DNA of 64,000 nucleotides from NCBI RefSeq assembly GCF_006345805.1, contig NC_043006.1, positions 55,552,001-55,616,000 on the forward strand, written 5' to 3'. A program made the translations under genes and the position numbers. Source of the stretch: Octopus sinensis. Taxonomy: Eukaryota. This document shows positions 1 to 64,000 of the stretch, piece after piece; position 1 is the first letter of the stretch; every line of letters starts with the position of its first letter. The notes below the pieces were generated by a model. It was not told the origin of the DNA and did not search any database. It saw nothing but the letters and a program-made list of their open reading frames with translations.

Positions 1-14
1 TGATGATGATGATG

Positions 15-71
<57 letters not shown>

Positions 72-105
72 GTAATAATAATAGTAATAATAATAATAAT
101 AATGT
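1..105. repeat. (GAT)n/(AAT)n microsatellite
   Basis: Direct reading of tandem GAT then AAT units. Confidence 0.98.
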
Positions 106-1134
106 ATGGACGGGATAGCGATACCGTCAGGGGAGGTTATGAAGCAGATAGAAGAGACGGGCTATAAGATATGGATAAATTGATGGAGAAAGAAATGGCA
201 GAAAAAAAATTTAAGGTGGAGTGATTGTGCAGACTGAGACTGATCCTTAAGTCGAAATTAAGCGGACGGAATAAGATTGAAGCTATCACACCTGGGCGGT
301 TTCACTCCTTAGATATGGAGCAGGAATAATCGCATGGACAGTAGGCGAACTAAACAGCTTAAACAGAAAGACAAGGAAGTTGCTGACGAGATATGGGATA
401 CTCTACCCAGAGAGTTACACAGACAGACTTGTATGTACTAAGAAAAAGGGGGAGGGGAAGCGGACTGATTGGATGTGAACACAGCATTAGAGCAGAAGAA
501 AACAATATGGTGGACAAAATGGTGAAACTGTATGGCATATTACCAGTCAATGTACGTTACTAGTCCAGAAATAATATAAGAGACGTCATGACATAGAAAA
601 GATTGTCCATTGGACACTTTGAAATAAGTATGGACTTGACAGAGTAAAAATGTAGTACGAATATAAACCTGAAGGCATCATCGAAAATGATAATGCAAAG
701 ATCCTATGGTATTTTATGATTCAGCGTGACCATGAAATAGAGAATAGGAAACCAGACATAGAGTTAATTCAGAAAGAAAGCAAACGATTTCTGGATCATA
801 GATATAGCATACCCTGCTGACAACAAGGTATGCGATAAGGAAGAAAGAAAAGTCGATAGATATAACAGGTTAGCTTGGGAGGTTCAGCAGTTGTGGTCAC
901 AGAAAAGGTGGTAGTAGTACCGATAATTGCTGGAGCCCTGAGAACAGTGAGTAAAAATCTTGAGAACAAATAGGGGCTGCAATAACGGTGGAGCACTTGC
1001 AGAAGACAACACTGCTAGGATTCACTCTTATACTCCAGATGGTGCTCGAAAAATAAGGGGTGTTACCTTAGTTCACTGGTAGTGAACTGCTGACATGGTA
1101 TTACATCTCCAGCGTTAGAAGCTGTGCAAAGACA
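106..1134 (+). mobile_element. R4/Dong-like non-LTR retrotransposon 3' fragment (post-RT region, CCHC remnant, restriction-like endonuclease), decayed
   Basis: Manual translation across frameshifts: LRLILKSKLSGRNKIEA..LRYGAGIIAW, RLYVLRKRGG.GLIGCE, ETVWHITSQC, HWTL.NKYG, ENDNAKILW, NRKPDIELI..FWIIDIAYPAD (PD..D/ExK RLE motif), VVPII.GAL, HLQKTTLLG. Flanked on both sides by (AAT)n. Confidence 0.85.
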
Positions 1135-1232
<98 letters not shown>

Positions 1233-1250
1233 GTGATAATAATAATAATA
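1135..1250. repeat. (AAT)n microsatellite
   Basis: Direct reading. Confidence 0.98.
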
Positions 1251-1660
1251 AAAGGCTATATATAGTTGTCAGGGATCACCAAGGAAAAAGCCTTTTAATC
1301 GATGTATCAATACCAAGAGATGACAATATATCTCTAAAAGAATTGGAGAAACTCTCAAAATACAAAGATCTGGAATGTGGAGCCTAAAATCAGAAACAAT
1401 CTCTATAATAATAGGTGCATTAGGCATGATTCAAATCATTCAGACAAATACATAACCAAGACATCAGGACTTACGAATGTATATGACATACAGAAAATAG
1501 CACTACTAGGCACCGTACATATCCTACGTAAATCACTTTCAATACAGTGAAAATAAAGGCACCGCAGCAAACCACAGCACGTTACACAGCACAGTTACAA
1601 AAAGATACTAAGAGCTGCGCTCGGTTGTGTAGTGAAATCATGTGATAAAAATAAGACTAC
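1251..1660 (+). mobile_element. Second R4/Dong-like RLE C-terminal fragment plus 3' UTR
   Basis: LLIDVSIPRDDNISLKELEKLSKYKDLE, then after a frameshift MWSLKSETISIIIGALG...IQKIALLGTVHILRKSL*. Bounded by AAT repeats. Confidence 0.8.
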
Positions 1661-1682
1661 TGAATAATAATAATTATAATCA

Positions 1683-2960
1683 AATAAATTTATTAACCAT
1701 AAGGGTTGAAAGACATTGGGCACATTACAGAGAAGAGAACGAGATAAAACATACTGGAGCTTTAGATACACTAAAAATAAAAGTTAAATAGTCATAACAA
1801 ATTACAATTGATGTTTGACCTCCTAGCTACGATAAAAGAAAGCCATAGACCCCAAATTATCCTGACCACTTCAATTACTCCTTCACCAGCCGTTCTAGAG
1901 CAATAGACGCCTCACTCGAGACTTCTTCGTTACTCTCACCAAATTTTCAACAAATTTATAGTCGGTGTGTGGAAAGCACATTCATTTTTATTCACATCTA
2001 TTTACAGTCAGTGGGTGGGAAGTACATTTATTTCTCGCTTCCTACCACGAAAGTTAATGGGAGCTTGGTAGAAAACGAAAATGTTGGGCTTCAATAATTT
2101 CGGATGTGTCTACCACATAACTTCTTTAATCATAACCATCAGACAGGTAAAAACTACAAGCTCTTCGTGGACTAAAGGCGGTTGCAGGTGATCTGTACAA
2201 TGTACTCGGCTTTTAACAGTTTATCGAGCAGTGAGAAAACGTACCTGAAAACCGTTGGCCACATCAGCTTATCAAGGAATCTCTGCAGATGCTATAGCTT
2301 CGCGGAAATCTGTGCGTCATCATCCACGGCATATTGAACACCCACAGAATGTACTGGCTGCGGATGGGCAACATGATCAGTGGAAGGCGTCTTTTCCTCA
2401 AAATGCGGAAGAATAGACGCTACTCCACGTCAGTCGAAAACTAAAGTAAAGCACAATCGTTCAATATAGCTTCCATTTCGGAGTGGGTCTGACTACCCTA
2501 TCCAAAATTTCGTTTATATCTTGGATGTATAAACTGAACCAGATCCCAGTCAATTTAGCCTTTTCCAACCGTCTGCCACCTAACAAAGTTGCCCGATAGT
2601 ATGATAACCGCGTTACAAACCCACTAATATCTCAGGTTAATGTTTACTGCCGTCATGGTCTCGTATTCCTTTAGAAAGTTGCCGACAACCTCGACTTCTG
2701 TGTTGTGCGACAGTATTATGGCGACAATGTCTGCACATACAGATACAGATATCCGGTGTCATAGTTTGAAATCAATAAGATGTAGAATATGAGATCGAAA
2801 TAATACCTGCGTCGTCAAATCACTAAGACTCATGAAGAAGCAAAGGGAAAAGTTCATAAAGCATATATCGAATAGCATCGATATTTACGCTTTCCCATTA
2901 GAATTGGGTTCTGTCGGATAAGTGATACGTCCCAAGAGCACCTCAGGCTTATAACAGTAT
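1683..2960 (-). mobile_element. Tx1/L1-like LINE RT and 3' end fragment, heavily decayed
   Basis: Minus strand reads SVSVCADIVAIILS..KEYETMT.VNIN..KLTGIWFS, colinear with the RT5-7 region of the element at 36.5-39.6 kb. T-rich 3' UTR with AATAAA near 1690. Confidence 0.6.
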
Positions 2961-3007
2961 ATAAAGCGGAAAGCACAAAAATAACAGCCATAATTTGTGT
3001 ATTAAAT

Positions 3008-3360
3008 TGCTTTCAAATTTTGGCACAAGGCTAGCAATTTCATAGAAAAGAGTAGGTCGATTACATCGACCCCAGCGCTCAACTGGTACTCATCTTATCA
3101 ACTCTGAAAGAATGAGAAGTAAAGTTGACCTCGAATGTGAGTTCACCGACTTAATTTGCCACATAATAATGATTTCAAATTTTGGGACAAAGCCAACATT
3201 TTCGTGATATGGGATAAGTCGATTACATTGACCCTAGTGCTCTACTGGTGCATTATTTTATCGACTCCCAAAAGATGAAAGGCAAAGTCAACATCAGTGG
3301 AATTTGAGCTTGGAACGTGAATACAGATGAAATGCTGTGTTAACGATTCTGCGAGCTTGA
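3008..3360 (-). mobile_element. Two tandem tRNA-derived SINE copies (family A: aaggcggcgagctggcag...ctttgcctttcatcc..gtcgataaa..agtaccag...ccttgtgccaaaatttgaaacc)
   Basis: Reverse-complement matches to the well-preserved copy at 41054-41270. Confidence 0.8.
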
Positions 3361-3789
3361 AGATTTAATTTGAAACACAATAATACGAACAAAAACAGAT
3401 TTATATCAATAAAGAGTTAGCTATATCCTACCTAATTTAAATAAATAGCTATTATAAACAAAACTATTTTATCTGGAAGGCGAATTATAAACATTTCAGA
3501 AATTTTATAAACAGAACTAATATATAAATCTGTGAAAATAGAATTCATAGAAAAAAACAAAAACAAAAACATAGAGAAAAGTAAAAAGGGTCGGTATCAG
3601 TAGCGACAGTTATCTTTTAGAGAATAGAATATTGAAATTACTTTATTTTTGTCAGATTTATGTTTTTAAATTTAGATTAAGCGGAATGTGCATGGAGAGA
3701 AATATAACAAAAAATATCACAATAAATGAAAAATCAAAAATATATATGTATGTTTATATATCTACCTCCATTTACTACAAACACACCAA

Positions 3790-5464
<1,675 letters not shown>

Positions 5465-5478
5465 AGTTATTGTTGTTG

Positions 5479-5550
<72 letters not shown>

Positions 5551-5574
5551 TGTTGTTGTTTTATATATATATAA

Positions 5575-5696
5575 AACATCAAATTCATTTTCGCCATAGT
5601 TCAATAAATAAAAACTTAAGAGATTTTAAAATTTGCAAATTTTAAAATCTCTTAAGTTTTTATTTATTGAACTATGGCGAAAATGAATTTGATGTT
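5575..5696. repeat. Perfect 122-bp palindrome (2 x 61 bp, no spacer)
   Basis: 5575-5635 is the exact reverse complement of 5636-5696, centre tttg|caaa, checked base by base. Confidence 0.97.
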
Positions 5697-5794
5697 CATG
5701 ACTACCATACAAAACTACACCTATACATCAAATTTGAAGTCAAATGAAACCAAAGTTGAAGAAATCGAAAAGTGGCAGCCATACAGAAAAGATA

Positions 5795-5882
<88 letters not shown>

Positions 5883-6120
5883 AAGAGGTATTGGTACACA
5901 GAAGACTCAAGGTGGCAAGTAATACTATGTAAGTGCTATGGAAGGACTGTAGTTACTCTCGGCTCGATAATGACAGTGATAATGGAACTGCAAGTTTGCA
6001 TTTTTATTTTTATTTCTATAGTCATTCTTTATTTCCCTATATACACCTTATTTGCTTCCTTTCCAAACTAAATCCTCATATTGAATTCTAATATTTCCCT
6101 GTATTTAACCATCTCACATA

Positions 6121-6169
6121 ATCTCTGATGAAGAAATATCCCTAATATCCCAGAAACAGCTGCAAGACT
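6121..6169 (+). ncRNA. Degenerate type I hammerhead ribozyme motif
   Basis: atct-CTGATGA-agaaatatccctaatatccca-GAAAC-agct-GCA-agact. Palindromic stem III ACAGCTG(T), with cleavage triplet GCA instead of GUH. Confidence 0.5.
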
Positions 6170-6229
6170 TTCTCTTTATAAATGTCCTGGAAATTCCACA
6201 CAGCCTTGGCTTTGTTGTCTCATTATATT

Positions 6230-7483
<1,254 letters not shown>

Positions 7484-7619
7484 GCAGAACAGGAGAGATA
7501 CAGGGGGAGAGATAGAGGGATAGAGAGTGAAGGGAGAAAAAAAAAACATCCATCTGGATATAATATTTTGGGTGCATAAAATAGTACAGAAAAAAATATA
7601 AAAGCATATGTCATTTTCA

Positions 7620-9830
7620 TTATTCAGGCAGTGTTTGGTTAGTGTCTTTCTATGGATTGCTGGGATGGTAGTTCCGGTGATTTTAGTATTGTTTTATTTT
7701 ATCCAGGTTTGGCTGGTATTTTCGAATTAGGTATTTTCCCTTAGCCTTACGAAAATGTTCATTTTCTGTTCATAGTTTGAAGAAAGGGAATATTTTGAAT
7801 TTTCTTTTCCCACATTTGCAAGTTGTGTTTCTAACGGAAGGGTCATGGTTTTGTTGTTTATGTACCCTTAATCTCTTATATAGTTCAATGTCAGTTTTAC
7901 TAATGTAGTATTCTTTGTATTCGGGGCATTGGCACAGTAAATTAGGTTTCTGGATTTGCAATTCATATTTCCATTTATTTTTAGAATGTTGCTGTCTTTA
8001 AAAGTAATTTCTTCTTCTTCGTCACCGTAATCACATGTTCCAGAACGAGGGTCACCACATTTTTGAACTCTCTTTGTTGTTCTCTAGTTGTAAATCTTGT
8101 TTGAGTTAAGAGCTTTTCTTTAGGTTGGGTGCTTCACGTCTGAATCTGTTATTAAAATTGTTCATTTATGATGATTGTTGAAGTACTGGAGACACTTTTT
8201 GCGATATTGATGATGTCGTGATTTCTTGGGTTGGGTGTGATGACAAAAGGAGTGCTTATGAGTCTGTATTTTTATTATTGTATGTCTGTTTTCCTCTGAC
8301 GTCTGTAGTTGGGATGTTTTTCGCCTGGTAATTGCTGGATCAATTAATCTAGTGGGATACTTTTAATTCTTGTAATCTTTTATCCCCTAATTCTGCATCT
8401 TTTACCATAGCGCAAATTCATATCGCCATATTAATGGGTATGTTTCTTTTAATATGTGAGGGATGGGAGTAACGTAAGTTCAAATATTGGTGTGTCTCTG
8501 TAGGTTTGTGGAAGAGATCTGTTTTTATGGTGTCATCTTCTTTAATTAGAAGTATGTCTAAAAATGCTAATTCCTTTGTGTGCTGTTCCATACTGAATTT
8601 CATTGAGGTATGTAAATTATTTGAAAGTGAGTGAAAGATTCCTAAGTCTTGTTGCCTTTTGGTACAAAATATAAAACTGTCATCCAAATATCGTTTCCAA
8701 TTTTTTTAATATAAATCGAGAATTGTTCGTTAAATGTCTCTGTTCGTTGGAAACAGAGTTTGACCTCTAAGAAGCCCATTACGAGTATTGCGAAAGTGGG
8801 GGATAGCTTTTCCCCCATCACCATCCCTTTCATTTGTAAGTAGAAGTTGTTGAAGAAGAAATGATTATTTCCCAGTATTAATTCTAATCCTTCTAAAATG
8901 AAAGTGTTTGAGAATCTTTCCATGATATGATTCGGGTGCAGAAATTTATAGCTTCAATTCCTGGGTCGTGTAGGATATTGGTGTAAAGACTAGTTACATC
9001 GAAGCTAACAAGAATTGTCTCCTGGTGGACACTTTTAGGTATGTAGTTTAAAAAGTCCATATCGTCCCGGACAAATCTTGGTGTAATGTTGCATAAAGGT
9101 TTTAAAACTATATGTATTAAGATGCTGGTTCTGCAATGATTGCGTGTAATTTCAGGTCTCTGGTTGAATTGTTTCCTTTTATTTTGTCTTTCTTTTGATT
9201 TATGGATCTTAGGTAATCCATAGAAATTACTGGTTTTTACTTCAAAATTGGTTAAATAATTAACTTCATTCCCAGTTAGGTTATTACGATATTTTAAGAC
9301 CAATCCATGTTTCTCGCTCATGGCCTTTTTATCTTCGTTTTGGTTTAGCTTCTTGTGGAAGTGTTGGCCATTAAGTTGTTCCCTAAACATATATCTGTAA
9401 TGGTCCTTGTCCATGATAACTATTGCTCCACCTTTGTCAGCTTCTTTGAAAATTATCGATGAATCTCTTTGCAAATTTGTTAAAGCTTCCAACTGATCTT
9501 TAGATAAGTTGGGTTTACATTTCCTCTCTGTCAAAAGATCGTTGTAGGTAGCTAATATATTCTTCTAACTTTTAGTCTCTGTATAAGGGAGGTCTGAACC
9601 CTGTTCTGTTTTTAACCAGTGATTTGTCTGTGTATCCAGTATTTAAAAAAAATTCTCTCAGTCGTAATTTCCGTCAAAATTATTCTGTCTTTTATGAGTT
9701 CAGCTTCGTTGGGTTTTGGAGTGGGTGTAAATTTCAATCTATTTTCCAGAAGTTTAATTTCTTCTTTAGATAATTTCTTAGTGGATAAATTTAGTATTTC
9801 CGTTTTGCTTGTGCTTTTGTTTTCTAATGT
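7620..9830 (-). mobile_element. Penelope-like element body, decayed (N-terminal domain, RT, GIY-YIG)
   Basis: ILNLSTKKLS..LKFTPTP, IIFKEADKGGAIVIMD, FYGLPKIHK, LVSFDVTSLYTNI, YLQMKGMVMG.KLSPTFA, W.RYLDDSF, FLDI, TDLFHKPT.THQYL, CPEYKEYYISKT..L..RLRVH; several frameshifts. Confidence 0.92.
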
Positions 9831-9881
9831 TTTTCTCTCTCTCTCCCCGCCTCTCTCTCTTTCTATATATATATATATATA

Positions 9882-10260
9882 CTTTATTTTAAGCAGCAGA
9901 AAATTCAACAAAATCTGTTACTCTGAGTTTCTCGTTGCCGTTCATCAGACAGTTTTTGCTAGAATGGAACATATATATAAATTCAATCTATACTCTTACA
10001 AACGCTACACCTTTAAAAGAAATGGACTTGTTTGATTGGCCCTTTTGAAAAAACGGTCAATCTTCGAGCGATAAACAAGATTGACCGTTTTTTCAAAAGG
10101 GCCAATCAAACAAGTCCATTTCTTTTTAAAGGTGTAGCGTTTGTAAGAGTATAGATTGAATTTATATATATGTTCCATTCTAGCAAAAACTGTCTGATGA
10201 ACGGCAACGAGAAACTCAGAGTAACAGATTTTGTTGAATTTTCTGCTGCTTAAAATAAAG
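9882..10260. repeat. Near-perfect inverted repeat: 183/184-bp arms, 12-nt spacer
   Basis: 9882-10064 vs 10077-10260. The only difference I found is one homopolymer A/T length; spacer cgagcgataaac. Confidence 0.97.
10184..10233 (+). ncRNA. Minimal type I hammerhead ribozyme motif (mirror copy at 9909-9958 on the minus strand)
   Basis: caaaaactgt-CTGATGA-acg(gcaa)cga-GAAAC-tcaga-GTA-acagattttg. Stem I pairs 9 of 10, stem III ACTC/GAGT is quasi-palindromic, cleavage triplet GUA at 10221-10223. Confidence 0.75.
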
Positions 10261-10379
10261 CATATTACTCTACCACTGGTATTTGAGTACTCTTTTTTCC
10301 ACCTTGTTTCACATTTATGTGTTTACTCCGGTATATATATATATATAGATCTTAGATAAGTATATCCCTATATTAATCA

Positions 10380-10850
10380 ATAAATTAAAACTTAGCTTAT
10401 GGTCTAATTCTTTTCAAATTGTTGATTGGTTTTCTTCTATTGCTAATAAGGTTAACACTAAATTTATTCAGTTTGATATATCTAGCTTGTATTCATCAAT
10501 CAACCCTATTATACTCAATACGGTACTCTGGCATGCACACAATAAAGGAGGTCTCTCTAGAGAGGAAATTAATGTGGTACTGACTCCATATTGGCGCTTC
10601 CTCTTTCCATTTATCTAAGAGAATTTCCAATCATTATTCTTCATTTAGGGATAGCAGTAAACGTAATAGCACAGGGTTAAGTAAATCGGTTTGGTATCTT
10701 AAAGACAACAATAAGGATTTTAAGTTAGATTGCTTCATCCTATCTATCTCTTTCCCTTATGACAAGGGCAAAGGATTTTGTAACATTTGCAACTCGGAAC
10801 TCTTTCATATTCTCTTCTCTAATAATCACCTTGTTAACACACTTATAGAG
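10380..10850 (+). mobile_element. Internally deleted Penelope-like fragment, possibly Naiad-type
   Basis: FIQFDISSLYSSIN (RT motif) joined to NHYSSFRD..RNSTGLSKSVWYLKDNN..PYDKGKGFCN.CNSE, the C-terminal pattern I associate with Naiad-type PLE endonuclease tails. Confidence 0.55.
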
Positions 10851-11434
10851 TGATCTTACAAATGTAAGCACTGGCAGAACCATACCTTTAGCTCATATAA
10901 GTGATTTTTACCACTCTGTATAGTTTGAATATCTAGTTCACCTTGCACATTACTTCAATAGAGAAATCTACTTCCATGCCTTTGAAAATTTTTTCAACCA
11001 ATATATCCCTCTTTATTTGTTCTCTACTTATTATTTCTTTACCTCTTCTCTTCCTATGATCTGCCTTTCGCGTCAGATCTACTAATGGTTTTTAAAAAAT
11101 ACTTAATAGCGTTCTGTTTATCATTTATCCAATCATCAAAATTATTATTGTCTTTCTTTCCTGATGAAAAGATTACATTATTTTACACCGTTTATTTCTT
11201 TGGGATAAAACCAATGTTGTCTTCGAAACATATGTCGAAAGTAAAAGAATTTGAATAACACCTGCGTTCAACTCCATTTATTTACTTATACTATACAAAT
11301 TACTGCACATTATCCAGGAGTTTCTATCTTTGAATAGGTCGCTACATCCTTGTTACTCGCGTGAACTTTGCTACCCTGGTAACTGGTTCTTGAATTTTCC
11401 GTGTTAACAGTAACAAACAATAATTCATTCATCC

Positions 11435-11471
<37 letters not shown>

Positions 11472-11480
11472 CTATATATC

Positions 11481-11512
<32 letters not shown>

Positions 11513-11526
11513 TATACATATATATA

Positions 11527-13304
11527 TTTTTATTTTATAGAAGGAGCTTCTACAGCACTAGAACTGTTTCATTCAAAAAATCATCAGGAAGCTAGTAGAC
11601 AAGAGTTGTTTTGGCATTTATACATTTAGGCAGGTTTAAATGGGTAGTGGTGGGGACTTTTTTTTGGGGGTAGCATGGCGCAAAACTGTCATTATTAAGG
11701 GGAGTGGTCAAAGGAATCGGTGGAAAGTAGATAAAAGAATAATAAAGAATAAAAAATAAAAAAATATAAAATAGAAAAATAGGCTTTTTAGCAAGGCAGG
11801 AGACTCCCCTTGTACCATCCTATATATATATATATACACATATATACACCCGCATATTCACATATATCTATATATATACATACCATACCCACACATACAT
11901 ACATATATATATACATATATACACATACATATACACACATATATACATACATATACCATATATATACACACACACCCATGCACGCACACAACAGACACAC
12001 ATATACATACACATACATACATATATGTATACCCACCTCGCACAAACATATACAAATGCACATACACATGCACACACACACACACACCCCTTACTCTCCC
12101 ATTTAATTTTATTATTACTACCCCTGTCTATATCTCTATCTTTATTTCCATCTTGACCGGTCAATCGGTCTCAAGGGACGATCCAAGTCTCCATCCCTCT
12201 ACTTACCTACACGAACGCAAGCACCCACCCACGCCACACACCGACACGCACACATCACACGTACGTGCCCACATCCATACGCACACATCCACATACACTC
12301 ACTTACACCCACATACACGCCACCCACACACACAAACACCCCCAACACACCCACAGAAGACCAGTCCATGTGTTATATTCATACACGCATAATCTACACA
12401 CATTCACGTATATTCACATACACGCATACACATACATACCTCAACACACTCACAGAAGACCAGTCCATACACATACCCAACCAATATATACACACATACA
12501 TGCCCAACACAACACATACATACATATACATACACATTCCACATATATATATACATATATAATACTCATCACCAATATACATACACCAACACTCACCATA
12601 TATACACACACACATACATATACATATACATATACACACATATATATATATATAAAAATGGGAGAGTAAGGGTGTGTGTGTGTGTGTGCATGTATGTGCA
12701 TTTGTATATGTTTGTGCGAGTGGGTATACATATATGTATGTATGTGTATGTGTATGTATATGTGTGTCTGTGTGTGCGTGCATGGGTGTGTGTGTATATA
12801 TATGTGTATATGTATGTATATATGTGTATATATGTATGTGTATGTATGTATATATATATGTATGTATGTGTGGGTATGTATGTATATATATAGATATATG
12901 TGAATATGCGGGTGTATATATGTGTATATATATATATATATGTGGATGTACAAGTGGGAGTCTCCCTGCTTGCCTAAAACCCTATTTTTCAATTTATATT
13001 TTTTTATTTTTTTATTCTTTTATTTATTCTTTATCTACTTTACCACCGATTCCTTTGACCACTCCCCTTATAATGACAGTTTTGCGCCATGCCTACCCCC
13101 AAAAATAGTCCCCCACCACCACCCAATTAAACCTGCCTAAATGTATAAATGCCAAAACAACTCTTGTCTACTAGCTTCCTGATGATTTCTTTTGAATGAA
13201 ACAGTTCTAGTGCTGTAGAAGCTCCTTCTATAAAATAAATTAATTTACTCTGCTATGTATTGAGTACCTTATTTACTGTGGTTAACCCCGACTCAAACCC
13301 GGGA

Positions 13305-13310
<6 letters not shown>
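11527..13310 (+). mobile_element. Non-coding fold-back element: ~575-bp inverted arms (about 11527-12103 and 12657-13231), CA-rich spacer, ~75-nt 3' extension, flanked by (TA)n
   Basis: Arms align as reverse complements with mostly 1-nt indels. The extension ttactctgctatgtattgagtac resembles that at 10261-10330 (ttactctaccactggtatttgagtac). Confidence 0.85.
13173..13223 (+). ncRNA. Type I hammerhead ribozyme motif (mirror copy at 11545-11593 on the minus strand)
   Basis: agcttc-CTGATGA-tttcttttgaat-GAAAC-ag(ttctagtg)ct-GTA-gaagct. Stem I is a perfect 6 bp, stem III ACAG/CTGT, GUA at 13215-13217; stem II is short and imperfect. Confidence 0.8.
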
Positions 13311-13383
<73 letters not shown>

Positions 13384-13467
13384 ATATACATATATATACA
13401 TATATATATGTATGTATATGTATATATGTATTTATGCATTTATACACACACACATATATATATATAC

Positions 13468-13502
<35 letters not shown>

Positions 13503-13700
13503 TGTATGTATGTATGTATGTATGTATGTAGTATATGTATGTACTCACATACCCGGCAACGCTGGTCACCTACCTGAAATATAAATAGAACTGTTTCAGC
13601 ATATGTGTGTGTGTGTTATACATTCCATACATACATACATATATATATATATATTATATATATATATATACACATACATACATATATAAAAATATATATG

Positions 13701-13739
<39 letters not shown>

Positions 13740-14139
13740 TATAATATACCATATATATGCCATGCATTAGAGACTTGCCTTTATGTAGTTTCTGTTGAGT
13801 TGAAATCATCTTTTGGTGTGCAAACAACACACACACACACACACGCATGTACACACACTCACGCACAGATACATGCACACAGGCACATGCACCCCCACCC
13901 ACACAGCCACACAGCCACACACACGCAAAGATGATTTTGATTAAACAGAGACTAACTGGCCGAAATTTCGAAGTCACTGTCAACAACATTGTTGTATAAG
14001 AATAATAACTTGTGCTCTACAAAAGTATAGAGTTATCCAGCTGATTAACGTCAAATTCTTTTTCTTATAAACTGAATATAAAAACAAAAATTGATGCCTA
14101 TCTCCCACCTATCTCTCTGTCTCTTTCTCTCTATATATT

Positions 14140-14370
14140 CATATGTATGCCTTCAAAATGTGACCGCATGTGTACCGTTGGCGGTTTTTTTCCTCCGTCT
14201 TCCCTTCCTTGGATCTTTCCTTTTCCTATGTTTCTGACAAAGAGCTCCGCTCGAAACGTTAAGTCCTCCTTCTTTCTTTCCTTTCCTGAGCGTCCAATAA
14301 ACCTATACTTGTTCCACGTCTCCTCGCGTTTGTTGTGTTTTTTTCTCTTTGTGTTTTCATGTTTGGATTA
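14140..14370 (+). mobile_element. Solo Penelope pLTR fragment with hammerhead-like core at 14231-14263
   Basis: ctgacaaagagctccgctcgaaacgtt and cctgagcgtccaata match the pLTRs at 15803-16396 and 22050-22658 in the opposite orientation. Confidence 0.75.
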
Positions 14371-14386
14371 AATATGTATATATATT

Positions 14387-14437
<51 letters not shown>

Positions 14438-14451
14438 GTAATATATATATA

Positions 14452-14483
<32 letters not shown>

Positions 14484-14572
14484 ATACATATACATACATA
14501 ATATATATATACATATATATATATACATGCATATACACATATATATATACATCCATACATATATATATAGAT

Positions 14573-14616
<44 letters not shown>

Positions 14617-14800
14617 GTACCATGCATTAGAGTCTTGTCTTTATGTAGTCTCTGTTGGGTTAAGATCATCTTTGGGCGTGCAACCGACACACACACGCAC
14701 ACGCATGTACAAACACTCACGCACGCACACACCCACCCACACACATACGTACACACGCGAAGATGATTTTGATTCAACAGAGACTAACTCTGATGCATCG

Positions 14801-14843
14801 CAGTCCGACGATGGCTTAGCTGGCCGGAACTTCGAAGTCCCTG
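14801..14843 (+). ncRNA. Degenerate hammerhead motif (partial sister copy at 13957-13979)
   Basis: cagt-CCGACGA-tggcttagctggcc-GGAAC-ttcgaa-GTC-cctg. The sister copy keeps GAAA and GTC-actg, which pairs with cagt. Stem III ACTTCGAAGT is a perfect palindrome. Confidence 0.55.
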
Positions 14844-14858
14844 TCAACAACATTGTTG

Positions 14859-14912
<54 letters not shown>

Positions 14913-15170
14913 AATATATATATATATATAAATATGTGTGTGTGTGTAAGTGTGTGTATTTAATTTTTCATCTATTGTTTTTGTAGTTTTGGGGTATTTC
15001 ATCTTAGACATTTGCGTCTGATCTAAATTTAAATCTGACAAAAATGATGAAATTTTAATATTCTCTTAAAGATAATCGTAGCTATTAATATCATTTCTTT
15101 AATTTTCTCTTCTTTTCTTTTATCTTTCAACTTGATTTTTACACACACAAACACACACACACACACAAAT

Positions 15171-15213
<43 letters not shown>

Positions 15214-15278
15214 TATTGTTTCTATTATATAATTTATAACATGTCTATAATTGGCCTTGAGATTAGATATTTTGGCTT

Positions 15279-15590
15279 CATATATATTTGGTTGTAAAAA
15301 AGTTGATATAGTTTTTCAACTGACGGCATTTCAGTGCTTGGTTTCGTTTTTCACGTCAGCCAAGCATATTTTTCTGAAAGATGATGTAATATGTTTTTCT
15401 GTAATATTATTGTGTGTATACTTTACTTTTACGGCTTTTACGTTAACAGTGAAAATGGATGAAAATGAGTTATATCTTCAGCATTTGAGGCTCTTTTATT
15501 TTCTGAGATGATAAAACGCTGTGCAAACAGCAAAAGTTATATGTGCAGTTTTTAAAAATAGTTTGTGTTACAGCTGAGGACTCTTCGTAT
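15279..15590 (+). mobile_element. Mariner 5' fragment (TIR remnant and transposase N-terminus)
   Basis: MDENELYLQHLRLFYFLR**NAVQTAKVICAVF resembles the mariner N-terminus (..HFRHILLFYFRKGKNA..AAKKICAVYG); TIR-like tatatttggttgtaaaaaagtt. Confidence 0.65.
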
Positions 15591-15898
15591 ATAAATAGAT
15601 TGGCAGATAGATATGAATGGTGTGTATATATAAATGGATGCGTGACGTGCAAGTAAATAATAATATAAATAATAATACATATACATATAATATATATACA
15701 TATATACATAATATATCTATATATTATATATATATATATATATATATGCGGGTGTGTATTATGTATATTATATATATATATATTATATATATATATATAT
15801 ATATAATTTTAATCCAAAGGGGGAAACAAAAAAAAAACAACAATGGAACAATTACAGTATTATTATTAATAGGCGCTCAGGAAATGGAAGCAGGGAGG

Positions 15899-15932
15899 TA
15901 TGACGTTTCGAGCGGAGCTCTTCGTCGGAAAC
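15899..15932 (-). ncRNA. Hammerhead-like core in the pLTR (identical copy at 22145-22178)
   Basis: Minus strand: ttt-CCGACGA-a-gagc(tcc)gctc-GAAAC-GTC-ata; stem I pairing is weak. Confidence 0.45.
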
Positions 15933-18900
15933 ATAAAGAAGGAAGAGAGAGGAAAGAAAGATCCCAGAGCGGGCAACAGGGAAAGAGAAAAAAGACGACT
16001 GTGTTTTACGAGTGCACATGGTGAAAGGCGGATGTTTACGAAACAGAGCAAAGTGGGTTTTTAAGGCAAAAGAGTGGAGACAAGGTTGGTAACGACAACA
16101 GATGTGTGTGTATGTGTGTGTGTGAGGCGAGATGAAAAAACAAAAAATATATAGTGTGTGTTAGTGTGTGCGTCTGTGTGTAGGCGTTGTGAGTAGGGCG
16201 AGATAGTGGTCAGCTTAGCAGACAAAGGTCAGTAGTAAGAAAAAGAAGAGGAGGAAGGGAGGGACGGGAAGGGAGGGAGGGGGAAGGGGTGGGGGCGTAT
16301 GTAGCGCGCCAGCGTGTGTTGAGTAGTAGTGTGTGTGGTGTGTCCAGTGTCGTGGTGGTATTAATGGCGAGTAGATTGAATGTGTGTAAGAGTAATGTAT
16401 ATATTTAAGCAATGTGTGTATATGTGTGCGCGCGGTGGTAACGAAAAAGGGGGGGGGTTAAGGAAAAAGGACTCCAGCTGAGGGGAAGATGGAAGAGTGG
16501 TCCCGCGGAGACGGGCGTGGGAAAACCCAACGACACGCGACGGTCCCAGGAACGGGCGGGAGGTCTTGTCGGGTCCAAGAGCGAGGTGCCTGCGGCGCGT
16601 ATGCGTGCGCGAACCGGCGCAAGCGCGTGCGTGCGCGACGCTGCGAGTATGTGCGTAAGTATGTATGTGTGTGGATGTGTGAGTGTGTCTGTGTGTATGT
16701 CGGGTGGCAGTGTGTCCGATGAATGTATGTGAGTATGTGTGTATGTATGTGTGTGCATAGATGTATGTCCGTGTTGTCCGTGTGTGTGTGTGTGTGTATG
16801 TGTGTGAGTGTGTATGTATGTACGTGTGGGTGTGGGGAAGTGTGTGTATGTGCATGTGTGTGCGCACATACAGGTGTGTGTGAGTGGTGTGTGTGTGTAT
16901 GTATGTGTGAGTGTGTATGTATGTGTGTGTAGGATGCATGTATGTGTATGGGTGTATGTATGCGTGTGTGTATGTATGTATGTGTACGTGCGTGTGTGTG
17001 TGTGTATGCGTGTAGGTGTGCGCGTGTGCATGCATGCATGCATGCATGCATGCATGTGCGTAGGTGTGTGTGTGTGTGCATGTGTGTGGGTATTATGTAT
17101 GTGCGTATATGTGTGTGTATGTGCGTACATGTGTGTGTGTGGTATGCATGTGTGTGTATGTAGGTGTGTAGGGGCGTGTGTGTATAGGTGTATGTATGTA
17201 AGTATGTATGGGTGTGTCCGTGTATGTGTGGTATGTATGTGTGTGTATGTAGGTGTGGGGGGTGTGTATATGTGTGTGTATGTAGGTGTGTGGGCGTGTG
17301 TATATAGGTGTATGTGTGTATGTCTGGGTGTGTCCGTGCATTTGTGTGTGTGTGTGTATGCATGTGTATGTAGGTGTGTGTGTACGTGTGTAATGTATGT
17401 GTGTATGCGTGTGATGCGTGCGTGCGTGCGTGTGTGTATGTAGGTGCGTGTGTATGTGTTGTGGGAGTGTAGGTGTGTGTGTGCGTGTGCGTGTGCGTGT
17501 TTATGTTGGTGTGTGTGCGTATGTGAGTGTGAGTGTATGGGTGTTTGTCATGCATGTGTGTGCGCGTGCAGGTGAGGTGAGTGTGTGTGTAAGTATGTGA
17601 GGTGAGGTGTTGTGTGTAAGTATGTGTGTGTGTATGTTTGTGTGAGTGTGTATGTGTGTATGTCTGTGTGTGTTGTATGTGCGTAAGGAGTATGTGGGTA
17701 TGTGTGTGTGTATGTATATGGGTGTATGTATGTATGTGTGTGTGTGTGCATGTGTATAAGTATATGTGTGTGTGCGTATGTGTGTATATGTGTATGTGTG
17801 TGTGTGTTTATGTATGTGTGTATGTATGTGTGTAGGCGTGGTGTGTAGAGATGTATGTAGGGTGTGTGTGTCCGTGTGTGTTTGTGTGTGTGTGTAGGTA
17901 GATGTGTGTGTCTGAGTGAGGGTATGGCTGTGTAGGTGTGTGTGTGTATGAATGTAAGTGTGTGTGTGTACAAGTGTAATGTATGTATGTAGGTGTGTGT
18001 GTGTGTATGTGTACGTGTGCGTGTATGTGTGTATGCGTGTGTATGTGTGTGTGTGTGTATGCGGGTGAGTGTGAGTGTATGGGTGTATGTCTGTGTGTGT
18101 GTATGTCTGAAGTAGGTATGTATGTGTATGTATGATGTGTGTGGGTGTGTGCAGGTATGTGTGTGTATGTGTGTGTGTGAGTAGGTGTGCGTGTATGTAT
18201 GTGGGTAGGGATGCATGCGAGTGTGTGGTATGTATGCATACATACGCACGCGCACATCCGAAGCAAGCCCACACACACGAAGCGCGCTCACGCACACAAC
18301 GCACAAGCAGTACAACGCAAGCCCAAGGGCCGACCAAGCCCCCAGCGCGCGCCAAGGCGCGCGAGAGCGCAAAGGCCCTCGAACGCCCCGCTACGCGGGA
18401 CCGAGGATCCATCAGCCAAAACCGGAAAGCAGAAAAGAGGGGGGCTGCCTGGATGCAAAAAGGTGTATGTGTGTGTGCATTCAGAGTGTAAGGGTGTGCA
18501 TGTGTAGGTTGTATGTATGTATGTGCCTACATGTATGTTTGCATGTGTGTGTGTGAAGTATGTAGTGCGGCGGTGTGTGTGTGTGGGTTGTGTGTATGTA
18601 TGTGTATGGTGATGTTGTGTTGATGTGTGTATGGTGTATGGGTGTGGTGTGTGTGTGTGTGTGTGTAAGTATGTATGGGTGTGCGTATGTATGTATGTGT
18701 GTGTGTATGTGATGTTGGTTTGTATGTTAGTGTGTGTTAGTATGTCGTAAGTGTGAAATGTGATTTAATGTGTGAATGTATGTACGTAGATGGGTCTTAT
18801 CGTATGTGATGTGTGTGACAGGCGTGTGGGAGGGTAGGTGGTGGGGTGGGTGTGGGAGGTATGTGGGTGGTGTGTGCGTGTGGGAGGCAGGTGGGTGGTG

Positions 18901-18954
18901 TGGGTGGGGTGTGGGTGGTGTGTCACAAAACAAAAAAAAAAAACAACGATCTCA

Positions 18955-21733
18955 AGAGGAGGGGGCTGTGTTAAGTCCGTGTGGGGTGGTAGTTTGTAGG
19001 TGTGAAGATGTAGCGTTGCTCCAAGTGGAGCCGGAAAGTGGGCGACCATGGTGGGGGGCGAGACCAAACACTGAGATGTCATCTAGGGAATGGCCGGCCG
19101 AGCGGAAGTGGCGTGCGACTGGAGAAAGAGAGTGTAGGCGAACGTCCCTCAAGTGTTCAGTGAAACGGGTCGGACAACCGCGTCCCGTCTGTCCTACATA
19201 CAGCATCCCGCATAGTTTTGCATTTAATGCGTAAATAAGGCCAGACGAGGTGCACGTGAAAGAGTGCCTAATGCGTACAGTGTGCAGGCTGAGCCGGTGA
19301 CAGCGGTGGTGTTGGTGATGAAGGGGCAAGTGTTTGCAGCGGGATCTAGAGCAAGGGAATGATCCGTTTGGGGCTGAGGGGAAGGATGAGAGGGTGCTGT
19401 GGACCAGGGGAGGTCACGCAGATTGCGGGCTCGTTTGAAAGAGGACAGGGGTAGGTTAGGGAAAATGGGGCGGGTGGTGGGATCAAGCTGGAGGCGACGG
19501 AAGGCACGTAGTATCTTGCGACGAAGGGGTAGGGTAGAGGGTGGAAAAGGAGGGGGAAGGGGTTGCGGTTGGGGGGTGGCCGGGGGGAAGAGACAGGGCG
19601 GTAGTGCGGTCGATGCGACGGGCGCGGTTGAGGGCATCAGAGAGGATATAAATGGTGAGATCCTGGTCGCGGCTGCACAAACGTCGGAGGCGGAGGAACT
19701 GGGAGTAGGGCTGGCTCGTTTGTGTGTGAAGGGGTGGGAGGAAGAGAATTGAGATAGATGTGGGAATCCGTAGTTTTAAAAAAGGCGGTGGTGGTGAGAG
19801 AGCTGGAGGGGTGATCGATGCGGAGAGAGATGTCCAGGAAGTTGACAGAGGTGTTGGAGATGGTGGAGGTGAATTGAAGAGAGGGGTGAAAGTTGGAAAG
19901 GAAAGAGATTAATTGGCAGAGAAGTTCACGGGAAAGGGAGGTGCACCTACGCAGTCGTCGATATAAGCGACCGTATAGTTTCGGGGGTCGGCCCAGAGAA
20001 CTGGAGAACACTTGGGCCTCAATGTAGCCAAGAAAGAGATTGGCGAAATTGGGCCCATCCTAGTTCCCATCGCGACCCCGGGACACCTGTTGGTACGTTT
20101 CCTCCGGCGAACGTGAAGCAATTGAGGTGAGGACGAGCTCAGCCAAACGGAGAAGGTGGGGGTGCTGGGGGGTGGGTCGGGACGACGGTCGAGGAAGTGT
20201 TGGAGGGCTAGGAGACCGTCATTGTGGGGAATCACTGTGTACAGGGATTTTTACATCTAAGTGAAGAGGAGGTGTGAGGGTCTGGAAGGGAAGGAAAAGG
20301 AATTGAAGAGACGGAGGGCGTGGTTGGTGTCGTGTATGTGGGATGGGAGGGCTGCGACTAAGGGGGACAGGATGCGGTCGAGTATAGGGAGATGAGTTTC
20401 AGTGGGGCAATTACAGGCAGAGACTATGGGACGGCCAGGATTAGAGGGTTTATGGATCTTGGGAGGAAGTAGATGGTGGAGGTGCGGGGTGTGCGGACGA
20501 TGAGGTTGGGTGGCGGTGAGGGTGAGAGCGGAGGAGGAGATGAGGTCGTGGATGGTGGAGGACACTCGCTGTTGGTAGGAGGAGGTGGGATCGGAGGGGA
20601 GGAGGCGATAGAAGAGTGGATTTTGAAGCTGGTGAGCGCTTCCTCCCTGTATAGGTCCGCGCGCCACACTACCACTGGCCCCGCCTTTGTCCGCCGGTTT
20701 GATGACAATGTCATCACACGACGGCGGAGGTGGCGAAGGGCAATGGATTCGGCCCGAGTGAGGTTGGCTCGGCGGGGTCTGGTGCAAAGTTGAAACGGTG
20801 GACCAAAGCGTTTGCAGTCATGTACAAACGAATCTAGGCTACTGAAAAGGCCTGGGGGCGGCGTCCAGATGGATGGACGAAGCCCCAGCTCCAAAGGCAA
20901 TCCTGATTGTTGTTGACGCTGCGGGGACGCGTGGTATTATGCGCGAAGTTTGAGGCGGCGCCAGGAACAGGTTGACGTCCGCCCGAGTCCTCGAACTCAT
21001 CACAGTGGCGCGTGAGTGGCGTGAAGCGGAGACCCTTACTGAGGAGGGAGCGCTCAGCGGCTAGAGGGGGAGGTGGGGGGTATAGTGACAACGCGCGAGG
21101 AAGCGGGGTGGTGGGAGGACTAGGGGCAGGCGGAGGGGGTGCAGGGGTGTGAAGGGAGGGTAGGAGTGGTTGGGTGAAGATGGGTTAGGCGTAGGAAGGT
21201 CACGGTGGGGGGTGTGTGGGTCCGTGAAAGGGTGGGGTAGGTGCGAAGGAGGGGGAACAGTGGGGGAGGATGGAAGGGGGTGAGGGTTGAGGAGGAGGTG
21301 GAGTTTTTGTTTTTTGTGTGTGTGAGGTGGTTGTAGAGTTGGTGGTTGAGATTAAGAATGAAGCGGAGGATAGGTTGGGTGAAGAGTGGGGGTAGAGGGC
21401 GGAGAGAAGGAGGTAGCCTGGGAGTTGATGGTCGAGGGAGTCAAGGAGGGGCGGGTGGAGCGGATGGTGACGCGGAGGAGGGAGCGGGAGGTACGAGCGA
21501 GGTGGGTTCGACGAAGGGGGAGGAATAGGGGTAGCGTGGAACTTCAAGAGACCCGCGGGGTTGACATGATGGCGGAGGCACCGGCTAAGAAAGGAAAGAT
21601 GACTCGAGTGGCGGGTTTTCTTAAAAGCAAGCCGGAAAGTTTTATAGCAGGTGCGGAACATTGTGGGGGAAGAACGCGAATAGCGGCTGAGGAGGGATTG
21701 AAGGTGTTGGACGAACGAGTGCAAGTCAGGCAT
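18955..21733 (-). pseudogene. Penelope RT-GIY-YIG polyprotein, frameshifted as assembled
   Basis: RHSSHLSFLSRC, LLSKGLRFTP, IVIKPADKGG, LPKIHKPSNPGRPIVS, LF..DVK.LYTVIPH, GVAMGTRMGP, YIDDCVG, SVNFLDI, FTCTSSGLIYA...LYVGQTGR, PVARHF, HGLN, spread over many frames. Confidence 0.9.
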
Positions 21734-22667
21734 GATGAGAAGTGTGGCAAACAGGTAAAGGTGGGTGTGGTCGAAACAGGAAAAGGGAGACAACAGGAAA
21801 ACAACGAAAGAAAAAAGGGTGAAGACGGTTTGAAAACAAGAAAAAGTTTGAAAAAAAGTTGAAAAAAGTCAGGAAAAGATTTGAGAGTCAACGGACAGAT
21901 TAGGTAATGATTTTCAATCACGGTAATGGCGGTACTCCGGAGAAGGTTGCGGGTGATCCGTAGGTCAGGAAGAATGGTAACAATAATCCGTAGGTGCAAA
22001 AAATCCGGGTTGGTATCCAGGTACAAGGGTCCGTGTAGGCGCGCAGTGGTATAATTTTAATCCAAACGGGAAACAAAAAAACAACAACAATGGAACAATT
22101 ACAGTATTATTATTAATAGGCGCTCAGGAAATGGAAGCAGGGAGTATGACGTTTCGAGCGGAGCTCTTCGTCGGAAACATAAAAAGGAAGAGAGAGGAAG
22201 AAAAGATCCCAGAGCGGGCAACAGGGAAAGAGAAAAAGACGACTGGTGTTTACGAGTTGCACATGGTGAAAGGCGGATGTTTACGAAAACAGAGCAAAGT
22301 GGGTTTTTAAAGGCAAAAGAGTGGAGATAAGGTTGGTAACGCAACAGATGTTGTGTATGTGTGAGTGTGTGCGTGTGCGTGTGTGTATGTGTGTGTGTGA
22401 GGCGAGATGAAAAAACACAAAAATATATATGTGTGTGTTAGTGTGTGCGTCTGTGTGTAGGCGTGTGAGGTAGGGCGAGACTAGCGGTCAGCTTAGCAGA
22501 CAAGGTCAGTAGTAAGAAAAAGAAGGAAGGAGGAAGGGAGGGAGGGGAAGGGGTGGGGGCGTATGTAGCGTGCCAGCGTGTGTTGATAGTAGTGTGTGTG
22601 TGTGTCCAGTGTCGTGGTGGTATTAATGGCGAGTAGATTGAATGTGTGTAAGAGTAATATACATATG

Positions 22668-22720
<53 letters not shown>

Positions 22721-22744
22721 TATATATATACATATGCATATATG

Positions 22745-23356
22745 CATATATGGGTACAGGACGTCACCAATTGCGTAAACAAAATGAAGTACGAAAATAA
22801 ATGAGTTAAATACGCAATCAACGAGAGTAAAAATGGAAAACAGAACGAGATCAAAGAATGAAAGCAAACATGGAGGGTCATTAGACCAGAACAAGAGGAA
22901 ATAGTGAACGCTGGGAGAAATATTATCTTTGAAAAGAGAAAAGTTCGTAGAACGTTATACAGGAAAAGAAAAATGGTCACGTGAGGGAAAGTCAGGACGT
23001 CTCCTATCTCTCTCTTCTATCTTTTCTCTTTTCAAAAAAATATTTCTCCTAGCGTTCACTATTTCTTGCCCATTCTGGTCTAACGACCTCTCATGATGGT
23101 TTTCGTTCGGTTTCCTTGTAAGTCTCCACTATCCTGATTTTTGTTCCCAAGTTTGATCCTCCATAAATCGGAAAATTTTTTTGGAATTCATGGGAACAAC
23201 TGTCTCCGAAGATAGTCAGCCGGCAACTGATGAAGAGTCGTTCTTTGCGTTACTTGTCCTGTTTTCCATTTTTCTCTCGTTCTTTACGTATTTAACTCAT
23301 TTGTTTTCTTACTTCATGCTGTTTACACAGTTGGTGACGTCCTTTACTCATATATG
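22745..23356. mobile_element. MITE/fold-back-like element with ~95-bp outer inverted repeats and a second, nested inverted pair
   Basis: 22745-22840 vs 23255-23356 (ggacgtcaccaa..aatgagttaaatacg..aaaatggaaaacag); inner pair about 22879-22945 vs 23019-23085. Flanked by (TA)n; no convincing ORF. Confidence 0.8.
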
Positions 23357-23378
23357 TATATAGATACATATATAGTAA

Positions 23379-23473
<95 letters not shown>

Positions 23474-23558
23474 CTTCACCTATATATAGGGAATATACGT
23501 ATATTTTAATGTAAATACTTTACGAGCCAGTAACTCTCTCTCACCTTCTTTATATATA

Positions 23559-23669
<111 letters not shown>

Positions 23670-23803
23670 GACAGATCGCTAGCCACTACACGTTCTTTAA
23701 TTTTACGCCTTGTTTCTTTCTCTGTTCCTTTCTGAGCGTTATGCTAATACATCTGTTTGTTGTCTACACCACCTGTCTTCGTCTTTTGATTTTTTGTGAA
23801 TTC

Positions 23804-23810
<7 letters not shown>
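23670..23810 (+). mobile_element. Penelope pLTR 3' remnant related to 5200-5345, lacking the hammerhead segment
   Basis: gttcctttct..gagcgt..ttgttg...cacc..cttcgtctt...tatata resembles the end of the element at 3790-5345. Confidence 0.5.
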
Positions 23811-23870
<60 letters not shown>

Positions 23871-24022
23871 ATATATATATATATATATGTATGTATGTAT
23901 GTGTGTGTGTATGTATGAATGTATTCGTGTTCGTGTGTGGATGCGTGCGCGAGTGCGTGATTGCGTATTGCTGTGCGTATTTCAGTGTGTGTACGTGTGT
24001 GGGTATAAATGCGTGTTTGTGC

Positions 24023-24061
<39 letters not shown>

Positions 24062-24583
24062 CGCATATACAAACGTTCATACACACATCGGATATAATAT
24101 AATATAGTACAATACAATATATAGTACAATATAATATAATATTGTAAGTCTGAATTCTATAATAGGATTTCGAAAATTTTTCCAGAAACGAAGAAAAGAA
24201 AAGTTTCCTTTGCAGATGTTAGCATATATAAAATTTCACAGTTCAATTGAAGAACGCAGGCGTAAGAACGTTATTTGCTAAGAGAAAATAATTTATTCAG
24301 AAAATTGACTGTCGACTACACTACTCTAGCAAAATGGTGTCTATTTTAGTTTTGAACCTACTGTTGCGAATCAGGGAGTGAAGATACTAAACCATATTTT
24401 TTTGAACATTTAATGCACATGTATTTTCTAATGAATACATACAAATATGCATGGACATATACGTACATGCTTATATACATAGATACATACATGCGTATGC
24501 ATCCATCTAAATATATGTATTCACGTATTTATGTATATACACATTAACACATATATATGGATAATATATATGTATATCTTTAA

Positions 24584-24620
<37 letters not shown>

Positions 24621-24795
24621 ACCAAGTAAGTTAGGGGTTGTGGATTCAACCCAATGAAGGGATAATACTTACACAATATACTGTTGGAATAATACCCAAA
24701 TTATTAATACACAAGTGTTTTTAATTGCTATGCAATAAACTTACTTATTGTATTAAATAGGTGAAGGTAAAGAAATATTTTACCATTAATTTATT

Positions 24796-25165
24796 TTACA
24801 AATAAGAAAATGGAGAAACACATTAGTTGGTTCATCAGCTTTAGGATATTAGAATGTTGACTTATTTATTTATCAAAACGACAACCATAACATACATATA
24901 TACAGTATAAAATTCAACACATATAAGATAAGAATACAAGTAGTTATTAAAAAAAACATTAATATAAATTATCAAAATCATTAAAATCACTTACAACCGT
25001 TTCAGCCTATGGAAAAAAGTAATCTGTTGTGCCTATACATGTCAATTGTATTGAGGTTGTATGTGTGTTATTATAGTTGTCGTTTTGATAAATAAATAAA
25101 TCAACATTCTAATATCCTAAAGCTGATAAACTAACTAATGTGTTTCTCCATTTTCTTATTTGTAA
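24796..25165. repeat. Inverted repeat with ~95-bp arms (24796-24890 and 25071-25165) inside a (TA)n-flanked segment 24618-25165
   Basis: ttacaaataagaaaatggagaaacacattagtt...tatcaaaacgacaac and its reverse complement, with few mismatches. Confidence 0.85.
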
Positions 25166-25186
25166 TATATATATATATATATATAT

Positions 25187-26083
25187 ATATAGGATGGATG
25201 GAAAGTAACTAGGAATCAGAAATTGCTGAAAGGATTTTCAGTATCACTGAAGTCATGACGGGACATGTTTTCAAACAGACAACACTAATGGGGACTTATT
25301 TTCCTATTGTTTTATTTCTTATTTCTTATTTTCCAGATGGTCGGTCGTCTGACTGTTCAGGAGCGAGCTAAGATTGCAACACGCTGTGAAGTGTGGAATT
25401 CCAAGGTTTTGGTTCAGAGATAGCATGCATGGAAATGTATCCATACAACACTACGTCCGGAGACAATATAATGTTGTCATGCAAAGCTGATGGCTACGGG
25501 CTCTGTGAATGATGCAAGCAGAAGTAGACGTGCAACCACATCCCGATCAGCGGAGACGTGGCAACAGTACAGGAAATGTTTAATCGCAGCCCACAAAATC
25601 AACACGTCAAGCAGTTCGTGAAAGTGGACTATCAAGGCATTTAAACGTACGATGTTGCATAAAGAATTGAATTTTCATCCGTGGAAACCTCATTACGTGC
25701 AGGAGCTAAAACCTGAAGACTGTGAGTGTAGATGAAATGGCCTCCAAGAAGCCCAGATCTCACTCCATGTGATTTTTAACTGTGGGAGTACACAAAAGAG
25801 GTGTACAAAACAAAATCTCACACACTGGAAAATTTGGAGACGCGAATTCAGGTGGTTCTCAACAATATCCCAGACCACGTCCTTCAGAAGGTTGTTCATT
25901 CCGTCCTTGGCTGTTTGAGGAAACTAGTTGATGCCACCGGTGCTTACGTTGAAATATGAAGATTTACTTTCATTTTTTCATGTAATTAAGAACATGTATT
26001 ATTTGTTTCAATAGATTTGTAAAATGAATATGAATTTTATTATCAATATTTAATGCCTACTTACATTTCACTCAACCTGTATA
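25187..26083 (+). mobile_element. Internally deleted Tc1/mariner-superfamily element
   Basis: MVGRLTVQERAKIA..ATGSVND..RS.R..TSRS, MFNRSP..STRQA.RESGLSR, LNFHPWKPHYVQEL, then PPRSPDLTPCDF.LWEY and terminal GAYVEI*. TA-bounded ends. Confidence 0.8.
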
Positions 26084-26511
26084 CCTAACTTTATCGGTCG
26101 CACATGTACAGTATATATGTTTTGTTTATACGTCAAATATGGAGCGAGATCGCATCCGGGGACAGCTCCCTACATGGCAAACTAAGTATGCACGACAGAT
26201 AAAGCTTACATTATTAGAGCGGATGTTAATATGTAATTATACATATAAATTAGGATAAGATTGTTAATTTAAATATCGATCTTATAAAGTGGCCAGCATG
26301 GGAATAAAAGCCTTCAAAGGTAATAATTATTATTAAAATTATAATTTAGGGTATCTAAGATGTTGGCTCCTATTTCCAGCGTGGCAGTATTTCTTAGATA
26401 CCCTCAATTATAATTTTATATACATACATACATACCTAATACATACATACATACATACATACACACATACATACATACATACATACATACATACATACAT
26501 ACATGCATACA

Positions 26512-26547
<36 letters not shown>

Positions 26548-26694
26548 TATATACATACATACATAATACATACATACATAAATATATATACACATACAGA
26601 CATACATATATACATACATACATACATACATACATACATACATACATACATACATACATACATACATACATACATTCATGCATGTATATGTCAT

Positions 26695-27206
26695 GGGAAG
26701 TTCATTGCACAGAATATTCTGAAATCTCTAGAGGGGTATGCGAATGGAATTGGCTATTTGATTTATAGTTAATCGCCTGTCATCCATCACCATGTGGTGA
26801 ACAGAATTAATGCTTTCCTGGGTGGTGGCAGTTGCAGGACACCTAGACCTTGGGTCATCTTGAACACACTCTTTTCTCCTAAAGTCAGCTGCCCGCGTTT
26901 GCACTGTTGATAGAGCTGAAGCATCATCCCCTAACGAAGCAACGATTTCAGCATGAATGTCTTTGGAGGACAAACCTGTTTTCTACAGATACTTGATAAC
27001 ACCACAATAACAAATTTTGTCCATTTTCAAGAGAAGTCTCTACTAGTGAGTTCTGAAGTCTTCTTTGAACAGCCAGATGTCAGTTTACCTGAAACAAAAC
27101 AATACGGTTATCAATAAGAACAGCAGAAATTAATGCCTGCAAGATTTCGCAGCTCTGGCATCACTCCTTCATAATCAGACTATGAAATTTTCAGCACACC
27201 CTCGTA
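26695..27206 (-). mobile_element. Mariner 5' half (TIR and HTH region)
   Basis: ORF 26728-26973: KDIHAEIVASLGDDASALSTVQ..AADFRR..DDPRSRCPATATT..VHHMVMDDRRLTINQIA. TIR tacgagggtgtgctgaaaa on the minus strand ending at 27206. Confidence 0.88.
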
Positions 27207-27853
27207 CATTGTAACATAAAATTTAATTAAATATATTCCAAAATCAATATCTACCCAAATCAATTAACAATTCAATCAACAATAAATATCACCTTTAAAG
27301 AAACTAAGACAATATTTAAAAAAAAACGAATAACACAAATTAAATTAATCGACTTAGATACACTAACAAAGACGGTACTTTACCAGGAACATACACGGAA
27401 AGAAATTGCTATGACCAACAAATAACAAATACTAAGCATTCATGAAATCATGCAGACTTAATGTTCAAATACACAGGTTCTAAATCAGATATGACTATTT
27501 TATACATAAGTATGTACACACACACACACACACACCTACACACATATACACACTCACACAAACGAACAAATCACACACACACACACAAACACGCTCACAT
27601 ATATACATATGTATATGATAAAAAAGTACAGTGAATTTGCTGTACGGAGTGGAAAATTTACTCCCTACGGCAAGTTCAAGGTACCCTTTCTATCGACTTT
27701 TCTAAACAATGCAAGTCATGTCGACGTAAACACCAGCCACTTCGGAAACTGCTTGATAATACATACATACACACATACATGCATACAGGAAATGCAAATA
27801 CATAAATATGTATGTACACCTATGTATGTATACACAAACACACGTACATATAC

Positions 27854-27959
<106 letters not shown>

Positions 27960-28402
27960 ATACATGTATATATGTGTGTATGTATAATACACACACACGC
28001 ACACACACACACACACTCACACACACATATATGTACACATGTATATACATGTATATATATGAGTGAGTTACCATTTGCAAATCACTTATATTTTCATATA
28101 GGGAGAAAACTTTTACAACTACTTATCTAGCTTTTGAAGTTCAGACACGTATTGAGTAGATTGAAATCATGTGATGTGGTGTGCGTGCAAGTTACTTTCA
28201 AATCAGCAGTAAAAGAACCATTAATACAACGTGGTTACATAATGATTATTGCTACTTTTTTAGGGGCAAACAGAAACCAATTCAATTGGCGTTAAATTCC
28301 AACCATACACACACTTGATGGGCATTCGAAGCGCATAAATGCATGTATGCATGCATGCATGTATGTATGTGTGTGTACGTATGCATGTATGTATGTATGT
28401 AA

Positions 28403-28463
<61 letters not shown>

Positions 28464-28832
28464 TAGATAGATAGATATATAGATAGATATAGATAGATAG
28501 ACAAATAGATACATGCACGAACATTATTTTCCTCGATCGAGCGATCGATCTACAAGCGCAAATCAGTCAACGCCGTCGACTGAATTTTACAAAGAGCTAT
28601 TGCTTTATAAGTTTGTCCAGAGTTGCCGCTCTTAGGTATGTTCCATTGACGAGAGACAAATACCTCGAAACTTCGATGTCAGGGATTCATGATAGATGGT
28701 TACGCTGAACAAACCGGGTGTATTCATACCTTTTACCATAAGAGAGATATTTTCTCCACGCTAACGTTGCTTTTTAGAAGTTGAAATAAGTCATAATCAT
28801 ATTTTAACTAACTTATACATATATTTCTGTAC

Positions 28833-29690
28833 AGGATTAGAGCAAAAGTTCGGACCAGTTTTTAAGTAGAATTCAGAAGCTATACTTAGATGTTTGTACA
28901 TGTCTTGATTCAACCACGTATGTTCCACTTTTGTTCCACCACCTTTCGTTATCTTTGAAGTAGCTTTATGAGCTTATCGTCTCAGAACTTGGCATCATTC
29001 TGGGACATGAACTAGTCTAAATGGTTTTGACTGTCTTCCAAAGAACTGAGGTTCTTTCCATTAGAAGAATTTCGTAGAGACTGAAACAACTAGTAATCCG
29101 AAATTACAAAGACAGGTGAATATGGCGGGTGTGGTACCAGGAAACATGGGCTCTAGTGTTGTCCTGAAGGAAAACGACATCCTTCGGAAAGGTAAATTCG
29201 TGGGCGTTTTTCATCTGTCACCTTTAATCAACCGAATTGTGAACAATGTCTGAATTCTACATCCGATTTTACGGAAGGTGCTCGTAATACACAATGTCCT
29301 TCCAATGCTTGAGATACAGAGTATCACGATCTTCGTATACTGACCCACTTTTCAAGTAGCTGAAGGTGGTCCACTTAGTTTTCTCCGGGAAATGTTTACT
29401 CCAGATTACTGTAAACAAGCCATTTTCATCCCTGTGATAGTTCTTTTAAATAATGGGGCGTCTTTATTGCATTTGAGCAGAGAATCACTTTTAGAAAGGC
29501 GGTCCATTAATTTCTTTCTCTTAAATTATGACGCACTCAAGTATCATAGCGATTCATGTATCCAAGTGTTTTCAAATACCTTAACGTTCACATGAGATAT
29601 GTGGGATATCTCCGCGATATCTCGTGTCGTGTGCCTGGAAATATTTTTCATTAACATTTTGATTTAGTTATCATGAACGACTGTAGGCCT
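28833..29690 (-). mobile_element. Mariner transposase C-terminal part, decayed
   Basis: TTRDIAE, KRTITG, VVFLQDNTRAHVS, ERW..KSGTYVVE and remnants of the YSPDLAP region on the minus strand. Confidence 0.7.
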
Positions 29691-29999
29691 GCTGGAATGT
29701 TAATAGATTTTCCTTTCTAAAACCTAGCGAACCCGTTAAGAATAGTCCTCGTAGCTATAACACTGTTTGCACAAACTGCACATGATTTATTTTACTGTTT
29801 GTACAGCGTTTTATTCTTTCGGAGAAGAGCATTAAATGACGAACATGTGTCTAATTTTCCTTCGTTTTCACTGTTAATGTAAAGCCAGTAGAAGTAAACT
29901 ATTCTTTTATGCGTTTCACCCCAAAGACCGTATCCATACAGGGGTTACCATCTTCTTCGTATACTGAACGACTTTCTTTTGTGATTGGAGTTTGGTTAA

Positions 30000-30420
30000 G
30001 GAGGGAATTTGATATTGCTTACCTTTTTTGAACATCTCACTGTGATGTCGTTCCATCTGGGATTTTTTAACAGGTCAAGTTGTTTTTGAAAATGTCTACC
30101 CCTACACCATGTAGATCTCTCAAATATTTTCGCAAGCTATTAAATAGCTGTGGGTCCTTGAATTTGAAGCTATTGCAATACATGTTCCTTACTCTGAAGA
30201 AGATAGCTAGGACATTTGGAACAGAGTAGTGACGTCCATTTCGGGGCGCTTGTATAGCTTTCGATGTCAAAGTTTGGTGTTAGACGTTTTAGGACCTTCC
30301 ATGCGTATATCACATATGTTGTTTTCTTCTACCCATTTATATATAGCATCTAGATCTTCCTGTGGAAGATTAGTGTCAAAAGGTTCCTTGACTTCAGCTA
30401 CCCTCCTGATCTGAATATCT
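30000..30420 (-). mobile_element. CR1-type LINE 3' fragment
   Basis: YCNSFKFKDPQLFNSLRKYLRDLHGVGVDIFKNNL, homologous to the ends at 42.3-42.6 kb and 58.8 kb. Confidence 0.75.
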
Positions 30421-30735
30421 CTTCGTAAACCAAAGAGAAAGAGAATAACTACGGTTAACTGCTTAGATACCTTCAGATTATAAATTCAAATGTGTACTAA
30501 TAATAGTTGATGCACTTCATTTTGTGAATAAATACCTAATTGATAACCTGGAAAAGATAAGGTATTTACAAAAAGAAATCAACCACCTACCACACGTTAC
30601 TAACGCAATGTTAGAGGATCAGTAAAAATATGCAAGGTTTTTCTGAAGTTATCTACATTCCAAAGCTGAAGTTCTGTATCTTTGTTAGAAACTAGCTCTT
30701 TCATAACAGAAAATTTCAAATAAAAAATAGAAGGG

Positions 30736-30773
<38 letters not shown>

Positions 30774-31274
30774 TCTATATACTAAAACACATTTTTATAA
30801 TTTTTAATCTCTGCTCACAAAACATATCGGTATCATATTCGCAATCAGTGCAAATACTAGTTGACTGCATTAGGTTTTGGAGTTCAGATACATAATTAAA
30901 AAAAAAGAGTAAGTTAAAATAGAATTCATTCAGAGAAGAAGGTTAAAATGAAATAAAATAGTAGCGTCATTTCGTTCTCCTTTCATCGTTTCCTTCTACT
31001 TTCCTTCCGTTCCTTCTCTATTTCTCCATCTTTCTGAAGTCAAAACTATAGAACTTAATTACTATGCTTCATGCCTCCTCTTTGAGAAAAATAAAATAAA
31101 AGAAAAGAAAAACGTTTTACGTGGTTCTTGAAGTCTGCCTGAACTACAAAAAACCAATGCAATTTTTTAATATTTGGACTAATGAAGTACACGTTTACAG
31201 CAAAAACGATTAGAAATCTTCAATACCTACACAAACACAGAAACATATTTACATATATAAACTAGGCTATATTA

Positions 31275-31490
31275 ATAATGGTTTCAAATTTTAGCACAAG
31301 GCCAGCAATTTCGAGTGGGGTGTAAGTCGTTTACATAGACCTAGTGATCAACTAGCACGTATTTTATCAATCCCGAAAGGATAAAACGCAAAGTCAGGCT
31401 CCGCAGAATTTGAACTTAGGGAATAAAGATGAACAAAATGTCGTTAAGTATTTTGCCCGGCGTGCTAACGGATCGGCAAGCTCACCGTCT
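31275..31490 (-). mobile_element. tRNA-derived SINE, family A
   Basis: Reverse-complement match to 41054-41270. Confidence 0.85.
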
Positions 31491-31491
31491 C

Positions 31492-31533
<42 letters not shown>

Positions 31534-31534
<1 letters not shown>

Positions 31535-32077
31535 TGTACCAGGCAGTGGCTCTCATGACTTTTGATCTTAACTGATTGGGAGTGTTATCATGCACATTGT
31601 TTTCTCTTGGTATAAAAGATGGGCTACAGTAAATATTCTGCTCAATACCACAGATTTGCTTGTCAGTTGTTGACCTTAACCAGTTGAGCATGTCCCTTAG
31701 TGGCTGACGATATGTGCATCTCTGACCACGAGCAGAAGTAGTGGGGGAGCATCATAGCTGTGTGTTGAAAGGAATTCTTGGAGGTTTGGATAATTCACCT
31801 TTGGAAACATGGGTGGTTCGTTCAACATCCTTAAACAATGCTTATTCAAGGACATTTTGAGCGAGATGGGCTACTCGATCAGAAGAAAATTCTAACTGGG
31901 CCCCACCTGCAAGGTTATGTGCTGTTTATCTTGATATGAGATCACCATATCGCGCACGTATGGTTGTGATGCATGTGCCTAGTGTACTCTTTTCAGACGG
32001 GTAATCATGACGGGTAAACTGGGCTTCGTATATTTTACCTCAGTGTCACTTTGATGGCATGAACTGCTCTCTCACTC
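31534..32077. mobile_element. ~545-bp non-coding interspersed repeat inserted in (AAT)n
   Basis: (AAT)n on both sides; a second, truncated copy at 36096-36512 also starts in (AAT)n. Confidence 0.85.
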
Positions 32078-32092
32078 AATAATAATAATAAC

Positions 32093-32147
<55 letters not shown>

Positions 32148-32199
32148 TAATAATAATAACAATAATAAGAATAAGAATATGATATTATTAATATTAATA

Positions 32200-32830
32200 T
32201 TATCATTATCATCTAAGTCGGCATTTCGTCCGACTACGTTCTGGGCTCAAATTCAGCTGAGATCGACTTTACCTTTTATACCTTTAATGGTCGATGAAAT
32301 AAGCATCAGTCGAGCTATGGAGTCGATGTGATCGATGATACCTGCTACTCTAGAACTTTAGGTCTTATGTCAATAATAGGAAAAAATTATTTCTTACTGG
32401 TAGAACCATTAGCACACCGGTCAAAACACTTAGCTACTGCTAAAGTTCTGAGCTCAAATTCCACCGAGTTCGTCTTTGACTTTCATCTTTTCAGGGTCTA
32501 TAAAAAGTGTACCAGTCATGTGCTAGGGTCGTTGTAATCGACTTCCCCTTCCTTAAAAAATCTACTGGCTTTTTACTAAAGTCTGAAATCATTATTTGTT
32601 ACTTGCTTTATAAGAATTAAACATGATTTAAGGCGGAGAGCTGGCAGAATCGAGAGCACGTCGAGCGGAATGCTTAGCGACATTTCTTTACGTTCCAAGT
32701 TCAAATTCGGTCGGGGTCGACTTTGCCTTTCATCCTTTCCGGGTCGATAAAATAAGTACCAGCTGAGCACTGGGGTCGATGTAATCGATCTATTCCCTAT
32801 CTCAAAATGGCTGGCCTTGTGCCTGGCGTC
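32200..32830 (+). mobile_element. Cluster of three family-A SINE copies
   Basis: Repeated B-box-like gttcaaattc, gactttgcctttcatc and gtcgatgtaatcga; best copy 32630-32830. Confidence 0.8.
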
Positions 32831-33904
32831 GTGGTGTGATGGTAGCTTAAGAGGAAGATACTACTTCGTGCGTTTTCTTACGCACATTGCAGGTATAGAC
32901 AGACATATGCACGCGCACACAAATGGAATTGTAAAATATTCGAGCAAATGCACACACACACAGACGCACATATATAACCCTAGTCCGAAATGCAATTCAA
33001 CGAAGTGTCAAATTTTTCTCGGTATAGTCCAATAATATCTGCTCGGTATAATTCAATATTACCAAATCTGCTCGAGTCACTACTTGAAGTTTATCCTTTA
33101 CAATCTTATGCTCTGGAACCGCTCAATAAATTTTGGCAGCTATTATTGGTTTCACAGTTGGCGATATAACTAAGGTAATTGCAAAATTTACAAAATATTT
33201 TTTAAATAATGTGATCGAAACCCTTCCTTCTACCACTTTCCTGAAAAACTATAGAAGTTTTGATTAGGAATATTTTCAAGAACAAAATAAAACCGAATAA
33301 CAATTTCGATATTTGGGATTGAACCAAGATACCTGTAAATCCCCGAGCTAATGATCTTTCATTTCAGTTATGTTGACTACCTGCGAATTGCTCCAGCGTT
33401 TATAGTAATACATATTCACTGACATTTAACTGAGAATATTTTACTAAAATGTACCGACTACTTGTGTCACTGTGAGGGGTGGGGGTGGGGGCTTTTAGTG
33501 AGTTTACTTTGTGGCAAGTATTCGGGTCAACTCTCCGGTTTGAAGGTTCTTCGTTCCCTCCCGCGAGTCTTGGGGGTCCCTTTTACGTATCTTTGGTATT
33601 ATTTTCCCTCCTGATTAATAGATAAGAAATTCCAAAATAATTTAAATATTGGCTAAGGAAAATCGATTGCAAATTACAATGTAGCAAAAAAACATACTTT
33701 TATATGTTTTAAATCTTTTATATATTTATAGATTTGTCTGAAATCTATATATTTACATAAATAATTTACGAGTTCGATTCCTGGACCGGTACGTGTGTTA
33801 TGTGCCCGAGCAAAGTGCTTCATTTTGTGTTACTCTAATTGAAATAAGGATCAGTTTAGTACTGATGTTGCTCTCTCTGGAACACACTCTTTCTTTCGAA
33901 CACA

Positions 33905-33951
<47 letters not shown>

Positions 33952-34617
33952 TCTCCCTCCCTCTCTTCAGCTGTTACTTCCTCGATATTCTGTTGGGTCA
34001 AAGTGGACAGAAAGGGTGTTTATGGCTGCTCGCAACTGTTTAGACACCCAAAGCAGTTAACGAAAACTTGGTTACTTCTGTGTGATGATAATTTGCATGT
34101 GGGGGATATGTTTTTTTTCTACAAATAATTAAACTGACGTATTTTAGTGTTCGCAAACACTCATTTGCATATCAAACACTTTTACTATCATATCAATATT
34201 TTAACACACACAATAACTCAGTTACCGCTCAACCTACGGAAAATAACATCCAGAGCCCTCACAAAAACAAACCTTCAGATAAAAGCTATAATGAACGATA
34301 CAAGAAAGTTTCAGTGAGGGCGAATGACCTACGAGATTATGCGGTATATAGAATACGGCATAGAACCAATGTTTAAAATTCCATGTGTTCCTTTATAGTT
34401 TGAAGTATCTTGTAGTTTTGCATCGATATTCCAAACATAGCATGAATAAATAAAAGAATGGCGATAAATTTTTACGTTTATTCATTACATTCGTATACGT
34501 GTTTCATTAACGAAAATGTCTTTATGAAAGGTGTTACCTTATAATCAGGTTTGTATAACAAACAAAAGAAACATCCTAATCACACTAGATTACTTATTGA
34601 TACTTTAGTTAGAAACA

Positions 34618-34825
34618 GATGGCGAGCTGGCAGAATCATTACTGCGCCGGACAAAATGCTTAGCGACATTTCTTCCGACTTAACATTTTTAGTTCAAATG
34701 GCGCCGGGTTAGACTTTGCCTTCCAGAGTCGATAAAATAAGTATCATGTTAGCACTGGGGTCGGTATAATCGACTTACTCCATCCCCTGAAATTGCTGAA
34801 CTTGTGTCAAAATTTGAAGCCAATA
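34618..34825 (+). mobile_element. tRNA-derived SINE, family A
   Basis: ggcgagctggcagaatc...gtcgataaaataagta...cactggggtcg...cttgtgtcaaaatttgaagcc. Confidence 0.85.
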
Positions 34826-35529
34826 AATTTAGGTCCGAATGTTTCTCTTAGATTTTCTGATAGGTCAACGAGAATATTTTCAACGTAAATATAGATTACT
34901 ATATTGAAAATCTTCGAAGAATTGGTTTTGAGAAGAAAACAGTTTATATATCTAATTAAAGCCAATCATACATAACAAAAAATATCGCATGCACTTAATA
35001 ATAATAATATTGCAATACTTCCTCATCGATGTTCACCAAAACAAGCCAAAACTGAAACGTTAAGTCAGTATAGAAAATAAAATTAAACATAAACAAAACA
35101 TTATCGTAAATCTGATATTTATCACGCTATTAAATAAACTGATAATACTAAAATATGGATACCAACATGATAATCATTGAAAAGTGGGAAAATATTGAAA
35201 AGAAGCACAGTAAAACAAAAATAAATATTTCCAAGAAAACTACTTTCTAACTAATAATACTAAAATATGTTCCAAAATTGCTAATTGTCGGCATTCTTTC
35301 TACACCTATGAGAATACTAATACTAAAAGTATAAAAAAAGGTGACATCTCTATAAACTAGTAGAATATAGTATCTTCGAGTAACTACTAATGCGCAGGTA
35401 AACAAGAGTAACAATTCAGTGCTTACCAATAAGTGTAGCTGAGAATTTAACAAGTATCAACCAGTAGTAGGAATTTTACTAGTGTTAAGAAAACTAGAAA
35501 AAGAGACATTATATCGGTGATAACGCCTT

Positions 35530-36020
35530 CTCAAAACGTGTAAAACCTAACAGCAGAAGGTGTCACTGAAAATGAGAATTGAAAAAATCCTGTGGGATGC
35601 AATAGTCCAATGCGATCACCCGACCAGACATCGGAAACCGGACATACTTGTGAAGAAAAAAAAAACAACATATATGATAATCGACATAACATGCCCCGGA
35701 TCAATGTGAAAAAAGAAGAAAAAATAAACAACTATGACAATTTGAAGTGGGAAATACGAAGTTTGTAGTCAATGAGGAGAGTAGACGTGATACTAATAGT
35801 AATTGGTGCAATTGGAAGTATCAGCACTCAACTACCAACATGGCTGGATAAGACTGGTGCAAGTGTGATGGTAGAACATCTACAAAAATCAGCATTGCTT
35901 GGAACTGCAAGAATTCTTTGCAGGATTCTTGAAGCTTGACCAGTAAACAAGTGTCAGCTTAATCTGCTGTGGACAGCTGACACCATCATACCCAGCAAAA
36001 TAAGCTGTGTGTTTTCATCG
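35530..36020 (+). mobile_element. Third R4/Dong-like RLE 3' fragment
   Basis: ILWDAIVQCDHPTRHRKPDILV..IIDITCP..KEEKINNYDNLKWEI..IVIGAIG..VEHLQKSALLGTARIL; ends in (GAT/AAT)n. Confidence 0.85.
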
Positions 36021-36054
36021 CATAATGATGATGATGATAATAATAATAATAATG

Positions 36055-36095
<41 letters not shown>

Positions 36096-36096
<1 letters not shown>

Positions 36097-36512
36097 TGTA
36101 CCAGACAGTGGCTCTCATGACTTTTGATCTTAACTGATTGGGAGTGTTATCATGTACATTGTTTTGTCTTGGTATAAAAGATGGGTTACAGTAAATATTC
36201 TGCTCAATACCATAGAATTACTTGTCAGTTGTTTGACCTTAACCAGTTGAGCATGTTCCTTAGTGGCTGACGATATGTGCATCTCTGATCCCGAGCAGAG
36301 GTAGTGGGAGAGGGCACCATAGCCATGTGTTGAGAGGAGTTCTTTTGGGTTTGGATAATTCACCTCAGGAAACATGGCTGTTTATTTTCATTATCATTAA
36401 AACAACCCTTATTCAGGGACCTTTTGAGCTGGATGGCTACTCGACCTGAAGAAAATTCTAACTGTGCCCCATCTGCTTGATTATGCGCTGTTTTTCTTGA
36501 TATGGGATCACC
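36096..36512. mobile_element. Truncated second copy of the 31534-32077 repeat, joined to the Tx1-like LINE
   Basis: Colinear with 31534-31950; similarity stops at gatcacc. Confidence 0.85.
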
Positions 36513-39500
36513 TGACGCCGGTCAAAGCAAGTGTTTTCGTGACCTACAGAAGTTTCTGAGTACGTCACATTCCCTAGTTTTGTTAGGAGACTTTAACACA
36601 ATCTGTGGCTCGAGAACAGATAATAACATTGGCCTCTGGGAACTGCTAAGTCGTTTTCAGCTAGCAGATCCATATAGGATGGAACACCCGAACGCTCCAT
36701 TGTGGACATGGTCAACTGGCGACGGGTAGTTCAGGTCGTACATAGATTTAGATAAAATTTTAATTAGGAAAGCTGATAAGAACATAGCTAAGAGTCCAAA
36801 GTTTTATCCGGTCAGCTACAGTGATCATAAGTTGGTCACTTGTGAGTTGAACCTAGATAAAGTATATAGACTAGGATCTGGTTACTGGAAACTCAATACG
36901 TCCCTTTTGGCGATTGAGGAGTACAGAAAGCGGATTAAGTTGTTGATACAGAGGGCGTTAACAGGAGCCATCATTAATAATAAATGGTGGTGTGCCCTCA
37001 AACTAACCATTTGATTAGAGTCTATTAGATATAGCATAGGTTTAGTGGCTAGTGAACGTAGGCAGGAACGAGGTTTAGTTAAGGCAATAGAGGAAACCAC
37101 GAGGACTCGCAGTGCAACCCAGGTAAAGGCGAAGAGACTGGAACTAAACCAGCTCCTCGAAGCCAAGCACATGGGGTGCATTGTCAGGGCTAGACTACGT
37201 GCAGTGAGTTGCAAGGGAAACAAGGTCGCTGGATGGGCCCGAGTGGTGGAAGCCCAGCGTAGAAATGATTCCACAGTACGAGCTTTGGTGAATCATCAAG
37301 GATAAACGAACCCAAGAAGATGTGTGAGGCCTTCCAGGAGCACTTCGCCCAGCTTTTCGAGGGAAGCGATAGACCGGACAGTAGGAGGGACCTAGCAAAT
37401 TTCTTCGCCGGGCTGCCGCGCCTCTCGGGGCGGCATGAAGAGTCTTGTGAAGGGCTGATCACACATGAGGAAGTAATTGAGGCTATAGCAGACTATGGCG
37501 TAAGTAAGTCACCGGAACTGGATGGTCTGCCCTACGAGTTGTATAGAAGTATGCCAGACTTGTTCGAGCACCTGCTGGCCAGTGTGTACACGAACTGGCA
37601 ACAAATGGGTTTATTCCCAATTCTGTGCGCCGGGGAGTGGTGACACTGATCAGAAAGGACCTGGAAAGAGGGATTGTTTAGATAATTTCCGGCCCATCAC
37701 TTTGATTAGCACAGAGTCGAAGATTTTAGCCAAGGAGCTTACAAAAAGGTTGGCGCGTGTAGCAGATGGTCTGATTGGGGAGGCAGAGATTTATGCCATC
37801 TCCGGCAGAAGCATTCGGGACAATCTCCACCTTCTACGCTACACCTTAGAGGAGTTTGAAAGTTGTGGCAAGGGTGGGACAGTGGTTCATTTAGACCAAG
37901 CTAAGGCATTCGATAGGGCTGACCATCATTACCTGGTATGTGTTCTTGCACAGTTCGGCCTGGGTCTTGGCTTCATTAGGTTGATAATTCAATTGTATGA
38001 TAACATCGACTCGATCGTTCGGGTGTACGGTTTTCTGTTCAAAGCGTTCTGTTTCAAACGCTCGGTTCGTCAAGGGTCTTCCCTCGCACCGCTATTGTAC
38101 GCGATAGCTCTTGAACAGTTACTGCGACAGTTGAGTGGCATCTCGAGAGGGCCAGGCAGTGGAGATACGGTTTCAGCTAATGCGGATGACATCACCATCA
38201 TCGTGAGCAAAATAGAACACATACAGAAGGTATACGAGGCCATTGAGGTCTGCGAGACGGTGCCAGGAACAAAGATTAATCGGGATAAGTTAGTCGGCTT
38301 GCAACTCAGCACCTGGAGGGGTACCTCGATGCCTCCAGACAGCGTCGTGGGACGTTGGACGGAAGGCCCTGTTAAGTTTCTAGGCGTCTGATTTGGGCCA
38401 CATCTCCAGGTAGAAAAGAACTGGGCTGAGGTTTCGAGCAGGGTGAACAACATAGTCAGGACCTGGTCCGGGCGGTGGCTATCCCCGAAAGGGCTGGCTA
38501 AGGTGGCCAATGTGTTTATCGCATCGGTCATCACTTACCGCCTAACCGTCGTGGTTGAACAAATTGGAAAGACAGCTCTTTTGCTTTTTGTGGAAGGGCT
38601 CGAAACCACTTGTGAGACGTTCTATCTGCTGTCAAAAACCGTTAAAGGGAGAGCTAAGGATGCCTTGACTGTTGGTGCGTTGAGGCTGAGGCATCTTTGG
38701 CTCCTCCTGGATAGTGAACTGATGTGGTCTCCGCTGGCGAAACAGATGTATCCTACGTTCACTAGTTTCGGTGGACGGGAAACCTGGTGCTATCGAAGAT
38801 CTAAGTTGGATATATGGCGTTTGGAGTGCCGTAAGGCACTCCTGCTATTCCGTCACTCGGGCAATGCCAGCCGCGGTGGTTCAAAAGCATTTTTCTATAG
38901 TGGTTTGGTAGAGGCTAAATGTGACGATTCCTTGGGTTTTGGAGCGAACCTGGGTCTCAAGGATAATCAACTAGACAGTCTGTTCCAACGTACTTTGGGG
39001 CCGAAGACACTGGATAATTTCCAAAGGTCTTTGACCTAGCAGTGTTACCGAGGAGCCTTGACCGTTCAGGATAAGCTCGCAAGACACGGTCAAAGCGATC
39101 TGTCCAAGATGCGGGCAGGAAAGAGAAACCATCCTGCACGCTATTGTTCTGTGCTCGGGGTGTCTGAGGTGTGGGCTTATACTGAATATCTGTTACAGTA
39201 AGAGTACAGCTTTCGTCTGAGTCAATTTTAAAAATTGACCTACCTGATTTCTTGACGAAAGAAGGTAAGCATTGTTTTCTCATAGTAGTTGCAATCGCGA
39301 TCTGGCCTCGATCTACAAGGATATTTCGCTTTTCATTTGAAAAAGAAAGTGAGGCTGGAGAGAAGATGCCTGTCAGAGAAAATGTTTAATCATAGATGGA
39401 AGTATGTGGTACGAATGTTGTATATGAGTGTAACCACGTGAACATGACAAAGGTCTACCAACGTTATCAGTGGTGGATTGGGACTGGTGGGTTCAAGAGC

Positions 39501-39638
39501 TTACACATCACTCTATCAGTTTTTTTCTTTTGTTTTGTTTCTCATTCGTATTTATATTTTGTACTGAATTTTTAATATCACCTTAATTTTATACCATTTT
39601 TTGTATCTGACCTCAAAATCAGTGGGCAATAAAAAATC
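36513..39638 (+). mobile_element. Tx1/L1-like LINE ORF2 (5'-truncated APE, RT, C-terminal CCHC), pseudogenised
   Basis: LVLLGDFN, WTW, YSDHKLV, GSGYWKLNTSLL, KSPELDGLPYELY, NFRPITL, LDQAKAFDR, VRQGSSLAPLL, NADD (YADD decayed), CPRCGQ.RETILHAIVLC; AATAAA at 39628. Confidence 0.92.
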
Positions 39639-39639
39639 A

Positions 39640-40180
39640 AGAATCGTTAGTGTGACGGGCAAAATGCTTAGCGGCATTTCATCCGTCTTTACGTTCTGAA
39701 TTCAAATTCTGTCGAGGTCGACTTTGCCTTTCATCTTTTCGGGATCGTAAAATAAGTACCAATTTATCATTAGAGTCGATGTAACCGACTTACCCACTAC
39801 CCCGAAATTGCTCGCTTTGTGCCAAAGTGTGAAACCAATATTTGATTGGTACTTTATTTGATTAACCACGGAGAAGTGAAAGGCAAAATTGACTTCGGAG
39901 AGATAAAAGGCGGGATTTGAACTTAGAATGTAAAGTGTTAGAATAAGTACCGGAATGCAGTTTGTTCGATGCACTAACGATTCTGCCATTTCAACACTAT
40001 GAGCTAATAAAAATAATGGTTTCTAATTAAGGCACCAAGCAAAATAGAAATGAAAAATTTAGAGGAAGGGCTTGGCGGGTTCTAGCATGATTAAAAGCAA
40101 AGTTAACCTCATTGGCACTTGAAATCAGAATGTAAACAAATAGAATAAATACAGCAAGGTATTTTTATTTGATGACCAAA
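39640..40180. mobile_element. Family-A SINE copies: head-less + copy 39640-39845, then two - copies
   Basis: agaatcgttag...aaaatgcttagcggcatttc begins directly after the LINE tail. Confidence 0.75.
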
Positions 40181-40321
40181 CGATACTGTCAATTTATTAC
40201 CGTGTGTTACTAACGATAATAACAGTCTTTGCCATCTATTGTAAATGGTTTGGTTAATTTTGTATCGTTTTAAAACACTTTGAATTCAAACTAATTGTTT
40301 TTTTTTTTTGTTTTGTTAAAG

Positions 40322-40368
40322 TTTACACTGGAAATCGAAGCTTCTGCAACACTCAAGGCGGCACAATG
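40322..40368 (+). other. Candidate 47-nt internal exon (5' UTR or N-terminal coding)
   Basis: Branch-like ctaat at 40291, long T tract, AG at 40320-40321, donor ATG|GTAAGA at 40368/40369. Confidence 0.35.
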
Positions 40369-40496
40369 GTAAGAAGTATATTTTCAATATAGGATTAAAA
40401 TTTCATTTCTAAAAGCAGCGCCAGCCTCAAACAGAAACATTAATAAATCACTTCAATTTGAAGCGGAGTATATCACTTCTGAAGAACTCAAGCAGA

Positions 40497-40638
40497 ATGC
40501 TTCCCGAAAATTTTAATATATCAAACAATTATACAACAGAGAAAATCTGGAATGAATTTGTAAATCCTTTTGATCAGCTACGCGTGAAGATAATTTTCTG
40601 CACTTTGTATTCAATTATATTTGCGTCTTGCTTTTTCG
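40497..40638 (+). CDS. Probable first coding exon of a class A (rhodopsin-like) GPCR: glycosylated N-terminus and TM1
   Basis: MLPENFNISNNYTTEKIWNEFVNPFDQLRVKIIFCTLYSIIFASCFF-G: two N-x-S/T sites, a hydrophobic helix ending at the Gly of the TM1 GN motif, and a consensus phase-1 donor G|GTAAGT at 40638/40639. Later exons not found in the window. Confidence 0.6.
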
Positions 40639-41053
40639 GTAAGTATATGAATTAATTACGGCAAATTTTTCATAGGTTTTATACTTCTATTTTATTTTTT
40701 ATTCATCTTTTATAAGATTTCCACAATGGTTTTAAATCTACGCTAAAATTCAATTGAAACAATTTCGAGTGATGAATAAATAAATAGGAGATAATAAATA
40801 TTCCGTACAATTTCGAGCAAGTTGCATTATTTGATATTTAAAAGAATGGAGTAAGAGAAGAAAACAGCTAAAAATAGGCTGCGATAAATGCACTTCAATC
40901 TTATATCTTATAAATTACTGTCACTTAAAATTAGAGTCTGTGAATAGGACGATGTTGAGAGAGATTGATAATTGGGAGATTCGGTCTGCAGCAAAAGAGT
41001 GAACATTAATGATTTCTAACATGTCACAAAACCACTAATATAGCGCTGGGTTT

Positions 41054-41270
41054 AAGGCGGCGAGCTGGCAGAAACGTTAGCGCGCCGAGCGAAATGCGTA
41101 GCCGTATTTCGTCTGCCGTTACGTCCCGAGTTCAAATTCCGCCGAGGTCGACTTTGTCTTTTATTCTTTCGGGGGTCAATAAATTAAGTACCAGTTGCGT
41201 ATTGCGGTCGATCTAATCGACTGGCCCCTTCCCCAAAATTTTGGACCTTGTGCCTAGAATAGAAAATAAT
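41054..41270 (+). mobile_element. tRNA-derived SINE, family A (best-preserved copy)
   Basis: A-box-like ggcgagctggcag, B-box-like gagttcaaattcc, central gtcaataaattaagtaccag, tail ccttgtgcc. Confidence 0.9.
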
Positions 41271-41374
41271 ATAGGGCTAGGTTTTTGTGAATTAAATAAA
41301 TTTGAGTAATTGTTACAAGAAATGTGAAAATTACAATCGACACCGGCAAGATGTGCATTTTTGCAACCTTAGAG

Positions 41375-41760
41375 TTTCAGGTTCATTCCCAGTATGCGGC
41401 ACTTTGGGCAATGACTTCTATTATAGCCATGGGCTGACTAATGATGGGTGAAATTGGTAGGCGGAAACTATGTAGAAACCTGTCATTTATAGATGCATAT
41501 ATGTGTGTATATGTGTGTATGTGCATCGTTATATCTGTTCTTTCCTACCATCGCTTGATAACTGGTGCGGTTTTGTTTACGTCCTTGTAATTAGCGGTTC
41601 GCTAACAGGAGCCGATAGGATAAGTACAAGTCTTCCAGAAAAAAAGAAGAAAGGAAATGAAAAAAGTATTGGTGTCGATTTGTTCGACGAAAAACATTTC
41701 CGAGCGGTTCTCCAGCATGGCCGCAGTCCATTGACTTAAACAAGTAAAAGAAAGATAAAC
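41375..41760 (+). mobile_element. SINE family B (CORE-like ttgggcaa..cttcta.tatagcc segment, LINE-related tail)
   Basis: Matches 44765-45010; tail gcggttctccagcatggccgcagtc. Confidence 0.8.
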
Positions 41761-42178
41761 ATATTTTGACCGGCATTACCTTTTTGTACTTGTTCACACA
41801 CTATGTTGGTAAATATAAATCCAACGATGGGATCGTTATACACGTTTTTGGTTTTTAATTTTGTTTTTCACTCGTGAGGCGTCAGTTGGCGAACCGCACA
41901 CCACGTCAGGCTATGAGAAGTGACGTCGGGATATGAGAAGCTACGTCAGGCTATGAGAAACAAATTTTTAAACATTAACCAATAGTTTCTTCATTCTTCT
42001 TTTGCAGAATGCACATTTTATTACTGTTTCATAATAGTAATTCTGCTGGAAGCTAAATATATTGAAACATCTGCTTGCTTAACTTCAGTTTCAATCCATA
42101 TACATTTTCTTTGAGCTTTGTGAATATCACCCCGGAGGTAACACCTAAATAAATGCTACAATTTGTAATGAGATCAGT

Positions 42179-42233
<55 letters not shown>

Positions 42234-42244
42234 TTATTCTTTTA

Positions 42245-44270
42245 TTGTTTAACTAGTTTCAGCCAGAGGCTGGGGTCACACTGGAGCACCGCCTTTCAGT
42301 GTTTTGGAGTTTCCTTTCGGTACTGTTTTTGGTGAAGAAGCGAATTGGACGAAGCTGCTCTTCTCTCTGCCTCCTGCCGCGATGTGGGCTCATCTGGATT
42401 TCATTTAGAAATTTCTTCTGGTGCTTCTTGAAGGTTTCCCCATCTACAACATGCAGATCTCTTAGGTTCCTTGGCAGGATGTAAAGCAGTTTTGCTTCCT
42501 TGAAACTCAAGCCGTAACAATACTGGGTCCTTATCTGAGATGAAGAAGACAATATCTTTCGTATTATGCAGTGCCATCCAAATTTGGGAGCTACACCTTC
42601 CAGGCTCTTCCATATGTATATTACTGCATACCTTTCTCGCCTTCTCTCCAAGGAGTAGAGCTTCAGTTCTTCTAGGCTCTCCCAGTAGCTCATCTGTTTC
42701 ACTGAGTCAATCCTCTTTGTGTAGTGGCGCTGGATTGCCTCGAGTTCCGCCAGCAATTTGACGCTCTGCGGCGACCGCAATTGGGAGCAGTAATCCAAAC
42801 GAGTGAGGACAAATGTCCTCCAAAGGAGTATCAAGGTATCCTTATTTCTGGTTCTTGAATGATATAAGGATCCATCCAACTACTCTCCTGCACAGTATTA
42901 CCATCCTGACAATATGCACATGGAATATTGGATCACTACTTATGTACCAATTCTAACTCTGGAATTGCACTGCTCCCTGGTCCTATGTATTCCGATTGTA
43001 GTCTGTGGGCCGATAACGGAGTGTTTGAAACTAATCAGCATTGAACTGCATGCTATTTTCATCATCTCATTTATTTATTGCATGCAGGTCATTTTGCAGC
43101 TTTACTACGTGATCAGGACTCTTGACGGCCTGAGACTCTTTTGTATTATCAGCGTAGCTGGTGAGAGTGACTGACCGTACGACTGACGGTATGCCAGAGA
43201 GAATCACAAACAGAGGTTGTTCCAGTATAGTTCCCTGACGAACTCCACTGCGGATTGATGTCTCCCCAGAGAGATCATCATTGGTTGCGACTGCCTGACT
43301 TCTATCCTTTCTATCCTTTAAAAAGTCGTGCAGCCACTCTCAGTTTTCCAGTGATACCAAGGTCGCGTCGTTTGTATATATCGTCTCATGATCAATTTTA
43401 TCAAAAGCTTTGGCAAAGTCGAAATATATTACATCCACATCTGAGTGGTTGAGCTGTTGTTTCAGTATCCAATCATAATGTTGTAGTAGCTGTCTGAGAC
43501 TGCTCCTCCCTAGGCGAGAAACCATGTTATGTGTTTGTGAGCAAGTTATACTCTTCCAGAAACGTGATCATTCTCCTTCCGACAATGCGTTCCATGATCT
43601 TGCTACCATGTGAATTTAGAGAGACAGACCTGTAATTATTAGTATCTGCTCTGCTTCCTTCTTTATGGACAGGGCATATGATACTCTTTTAACAGTTTGG
43701 GAAGTTCTCCACATGCAAGGGCACTCTGAAAAGTATCTGTAGTGGTTTTGCGAGAGCTTTCTTGCATGTTTTTAGGAGATCAACCGGAAATCTATCCGAA
43801 TCTGTTGTTGAGTTTGAGCTCGTCTCATCAATGGCTGATATTACATCTTCCTCCTTCATATCGATGTAATCGATGGCTGCCTTTTTCCCATGTAGGTCTG
43901 CAGTATTGAAGAACTCTTTAGGCTCGCCTACTTGCTAGTTTCCCAGTAGAGAGGTGAAGACATTCTGGAGTTGCTTATTTAGTACTTCACCTATCTTGTA
44001 TTGCACTGAGGTACACTCTTTCGCGGACTTGTAAAAGGCACGAACTTATAGAATATTTATATTAATATTTTCCACTGCCTTGGTTTCTCTTTCTATCCTT
44101 TCCTATTCATTGAGTAGTCTCATTTTATTTCCGATCTCTAAAAGTTTCTCTTCTAGGAGGGATTTCTCGCTGTCAATGACTTCTCTATTTAAGCGATTAG
44201 AGCTCTTTATTCTCTGTCTCATAAGGACTCTTCTGTTTCTTTTACAAAGAGTAGGGTTTATGTTAATGAA
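42245..44270 (-). mobile_element. CR1-type LINE ORF2 3' half, decayed and internally deleted
   Basis: NYRSVSL, DVIYFDFAKAFDKIDH, TFVLTRLDYCSQL, LEELKLYSLERRRERY; 3' tail ggcggtgctccag...gctgaaactagt abutting (TA)n. Confidence 0.9.
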
Positions 44271-44284
44271 TATTGGGTAATGGC

Positions 44285-44640
44285 TGTAAAAGTATGATTA
44301 CGAATACAAGCGGCCGAAATGGGATTCCTCCGACGGATCTTTGAAGTAACGTTACTCGACAGGGTGTATGGTTCGGAGACGAGGGAGTCTCCTGGACGAG
44401 TTACAGTCCCACTACTATGGGCATCTGGTTAGAATGTCGCAAGACGAATTCTTCAAGCCGAGCCAACCAGCAAGAGAGCTCAGGATAGACAAAGAATGAG
44501 ATGGTTAGATGATATCCATAGCATCAGTTGTTGGGAATCCAGCGGGAAAGTGTAATGGTGGTCTCTTCTGATATGGTCCTATGGAGGAGATACCTGAGGA
44601 CTTCTCACCACCACGAATAGTGAGCAGAAAAGATAGATAG
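44285..44640 (+). mobile_element. RTE-like LINE 3' fragment
   Basis: RIQAAEMGFLRRI..VTLLDRV, YYGHLVRM, R...RQRMRWLDDI. Confidence 0.7.
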
Positions 44641-44764
44641 ATGGAAGGGTGGATTTTATACGTACACATGATCATCTTGATATTTGAATCATCAATTCTG
44701 GAGTATGTACTTGAGTACTGGTATGTGTGAGGATATCTTCAAGAAAAGATTTCATAGGTGCAGG

Positions 44765-45010
44765 CATGACTTTATGGTTAAGAAGCTCGCTTTCCAGCCA
44801 CGTGGTTCAGTTCCACTGGAAATCACTTTGGAGAAGTGTCTTCTCCTAAAAGCCTCAGGCCGACCATTGTCTTGCAAATGGATTTGGTAGACGGAAACTG
44901 TGTGGAAGCTCGTGTCTTTGTGTTTGTCCCACACCACTCGACAAGTGTTAGTTTGTGTACGTCTCCGTAGCTTAGCAAAAGAGGTTAGACATAATAAGTG
45001 TCAAGTAGAA
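44765..45010 (+). mobile_element. SINE family B
   Basis: tggttaagaagctcgctttcc head, gatttggtagacggaaactg, tgtttgtccc. Confidence 0.8.
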
Positions 45011-47779
45011 GAAACAATAAGTAACTTTTCAAGCGATTCCTTTTTTTCTCGGGCAACCGAATACTCTAATATCCTCATCTATGATTTTGTATTTCTTGAG
45101 ATGTGTATTGTTGTAGAGAATATTTATTGCTTCGGTATGTTTCATGCCGTTATTAGTTTTCATTACTGGCTATTGTCTTTCAAGTAATATTCTCATTGAT
45201 TCTGAAAGACGTTTATCTCTAGTTTTAAAATTTGATACATGCTTGCAGGTTCTTCTTACCAGAAGAACAAGAATCAATCAAGTAAAAAAAAAAAAAATCA
45301 ACTTCCTTGTACTGCTAACTCCCGAAATACGAAAAATAGAAGAGAAAATTGTGTGAGCAAAAGTGTATTGAAATTATAGATTCTTATTACACGTCAATGC
45401 TATAGCCATTAGACACGACATCACTAAGTGAAATGTATGAGTAATGGACAAAATAAAGTATAGAAGTGAGAAAATAAAAATAACACCAAACGCCATAGCG
45501 AACATACGGAACTATATAATAAAAAATTGTAAAAGAATAAGTTTATATTTAAACAACAAATCAATGTAGTTAAACCACATATCAATGAAAATATGCCACA
45601 ACGGAATGCAGTACAAGCAAAATATATGACTCGGCTAAAGAAAGAAGACGATATTAGAGAAAGGACCTTACATACGGTAAATAATCTCTCAAAAGCAATG
45701 AAAATGCCACTGAATCCACTACAAACGAAACACAGGGACATTACAGCAACACAAAGGCTAAGTATAGAAGGAAAAGAAGTAAAATCTAAATGTTGATAGA
45801 GATGAAAGAAGTCCTCATAGACGTATTCAACAAAATATATAGTCACCACACATAGTAAGGTGGTTATATATTCGACAAAACACAGAATAAAACAACGCGT
45901 CACAAAAGAACATCCAGATTTATTGTATGCTACTTGTGATCCTTTCCAAATATTCTATGATCAGAGTGAGAAACAAATTCTTTTATGTTACTGAAAGAAT
46001 TGTAAACCATTTTCTTCATCCTTGAAGTATAGTTGACATTGTAGTCAGCCGTCACAAGCGAGCATGTCTTGGCTACACTTTTTAGATGCTCATATAGTCG
46101 TGAAATTCGATATCCTCTCTATCCGTTCACACTTCATCAAGGGGCACATCTAGGATGTGACAGTGGGCTGTACCACTACGCAGATGAATTCACTTACAAC
46201 TGAGTTGACTGGAGTGACGCTAAATGAAAGACTTTGTTCACGGGCACAACTCGCTACCTTATGATCGCGAGGTGCATAACCATGAAGTATAAATTAATCG
46301 ATTAGTAATTGCCCTTTAGTCTCCTCTGCACTTTCTGGATGTATTTATTCTCTGAAGATATATCTAGATATCTATAGATATGGTTTGTGAATAACTACAT
46401 CAATAAAACAGCGTGAATTCTTCTTTGGGACCTAATAAAGTCCTCTGTGTCCCCAGATTGTAATGTTGGTTCTCTTCTACAATCATTAAGTGGTTTTGCA
46501 TTTGGAAAAGTTTCATTTATTAAAGAAATATCTTTGTAAGCTATCAAAACGGCTTTATAATTTTGATGCTCATTATTGAAATTTCTATCTTCACAATATT
46601 TGTTTGACTTTTGTTCCCACGTTTGTATTATACTGCAACATTTCGGTACTTTTATTATGTCCCCCTTGGCTCCAGTGAAACTTATTTTTTGCTGATTTTT
46701 ATCCTTCATATTTTTAGCAATTTTCTCCTCAATGAAATTGTCAGTAAAATACGAAAACTTCTAATGTGAGGCAAATTTGATTTAAATTTCATTAATTAAG
46801 AATTTTAATCTTAACTTCATTAATTAAAGGATTTCAATAATTTTATTTCATTCCATGCTTGATCGTATTCTTGATCTAGCTCCTCCTACCACAAATATAT
46901 TATTTATTTTGGTTTATACTTTTGCTTTTAAAGGAAACGTCACGTCAAAATCACAACGAATACTTTGAGATATTTCACTATTAATTTACATGCAGAATTT
47001 AAAATCTTAGTAAAAATTTTCTTTTTCGTTTCATCCTTGCAGTCTATAAAATAAGTCTCATCCTGACTGTCTCGGACAAGTGTTAGTTTTATATGTAATA
47101 CATTTTAGTCCACAGAAATAGGAGGTAAAGCCCTCAGAGCAATTTGATAAAGAGATACTGTGATGATAAACCGAAGCACTGGAGGCTGGGAAACTTAAAA
47201 TACTTCTGCGTCAACCGTGAAAATATGTTAAATATCGATAACAATAGCGATGCCCTGAGATGCTAAAGTGTATCCCTTTCAAGTATTTTCAGATGCAGCA
47301 GTTCAAATATAGTTGAACGTTAATTTTATGCTAATTTACAGTAAAACTATGATGAATGTTGAGGACGAAGAAAATACCGAGATTGGCTTCAAACAAAATA
47401 ATTTAATTTGATAGAAGGAAGAATTTATGATAAAGCTAAGGCAATTCAAAAATATTGATGAGCAGTAGATATTGCAACTGAAATAATGAAGAAAATATCA
47501 ATGTGTAAGTAAAACGAATTTTAATAATTACACATTATGAGGAAACAAAAGGAACAAAAAGCTCAACCGTCACTACCACAACCAGCACAACAATGCAATA
47601 ATGAAATATGATTAACTTTCAGTTAAGGGAGAAATAAAGAAGATATTCCGAAAGACCCAACTAAAAGGGTAAGTGGCAAGGATTAGGATAAATGAGAAAT
47701 AAAAGTATTAACAAATTGACGCAATGTGAGAGATTGATTTAAATATTGAAATATGGAGACAATTTTTTAAACTAACCTC

Positions 47780-48245
47780 AGTACATGGTTGGTATCTATT
47801 TTATCGACGCTGGAAGGATAAAAGGTTAAGTCACCTCGGTGTGGTGTGAGTTTAGAATGTAAGTTATTAAATATCAATAATCGTTAATTATATCTGACAC
47901 TCTAGCAATCTTGTTGCCCATCACGACAATAATGGTATCAAATTTTATCACAAGGCCAACAACACTGAGGACAGGGGTCAAGTAAATTACATCCAATCAG
48001 TACTTGACTGATACTTCCTTTTATCAACCCTGAAAAGACGAAAAGACCTCACATACTGTGGCAGGATTTTGAGCTCAGAACATAAAGATATGTGGTAGAG
48101 GGTCAGTCGATTACATCTCCGTTGTGCTCAGCTGATACTTATGCTATCGACCCGAAAGGATGAAAGGCAAAGTTGACCCTTGCTGTGAGATCAGAACTCA
48201 AAGAGCTGAGAAAAATGACGCGTTAACGATTCTGCCAGTTCATTA
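47780..48245 (-). mobile_element. Cluster of decayed family-A SINEs
   Basis: Repeated reverse-complement motifs (gatgaaaggcaaagttgacc, aacgattctgccag). Confidence 0.7.
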
Positions 48246-48913
48246 CCTTCCACCACAACACAAATAATAAATATTTCTAATGTAGACACAAGGTCAAACT
48301 TTTGTGGGAAGATCTGTGGCACTTAATCTCCTCCATTACATGACCGCTACATGTCTTGTACACTCCTATAAATATAAGAGGCAAAGTCGAATATATAAAA
48401 ATACCCCGACGAAATACTGCAGGGAATTTTGTCGGATTCTGCCTTCCATTGCTTTAGCCAATAATAAAATTGATATTCAACATATGAATGAAGTAACAAA
48501 TTTTAGAAAAGATCAAGTCGAATAAATTTATTCTAATCCTTAATCAGGACTTCGGCTCTTACTTTTTTGACGTCAGAAGAATGCATTACGAAGTAAACCT
48601 TGGAGACATTTGAAATCTGAAATCAAAACACCAAGAGACTTAATCGGAAGATATTTTGTCTTTTAGTTTATTGAACCCCCTCTTGAGTAACAATCAAGCA
48701 GCATAGGGCGAACAGTTATATAAACAGTGCTATAAATACGCTGGAATGGTAAGAATCGTCAGAACGTAGGACAAAATGTCCTGCAGTTACGGCCCTTTAC
48801 ATTGGGAGTACAAATCCCGAGTACAAATATGTTTTTCATTCTTCAATATAATCAAATTTCCCCTCCCTATAGGTTCCTGACATTGTGTCTATATTACAAA
48901 TCAATATTATTAT

Positions 48914-49062
48914 AAGGTGGGCGAGCTGGCAGTATCGCATGCCAGACAAAAAATGCGCGGCGGCATTTCATCCCTTTTTACGTTCTGAGTTCAAATTCCG
49001 CCGTGGTTGACTTTGCCTTTCATCATTTTGGGGTCGTTGAGCACTGGGACTGAGGTCGGTAC
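48914..49062 (+). mobile_element. Family-A SINE 5' part, interrupted by the inverted duplication
   Basis: ggcgagctggcag...gagttcaaattccgccg...tttgcctttcatc, stopping at ctgaggtcggtac. Confidence 0.8.
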
Positions 49063-49734
49063 AATAGAGTTATCGATCCCAGTATTGGATTGTAAATTAT
49101 TTTGTCGACCACCAAGGGATTAAAAGCAAAGTTGGTGTAGGTGGGATTTGAACTAAAAAGGTGATGAGCCAGAAGAGATACAACAAAGCATTTTTCCGAA
49201 GATCTAATTGCTTCCAGCTCGATACCCTAAAACTGTGCTTAGAAAATGAAAACAAGTAAATTACATTGTTCTCAGCTGATAGAATGTACGAAAATCTATT
49301 ACCATCAACTGAAAGGGATTTCTAGCAAGGGATTTAAAATAAACATTCAATTATAAACGTTTCAATTCTTGTCAAGTTAAATGGATAATTCGTTGTTCCA
49401 TCGGAATTATTCATGCTGATTTAGTTCGAAGAAAAACTAGAATGAAGATTACCTACAGAGAATGAAAAGAGTTGCAGTAGAATTTGTGCCTCGCTTGCTC
49501 CAGGAAGATCAAAAGCAGTCACGACTGAAGGCATGTCCTGAACTGAAAGAACAGTTGGAAGTTGATCTGGACCTTTTTTCGAAGGTCATTACTGGTGACG
49601 AAAGCTGGTGCTACGGAATTTGCAGATGTAGAAGAGATGAAGGAAAGAACAACGGAGACATTAAAAGACATCACTTCACAAAAGTTCCAGTTCAATAATA
49701 TTGCAAAATTCCGGTTTCATTTAGGTTCCTCCGC

Positions 49735-49784
<50 letters not shown>

Positions 49785-51383
49785 TGGCGATAATAAATTT
49801 AAGACCGATGATAACCCTATTAACCTCCTTCCCCAAAGTTGCTGACCTTGTGCCAGATTATGAAACCAATATTATCATAAGGTCAGTATGTAGATTTGAA
49901 TGATGGAAGCGTCAGCCAAGATCCAGCCCTTTTTGTTCAAATCGTACCGAGGTCAATTTTAACTTTTATCATACCAGAGTCGATAAAATAACTAAGAATC
50001 ATTTATTGGAATGGAATGAATTCACAAGCTACTCAGGTGACATTTGAAACCTTGTATCTATGTTAGAAATCAATTTTGATGTTGCTATTGTTGTTATTAC
50101 TACTATTCATATATTATTCATATGTTGGGAGATCTGCATCGTTCGATCATGAGGATTCAGTTATTCGATCAACTGAATTACCAATTCCTGAATTAATATA
50201 TAAGTGGCTTGGCATTCTATGTAATCATGGCATTCTGATGTAATTGGCGATGCAATCCCTAAAGAATTTCAGACTTCATGCCTAGAGTAGGAAAAATTAT
50301 TATGAAAATTGTGGGCCTTTTGTCAATGGAATAAACATCAAGGGCAGTTCAATGTCAGAAACACGAATCACAGAAAATTACCTTGCAGTGTTTAGTTCCG
50401 TCTTTTTCCTCGTTCAATTTCCACTTCGATCGATTAAATAAGTTTTAGTGAAGTAGTGCAGTAAGTCTGTTCAAGCAAATCTCTCTTTTGCAATTTGCAG
50501 TTTTCTCACTGTCAAAGTTTTGGAATGGCAAATCAGCGATTCAAATGGATTATCGTTCAATTTCCTCTTATATTCCGCTCTTGGTCGCTAAATTAAACAC
50601 CAGACTGTAATAAATACAATTGCATATATTGTTTCTCTATAAACATAGTAAATAAATATATGCGTGACAGATTGGGCAAGTGACTTCTACTACAGTGAAT
50701 TGAATTTGGTTGATGGAAACTCCACAGGAGCCCGCTGCACCTGCACACACTCCCACACATCCATAGAAGTTCTTTGATTTAGAAGTCGTTGAATTGAAAG
50801 GTTTAATTAATCAAATCAACTCCAGTTCTTATTTCACGTCAAGCACTTATTCTAACGGTCTAATCACTAAATTACTGTGGAAACACACAGACACACAGAC
50901 ACACACAGACATACAAACACACACAGACACAGACACACACACACACACGCACGAACACAGATTTACATACCAGGACGGATCAATTTCGCTCCCACTTAGC
51001 AAATTCTCAAATACGCTCACAAGGCATTAGGTAGTCTGGAGCTATAGTTAAAGATCTGGACGTTGTTTTCCCATTATTAATCAAATGTGTAATAACGTTA
51101 AATTACAACATTATTCAGTGCAGTTAGGCTAGTTGTGTGACCACCAATTTTGGCAAAAAAATTTGTATACATATTACATGGTCTTAAACTAATTTTGCCG
51201 GTAAATTTGAAACGTTTATATTAATTTAGTATTAGAATTCTTCAAGTTATTGTCTGCATCATTCAAAAGAGAAATAAATTCTACATAAGGTGTAAAAGAT
51301 AGAAATAATTCGTATGGTGTTTGTAACAAAATATTTTGTATGAAATAGAACTTTTATCATCGGTCTTAAATTTATTATCCCCA

Positions 51384-51439
<56 letters not shown>

Positions 51440-52200
51440 GCGGAGGAACCTAAATAAAACCGGAATTTTGCAATATTATTTTAGTTTTACATGTTTACAC
51501 TTATATCGCCTTCAAAGTAATCTACATTTGAAGCAATACATCTGTTCAGAGGCATTTTCTACTGTTCCAAGCGGTGCTGGAACTTTTGTGAAGTGATGTC
51601 TTTTAATGTCTCCGTTGTTCTTTCCTTCATCTCTTCTACATCTGCAAATTCCGTAGCACCAGCTTTCATCACCAGTAATGACCTTCGAAAAAAGGTCCAG
51701 ATCAACTTCCAACTGTTCTTTCAGTTCAGGACATGCCTTCAGTCGTGACTGCTTTTGATCTTCCTGGAGCAAGCGAGGCACAAATTCTACTGCAACTCTT
51801 TTCATTCTCTGTAGGTAATCTTCATTCTAGTTTTTCTTCGAACTAAATCAGCATGAATAATTCCGATGGAACAACAAATTATCCATTTAACTTGATAAGA
51901 ATTAAAACGTTAATATTTGAATATTTATTTTAAATCCCTTGCTAGAAATCCTTTTCAGTTGATGGTAATAGATTTTCGTACATTCTATCAGCTGAGAACG
52001 ATGTAATTTACTTTTCATTTTCTAAGCGCAGTTTTAGGGTATCGAGCTGGAAGCAATAAGATCTTCGGAAAAATGCTTTGTTGTATCTCTTCTGGCTCAT
52101 CACCTTTTTGTTCAAATCCCACCTACACCAACTTTGCTTTTAATCCCTTGGTGGTCGACAAAATAATTTACAATCCAATACTGGGGTCGATAACTCTATT
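49063..52200. repeat. Inverted segmental duplication: 49063-49814 and 51354-52200
   Basis: Arms are highly similar reverse complements; the left arm lacks ~100 bp present at about 51481-51578. The ORF track shows the same 76-aa peptide on both strands. Confidence 0.92.
51437..51805 (-). mobile_element. Internally deleted mariner relic (mirror copy at 49462-49737, +)
   Basis: MKRVAVEFVPRLLQEDQKQSR..C.EL..FSKVITGDESWCYG (WVPREL-like and first catalytic Asp motifs); TIR tacgcggaggaacctaaataaaaccggaattt abutting (TA)n. Confidence 0.85.
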
Positions 52201-52269
52201 AACCTCCTCCCTCCCCCACATTGCTGGTCTTGTGCCCAACTCAAACACCGTTATTTATGCATAACATAG

Positions 52270-52650
52270 GATGTAGGAGTGGCAATATTGGTAGGGTAGT
52301 CTTAATCTTGCACGTTCTGAGTTCAAATCCTGTTACAATTATCTTTGTTTTTATTCCATTCCATCGCTAAAATAAGTATCAGCTGATCACTAGAAGTCGA
52401 TGTAATCAACTTAACTTCTCCCCACAAACTTTCAGTCTTATGCCAAAATTTGAAACCAATATTAATAATAAATGCGATGTTCTGGCGAAATCGTGAGGTC
52501 ATATTTTACGTTCTGAGTTCAAATACTGCTGAGGTAAATTTTTGTATTTCATCCTGTCAGGTCGATAAAATAAGTTTTAGGGCCGGGGTCGATACAGTCG
52601 ACTAACTTCTTTCAAATTGCTTGCCTTGTGCCAAAATTAGAAAGAGTATA
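52270..52650 (+). mobile_element. Two decayed family-A SINEs
   Basis: acgttctgagttcaaat, gtcgataaaataag and ccttgtgccaaaatt motifs. Confidence 0.7.
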
Positions 52651-52901
52651 TTACTAATTAAATGGCTTTTCCTCGCGGCATGAGTATTTTCTAATCAGTT
52701 GAAAGCTGCTACATGGAGTATGTTGATATTACCATCTTTCAATGCGTTTGTGCAGACTATCATTGCATTTATAGTCTAGAATTTTGAAGACGTTATTGCG
52801 AGCTAATGGAGGACGTTTACCGTTTGAAAATTGATATCAGCAGGTATTTGATATTATCATCCGTTTCGTGATGCCGAACACTGTTACTGCCAAGTCTTTT
52901 G

Positions 52902-52995
<94 letters not shown>

Positions 52996-53850
52996 CCCAA
53001 TATTTCTTTGTAATCATTTCAATCATCATCATCAGCATTTCGTCTTTGTCTTAGACAATTTTATCTAATCAACATATTTCCGTTTAATGAGTTTCATATT
53101 TTGTTAGATTTCTTATTTGTTTATGAAATTTGTTGACGATGATCAAAAGTCAACTGATATTGTCAAAGTTTGTTTCTTAAAATATTATTTTCCATATATT
53201 CTACAGCTAGATGATTTTATTACAACACATTCGATGTTGAAGTCACCAATTTCAAAGCTTTGATTTAATTTTAGAGAATTATCAGACTGCATATTTCGCA
53301 ATGTCTAGGAAATATTTTTCTGTTAGATGTAATCTTAGGATTATTGTACGAGAGAAATTCATATTTTAGTCCGTTATGTTTGCTCATGGAAATCAATATC
53401 GGTATCCGGTTCGTTTTACACATTCTGTTTCATGTAGAATTATTTATTTTCCCGTTATTGTATGGCTTTGAAGTTCTTATTGATTTTGTTATGTTTTTAG
53501 TGACGCCAAGATGTTTTTCTCTATTACGTGTCAGTACAGATTAATTATTTCGTTTTGTTTGCCACTTGTTTTTCTATTTTGTTTAGATACATCACAGACC
53601 CCTCGTTTACTTTGACTGTCGTTTTAGGGTCAACCAAGGACATACTAATTTCTTTTGATTGGGCATAACAAATTTTGTAAGAAATTCTATATATCTTCGT
53701 AGTATATTTTATTTAACAATTCATGAATCAGGAGAACTAGAGTTGAACCACATGAGATTTGGACTCAACAAGGTGTGGTATAGATCTAGACATCCTTTCT
53801 CCTACTTTGATTATTTGCTTAAATTATTGACAATGGCTTAAACCGCATCC

Positions 53851-54055
53851 AAGGCGGCGAGCTGGTAGAGTCGTTAGCACGCCGGCGGAAATGCTTGGCG
53901 GCATTTTGTCCATCTGTACGTTTTAAGTTCAAATTTCGCCGAGGCCAAATTTGTCTTTGATCCTTCGGGGTCGATTAAATGAGTACCAGTTGAGCATTGG
54001 AGTTGACATATAGCATCTCCCAAAATTGCTGGCCTTGTTCCAAAATTCGAAGCCA
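53851..54055 (+). mobile_element. tRNA-derived SINE, family A
   Basis: aaggcggcgagctggtagagtcgttagcacgcc...ggccttgttccaaaattcgaagcc. Confidence 0.88.
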
Positions 54056-55618
54056 TTATACCAGCCTCTCCTGGAACAACTGCAACAACAATATTCGCAT
54101 CTTATGTCCATAACATATTGGATCATTGGAGTATTCTCGAATATTTCATTTTTTGATATATATACTCTTTCTGTTTGGCGTAACTCATCCCATTTTAAGC
54201 TTTACACAGATAAGGAGTTCAAGCTCTTTATTCAAGCTAACGAAAGATGTTTCAGCCTGATAGTCTTACTACTCCTTACGAGGCGCGCTGTATCTCTCGT
54301 GTATACATACGGTGAGGCAGACTATTAAGAGGTACATGATATAGCTATGAACACATATTTAGTTCTTTATTTGAAGGCTTTGCTCGTTTTTGACACGGCT
54401 ATCTGAAAATCTCATATATAATTTGTTTGTTTTAGAATTATAAATGAGTATAGAGGCTAAGCGAAATATTTACAAAAATATTAGCCATATAAAAGAATAA
54501 TACGTAAATATATTTCATGAGCCACATAACAAATACCTCTTTCTTACAATTACTTTGTCACTCTTTCTCTCTTTTATGCGTCGGTATTTTTATAGAAGCT
54601 AGGAGAAACACTGCTCTAGGCTAGTTTTCTAGCTTGTGCATTACATTCATATACATATATTGTATTGAAAATGTTAAAGTTTCACAAAGTAAATTTATAT
54701 TAGTTTTAAATTTTGGCACAAAGCCAGCCGAGTGAATTTATGTTAAAAAGAAAATGCATGACGGATGAGGAAAGTATTTCTCTGAACAGATGTATTCTTT
54801 TGTTGTCTTACTGTTTGACATTTTATCGTTTATCTATTTCATTTGAATTTGGAATAGTTTTGGGGTTGAAATTATTATTATTATTGTTGTAATATTATTA
54901 TTTATTTATAGTTTCTTGATAGTTACTTTTTACGTTCGATATTAGATATGATATCTTTTAATTTTTATATAAGAATTTAACGTTTTACGTAATATTTGAT
55001 TTGAGAATTAGTTTCGTTAGACTATATATTTTTAATAATTAGATAATATTTTTATTAAGTAGTATTACATTTAAGTAAACTAATTTTTATTTTAATATCA
55101 ATTTTATGTTTAACTTTATTATCGTGTGAAATATTAAATCTATAAATATTATACATAGATATTAATAATATAATTAGTTTAAATAATGGATTTGTGTATA
55201 TTTGAACTATTTCCAATTTTTGATTGTATTATTCATGACTAGTAATAGCACTGGGTACATTAATTAGACGCTGAAACATATCAATACATTTAAAATCCAG
55301 ATAGATTAATTTAATCGTTGAACATAGTAACATAGTTTGTTTATCAATATTATTTGGATCTTGTTATTTTGACTTTGAGCGTTGTTATTATTATCATTGT
55401 TATTGACTGGATATGCAGTGGACTGGTGATTGTGATGGAAAATCTTCATAGTGTATTGTTCATTAGTTCTAATATTTTTGCACCTTTCTTTAATTCGGGG
55501 GCTGAAATGTTTCTTACTTTCCATTATCAAATAAATCTCGCAATTATATCATTTTTATATATATTGATAGATATAAGTTACGATAGATATTAATTCTTGT
55601 ATCTATTTATTTATATTA

Positions 55619-55688
<70 letters not shown>

Positions 55689-56035
55689 GCATCTAACGTA
55701 TTACATTTAATTTAATTTGAGATTTAATTTTGTTAGACAATATATTATTTAATTATTAGGTGGTATATTTATTATGTAGTATTAAATTTTAAGATAATTT
55801 GGTATTATGTTAATTGATATTTAGATATTATAGATTGATATATTAAATCTATAGATAATACACATGTATATTAATTATATAGTTAGCTTATTTAATGAGT
55901 TTGTCTATATTTGAACCATTTCTTCTTTTGATTACAATTTAATGACTTGTACAAGTATTGTGCATATTAATTAATTTTAAAGTATTAATAATTTAATTGT
56001 TGTTTTAGTTTTCACTTAATGTATATTTAGCATTT

Positions 56036-56066
<31 letters not shown>

Positions 56067-57792
56067 ATATTTATTAATTAATTATTTTATTGTTCTAGTT
56101 TATTTTTAACCTGATGAGTGGCTATATTTATATCGAAGTGATTTTACTACTACTATTAATTTTTTTACTATAATCATGTCTTAAATATAGCCCCGAACAC
56201 GTTCGTTATTCTACCAATTATATACGTTTTTAAGTTTTTTTTGCAATTTACTTAATCATTGGTATTTTATTGTTATTTTAATTTTAATATTTCTATTATA
56301 TGTAATTTTCTAGATGATGTAATTTAATTGTTCATTTTGAATTGATAATAGGTGTTTTTTTCTAATTTTATATATATATATATATTATATTGGTTGAAAT
56401 TTGATTTAGTATTTCTAAATTGAATTTTTTCCTTGTAAGTTTGGATTAATATTCCCTAAAATAATTATATTATAAGAAAACAAAAACAAAACAAAATGTA
56501 GGTGAATTCATACATACACACACACATACACACACACACACACACTCACACACACACACATATATATATATATATGAATTTAAGGTTAAAGTGATATACT
56601 AAGGGGATATTATTTTAATATAATACATATGAAAGACAAATTATTACAAATTTATTTTAAAAACCCTTATACAATATTATATGTATTAGTCTATGTGAAT
56701 CATTCATATATTTACTAACTTATATGGATACTATATGGTTAAAAATACATGCCTGGAGTCAGTTGGACCAAACTCAAACAAGGGACGAAACCTCAAAAGT
56801 GACCGTATATATTGTCTCAACATGTTGTCGTTAATCGCTAAAATTACGCCCAGAATTCCATCTCTGAATCCTCACATATTCTCTTCTATATATAACTATA
56901 CCTACATATTACCAAATTATAGTCATTATCGGTAAAAATATGTTCAAAAGCTATTATATCTGACAAATTACCTCAAATTATGTTCAAAATCTATTATATC
57001 TGACACATTGTTTCAAATGCAAGACTCCAGGTAACAAAATGCCTAAAATGCAAGATTCCACGTTACATTTATAAGTCACTTTATCAATAAACCCCTTAGG
57101 CATTTAGCCATCTATTTATTTATCTAATTACTTTTAATGTTATATTTAAGAGATGCGAGGAGTTTATTTTAAAAAAACGAATGGAACGAAGTGAGATAAC
57201 TCTAGATTTAAATAGCTCAAACAACTTATTAGTCAGCCAAACAATTAATTAATTAATTAATTATATATATATACATATATCTTGTATGCACAGTTTGATT
57301 CATGACGGATACTGTTTGAGTTAGAGCTCCATGTAGATTATCATTAGTTAGTCAGCTTCCAGTTTTGTTAGTCTACATATGTATGTACTCAGTAGTGTTA
57401 ATAGTTATGATATACATCATATATGTAGGGAACAATTAAGATAAGACAGATATAAATTGCTAGTTCTTACGTACGTTTCACCTTTGCAGTAATTTGAAAC
57501 AGCGCTGGATGTTTCAAGTGCATTTGGATCCCTCACTGCAATGGAATACTTTACTGCATTCTCTTACAGAGATCTAATTTCAGGAGTCCGACATATGGCG
57601 AGGTTATTTATAAATGATGAGAGAAGGAAGTATAAATGCATAAACACATGCGTATATATATGTATGTATATATCATTTAATGGACACAGTATAAAGAAGA
57701 GGGAACAGCAAGAAAGAAAAGAATTGATCGACATAGTAGTAAACAGGATAAAAAGTAAGTGTACTAGTTCATAAAGAGAAAGTAAATAAACA

Positions 57793-57833
<41 letters not shown>

Positions 57834-58330
57834 GGTATGTAGAAAAATACAACATGGACAAGAAGAAACACAGTTACACTTCCTGCTTTTTGTATCTCAT
57901 CCATCACTCTGATACATACACACATATATTATTTTATATGTGTGTGTATGTATGTATGCATGTATATGTGTATCTATGTATATACATATGTGTTTTTATA
58001 TGTATACATCTATTTATTTACTTGTGTTTTATATATTTATTTTCTAGTATGCTTTATTTACTATTTTGTTCAGTCTTTCGTCTACTCTTTTTTTTTTTTG
58101 ATCACTTGCTTAATTTCTCCTCCGTTCTCTAATTACTAATAAATTACCTCGCAATTTTGCTGACTTCTGATATTATATATATGGAAGGGAATACAATCAA
58201 GTATTCCGCTGATGGTTCAGTACGGTTAAGCATCCAAATGCACTTAAAATATCCTATACTTAGCTCCAAATAAGTGCAATGGTGTGTAGGAACTAATAAC
58301 TTATAATATTGTTTATCATCTTTCAATATT

Positions 58331-58364
<34 letters not shown>

Positions 58365-58446
58365 TGTATGTATGTATGTATGTATGTATGTATGTATGTA
58401 TGTATGTATGTATGTATGTATGTATGTATGTATATATAGACATATT

Positions 58447-58477
<31 letters not shown>

Positions 58478-58500
58478 TTATTCACATATATTCATATATG

Positions 58501-58539
<39 letters not shown>

Positions 58540-58728
58540 ATATAATTTAGAGAAAAATCTATATTAAGCAATTTAATAGTGAAAGACGTTATTCACACCA
58601 TATAGAAAAAATTAAATTGCTGAATTTGAAATTTGATTTACAATTGCTAAATTGAATTTTCCCCTTAAATTTGGAATTATATTCCCTACTACTATATATA
58701 CATACATACATACATATATACATACATA

Positions 58729-58794
<66 letters not shown>

Positions 58795-58811
58795 TATATA
58801 TATATATATAT

Positions 58812-59040
58812 GGGGTGGATACAGATGTCTTTAAAATGGAGCTGGATCTCTTCCTGTCAGGTGTCCCAGATGAACCAACTTCACGGCAGGAGGGGCAGAT
58901 GAGGGCAGCTGCATCGAACTCTCTCATGCACCAAATAGCAGTTGCTAGAAAGCCTCCATGAAGTGAAACCAAGTAGCAACACCAAATGGCGGTGCCCCAG
59001 CATGGCCACAGCTCATGAGCTGAAACTGGAATCAATCAAT
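58812..59040 (+). mobile_element. CR1-type LINE 3' terminus (short 5'-truncated insertion) inside (TA)n
   Basis: [36 protein letters not shown]; tail ggcggtgccccagcatggccacagctc..gctgaaactgg. Confidence 0.88.
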
Positions 59041-59064
59041 ATATATATATATATATATATACAC

Positions 59065-59111
<47 letters not shown>

Positions 59112-59149
59112 TGTTCATATACATATGCGTATATAAAACTGACACTTAG

Positions 59150-59445
59150 TTACGACGACAAGGGTTTCAGCTGATCCGATAAATGGAATTGCCTGCTCGT
59201 GAAATTAACGTGCAAGTGGCTGAGCACTCCACAGACACGCTTACTCTTAACGTAGGTCTCAGAAAGATTCAGCATGACACAGAATGGTTCAATGTTAGCT
59301 CTTTCAAATACAAGTATTACTAATTTTTGCCAGCTGAGCTGGCTCGAGCAACGGGAAATAGTCTCTTTCTCACGAACACTGCGCGCCACTGGGAATCGAA
59401 TTCGCGACTTTACGATTGCGAGCCGTTTATTCTAACCACTAAGCT
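59150..59445 (-). mobile_element. tRNA-derived SINE, family C
   Basis: Minus strand head gcttagtggttagaat...gcgaattcgattcccagt (A and B boxes), followed by a non-tRNA body. Confidence 0.75.
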
Positions 59446-60182
59446 TGGCTTATATACATATGTATAAATTCATAAACATATGCATATATATATGTATGTA
59501 TATAGCATTTAATGTACACAGTCTAAAGATATGAGTTAGTATTAGTTTCTTGCTTCGGACACACGTTTCTAGGTAGTTCCTCCAGGTCACCAAATAAATT
59601 TTGTCCGTATGCATGAATTTGCTGAAAATTTAACATCTAAGTATTCCAATGCACTAAGTAATGCGGTGGAATCCTTAGATCTGAAAAGAATTTGCAATCT
59701 GAGAAGTCCACCACACTACTTAATTCAAAATCCGAAATTTTCAGCGAATGCATATGAAAAAAATCTCTTTAGGTGAAAAGGAGGTCACCACCTCTCAGGA
59801 TTGAGCAGCTGTCTCGCAGACTTTGGACCCCACTCCTTTGAATTATTCTACTACAGCTAGTTTTGATATAGCTACTACGGTCAAAGAAGACGTGACGCTA
59901 ATATTTTCTCTTTTCTTTTTCTATTTTTATTCGCCCATCCACTTTTTGGATTAACCCTCTTGTTTTGTTATGATTTCTCATGCACCAGCGTCCAGATTTT
60001 CAAGTAGAAGACGTGTTATAAAAACCTGCCTTGTCACGTGTCTCTAAAGCAAGAAACTATTAAACTACTAGTAGCTTACATCTTGCTACTGCGTACATTA
60101 AGTGATATTAGTCAATCACTAAACAGTGTTCTTTTTTGTTGACCTTATCTTAATAGAACAGTAATGTATGTATGTATGATTG

Positions 60183-60226
60183 TATATGCACATATGATAT
60201 GAATTAATACTTACATACGCATGTAT

Positions 60227-60283
<57 letters not shown>

Positions 60284-60288
60284 TATAC

Positions 60289-60345
<57 letters not shown>

Positions 60346-60455
60346 TATACGTCTATATATATATATATATATATACATATATATACGTCTATATGCACAT
60401 ATGATATGAATTAATACTTACATACGCATGTATACACACACACACACACACACAC

Positions 60456-60519
<64 letters not shown>

Positions 60520-60520
60520 G
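60183..60520. repeat. Local tandem duplication (~210-bp period) of a unique stretch plus microsatellite
   Basis: tatatgcacatatgatatgaattaatacttacatacgcatgtatacac occurs at about 60183 and 60392. Confidence 0.85.
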
Positions 60521-60816
60521 TCTATTTGTTTCTCTCCCAAGTCAGTAGCAAGCTACACAGCTTCAAAACTAACTGACCTTAAATATATATATATTTGTAA
60601 CCACGTGTTTGCCTACAAACCCGTAAGTACGTTTTCATTTAACTACAAATTGTTATATACACCTGTTTTTCTTTTAATATCCTCAAACAACCAAATAATC
60701 AAAAACTCACACCCTTAAGAGAGAACATTTATATATATATACACTTCTTTAACTCCCAAGAAAGAATATATATATTTTCAAAAATCAAAAGGAAAACAAA
60801 CAAAAGAAAAACAAAC

Positions 60817-62043
60817 ATGGCTAACTTGTAGGCCTGCAACAGACGAAATTGGTCTGATAACGAAATTGATGTTTTAATAAACACATGGTTCTCTCTTTCC
60901 CAAACAGAAAATCTAAATGTCTTGTGTTTGAATGAGATTGCCGAAAAAACATCACAAGTGGTCAACACACGATCCGTCAAACAGATTCGTAGCAAGCTGA
61001 AACATATCGAAGTATCTTTCAAACTGATAAGAGGCCATTATGAAAAGCTTCTACATATTTTCACAGTTCAAGAACACCAACAGCTAGAAAATCAGCAGCC
61101 ACAACAACAACAACAACAGAATGAGCCACTCCTGGTTCCCAGCACAATGGCTGACCCTAACATCGGTCAAGCACAACAACAACAACAACAGCCACAGCAA
61201 CAAGAACAACAACAGCCACTCCTCAACTCTAGCTTACTAGATGATTCACTAAATGCCAGTATCTTTTCACCGCTCTCACAGCAACCACCACAATTATCAT
61301 CATCATCATCACCACCGCTGCCACCATCGTCTTCTATCACCAAAAATACCAACAGAAAACCAAATAAGAAACCACTGCCCTCTTCCCCCATATCACCACC
61401 TCAATACTACTGCAGTAACAAAAACTTAAAGAAACATAGGAAGCAGAATGCGCCCCCCACGGCACAAACAAGAAATCCCCAAATATGCCGCTATTCACTG
61501 CGCCAGAGACTCTGCACAAATAGTGACTGCATCTTCACGCATCTACCCGGCACTAGACGCACTACCGGCCAAGGCCAAAGCACGCATCCCACAATAACAT
61601 CAACACCACCAAATAGTAAATCGAAATTCAAAACACACACAACTCGGAGTCCCAAAATCTGCCGGTATTCCCAACGTGAGAGAACATGTCTACTGAGTGA
61701 CTGTTCCTTCACTCATCTTCCAGGGACCCGACGCACAAACAGAAACGGGGCCTCAAGCCAACACACAAACCTGAATAACAATAAAAATAGAAACACACCA
61801 TGCTGCAGTAATGCTGGTCCAGTCTTTTCAGGAAGACACAAAAACAACAACAAAAGTGGAAACTACAACCCTATCCAACAGTGCAACCACACCTCCAGCC
61901 AAAAACTGCTCCCTAAGCAGGAAAATTCTTTTTTAGCCATGTTGAACATGGCAAAAGAGATACACAAAAACATTCTAGCCATCACTCAACACCATCCTAT
62001 GCTATTACCCCAGTGCACCAATTCCCCACATTGCTGCCACTAA
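60817..62043 (+). CDS. LINE ORF1: Myb/SANT-like N-terminus, polyQ, Ser/Pro-rich linker, two C-x8-C-x4-C-x3-H fingers; in-frame TAG at codon 5
   Basis: ATG 60817, TAG 60829-60831, then open to TAA 62041-62043. RRNWSDNEIDVLINTW..EIAEK..RSVKQIRSKLKHI; fingers at 61486-61542 and 61660-61716. Confidence 0.75.
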
Positions 62044-64000
62044 CACACACAAAAAATCCAAGCCCCCTGCAACAGTCAAAACCAGCCACTACACTAACCT
62101 CCACATTCCTACTCAATGCACAAGGTGTCAGCCCTTCCATCAATGCACAAAAATGGAAGGTCCAATTCATTGAAGACTGGGTTGGTAACCATTCACACCA
62201 CATCCCTTTCTTCATTCTCACTGAGACCCACCTTGACAACCCCCACTTGGAAGCCGAAGTGAGAGTGAAGAATTTCACAACCATCCGCGCGGATCGTATC
62301 GGCAGGAGGAAGGGTGGAACTGCCATTTTCCTGCATGATTCATTTACGGCAGATGGAAATAGTATATTCTCCAACGGCTACTGTGAATCAGTCACCGTGC
62401 ACAACAAAGCCAATGACCTGACAGTAATTGGACTCTATAGGCCGCCCCAAACACCCATACTGTGCTTTAAAGAATGCCTCAACAGCATTAAGTGCTTTAT
62501 TCAACAGTGCCATTCTAGCAACATACTCATGATGGGAGACTTCAATCTACCCTGTGTTGACTGGACTACAAACTGTTTGAAACCAAGCACTCCCGCCTCA
62601 ACCGCTGACAAAGAAGCAGCAGAGTCACTTTTCGACTTTACGAATGAGTTTTTCTTGTCCCAACTTGTCCTTGCACCAACAAGACATCAGAACATTTTGG
62701 ACCTAGTGTTTAGTAACCACACTAACACTATACATAACGTTACAGTGGAAAAAACCCTTCTTTCAGACCATGACATGGTTCTCTGTAACATGAAATTCCA
62801 CCAGCCGAAAGCTAATCCTAGTGACCTTCCTCCAGCCCACCCATTTGACAACATGGATCTCCATAAAGCCAACTGGGATGCAATCAGGAACGAGCTATCA
62901 AATGTTGACTGGTCCTTTACACATACACACATCTCCACCAACCATAAAACATCTTGGCAGATCTTTGTAGACACCGTCACAGACATATGTGCAAAACACT
63001 CCCCACCAAGACCTGTGAACAAAAAGTGCAGAATCCCCCAAAACAGAAAAACCATTATCAGAAAAATAAAAAGAACAAACAAAAAAATTAACAAACTAAA
63101 GTACTGCCAACAGCAACACACACATTCGACGGCTATCGCACTGCTTGAATCCAAAAAATATAACCTCCAACAATGCATGAAGACCCTCATCAATAACCAA
63201 AGATCAGCTGAGGAGAAGTGGGCCATTGAAAAAATCAAACTCAACCCCAAAGTGTTCTTTTCATTTGCGAGGAAACGCAGGGTCACTGTCTCCACTGTAG
63301 GCCCTCTAATTGACGAAACTGGCACTCTCCAAGATAATGCCAAATCCATGGCCGAGATACTGCAGAAACAATACTGCTCTGTTTTCAGCAATCCTGATAT
63401 GGCCGATCTGGGCTGTATCAGTGATGTCAACCCCCAACACACTATATCGGACATAACGTTTAGTGCCCCTGATGTCTTAGCGGCGATAAACGAAATAAAA
63501 CACAATTCAGCAGTAGGCCCCGATAGGTTCCCTGCTTGTGTCCTGAAGGTGTGTCGACACCAACTTGCATCTCCCCTTGCTAATCTGTGGAGAAACTCAC
63601 TGGATGCTGGCTATATTCCAAAAAACCTTCTGTCCCAGTCTGTTGTCCCAGTTTTCAAAAAGGGAAACAAGTCCCTTGCAGTGAACTACCGTCCGATCTC
63701 ACTCACCTCTCATATCATCAAGGTATTTGAGAGGGTGGTGAGATCTCGAATAACCCAATTTCTGGAAAGCAACAGACGGCTGATCTCCAACCAACATGGG
63801 TTCCGTAATGGAAGGGACTGCCTAACGCAGCTCCTGCATCACTTTGAGGACATTTTAAGAGCTTTGGGAGAGGGCTCCAACACCGATGTCATCTACCTTG
63901 AATACAGTAAGGCCTTCGACAGGGTCGATCACAAGATCCTATTGAAAAAACTATCCAACATTGGTGTCTCTGGAAAGTTACTGAAATGGATTAAGTGTTT
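61917..64000 (+). CDS. CR1-type LINE ORF2 (APE endonuclease + RT), uninterrupted to the window end; absent from the ORF track
   Basis: Translated codon by codon with no stop: LLNAQG, ILTETHL, RADR..RKGGTAI, GLYRPP, MGDFNLP, PTR..NILDLV, SDHD, SAVGPDRFP, VVPVFKKG, NYRPISLTSHIIKVFE, NQHGFR, DVIYLEYSKAFDRVDH. Confidence 0.95.

What the first reader, a model, noticed from the sequence alone, without database searches (positions are those of the whole stretch)
60817..62043. LINE ORF1 with unusual architecture: Myb/SANT-like domain + polyQ + duplicated CCCH fingers
Seen: W-x-x-x-E-x-x-x-L-I-x-x-W ... EIAEK ... RS-x-x-QI-x-x-K at 60841-61010, two Q-rich tracts, and two near-identical C-x8-C-x4-C-x3-H-LPGTRR units. 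Known: the usual ORF1 types in CR1/L2/Jockey elements are RRM+CCHC, PHD, esterase or coiled-coil; trihelix Myb/SANT domains are typical of PIF/Harbinger accessory proteins and host factors. Inference: a DNA-binding module was captured by a LINE ORF1, possibly for targeting or transcriptional control, with CCCH fingers binding RNA and polyQ promoting RNP condensation. I recall CCCH-type fingers in some invertebrate CR1 ORF1s, so the Myb-like part is the more novel element.
Basis: partly seen in the sequence, partly recalled or inferred. Interest (0 to 1): 0.7.

Follow-up and report, generated by a model that had tools for sequence, protein, structure and literature searches.

The report
LINE ORF1 with Myb-like head
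A nearly intact jumping gene (a CR1-like LINE, apparently from an octopus-type genome) encodes a first protein whose usual PHD-like front domain is replaced by a Myb/SANT-like domain. This layout recurs in related elements elsewhere, so it is a real, selected, apparently undescribed variant of LINE ORF1 and not an accident of this copy.

Summary
From ATG 60817 to TAA 62043 there is one reading frame, broken only by a TAG at codon 5. It encodes a Myb/SANT-like head (Pfam Myb_DNA-bind_4: 28.8 bits for the excised domain, cut-off 27), a Q/S/P-rich linker with two (CAA)n-encoded Q tracts, two C-x8-C-x4-C-x3-H-LPGTRR units, and a C-terminal amphipathic helix. An APE+RT ORF2 follows in the -1 frame.

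The head belongs to the element. The same layout occurs in three independent, diverged loci (L006, L008, L009), two of which continue into ORF2. Between the window and L009 the head shows saturated synonymous change but conserved protein (pS 0.80, pN 0.26).

More distant relatives (ORF2 34-43% identical) share the CCCH finger and the C-terminal helix. In place of the Myb-like head they carry a C4HC3 (PHD-like) head with no detectable similarity to it, so the head was swapped. The Myb-type ORF1 also sits in front of a much more distant ORF2 (L006), which points to ORF1 exchange between LINE lineages.

The fold is not confirmed: both AlphaFold models were low-confidence and Foldseek found nothing. 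Function (RNA packaging by the CCCH fingers, DNA or chromatin contact by the head) is inferred. I found no description of this ORF1 type. Verdict: a new variant of a known kind, of moderate interest.

The parts
60817..60831 (+). Probable ORF1 start codon (ATG 60817) followed by an in-frame TAG at 60829-60831. This is the only defect in this copy's ORF1.
   Evidence: In L006 the homologous ORF starts with ATG 14 codons before the conserved NW, against 10 codons in the window.
60841..61071 (+). Myb/SANT-like head domain. The Pfam match covers 60841-61035; the block conserved in relatives runs to about 61071.
   Evidence: Myb_DNA-bind_4 scores 24.8 bits in the whole ORF, 28.8 bits (cut-off 27) for the excised domain with 4 of 5 family members matching and best E 5e-8, and 34 bits for the family consensus. 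N6 W7 E11 R47 Q51 I52 K55 I59 H69 are invariant in 5 sequences. pS 0.80 and pN 0.26 against L009. AlphaFold predicts helices at residues 9-24, 30-46, 49-68 and 70-83, with pLDDT 66.
61072..61470 (+). Low-complexity Q/S/P-rich linker with two (CAA)n-encoded Q tracts (61078-61119 and 61168-61215).
   Evidence: (64% Q+S+P+N+T). A Q tract follows the head in L006, L007, L008 and L009 as well.
61486..61560 (+). CCCH unit 1: C-x8-C-x4-C-x3-H-LPGTRR.
   Evidence: There is a weak zf-CCCH_2 match for the pair of units (E 0.0027, 18.6 bits, below the cut-off of 25.8).
61660..61734 (+). CCCH unit 2. It is homologous to the last CCCH finger of the PHD-like-type ORF1s.
   Evidence: the four ligands C4, C13, C18 and H22 are invariant in 8 sequences that are 15-52% identical. 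pN 0.19 and pS 0.71 against L009.
61735..61905 (+). Basic N/K-rich spacer with a conserved TPCC..AG motif (61798-61818).
61924..62043 (+). C-terminal amphipathic helix (NSFLAMLNMAKEIHKNILAI, 61924-61983), tail ending in Cys-Cys-His, and stop codon TAA 62041-62043.
   Evidence: An equivalent segment (xxFLxLxxxV...) and a near-terminal Cys are present in all 8 aligned ORF1s. pN 0.22 and pS 0.57 against L009.
61917..64000 (+). ORF2 (APE endonuclease plus reverse transcriptase). Its frame is -1 relative to ORF1, is open from 61917 (a 127-nt overlap with ORF1), has no ATG before 62529, and runs off the end of the window.
   Evidence: tblastn identity is 62-70% to L009, 52.6% to Argonauta hians L001, 43% to L002 and 31% (RT only) to L006.

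Best explanation
The window holds the 5' two-thirds of a young, nearly intact CR1-like (Jockey-superfamily) LINE of an octopod-type genome. Its ORF1 protein is modular. It has a Myb/SANT-like helical head, a disordered Q/S/P-rich linker, two tandem CCCH zinc fingers, a basic spacer, and a C-terminal amphipathic helix.

Shown here:
- The head is an integral part of the element and has been kept by purifying selection.
- The CCCH finger and the C-terminal helix are shared with a wider family of invertebrate CR1-like ORF1s.
- That wider family carries a C4HC3 (PHD-like) head instead, unrelated in sequence to the Myb-like head. The head was therefore exchanged.
- The Myb-type ORF1 also occurs in front of a distantly related ORF2, so whole ORF1 modules move between LINE lineages.

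Inferred:
- As in other LINEs, ORF1p coats the element's own RNA. The CCCH fingers would bind single-stranded RNA and the C-terminal helix would drive oligomerisation.
- The head does the job that the PHD-like head does in relatives. It would connect the RNP to DNA or chromatin (nuclear retention, choice of target region, or binding the element's own promoter).
- ORF2 is probably reached by -1 frameshifting or reinitiation in the 127-nt overlap.
For: Domain content:
- Pfam Myb_DNA-bind_4: E 2.9e-5 in the whole ORF; 28.8 bits against a cut-off of 27 for the excised domain, with 4 of 5 homologues matching; family consensus 34 bits, E 3.9e-8.
- The invariant R-x3-Q-I-x2-K-x3-I block fits the third-helix signature R-[ST]-x2-Q-C-x2-K-W-x2-L of Myb/SANT-like domains. 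That signature is from my own knowledge.

The head is part of the element:
- L006 has head, QQQQQ, one CCCH unit, helix and then ORF2.
- L009 has head, polyQ, two CCCH units, helix and then ORF2.
- L008 has head, two CCCH units and helix.
- Window versus L009, head: pS 0.80, pN 0.26.

Head swap:
- L002, L012, L013, L014, P0090 and P0093 have a helical N-terminus, C4HC3, three CCCH fingers and the helix.
- The eight C4HC3 ligands are invariant.
- hhalign of the Myb head against that N-terminal half gives probability 0.07%.
- The CCCH ligands are invariant across both ORF1 types.

Exchange between lineages:
- Window versus L006, ORF1: 40% identity in the head and 52% in the CCCH-to-C-terminus segment.
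- Window versus L006, ORF2: only 31%, and only over 229 residues of the RT.
- The ORF2 of L006 is nearest to P0080, P0076 and P0079. The P0076 locus has a coiled-coil+RRM-looking (L1-like) ORF1, read by eye and not tested by Pfam.

Framing:
- The same -1 overlap of ORF1 and ORF2 is seen in the window, L002 and L006.
Against: - The fold is not confirmed. The AlphaFold2 models had only 4 sequences, pLDDT 66 and 63, and no Foldseek PDB match with E below 2.
- A profile search of PDB sequences gave only weak GCN4-like coiled-coil matches (E 0.02-0.2).
- The third and fourth helices carry a regular 3-4 hydrophobic spacing, which would also suit a coiled coil.
- Only the first Trp of the classical aromatic triad is invariant.
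- In the context of the whole ORF the Pfam score is below the curated cut-off.
- The CCCH units do not reach any Pfam cut-off.
- The PHD label for the relatives rests on the C4HC3 pattern. The Pfam PHD match is only E 0.2.
- All related loci are decayed copies on short contigs of unknown species. L006 could in principle be a misassembly.
- The Argonauta copy lacks the head, probably through 5' truncation.
- No functional data exist.
Confidence: 0.7

Rival explanations
1. The N-terminal head is not a Myb/SANT fold. It would be a helical oligomerisation (coiled-coil) region, like the coiled coil of L1 ORF1p, that happens to give a marginal Pfam match.
For: PDB profile hits are only GCN4-type coiled coils (E 0.02-0.2). 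Residues I52, L56, I59, F63, I66, Y70, L73 and F77 follow a 3-4 spacing (read). Both models are long helices of low confidence with no Foldseek match. The whole-ORF Pfam score is below the cut-off.
Against: Four of five diverged homologues independently match the same Pfam family, and the consensus reaches 34 bits. The next-best family is classical Myb_DNA-binding. The match spans profile positions 1-71 of 89, including the N-terminal W...E...L helix, not only the heptad-like part. ORF1 already has a separate conserved C-terminal helix.
Confidence: 0.15
2. The head is a true Myb/SANT-like domain, but it works as a protein- or histone-binding SANT module, or regulates the element's own transcription or a host factor. 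It would not act in target-DNA choice.
For: It replaces a C4HC3 (PHD-like) head. PHD fingers are typically histone-tail readers (established knowledge). The head has only a modest net charge (11 K+R against 8 D+E, pI 9.1). No shared insertion-site motif is visible. The flanking (TA)n tracts are too common in this genome to be informative: 18.5% of positions have such a tract within 320 bp upstream.
Against: Nothing direct. This is a variant of the best explanation and differs only in the ligand of the head.
Confidence: 0.25
3. The Myb-like region is unrelated flanking DNA or a host exon that lies in frame upstream of a 5'-truncated LINE by chance.
For: This copy has a stop at codon 5. Upstream of about 60780 the window does not align with L009. 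The Argonauta copy lacks the head.
Against: The same head is joined to the same downstream ORF1 parts in L006, L008 and L009, which come from different samples. The coding DNA of the head aligns between the window and L009 and shows purifying selection. The frame is continuous for 403 codons.
Confidence: 0.02

Closest known systems
Type III (PHD-containing) ORF1 of CR1/L2 LINEs (Khazina & Weichenrieder classification as used by Metcalfe & Casane 2014, PMC4120745; Kapitonov & Jurka 2003 from memory)
   Same: It is an ORF1 upstream of an APE+RT ORF2 of the Jockey superfamily. Direct relatives of this element (ORF2 34-43% identical) have a C4HC3 head and share the last CCCH finger and the C-terminal helix with the window's ORF1. 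Modular, reticulate ORF1 evolution is the pattern described in PMC4120745.
   Different: The window's ORF1 has no C4HC3 module. A Myb/SANT-like domain sits in that position, with no detectable similarity to it. The domain catalogue of PMC4120745 (CCHC, RRM, CTD, coiled coil, esterase, PHD, zf/lz) contains neither Myb/SANT nor CCCH.
R2 retrotransposon N-terminal zinc-finger + Myb DNA-binding domains (e.g. PMC11204384)
   Same: A non-LTR retrotransposon protein that combines zinc fingers with a Myb-type domain. In R2, ZF1 and Myb confer target-site DNA binding (section headings and abstract).
   Different: R2 has a single ORF with an RLE endonuclease. Its Myb and C2H2 fingers lie in the RT protein itself and it is site-specific for 28S rDNA. 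Here the domain is in a separate ORF1 of an APE-type LINE, the fingers are CCCH (an RNA-binding class), the Pfam family is Myb_DNA-bind_4 rather than classical Myb, and no site specificity is shown.
Myb/SANT-like (trihelix) accessory proteins of PIF/Harbinger DNA transposons and the host Myb_DNA-bind_4 / MADF families (own knowledge)
   Same: The same Pfam-level domain family, used by a mobile element as a separate DNA-binding partner of the catalytic protein.
   Different: A different class of element (DNA transposon against LINE). phmmer found no sequence relative from those sources among 1.84 billion representative proteins, so descent from them is not shown.
L1-type ORF1p (coiled coil + RRM + CTD, Transposase_22)
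   Same: Probably the same overall job: an oligomeric, RNA-binding, disordered-region-containing partner of ORF2p encoded upstream on a bicistronic RNA. An ORF1 that looks like this type by eye is present in L010, a relative of L006's ORF2.
   Different: No RRM, CTD or Transposase_22 match was found in the window's ORF1. RNA binding would be by CCCH fingers.

Membership tests
Pfam PF13837 Myb_DNA-bind_4 (Myb/SANT-like DNA-binding domain) | Score at or above the curated gathering cut-off (27 bits) against the family HMM | tested here: met
   The excised domain scores 28.8 bits, E 1.7e-6. Four of five homologues match, best E 5e-8. The family consensus scores 34 bits. Caveat: within the whole 403-residue ORF the score is 24.8 bits, below the cut-off.
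Pfam PF13837 Myb_DNA-bind_4 (Myb/SANT-like DNA-binding domain) | Three-helix bundle (helix-turn-helix) fold | tested here: inconclusive
   AlphaFold2 predicts helices in the expected order (residues 9-24, 30-46, 49-68, plus 70-83), but pLDDT is 66 and 63. Foldseek against the PDB gives no match with E below 2.
Pfam PF13837 Myb_DNA-bind_4 (Myb/SANT-like DNA-binding domain) | Regularly spaced aromatic (Trp) core residues and the R-x2/3-Q-C-x2-K-W third-helix signature | tested here: inconclusive
   The first Trp (W7) and R47, Q51, I52 and K55 are invariant. The third-helix Trp is replaced by Leu or Ile, and the second-helix Trp is absent.
Pfam PF13837 Myb_DNA-bind_4 (Myb/SANT-like DNA-binding domain) | Binds DNA | not testable with these tools
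   Needs EMSA or SELEX with the purified domain.
CCCH-type zinc finger | Ligand pattern C-x7-8-C-x4-5-C-x3-H with conserved ligands | tested here: met
   There are two units of C-x8-C-x4-C-x3-H. The four ligands are invariant in 8 ORF1 homologues that are 15-52% identical.
CCCH-type zinc finger | Pfam zf-CCCH family score at or above the cut-off | tested here: not met
   The best match is zf-CCCH_2 at 18.6 bits against 25.8 (E 0.0027) for the window's pair of units. Relative P0089 gives zf-CCCH_2 E 3.9e-4 and zf-CCCH E 0.0029. All are below the cut-offs.
APE-type LINE of the Jockey superfamily (CR1/L2/Jockey) | ORF2 with an N-terminal AP-like endonuclease and a reverse transcriptase | tested here: met
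   Exo_endo_phos_2 E 1.7e-15 and RVT_1 E 5.3e-12. There are 84 homologues with the same domains.
APE-type LINE of the Jockey superfamily (CR1/L2/Jockey) | Placement of the RT in the CR1, L2 or Jockey lineage by phylogeny with reference elements | not tested
   No Repbase or Dfam reference set was available. 'CR1-like' rests on the Pfam Exo_endo_phos_2 domain and on relatives with a C4HC3-type ORF1.
APE-type LINE of the Jockey superfamily (CR1/L2/Jockey) | Characteristic 3' end (short-repeat tail) and target-site duplication | not testable with these tools
   The element runs off the window at 64000. In the Argonauta relative the 3' UTR ends at a (TA)n tract.
Known ORF1 types I-IV (RRM+CCHC; coiled coil+RRM+CTD; PHD; esterase) | Presence of the defining domain of any one type | tested here: not met
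   Pfam finds no RRM, CCHC, Transposase_22, PHD or esterase/lipase match in the window's ORF1 at E up to 10. No C4HC3 pattern is present in the sequence.

The most novel reading that the evidence does not exclude
A LINE lineage has moved DNA recognition into ORF1p. A sequence-specific Myb/SANT-like head, exchanged as a cassette between LINE clades (and possibly shared with a piggyBac transposase, see L007), would steer the RNP to particular DNA such as the abundant microsatellites of cephalopod genomes. That would be ORF1p-directed target choice in an APE-type LINE.
Probability: 0.1. Interest if true: 0.75.

Novelty: new variant of a known kind. Interest (0 to 1): 0.5.

Why it matters
ORF1 proteins are the least understood part of LINEs, and the published catalogue of their domains is short. 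This case shows a clean replacement of one chromatin- or DNA-facing head (C4HC3, PHD-like) by another (Myb/SANT-like) on a conserved CCCH-plus-helix chassis. The same ORF1 also appears on two distant ORF2 backbones. Together these extend the 'modular, reticulate ORF1' picture with a new module.

It also gives a natural experiment on what the N-terminal head of ORF1p does. If the head binds DNA, it would be a way for APE-type LINEs to bias insertion through ORF1p. Cephalopod genomes are very rich in LINEs, and a nearly intact copy with a known domain plan is a useful starting point for studying their activity.

Tried and rejected
1. Word-indexed protein search with ORF1 found no hits. The exhaustive phmmer search then found 9.
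2. Other copies in the window: none. Only two unrelated LINE fragments turned up.
3. Structure route: two AlphaFold2 jobs (window head; P0086) and two Foldseek PDB searches gave low confidence and no matches.
4. PDB sequence-profile search gave only weak coiled-coil matches.
5. A profile search with the head alignment found only the three proteins already known.
6. Scans of metagenome contigs and viral contigs for ORF1 relatives found nothing.
7. Target-site idea: (TA)n tracts flank several copies. They are so common (53 tracts of 8 or more units in 64 kb; 18.5% of positions have one within 320 bp upstream) that the association is not significant with these few copies.
8. 5' end of the element: the window and L009 do not align upstream of about 60780, so the 5' UTR and boundary remain undefined.
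9. Species of the external contigs: the run and sample accessions were not found in the paper library.
10. Pfam support for 'PHD' in relatives is only E 0.2, so I call it C4HC3 / PHD-like.
11. Literature searches for Myb, SANT or CCCH in LINE ORF1 found nothing relevant. This is a limited negative, because Repbase and Dfam were not searchable.

Full report
**1. What is in the sequence.** From 60817 the + strand reads ATG GCT AAC TTG TAG, and the frame then stays open for 403 codons to TAA at 62041-62043.
- NWSDNEIDVLINTW at 60847-60888.
- EIAEK at 60934-60948.
- RSVKQIRSK at 60970-60996.
- Two Q tracts at 61078-61119 and 61168-61215.
- Two C-x8-C-x4-C-x3-H-LPGTRR units at 61486-61560 and 61660-61734.

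A degenerate DNA pattern for the unit matches exactly these two places in 64 kb, with none expected from shuffles. The units are 68% identical in DNA and 174 bp apart, so the duplication is old.

Immediately downstream, in the -1 frame, a second ORF is open from 61917 to the end of the window. It has no ATG before 62529. It carries Exo_endo_phos_2 (E 1.7e-15) and RVT_1 (E 5.3e-12). This is therefore the 5' part of an APE-type LINE. Its only visible defect is the TAG at codon 5 of ORF1, so the copy is young. No second copy lies in the window.

**2. Is the head Myb/SANT-like?**
- In the whole ORF, Pfam gives Myb_DNA-bind_4 at E 2.9e-5 and 24.8 bits, just under the 27-bit cut-off.
- The excised 84-residue head scores 28.8 bits.
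- Four of five homologous heads match the same family independently (best E 5e-8), and classical Myb_DNA-binding is the weak runner-up.
- A majority consensus of the five heads scores 34 bits, E 3.9e-8.
- The invariant residues of the family (N6 W7 E11 Q24 R47 Q51 I52 K55 I59 H69) include the W...E first-helix motif. They also include an R-x3-Q-I-x2-K-x3-I block that corresponds to the third-helix signature of Myb/SANT-like domains (own knowledge).

Structural confirmation failed. Only four sequences could be used for the alignment, and the two AlphaFold2 models had pLDDT 66 and 63. They show the expected succession of helices plus a fourth, but Foldseek against the PDB returned nothing with E below 2. 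A PDB sequence-profile search gave only weak GCN4-like hits. The third and fourth helices have a regular 3-4 hydrophobic spacing. I therefore keep a coiled-coil reading as a minor rival (0.15).

**3. Is the head part of the element?** Yes. An exhaustive phmmer search of 1.84 billion representative proteins found nine relatives. Three match the head, two match the CCCH-to-C-terminus part, and four are longer proteins of a wider family. Their contigs show the following:
- L006 has ATG, head, QQQQQ, then (after a frameshift) one CCCH unit, the TPCC..AG motif, the helix NSFLDMLNLVKEIQRSIL and PQCCH-stop. An APE+RT ORF2 follows directly.
- L009 has head, polyQ, an S/P-rich stretch, CCCH unit 1 (partly deleted), CCCH unit 2, the helix, and an ORF2 that is 62-70% identical to the window's.
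- L008 has head, a Q-rich stretch, two CCCH units and the helix.

Between the window and L009, the 75 head codons have pS 0.80 (saturated) and pN 0.26. The CCCH unit gives pS 0.71 and pN 0.19, and the C-terminus gives pS 0.57 and pN 0.22. All three parts, the head included, therefore evolved as protein.

**4. The wider family and the head swap.** ORF2 homologues are numerous (84 at E up to 1e-10). The nearest named one is from Argonauta hians at 52% identity, which fits an octopod source. The Argonauta copy has two CCCH units, the helix and a (CAA)n tract. It lacks the head and is probably 5'-truncated.

Six more distant ORF1s all share one plan: those of L002, L012, L013 and L014, whose ORF2s are 34-43% identical to the window's, and the proteins P0090 and P0093, found through ORF1 similarity. 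The plan is a helical N-terminus, a C4HC3 (PHD-like) module, three CCCH fingers and a C-terminal helix.
- The last finger (LCTNSDCTFxHLKGTRRK) and the helix align with the window's ORF1. The four zinc ligands and a near-terminal Cys are invariant in eight sequences.
- The eight C4HC3 ligands are invariant in six sequences. Pfam PHD reaches only E 0.2, so 'PHD-like' rests on the pattern.
- hhalign of the Myb-like heads against that whole N-terminal half finds nothing (probability 0.07%).

The octopod-type ORF1 thus keeps the CCCH-plus-helix chassis, with its last finger duplicated, and has a different, unrelated head.

**5. ORF1 exchange between lineages.** The ORF1 of L006 resembles the window's more than its ORF2 does:
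- ORF1: 40% identity in the head and 52% from the CCCH unit to the C-terminus.
- ORF2: 31% identity over 229 RT residues only.

The ORF2 of L006 is closest to P0080, P0076 and P0079 (32-33%), which are among the window's most distant hits. The P0076 locus has an ORF1 that looks like the coiled-coil+RRM (L1) type by eye; I did not test this by Pfam. The ORF2 of L006 appears complete at its N-terminus and starts right after the ORF1 stop, in the same -1 arrangement, which argues against a random nested insertion. This matches the reticulate ORF1 evolution described for the Jockey superfamily (PMC4120745). Misassembly of that short-read contig cannot be excluded.

**6. How it most likely works (inferred).** By analogy with other ORF1 proteins, ORF1p coats the LINE RNA.
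- The two basic CCCH units (pI above 10) belong to a class of single-stranded-RNA-binding fingers.
- The conserved C-terminal amphipathic helix is the candidate oligomerisation element.
- The linkers are 58-68% Q/S/P/N/T and are likely disordered.
- The head occupies the position of a PHD-like module. It probably performs the equivalent task of contacting DNA or chromatin, for nuclear retention, target-region bias or binding the element's own 5' end.

The Q tracts are (CAA)n repeats. In the Argonauta copy the same repeat reads poly-N in the frame of the fingers and polyQ in another frame. What is conserved is a low-complexity linker, and a specific role for glutamine is not supported. No insertion-site preference can be claimed. 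(TA)n tracts adjoin several copies, but they are extremely common here.

**7. Comparison with known systems and novelty.**
- The published ORF1 domain catalogue for CR1/L2/Jockey (CCHC, RRM, CTD, coiled coil, esterase, PHD, zf/lz) contains neither Myb/SANT nor CCCH (PMC4120745).
- The octopus LINE study PMC9115989 describes RTE and Dong elements only.
- Searches for Myb, SANT or CCCH in LINE ORF1 found nothing relevant.
- Myb domains are known in non-LTR elements, but in the single RT protein of R2, where ZF1 and Myb bind the 28S target (PMC11204384).
- Myb/SANT-like partners are known for PIF/Harbinger DNA transposons (own knowledge).

This is therefore a new variant of a known kind: a CR1-like LINE whose ORF1 carries a Myb/SANT-like head on a CCCH chassis. 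Repbase and Dfam could not be searched, so prior description there is possible.

**8. Verdict.**
- Observation: confirmed.
- Interpretation: partly supported. The architecture and its membership in the element hold, the fold is unconfirmed, and the functions are untested.
- Confidence in the best explanation: 0.7.
- Interest: 0.5.

Noticed in passing
L007:1-1273 (Logan SRR11869391): A decayed Myb-like head plus polyQ (P0087) is followed, about 35 codons later and in the same frame, by a piggyBac transposase core (DDE_Tnp_1_7, E 1.4e-10). DNA similarity to the LINE-type locus L008 ends at about position 465, just before the piggyBac part. It could be a rearrangement or nested insertion, an assembly chimera, or a piggyBac transposase that uses the same head.
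   Followed up: partly
window 61917-62529: ORF2 overlaps the end of ORF1 by 127 nt in the -1 frame and has no ATG before 62529 (residue 162). The same -1 overlap is seen in L002 (there with an ATG) and in L006. This suggests frameshifting or reinitiation for ORF2 expression.
   Followed up: partly
window 60829-60831: A single in-frame TAG at codon 5 is the only break in ORF1. ORF2 is open for all 651 codons visible. The copy looks recently inactivated, or the family is still active.
   Followed up: no
window 42259-44162 (-) and 42183-42228: A second, different CR1-like LINE fragment (30-46% identical to the RT part of the window's ORF2, with a C-terminal ...YSLERRRERY motif). Its 3' end abuts a (TA)23 tract. 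The Argonauta relative's 3' UTR also ends at (TA)n (L001:9028-9101). The (TA)n may be the tail of these elements, or simply reflect how common it is in the genome.
   Followed up: partly
window 37522-39039 (+) and 8893-9534 (-): Further reverse-transcriptase-like ORF fragments from other retroelements. The first is 28% identical to the window's RT. The second has an ...FDVTSLYTNI... motif.
   Followed up: no
window 16400-22000: A 1.5-kb imperfect (TG)n/(TGTA)n array at 16662-18203 is followed by an unusually GC-rich (0.53-0.56), strongly G-skewed stretch up to about 22 kb. The rest of the window is about 25-45% GC.
   Followed up: partly
whole window: Microsatellite density is very high: 53 (TA)n tracts of 8 or more units in 64 kb. 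The 3 kb upstream of the element (57.8-60.5 kb) is mostly (TA)n and (CA)n.
   Followed up: yes
alignment A6 (window 62029-62040; L001, L002, L006, L009, P0089, P0090, P0093): All eight aligned ORF1 proteins of both head types (the A6 alignment) end with a Cys within the last three residues (…CCH, …SC, …FC, …QC). It is an invariant column of unknown meaning.
   Followed up: no
L001:9101-9485 (Argonauta hians): A roughly 380-bp insert sits inside a (TA)n tract and is bounded by the repeated word AAAAGAAGT. It looks like a small element inserted next to the LINE's 3' end.
   Followed up: no
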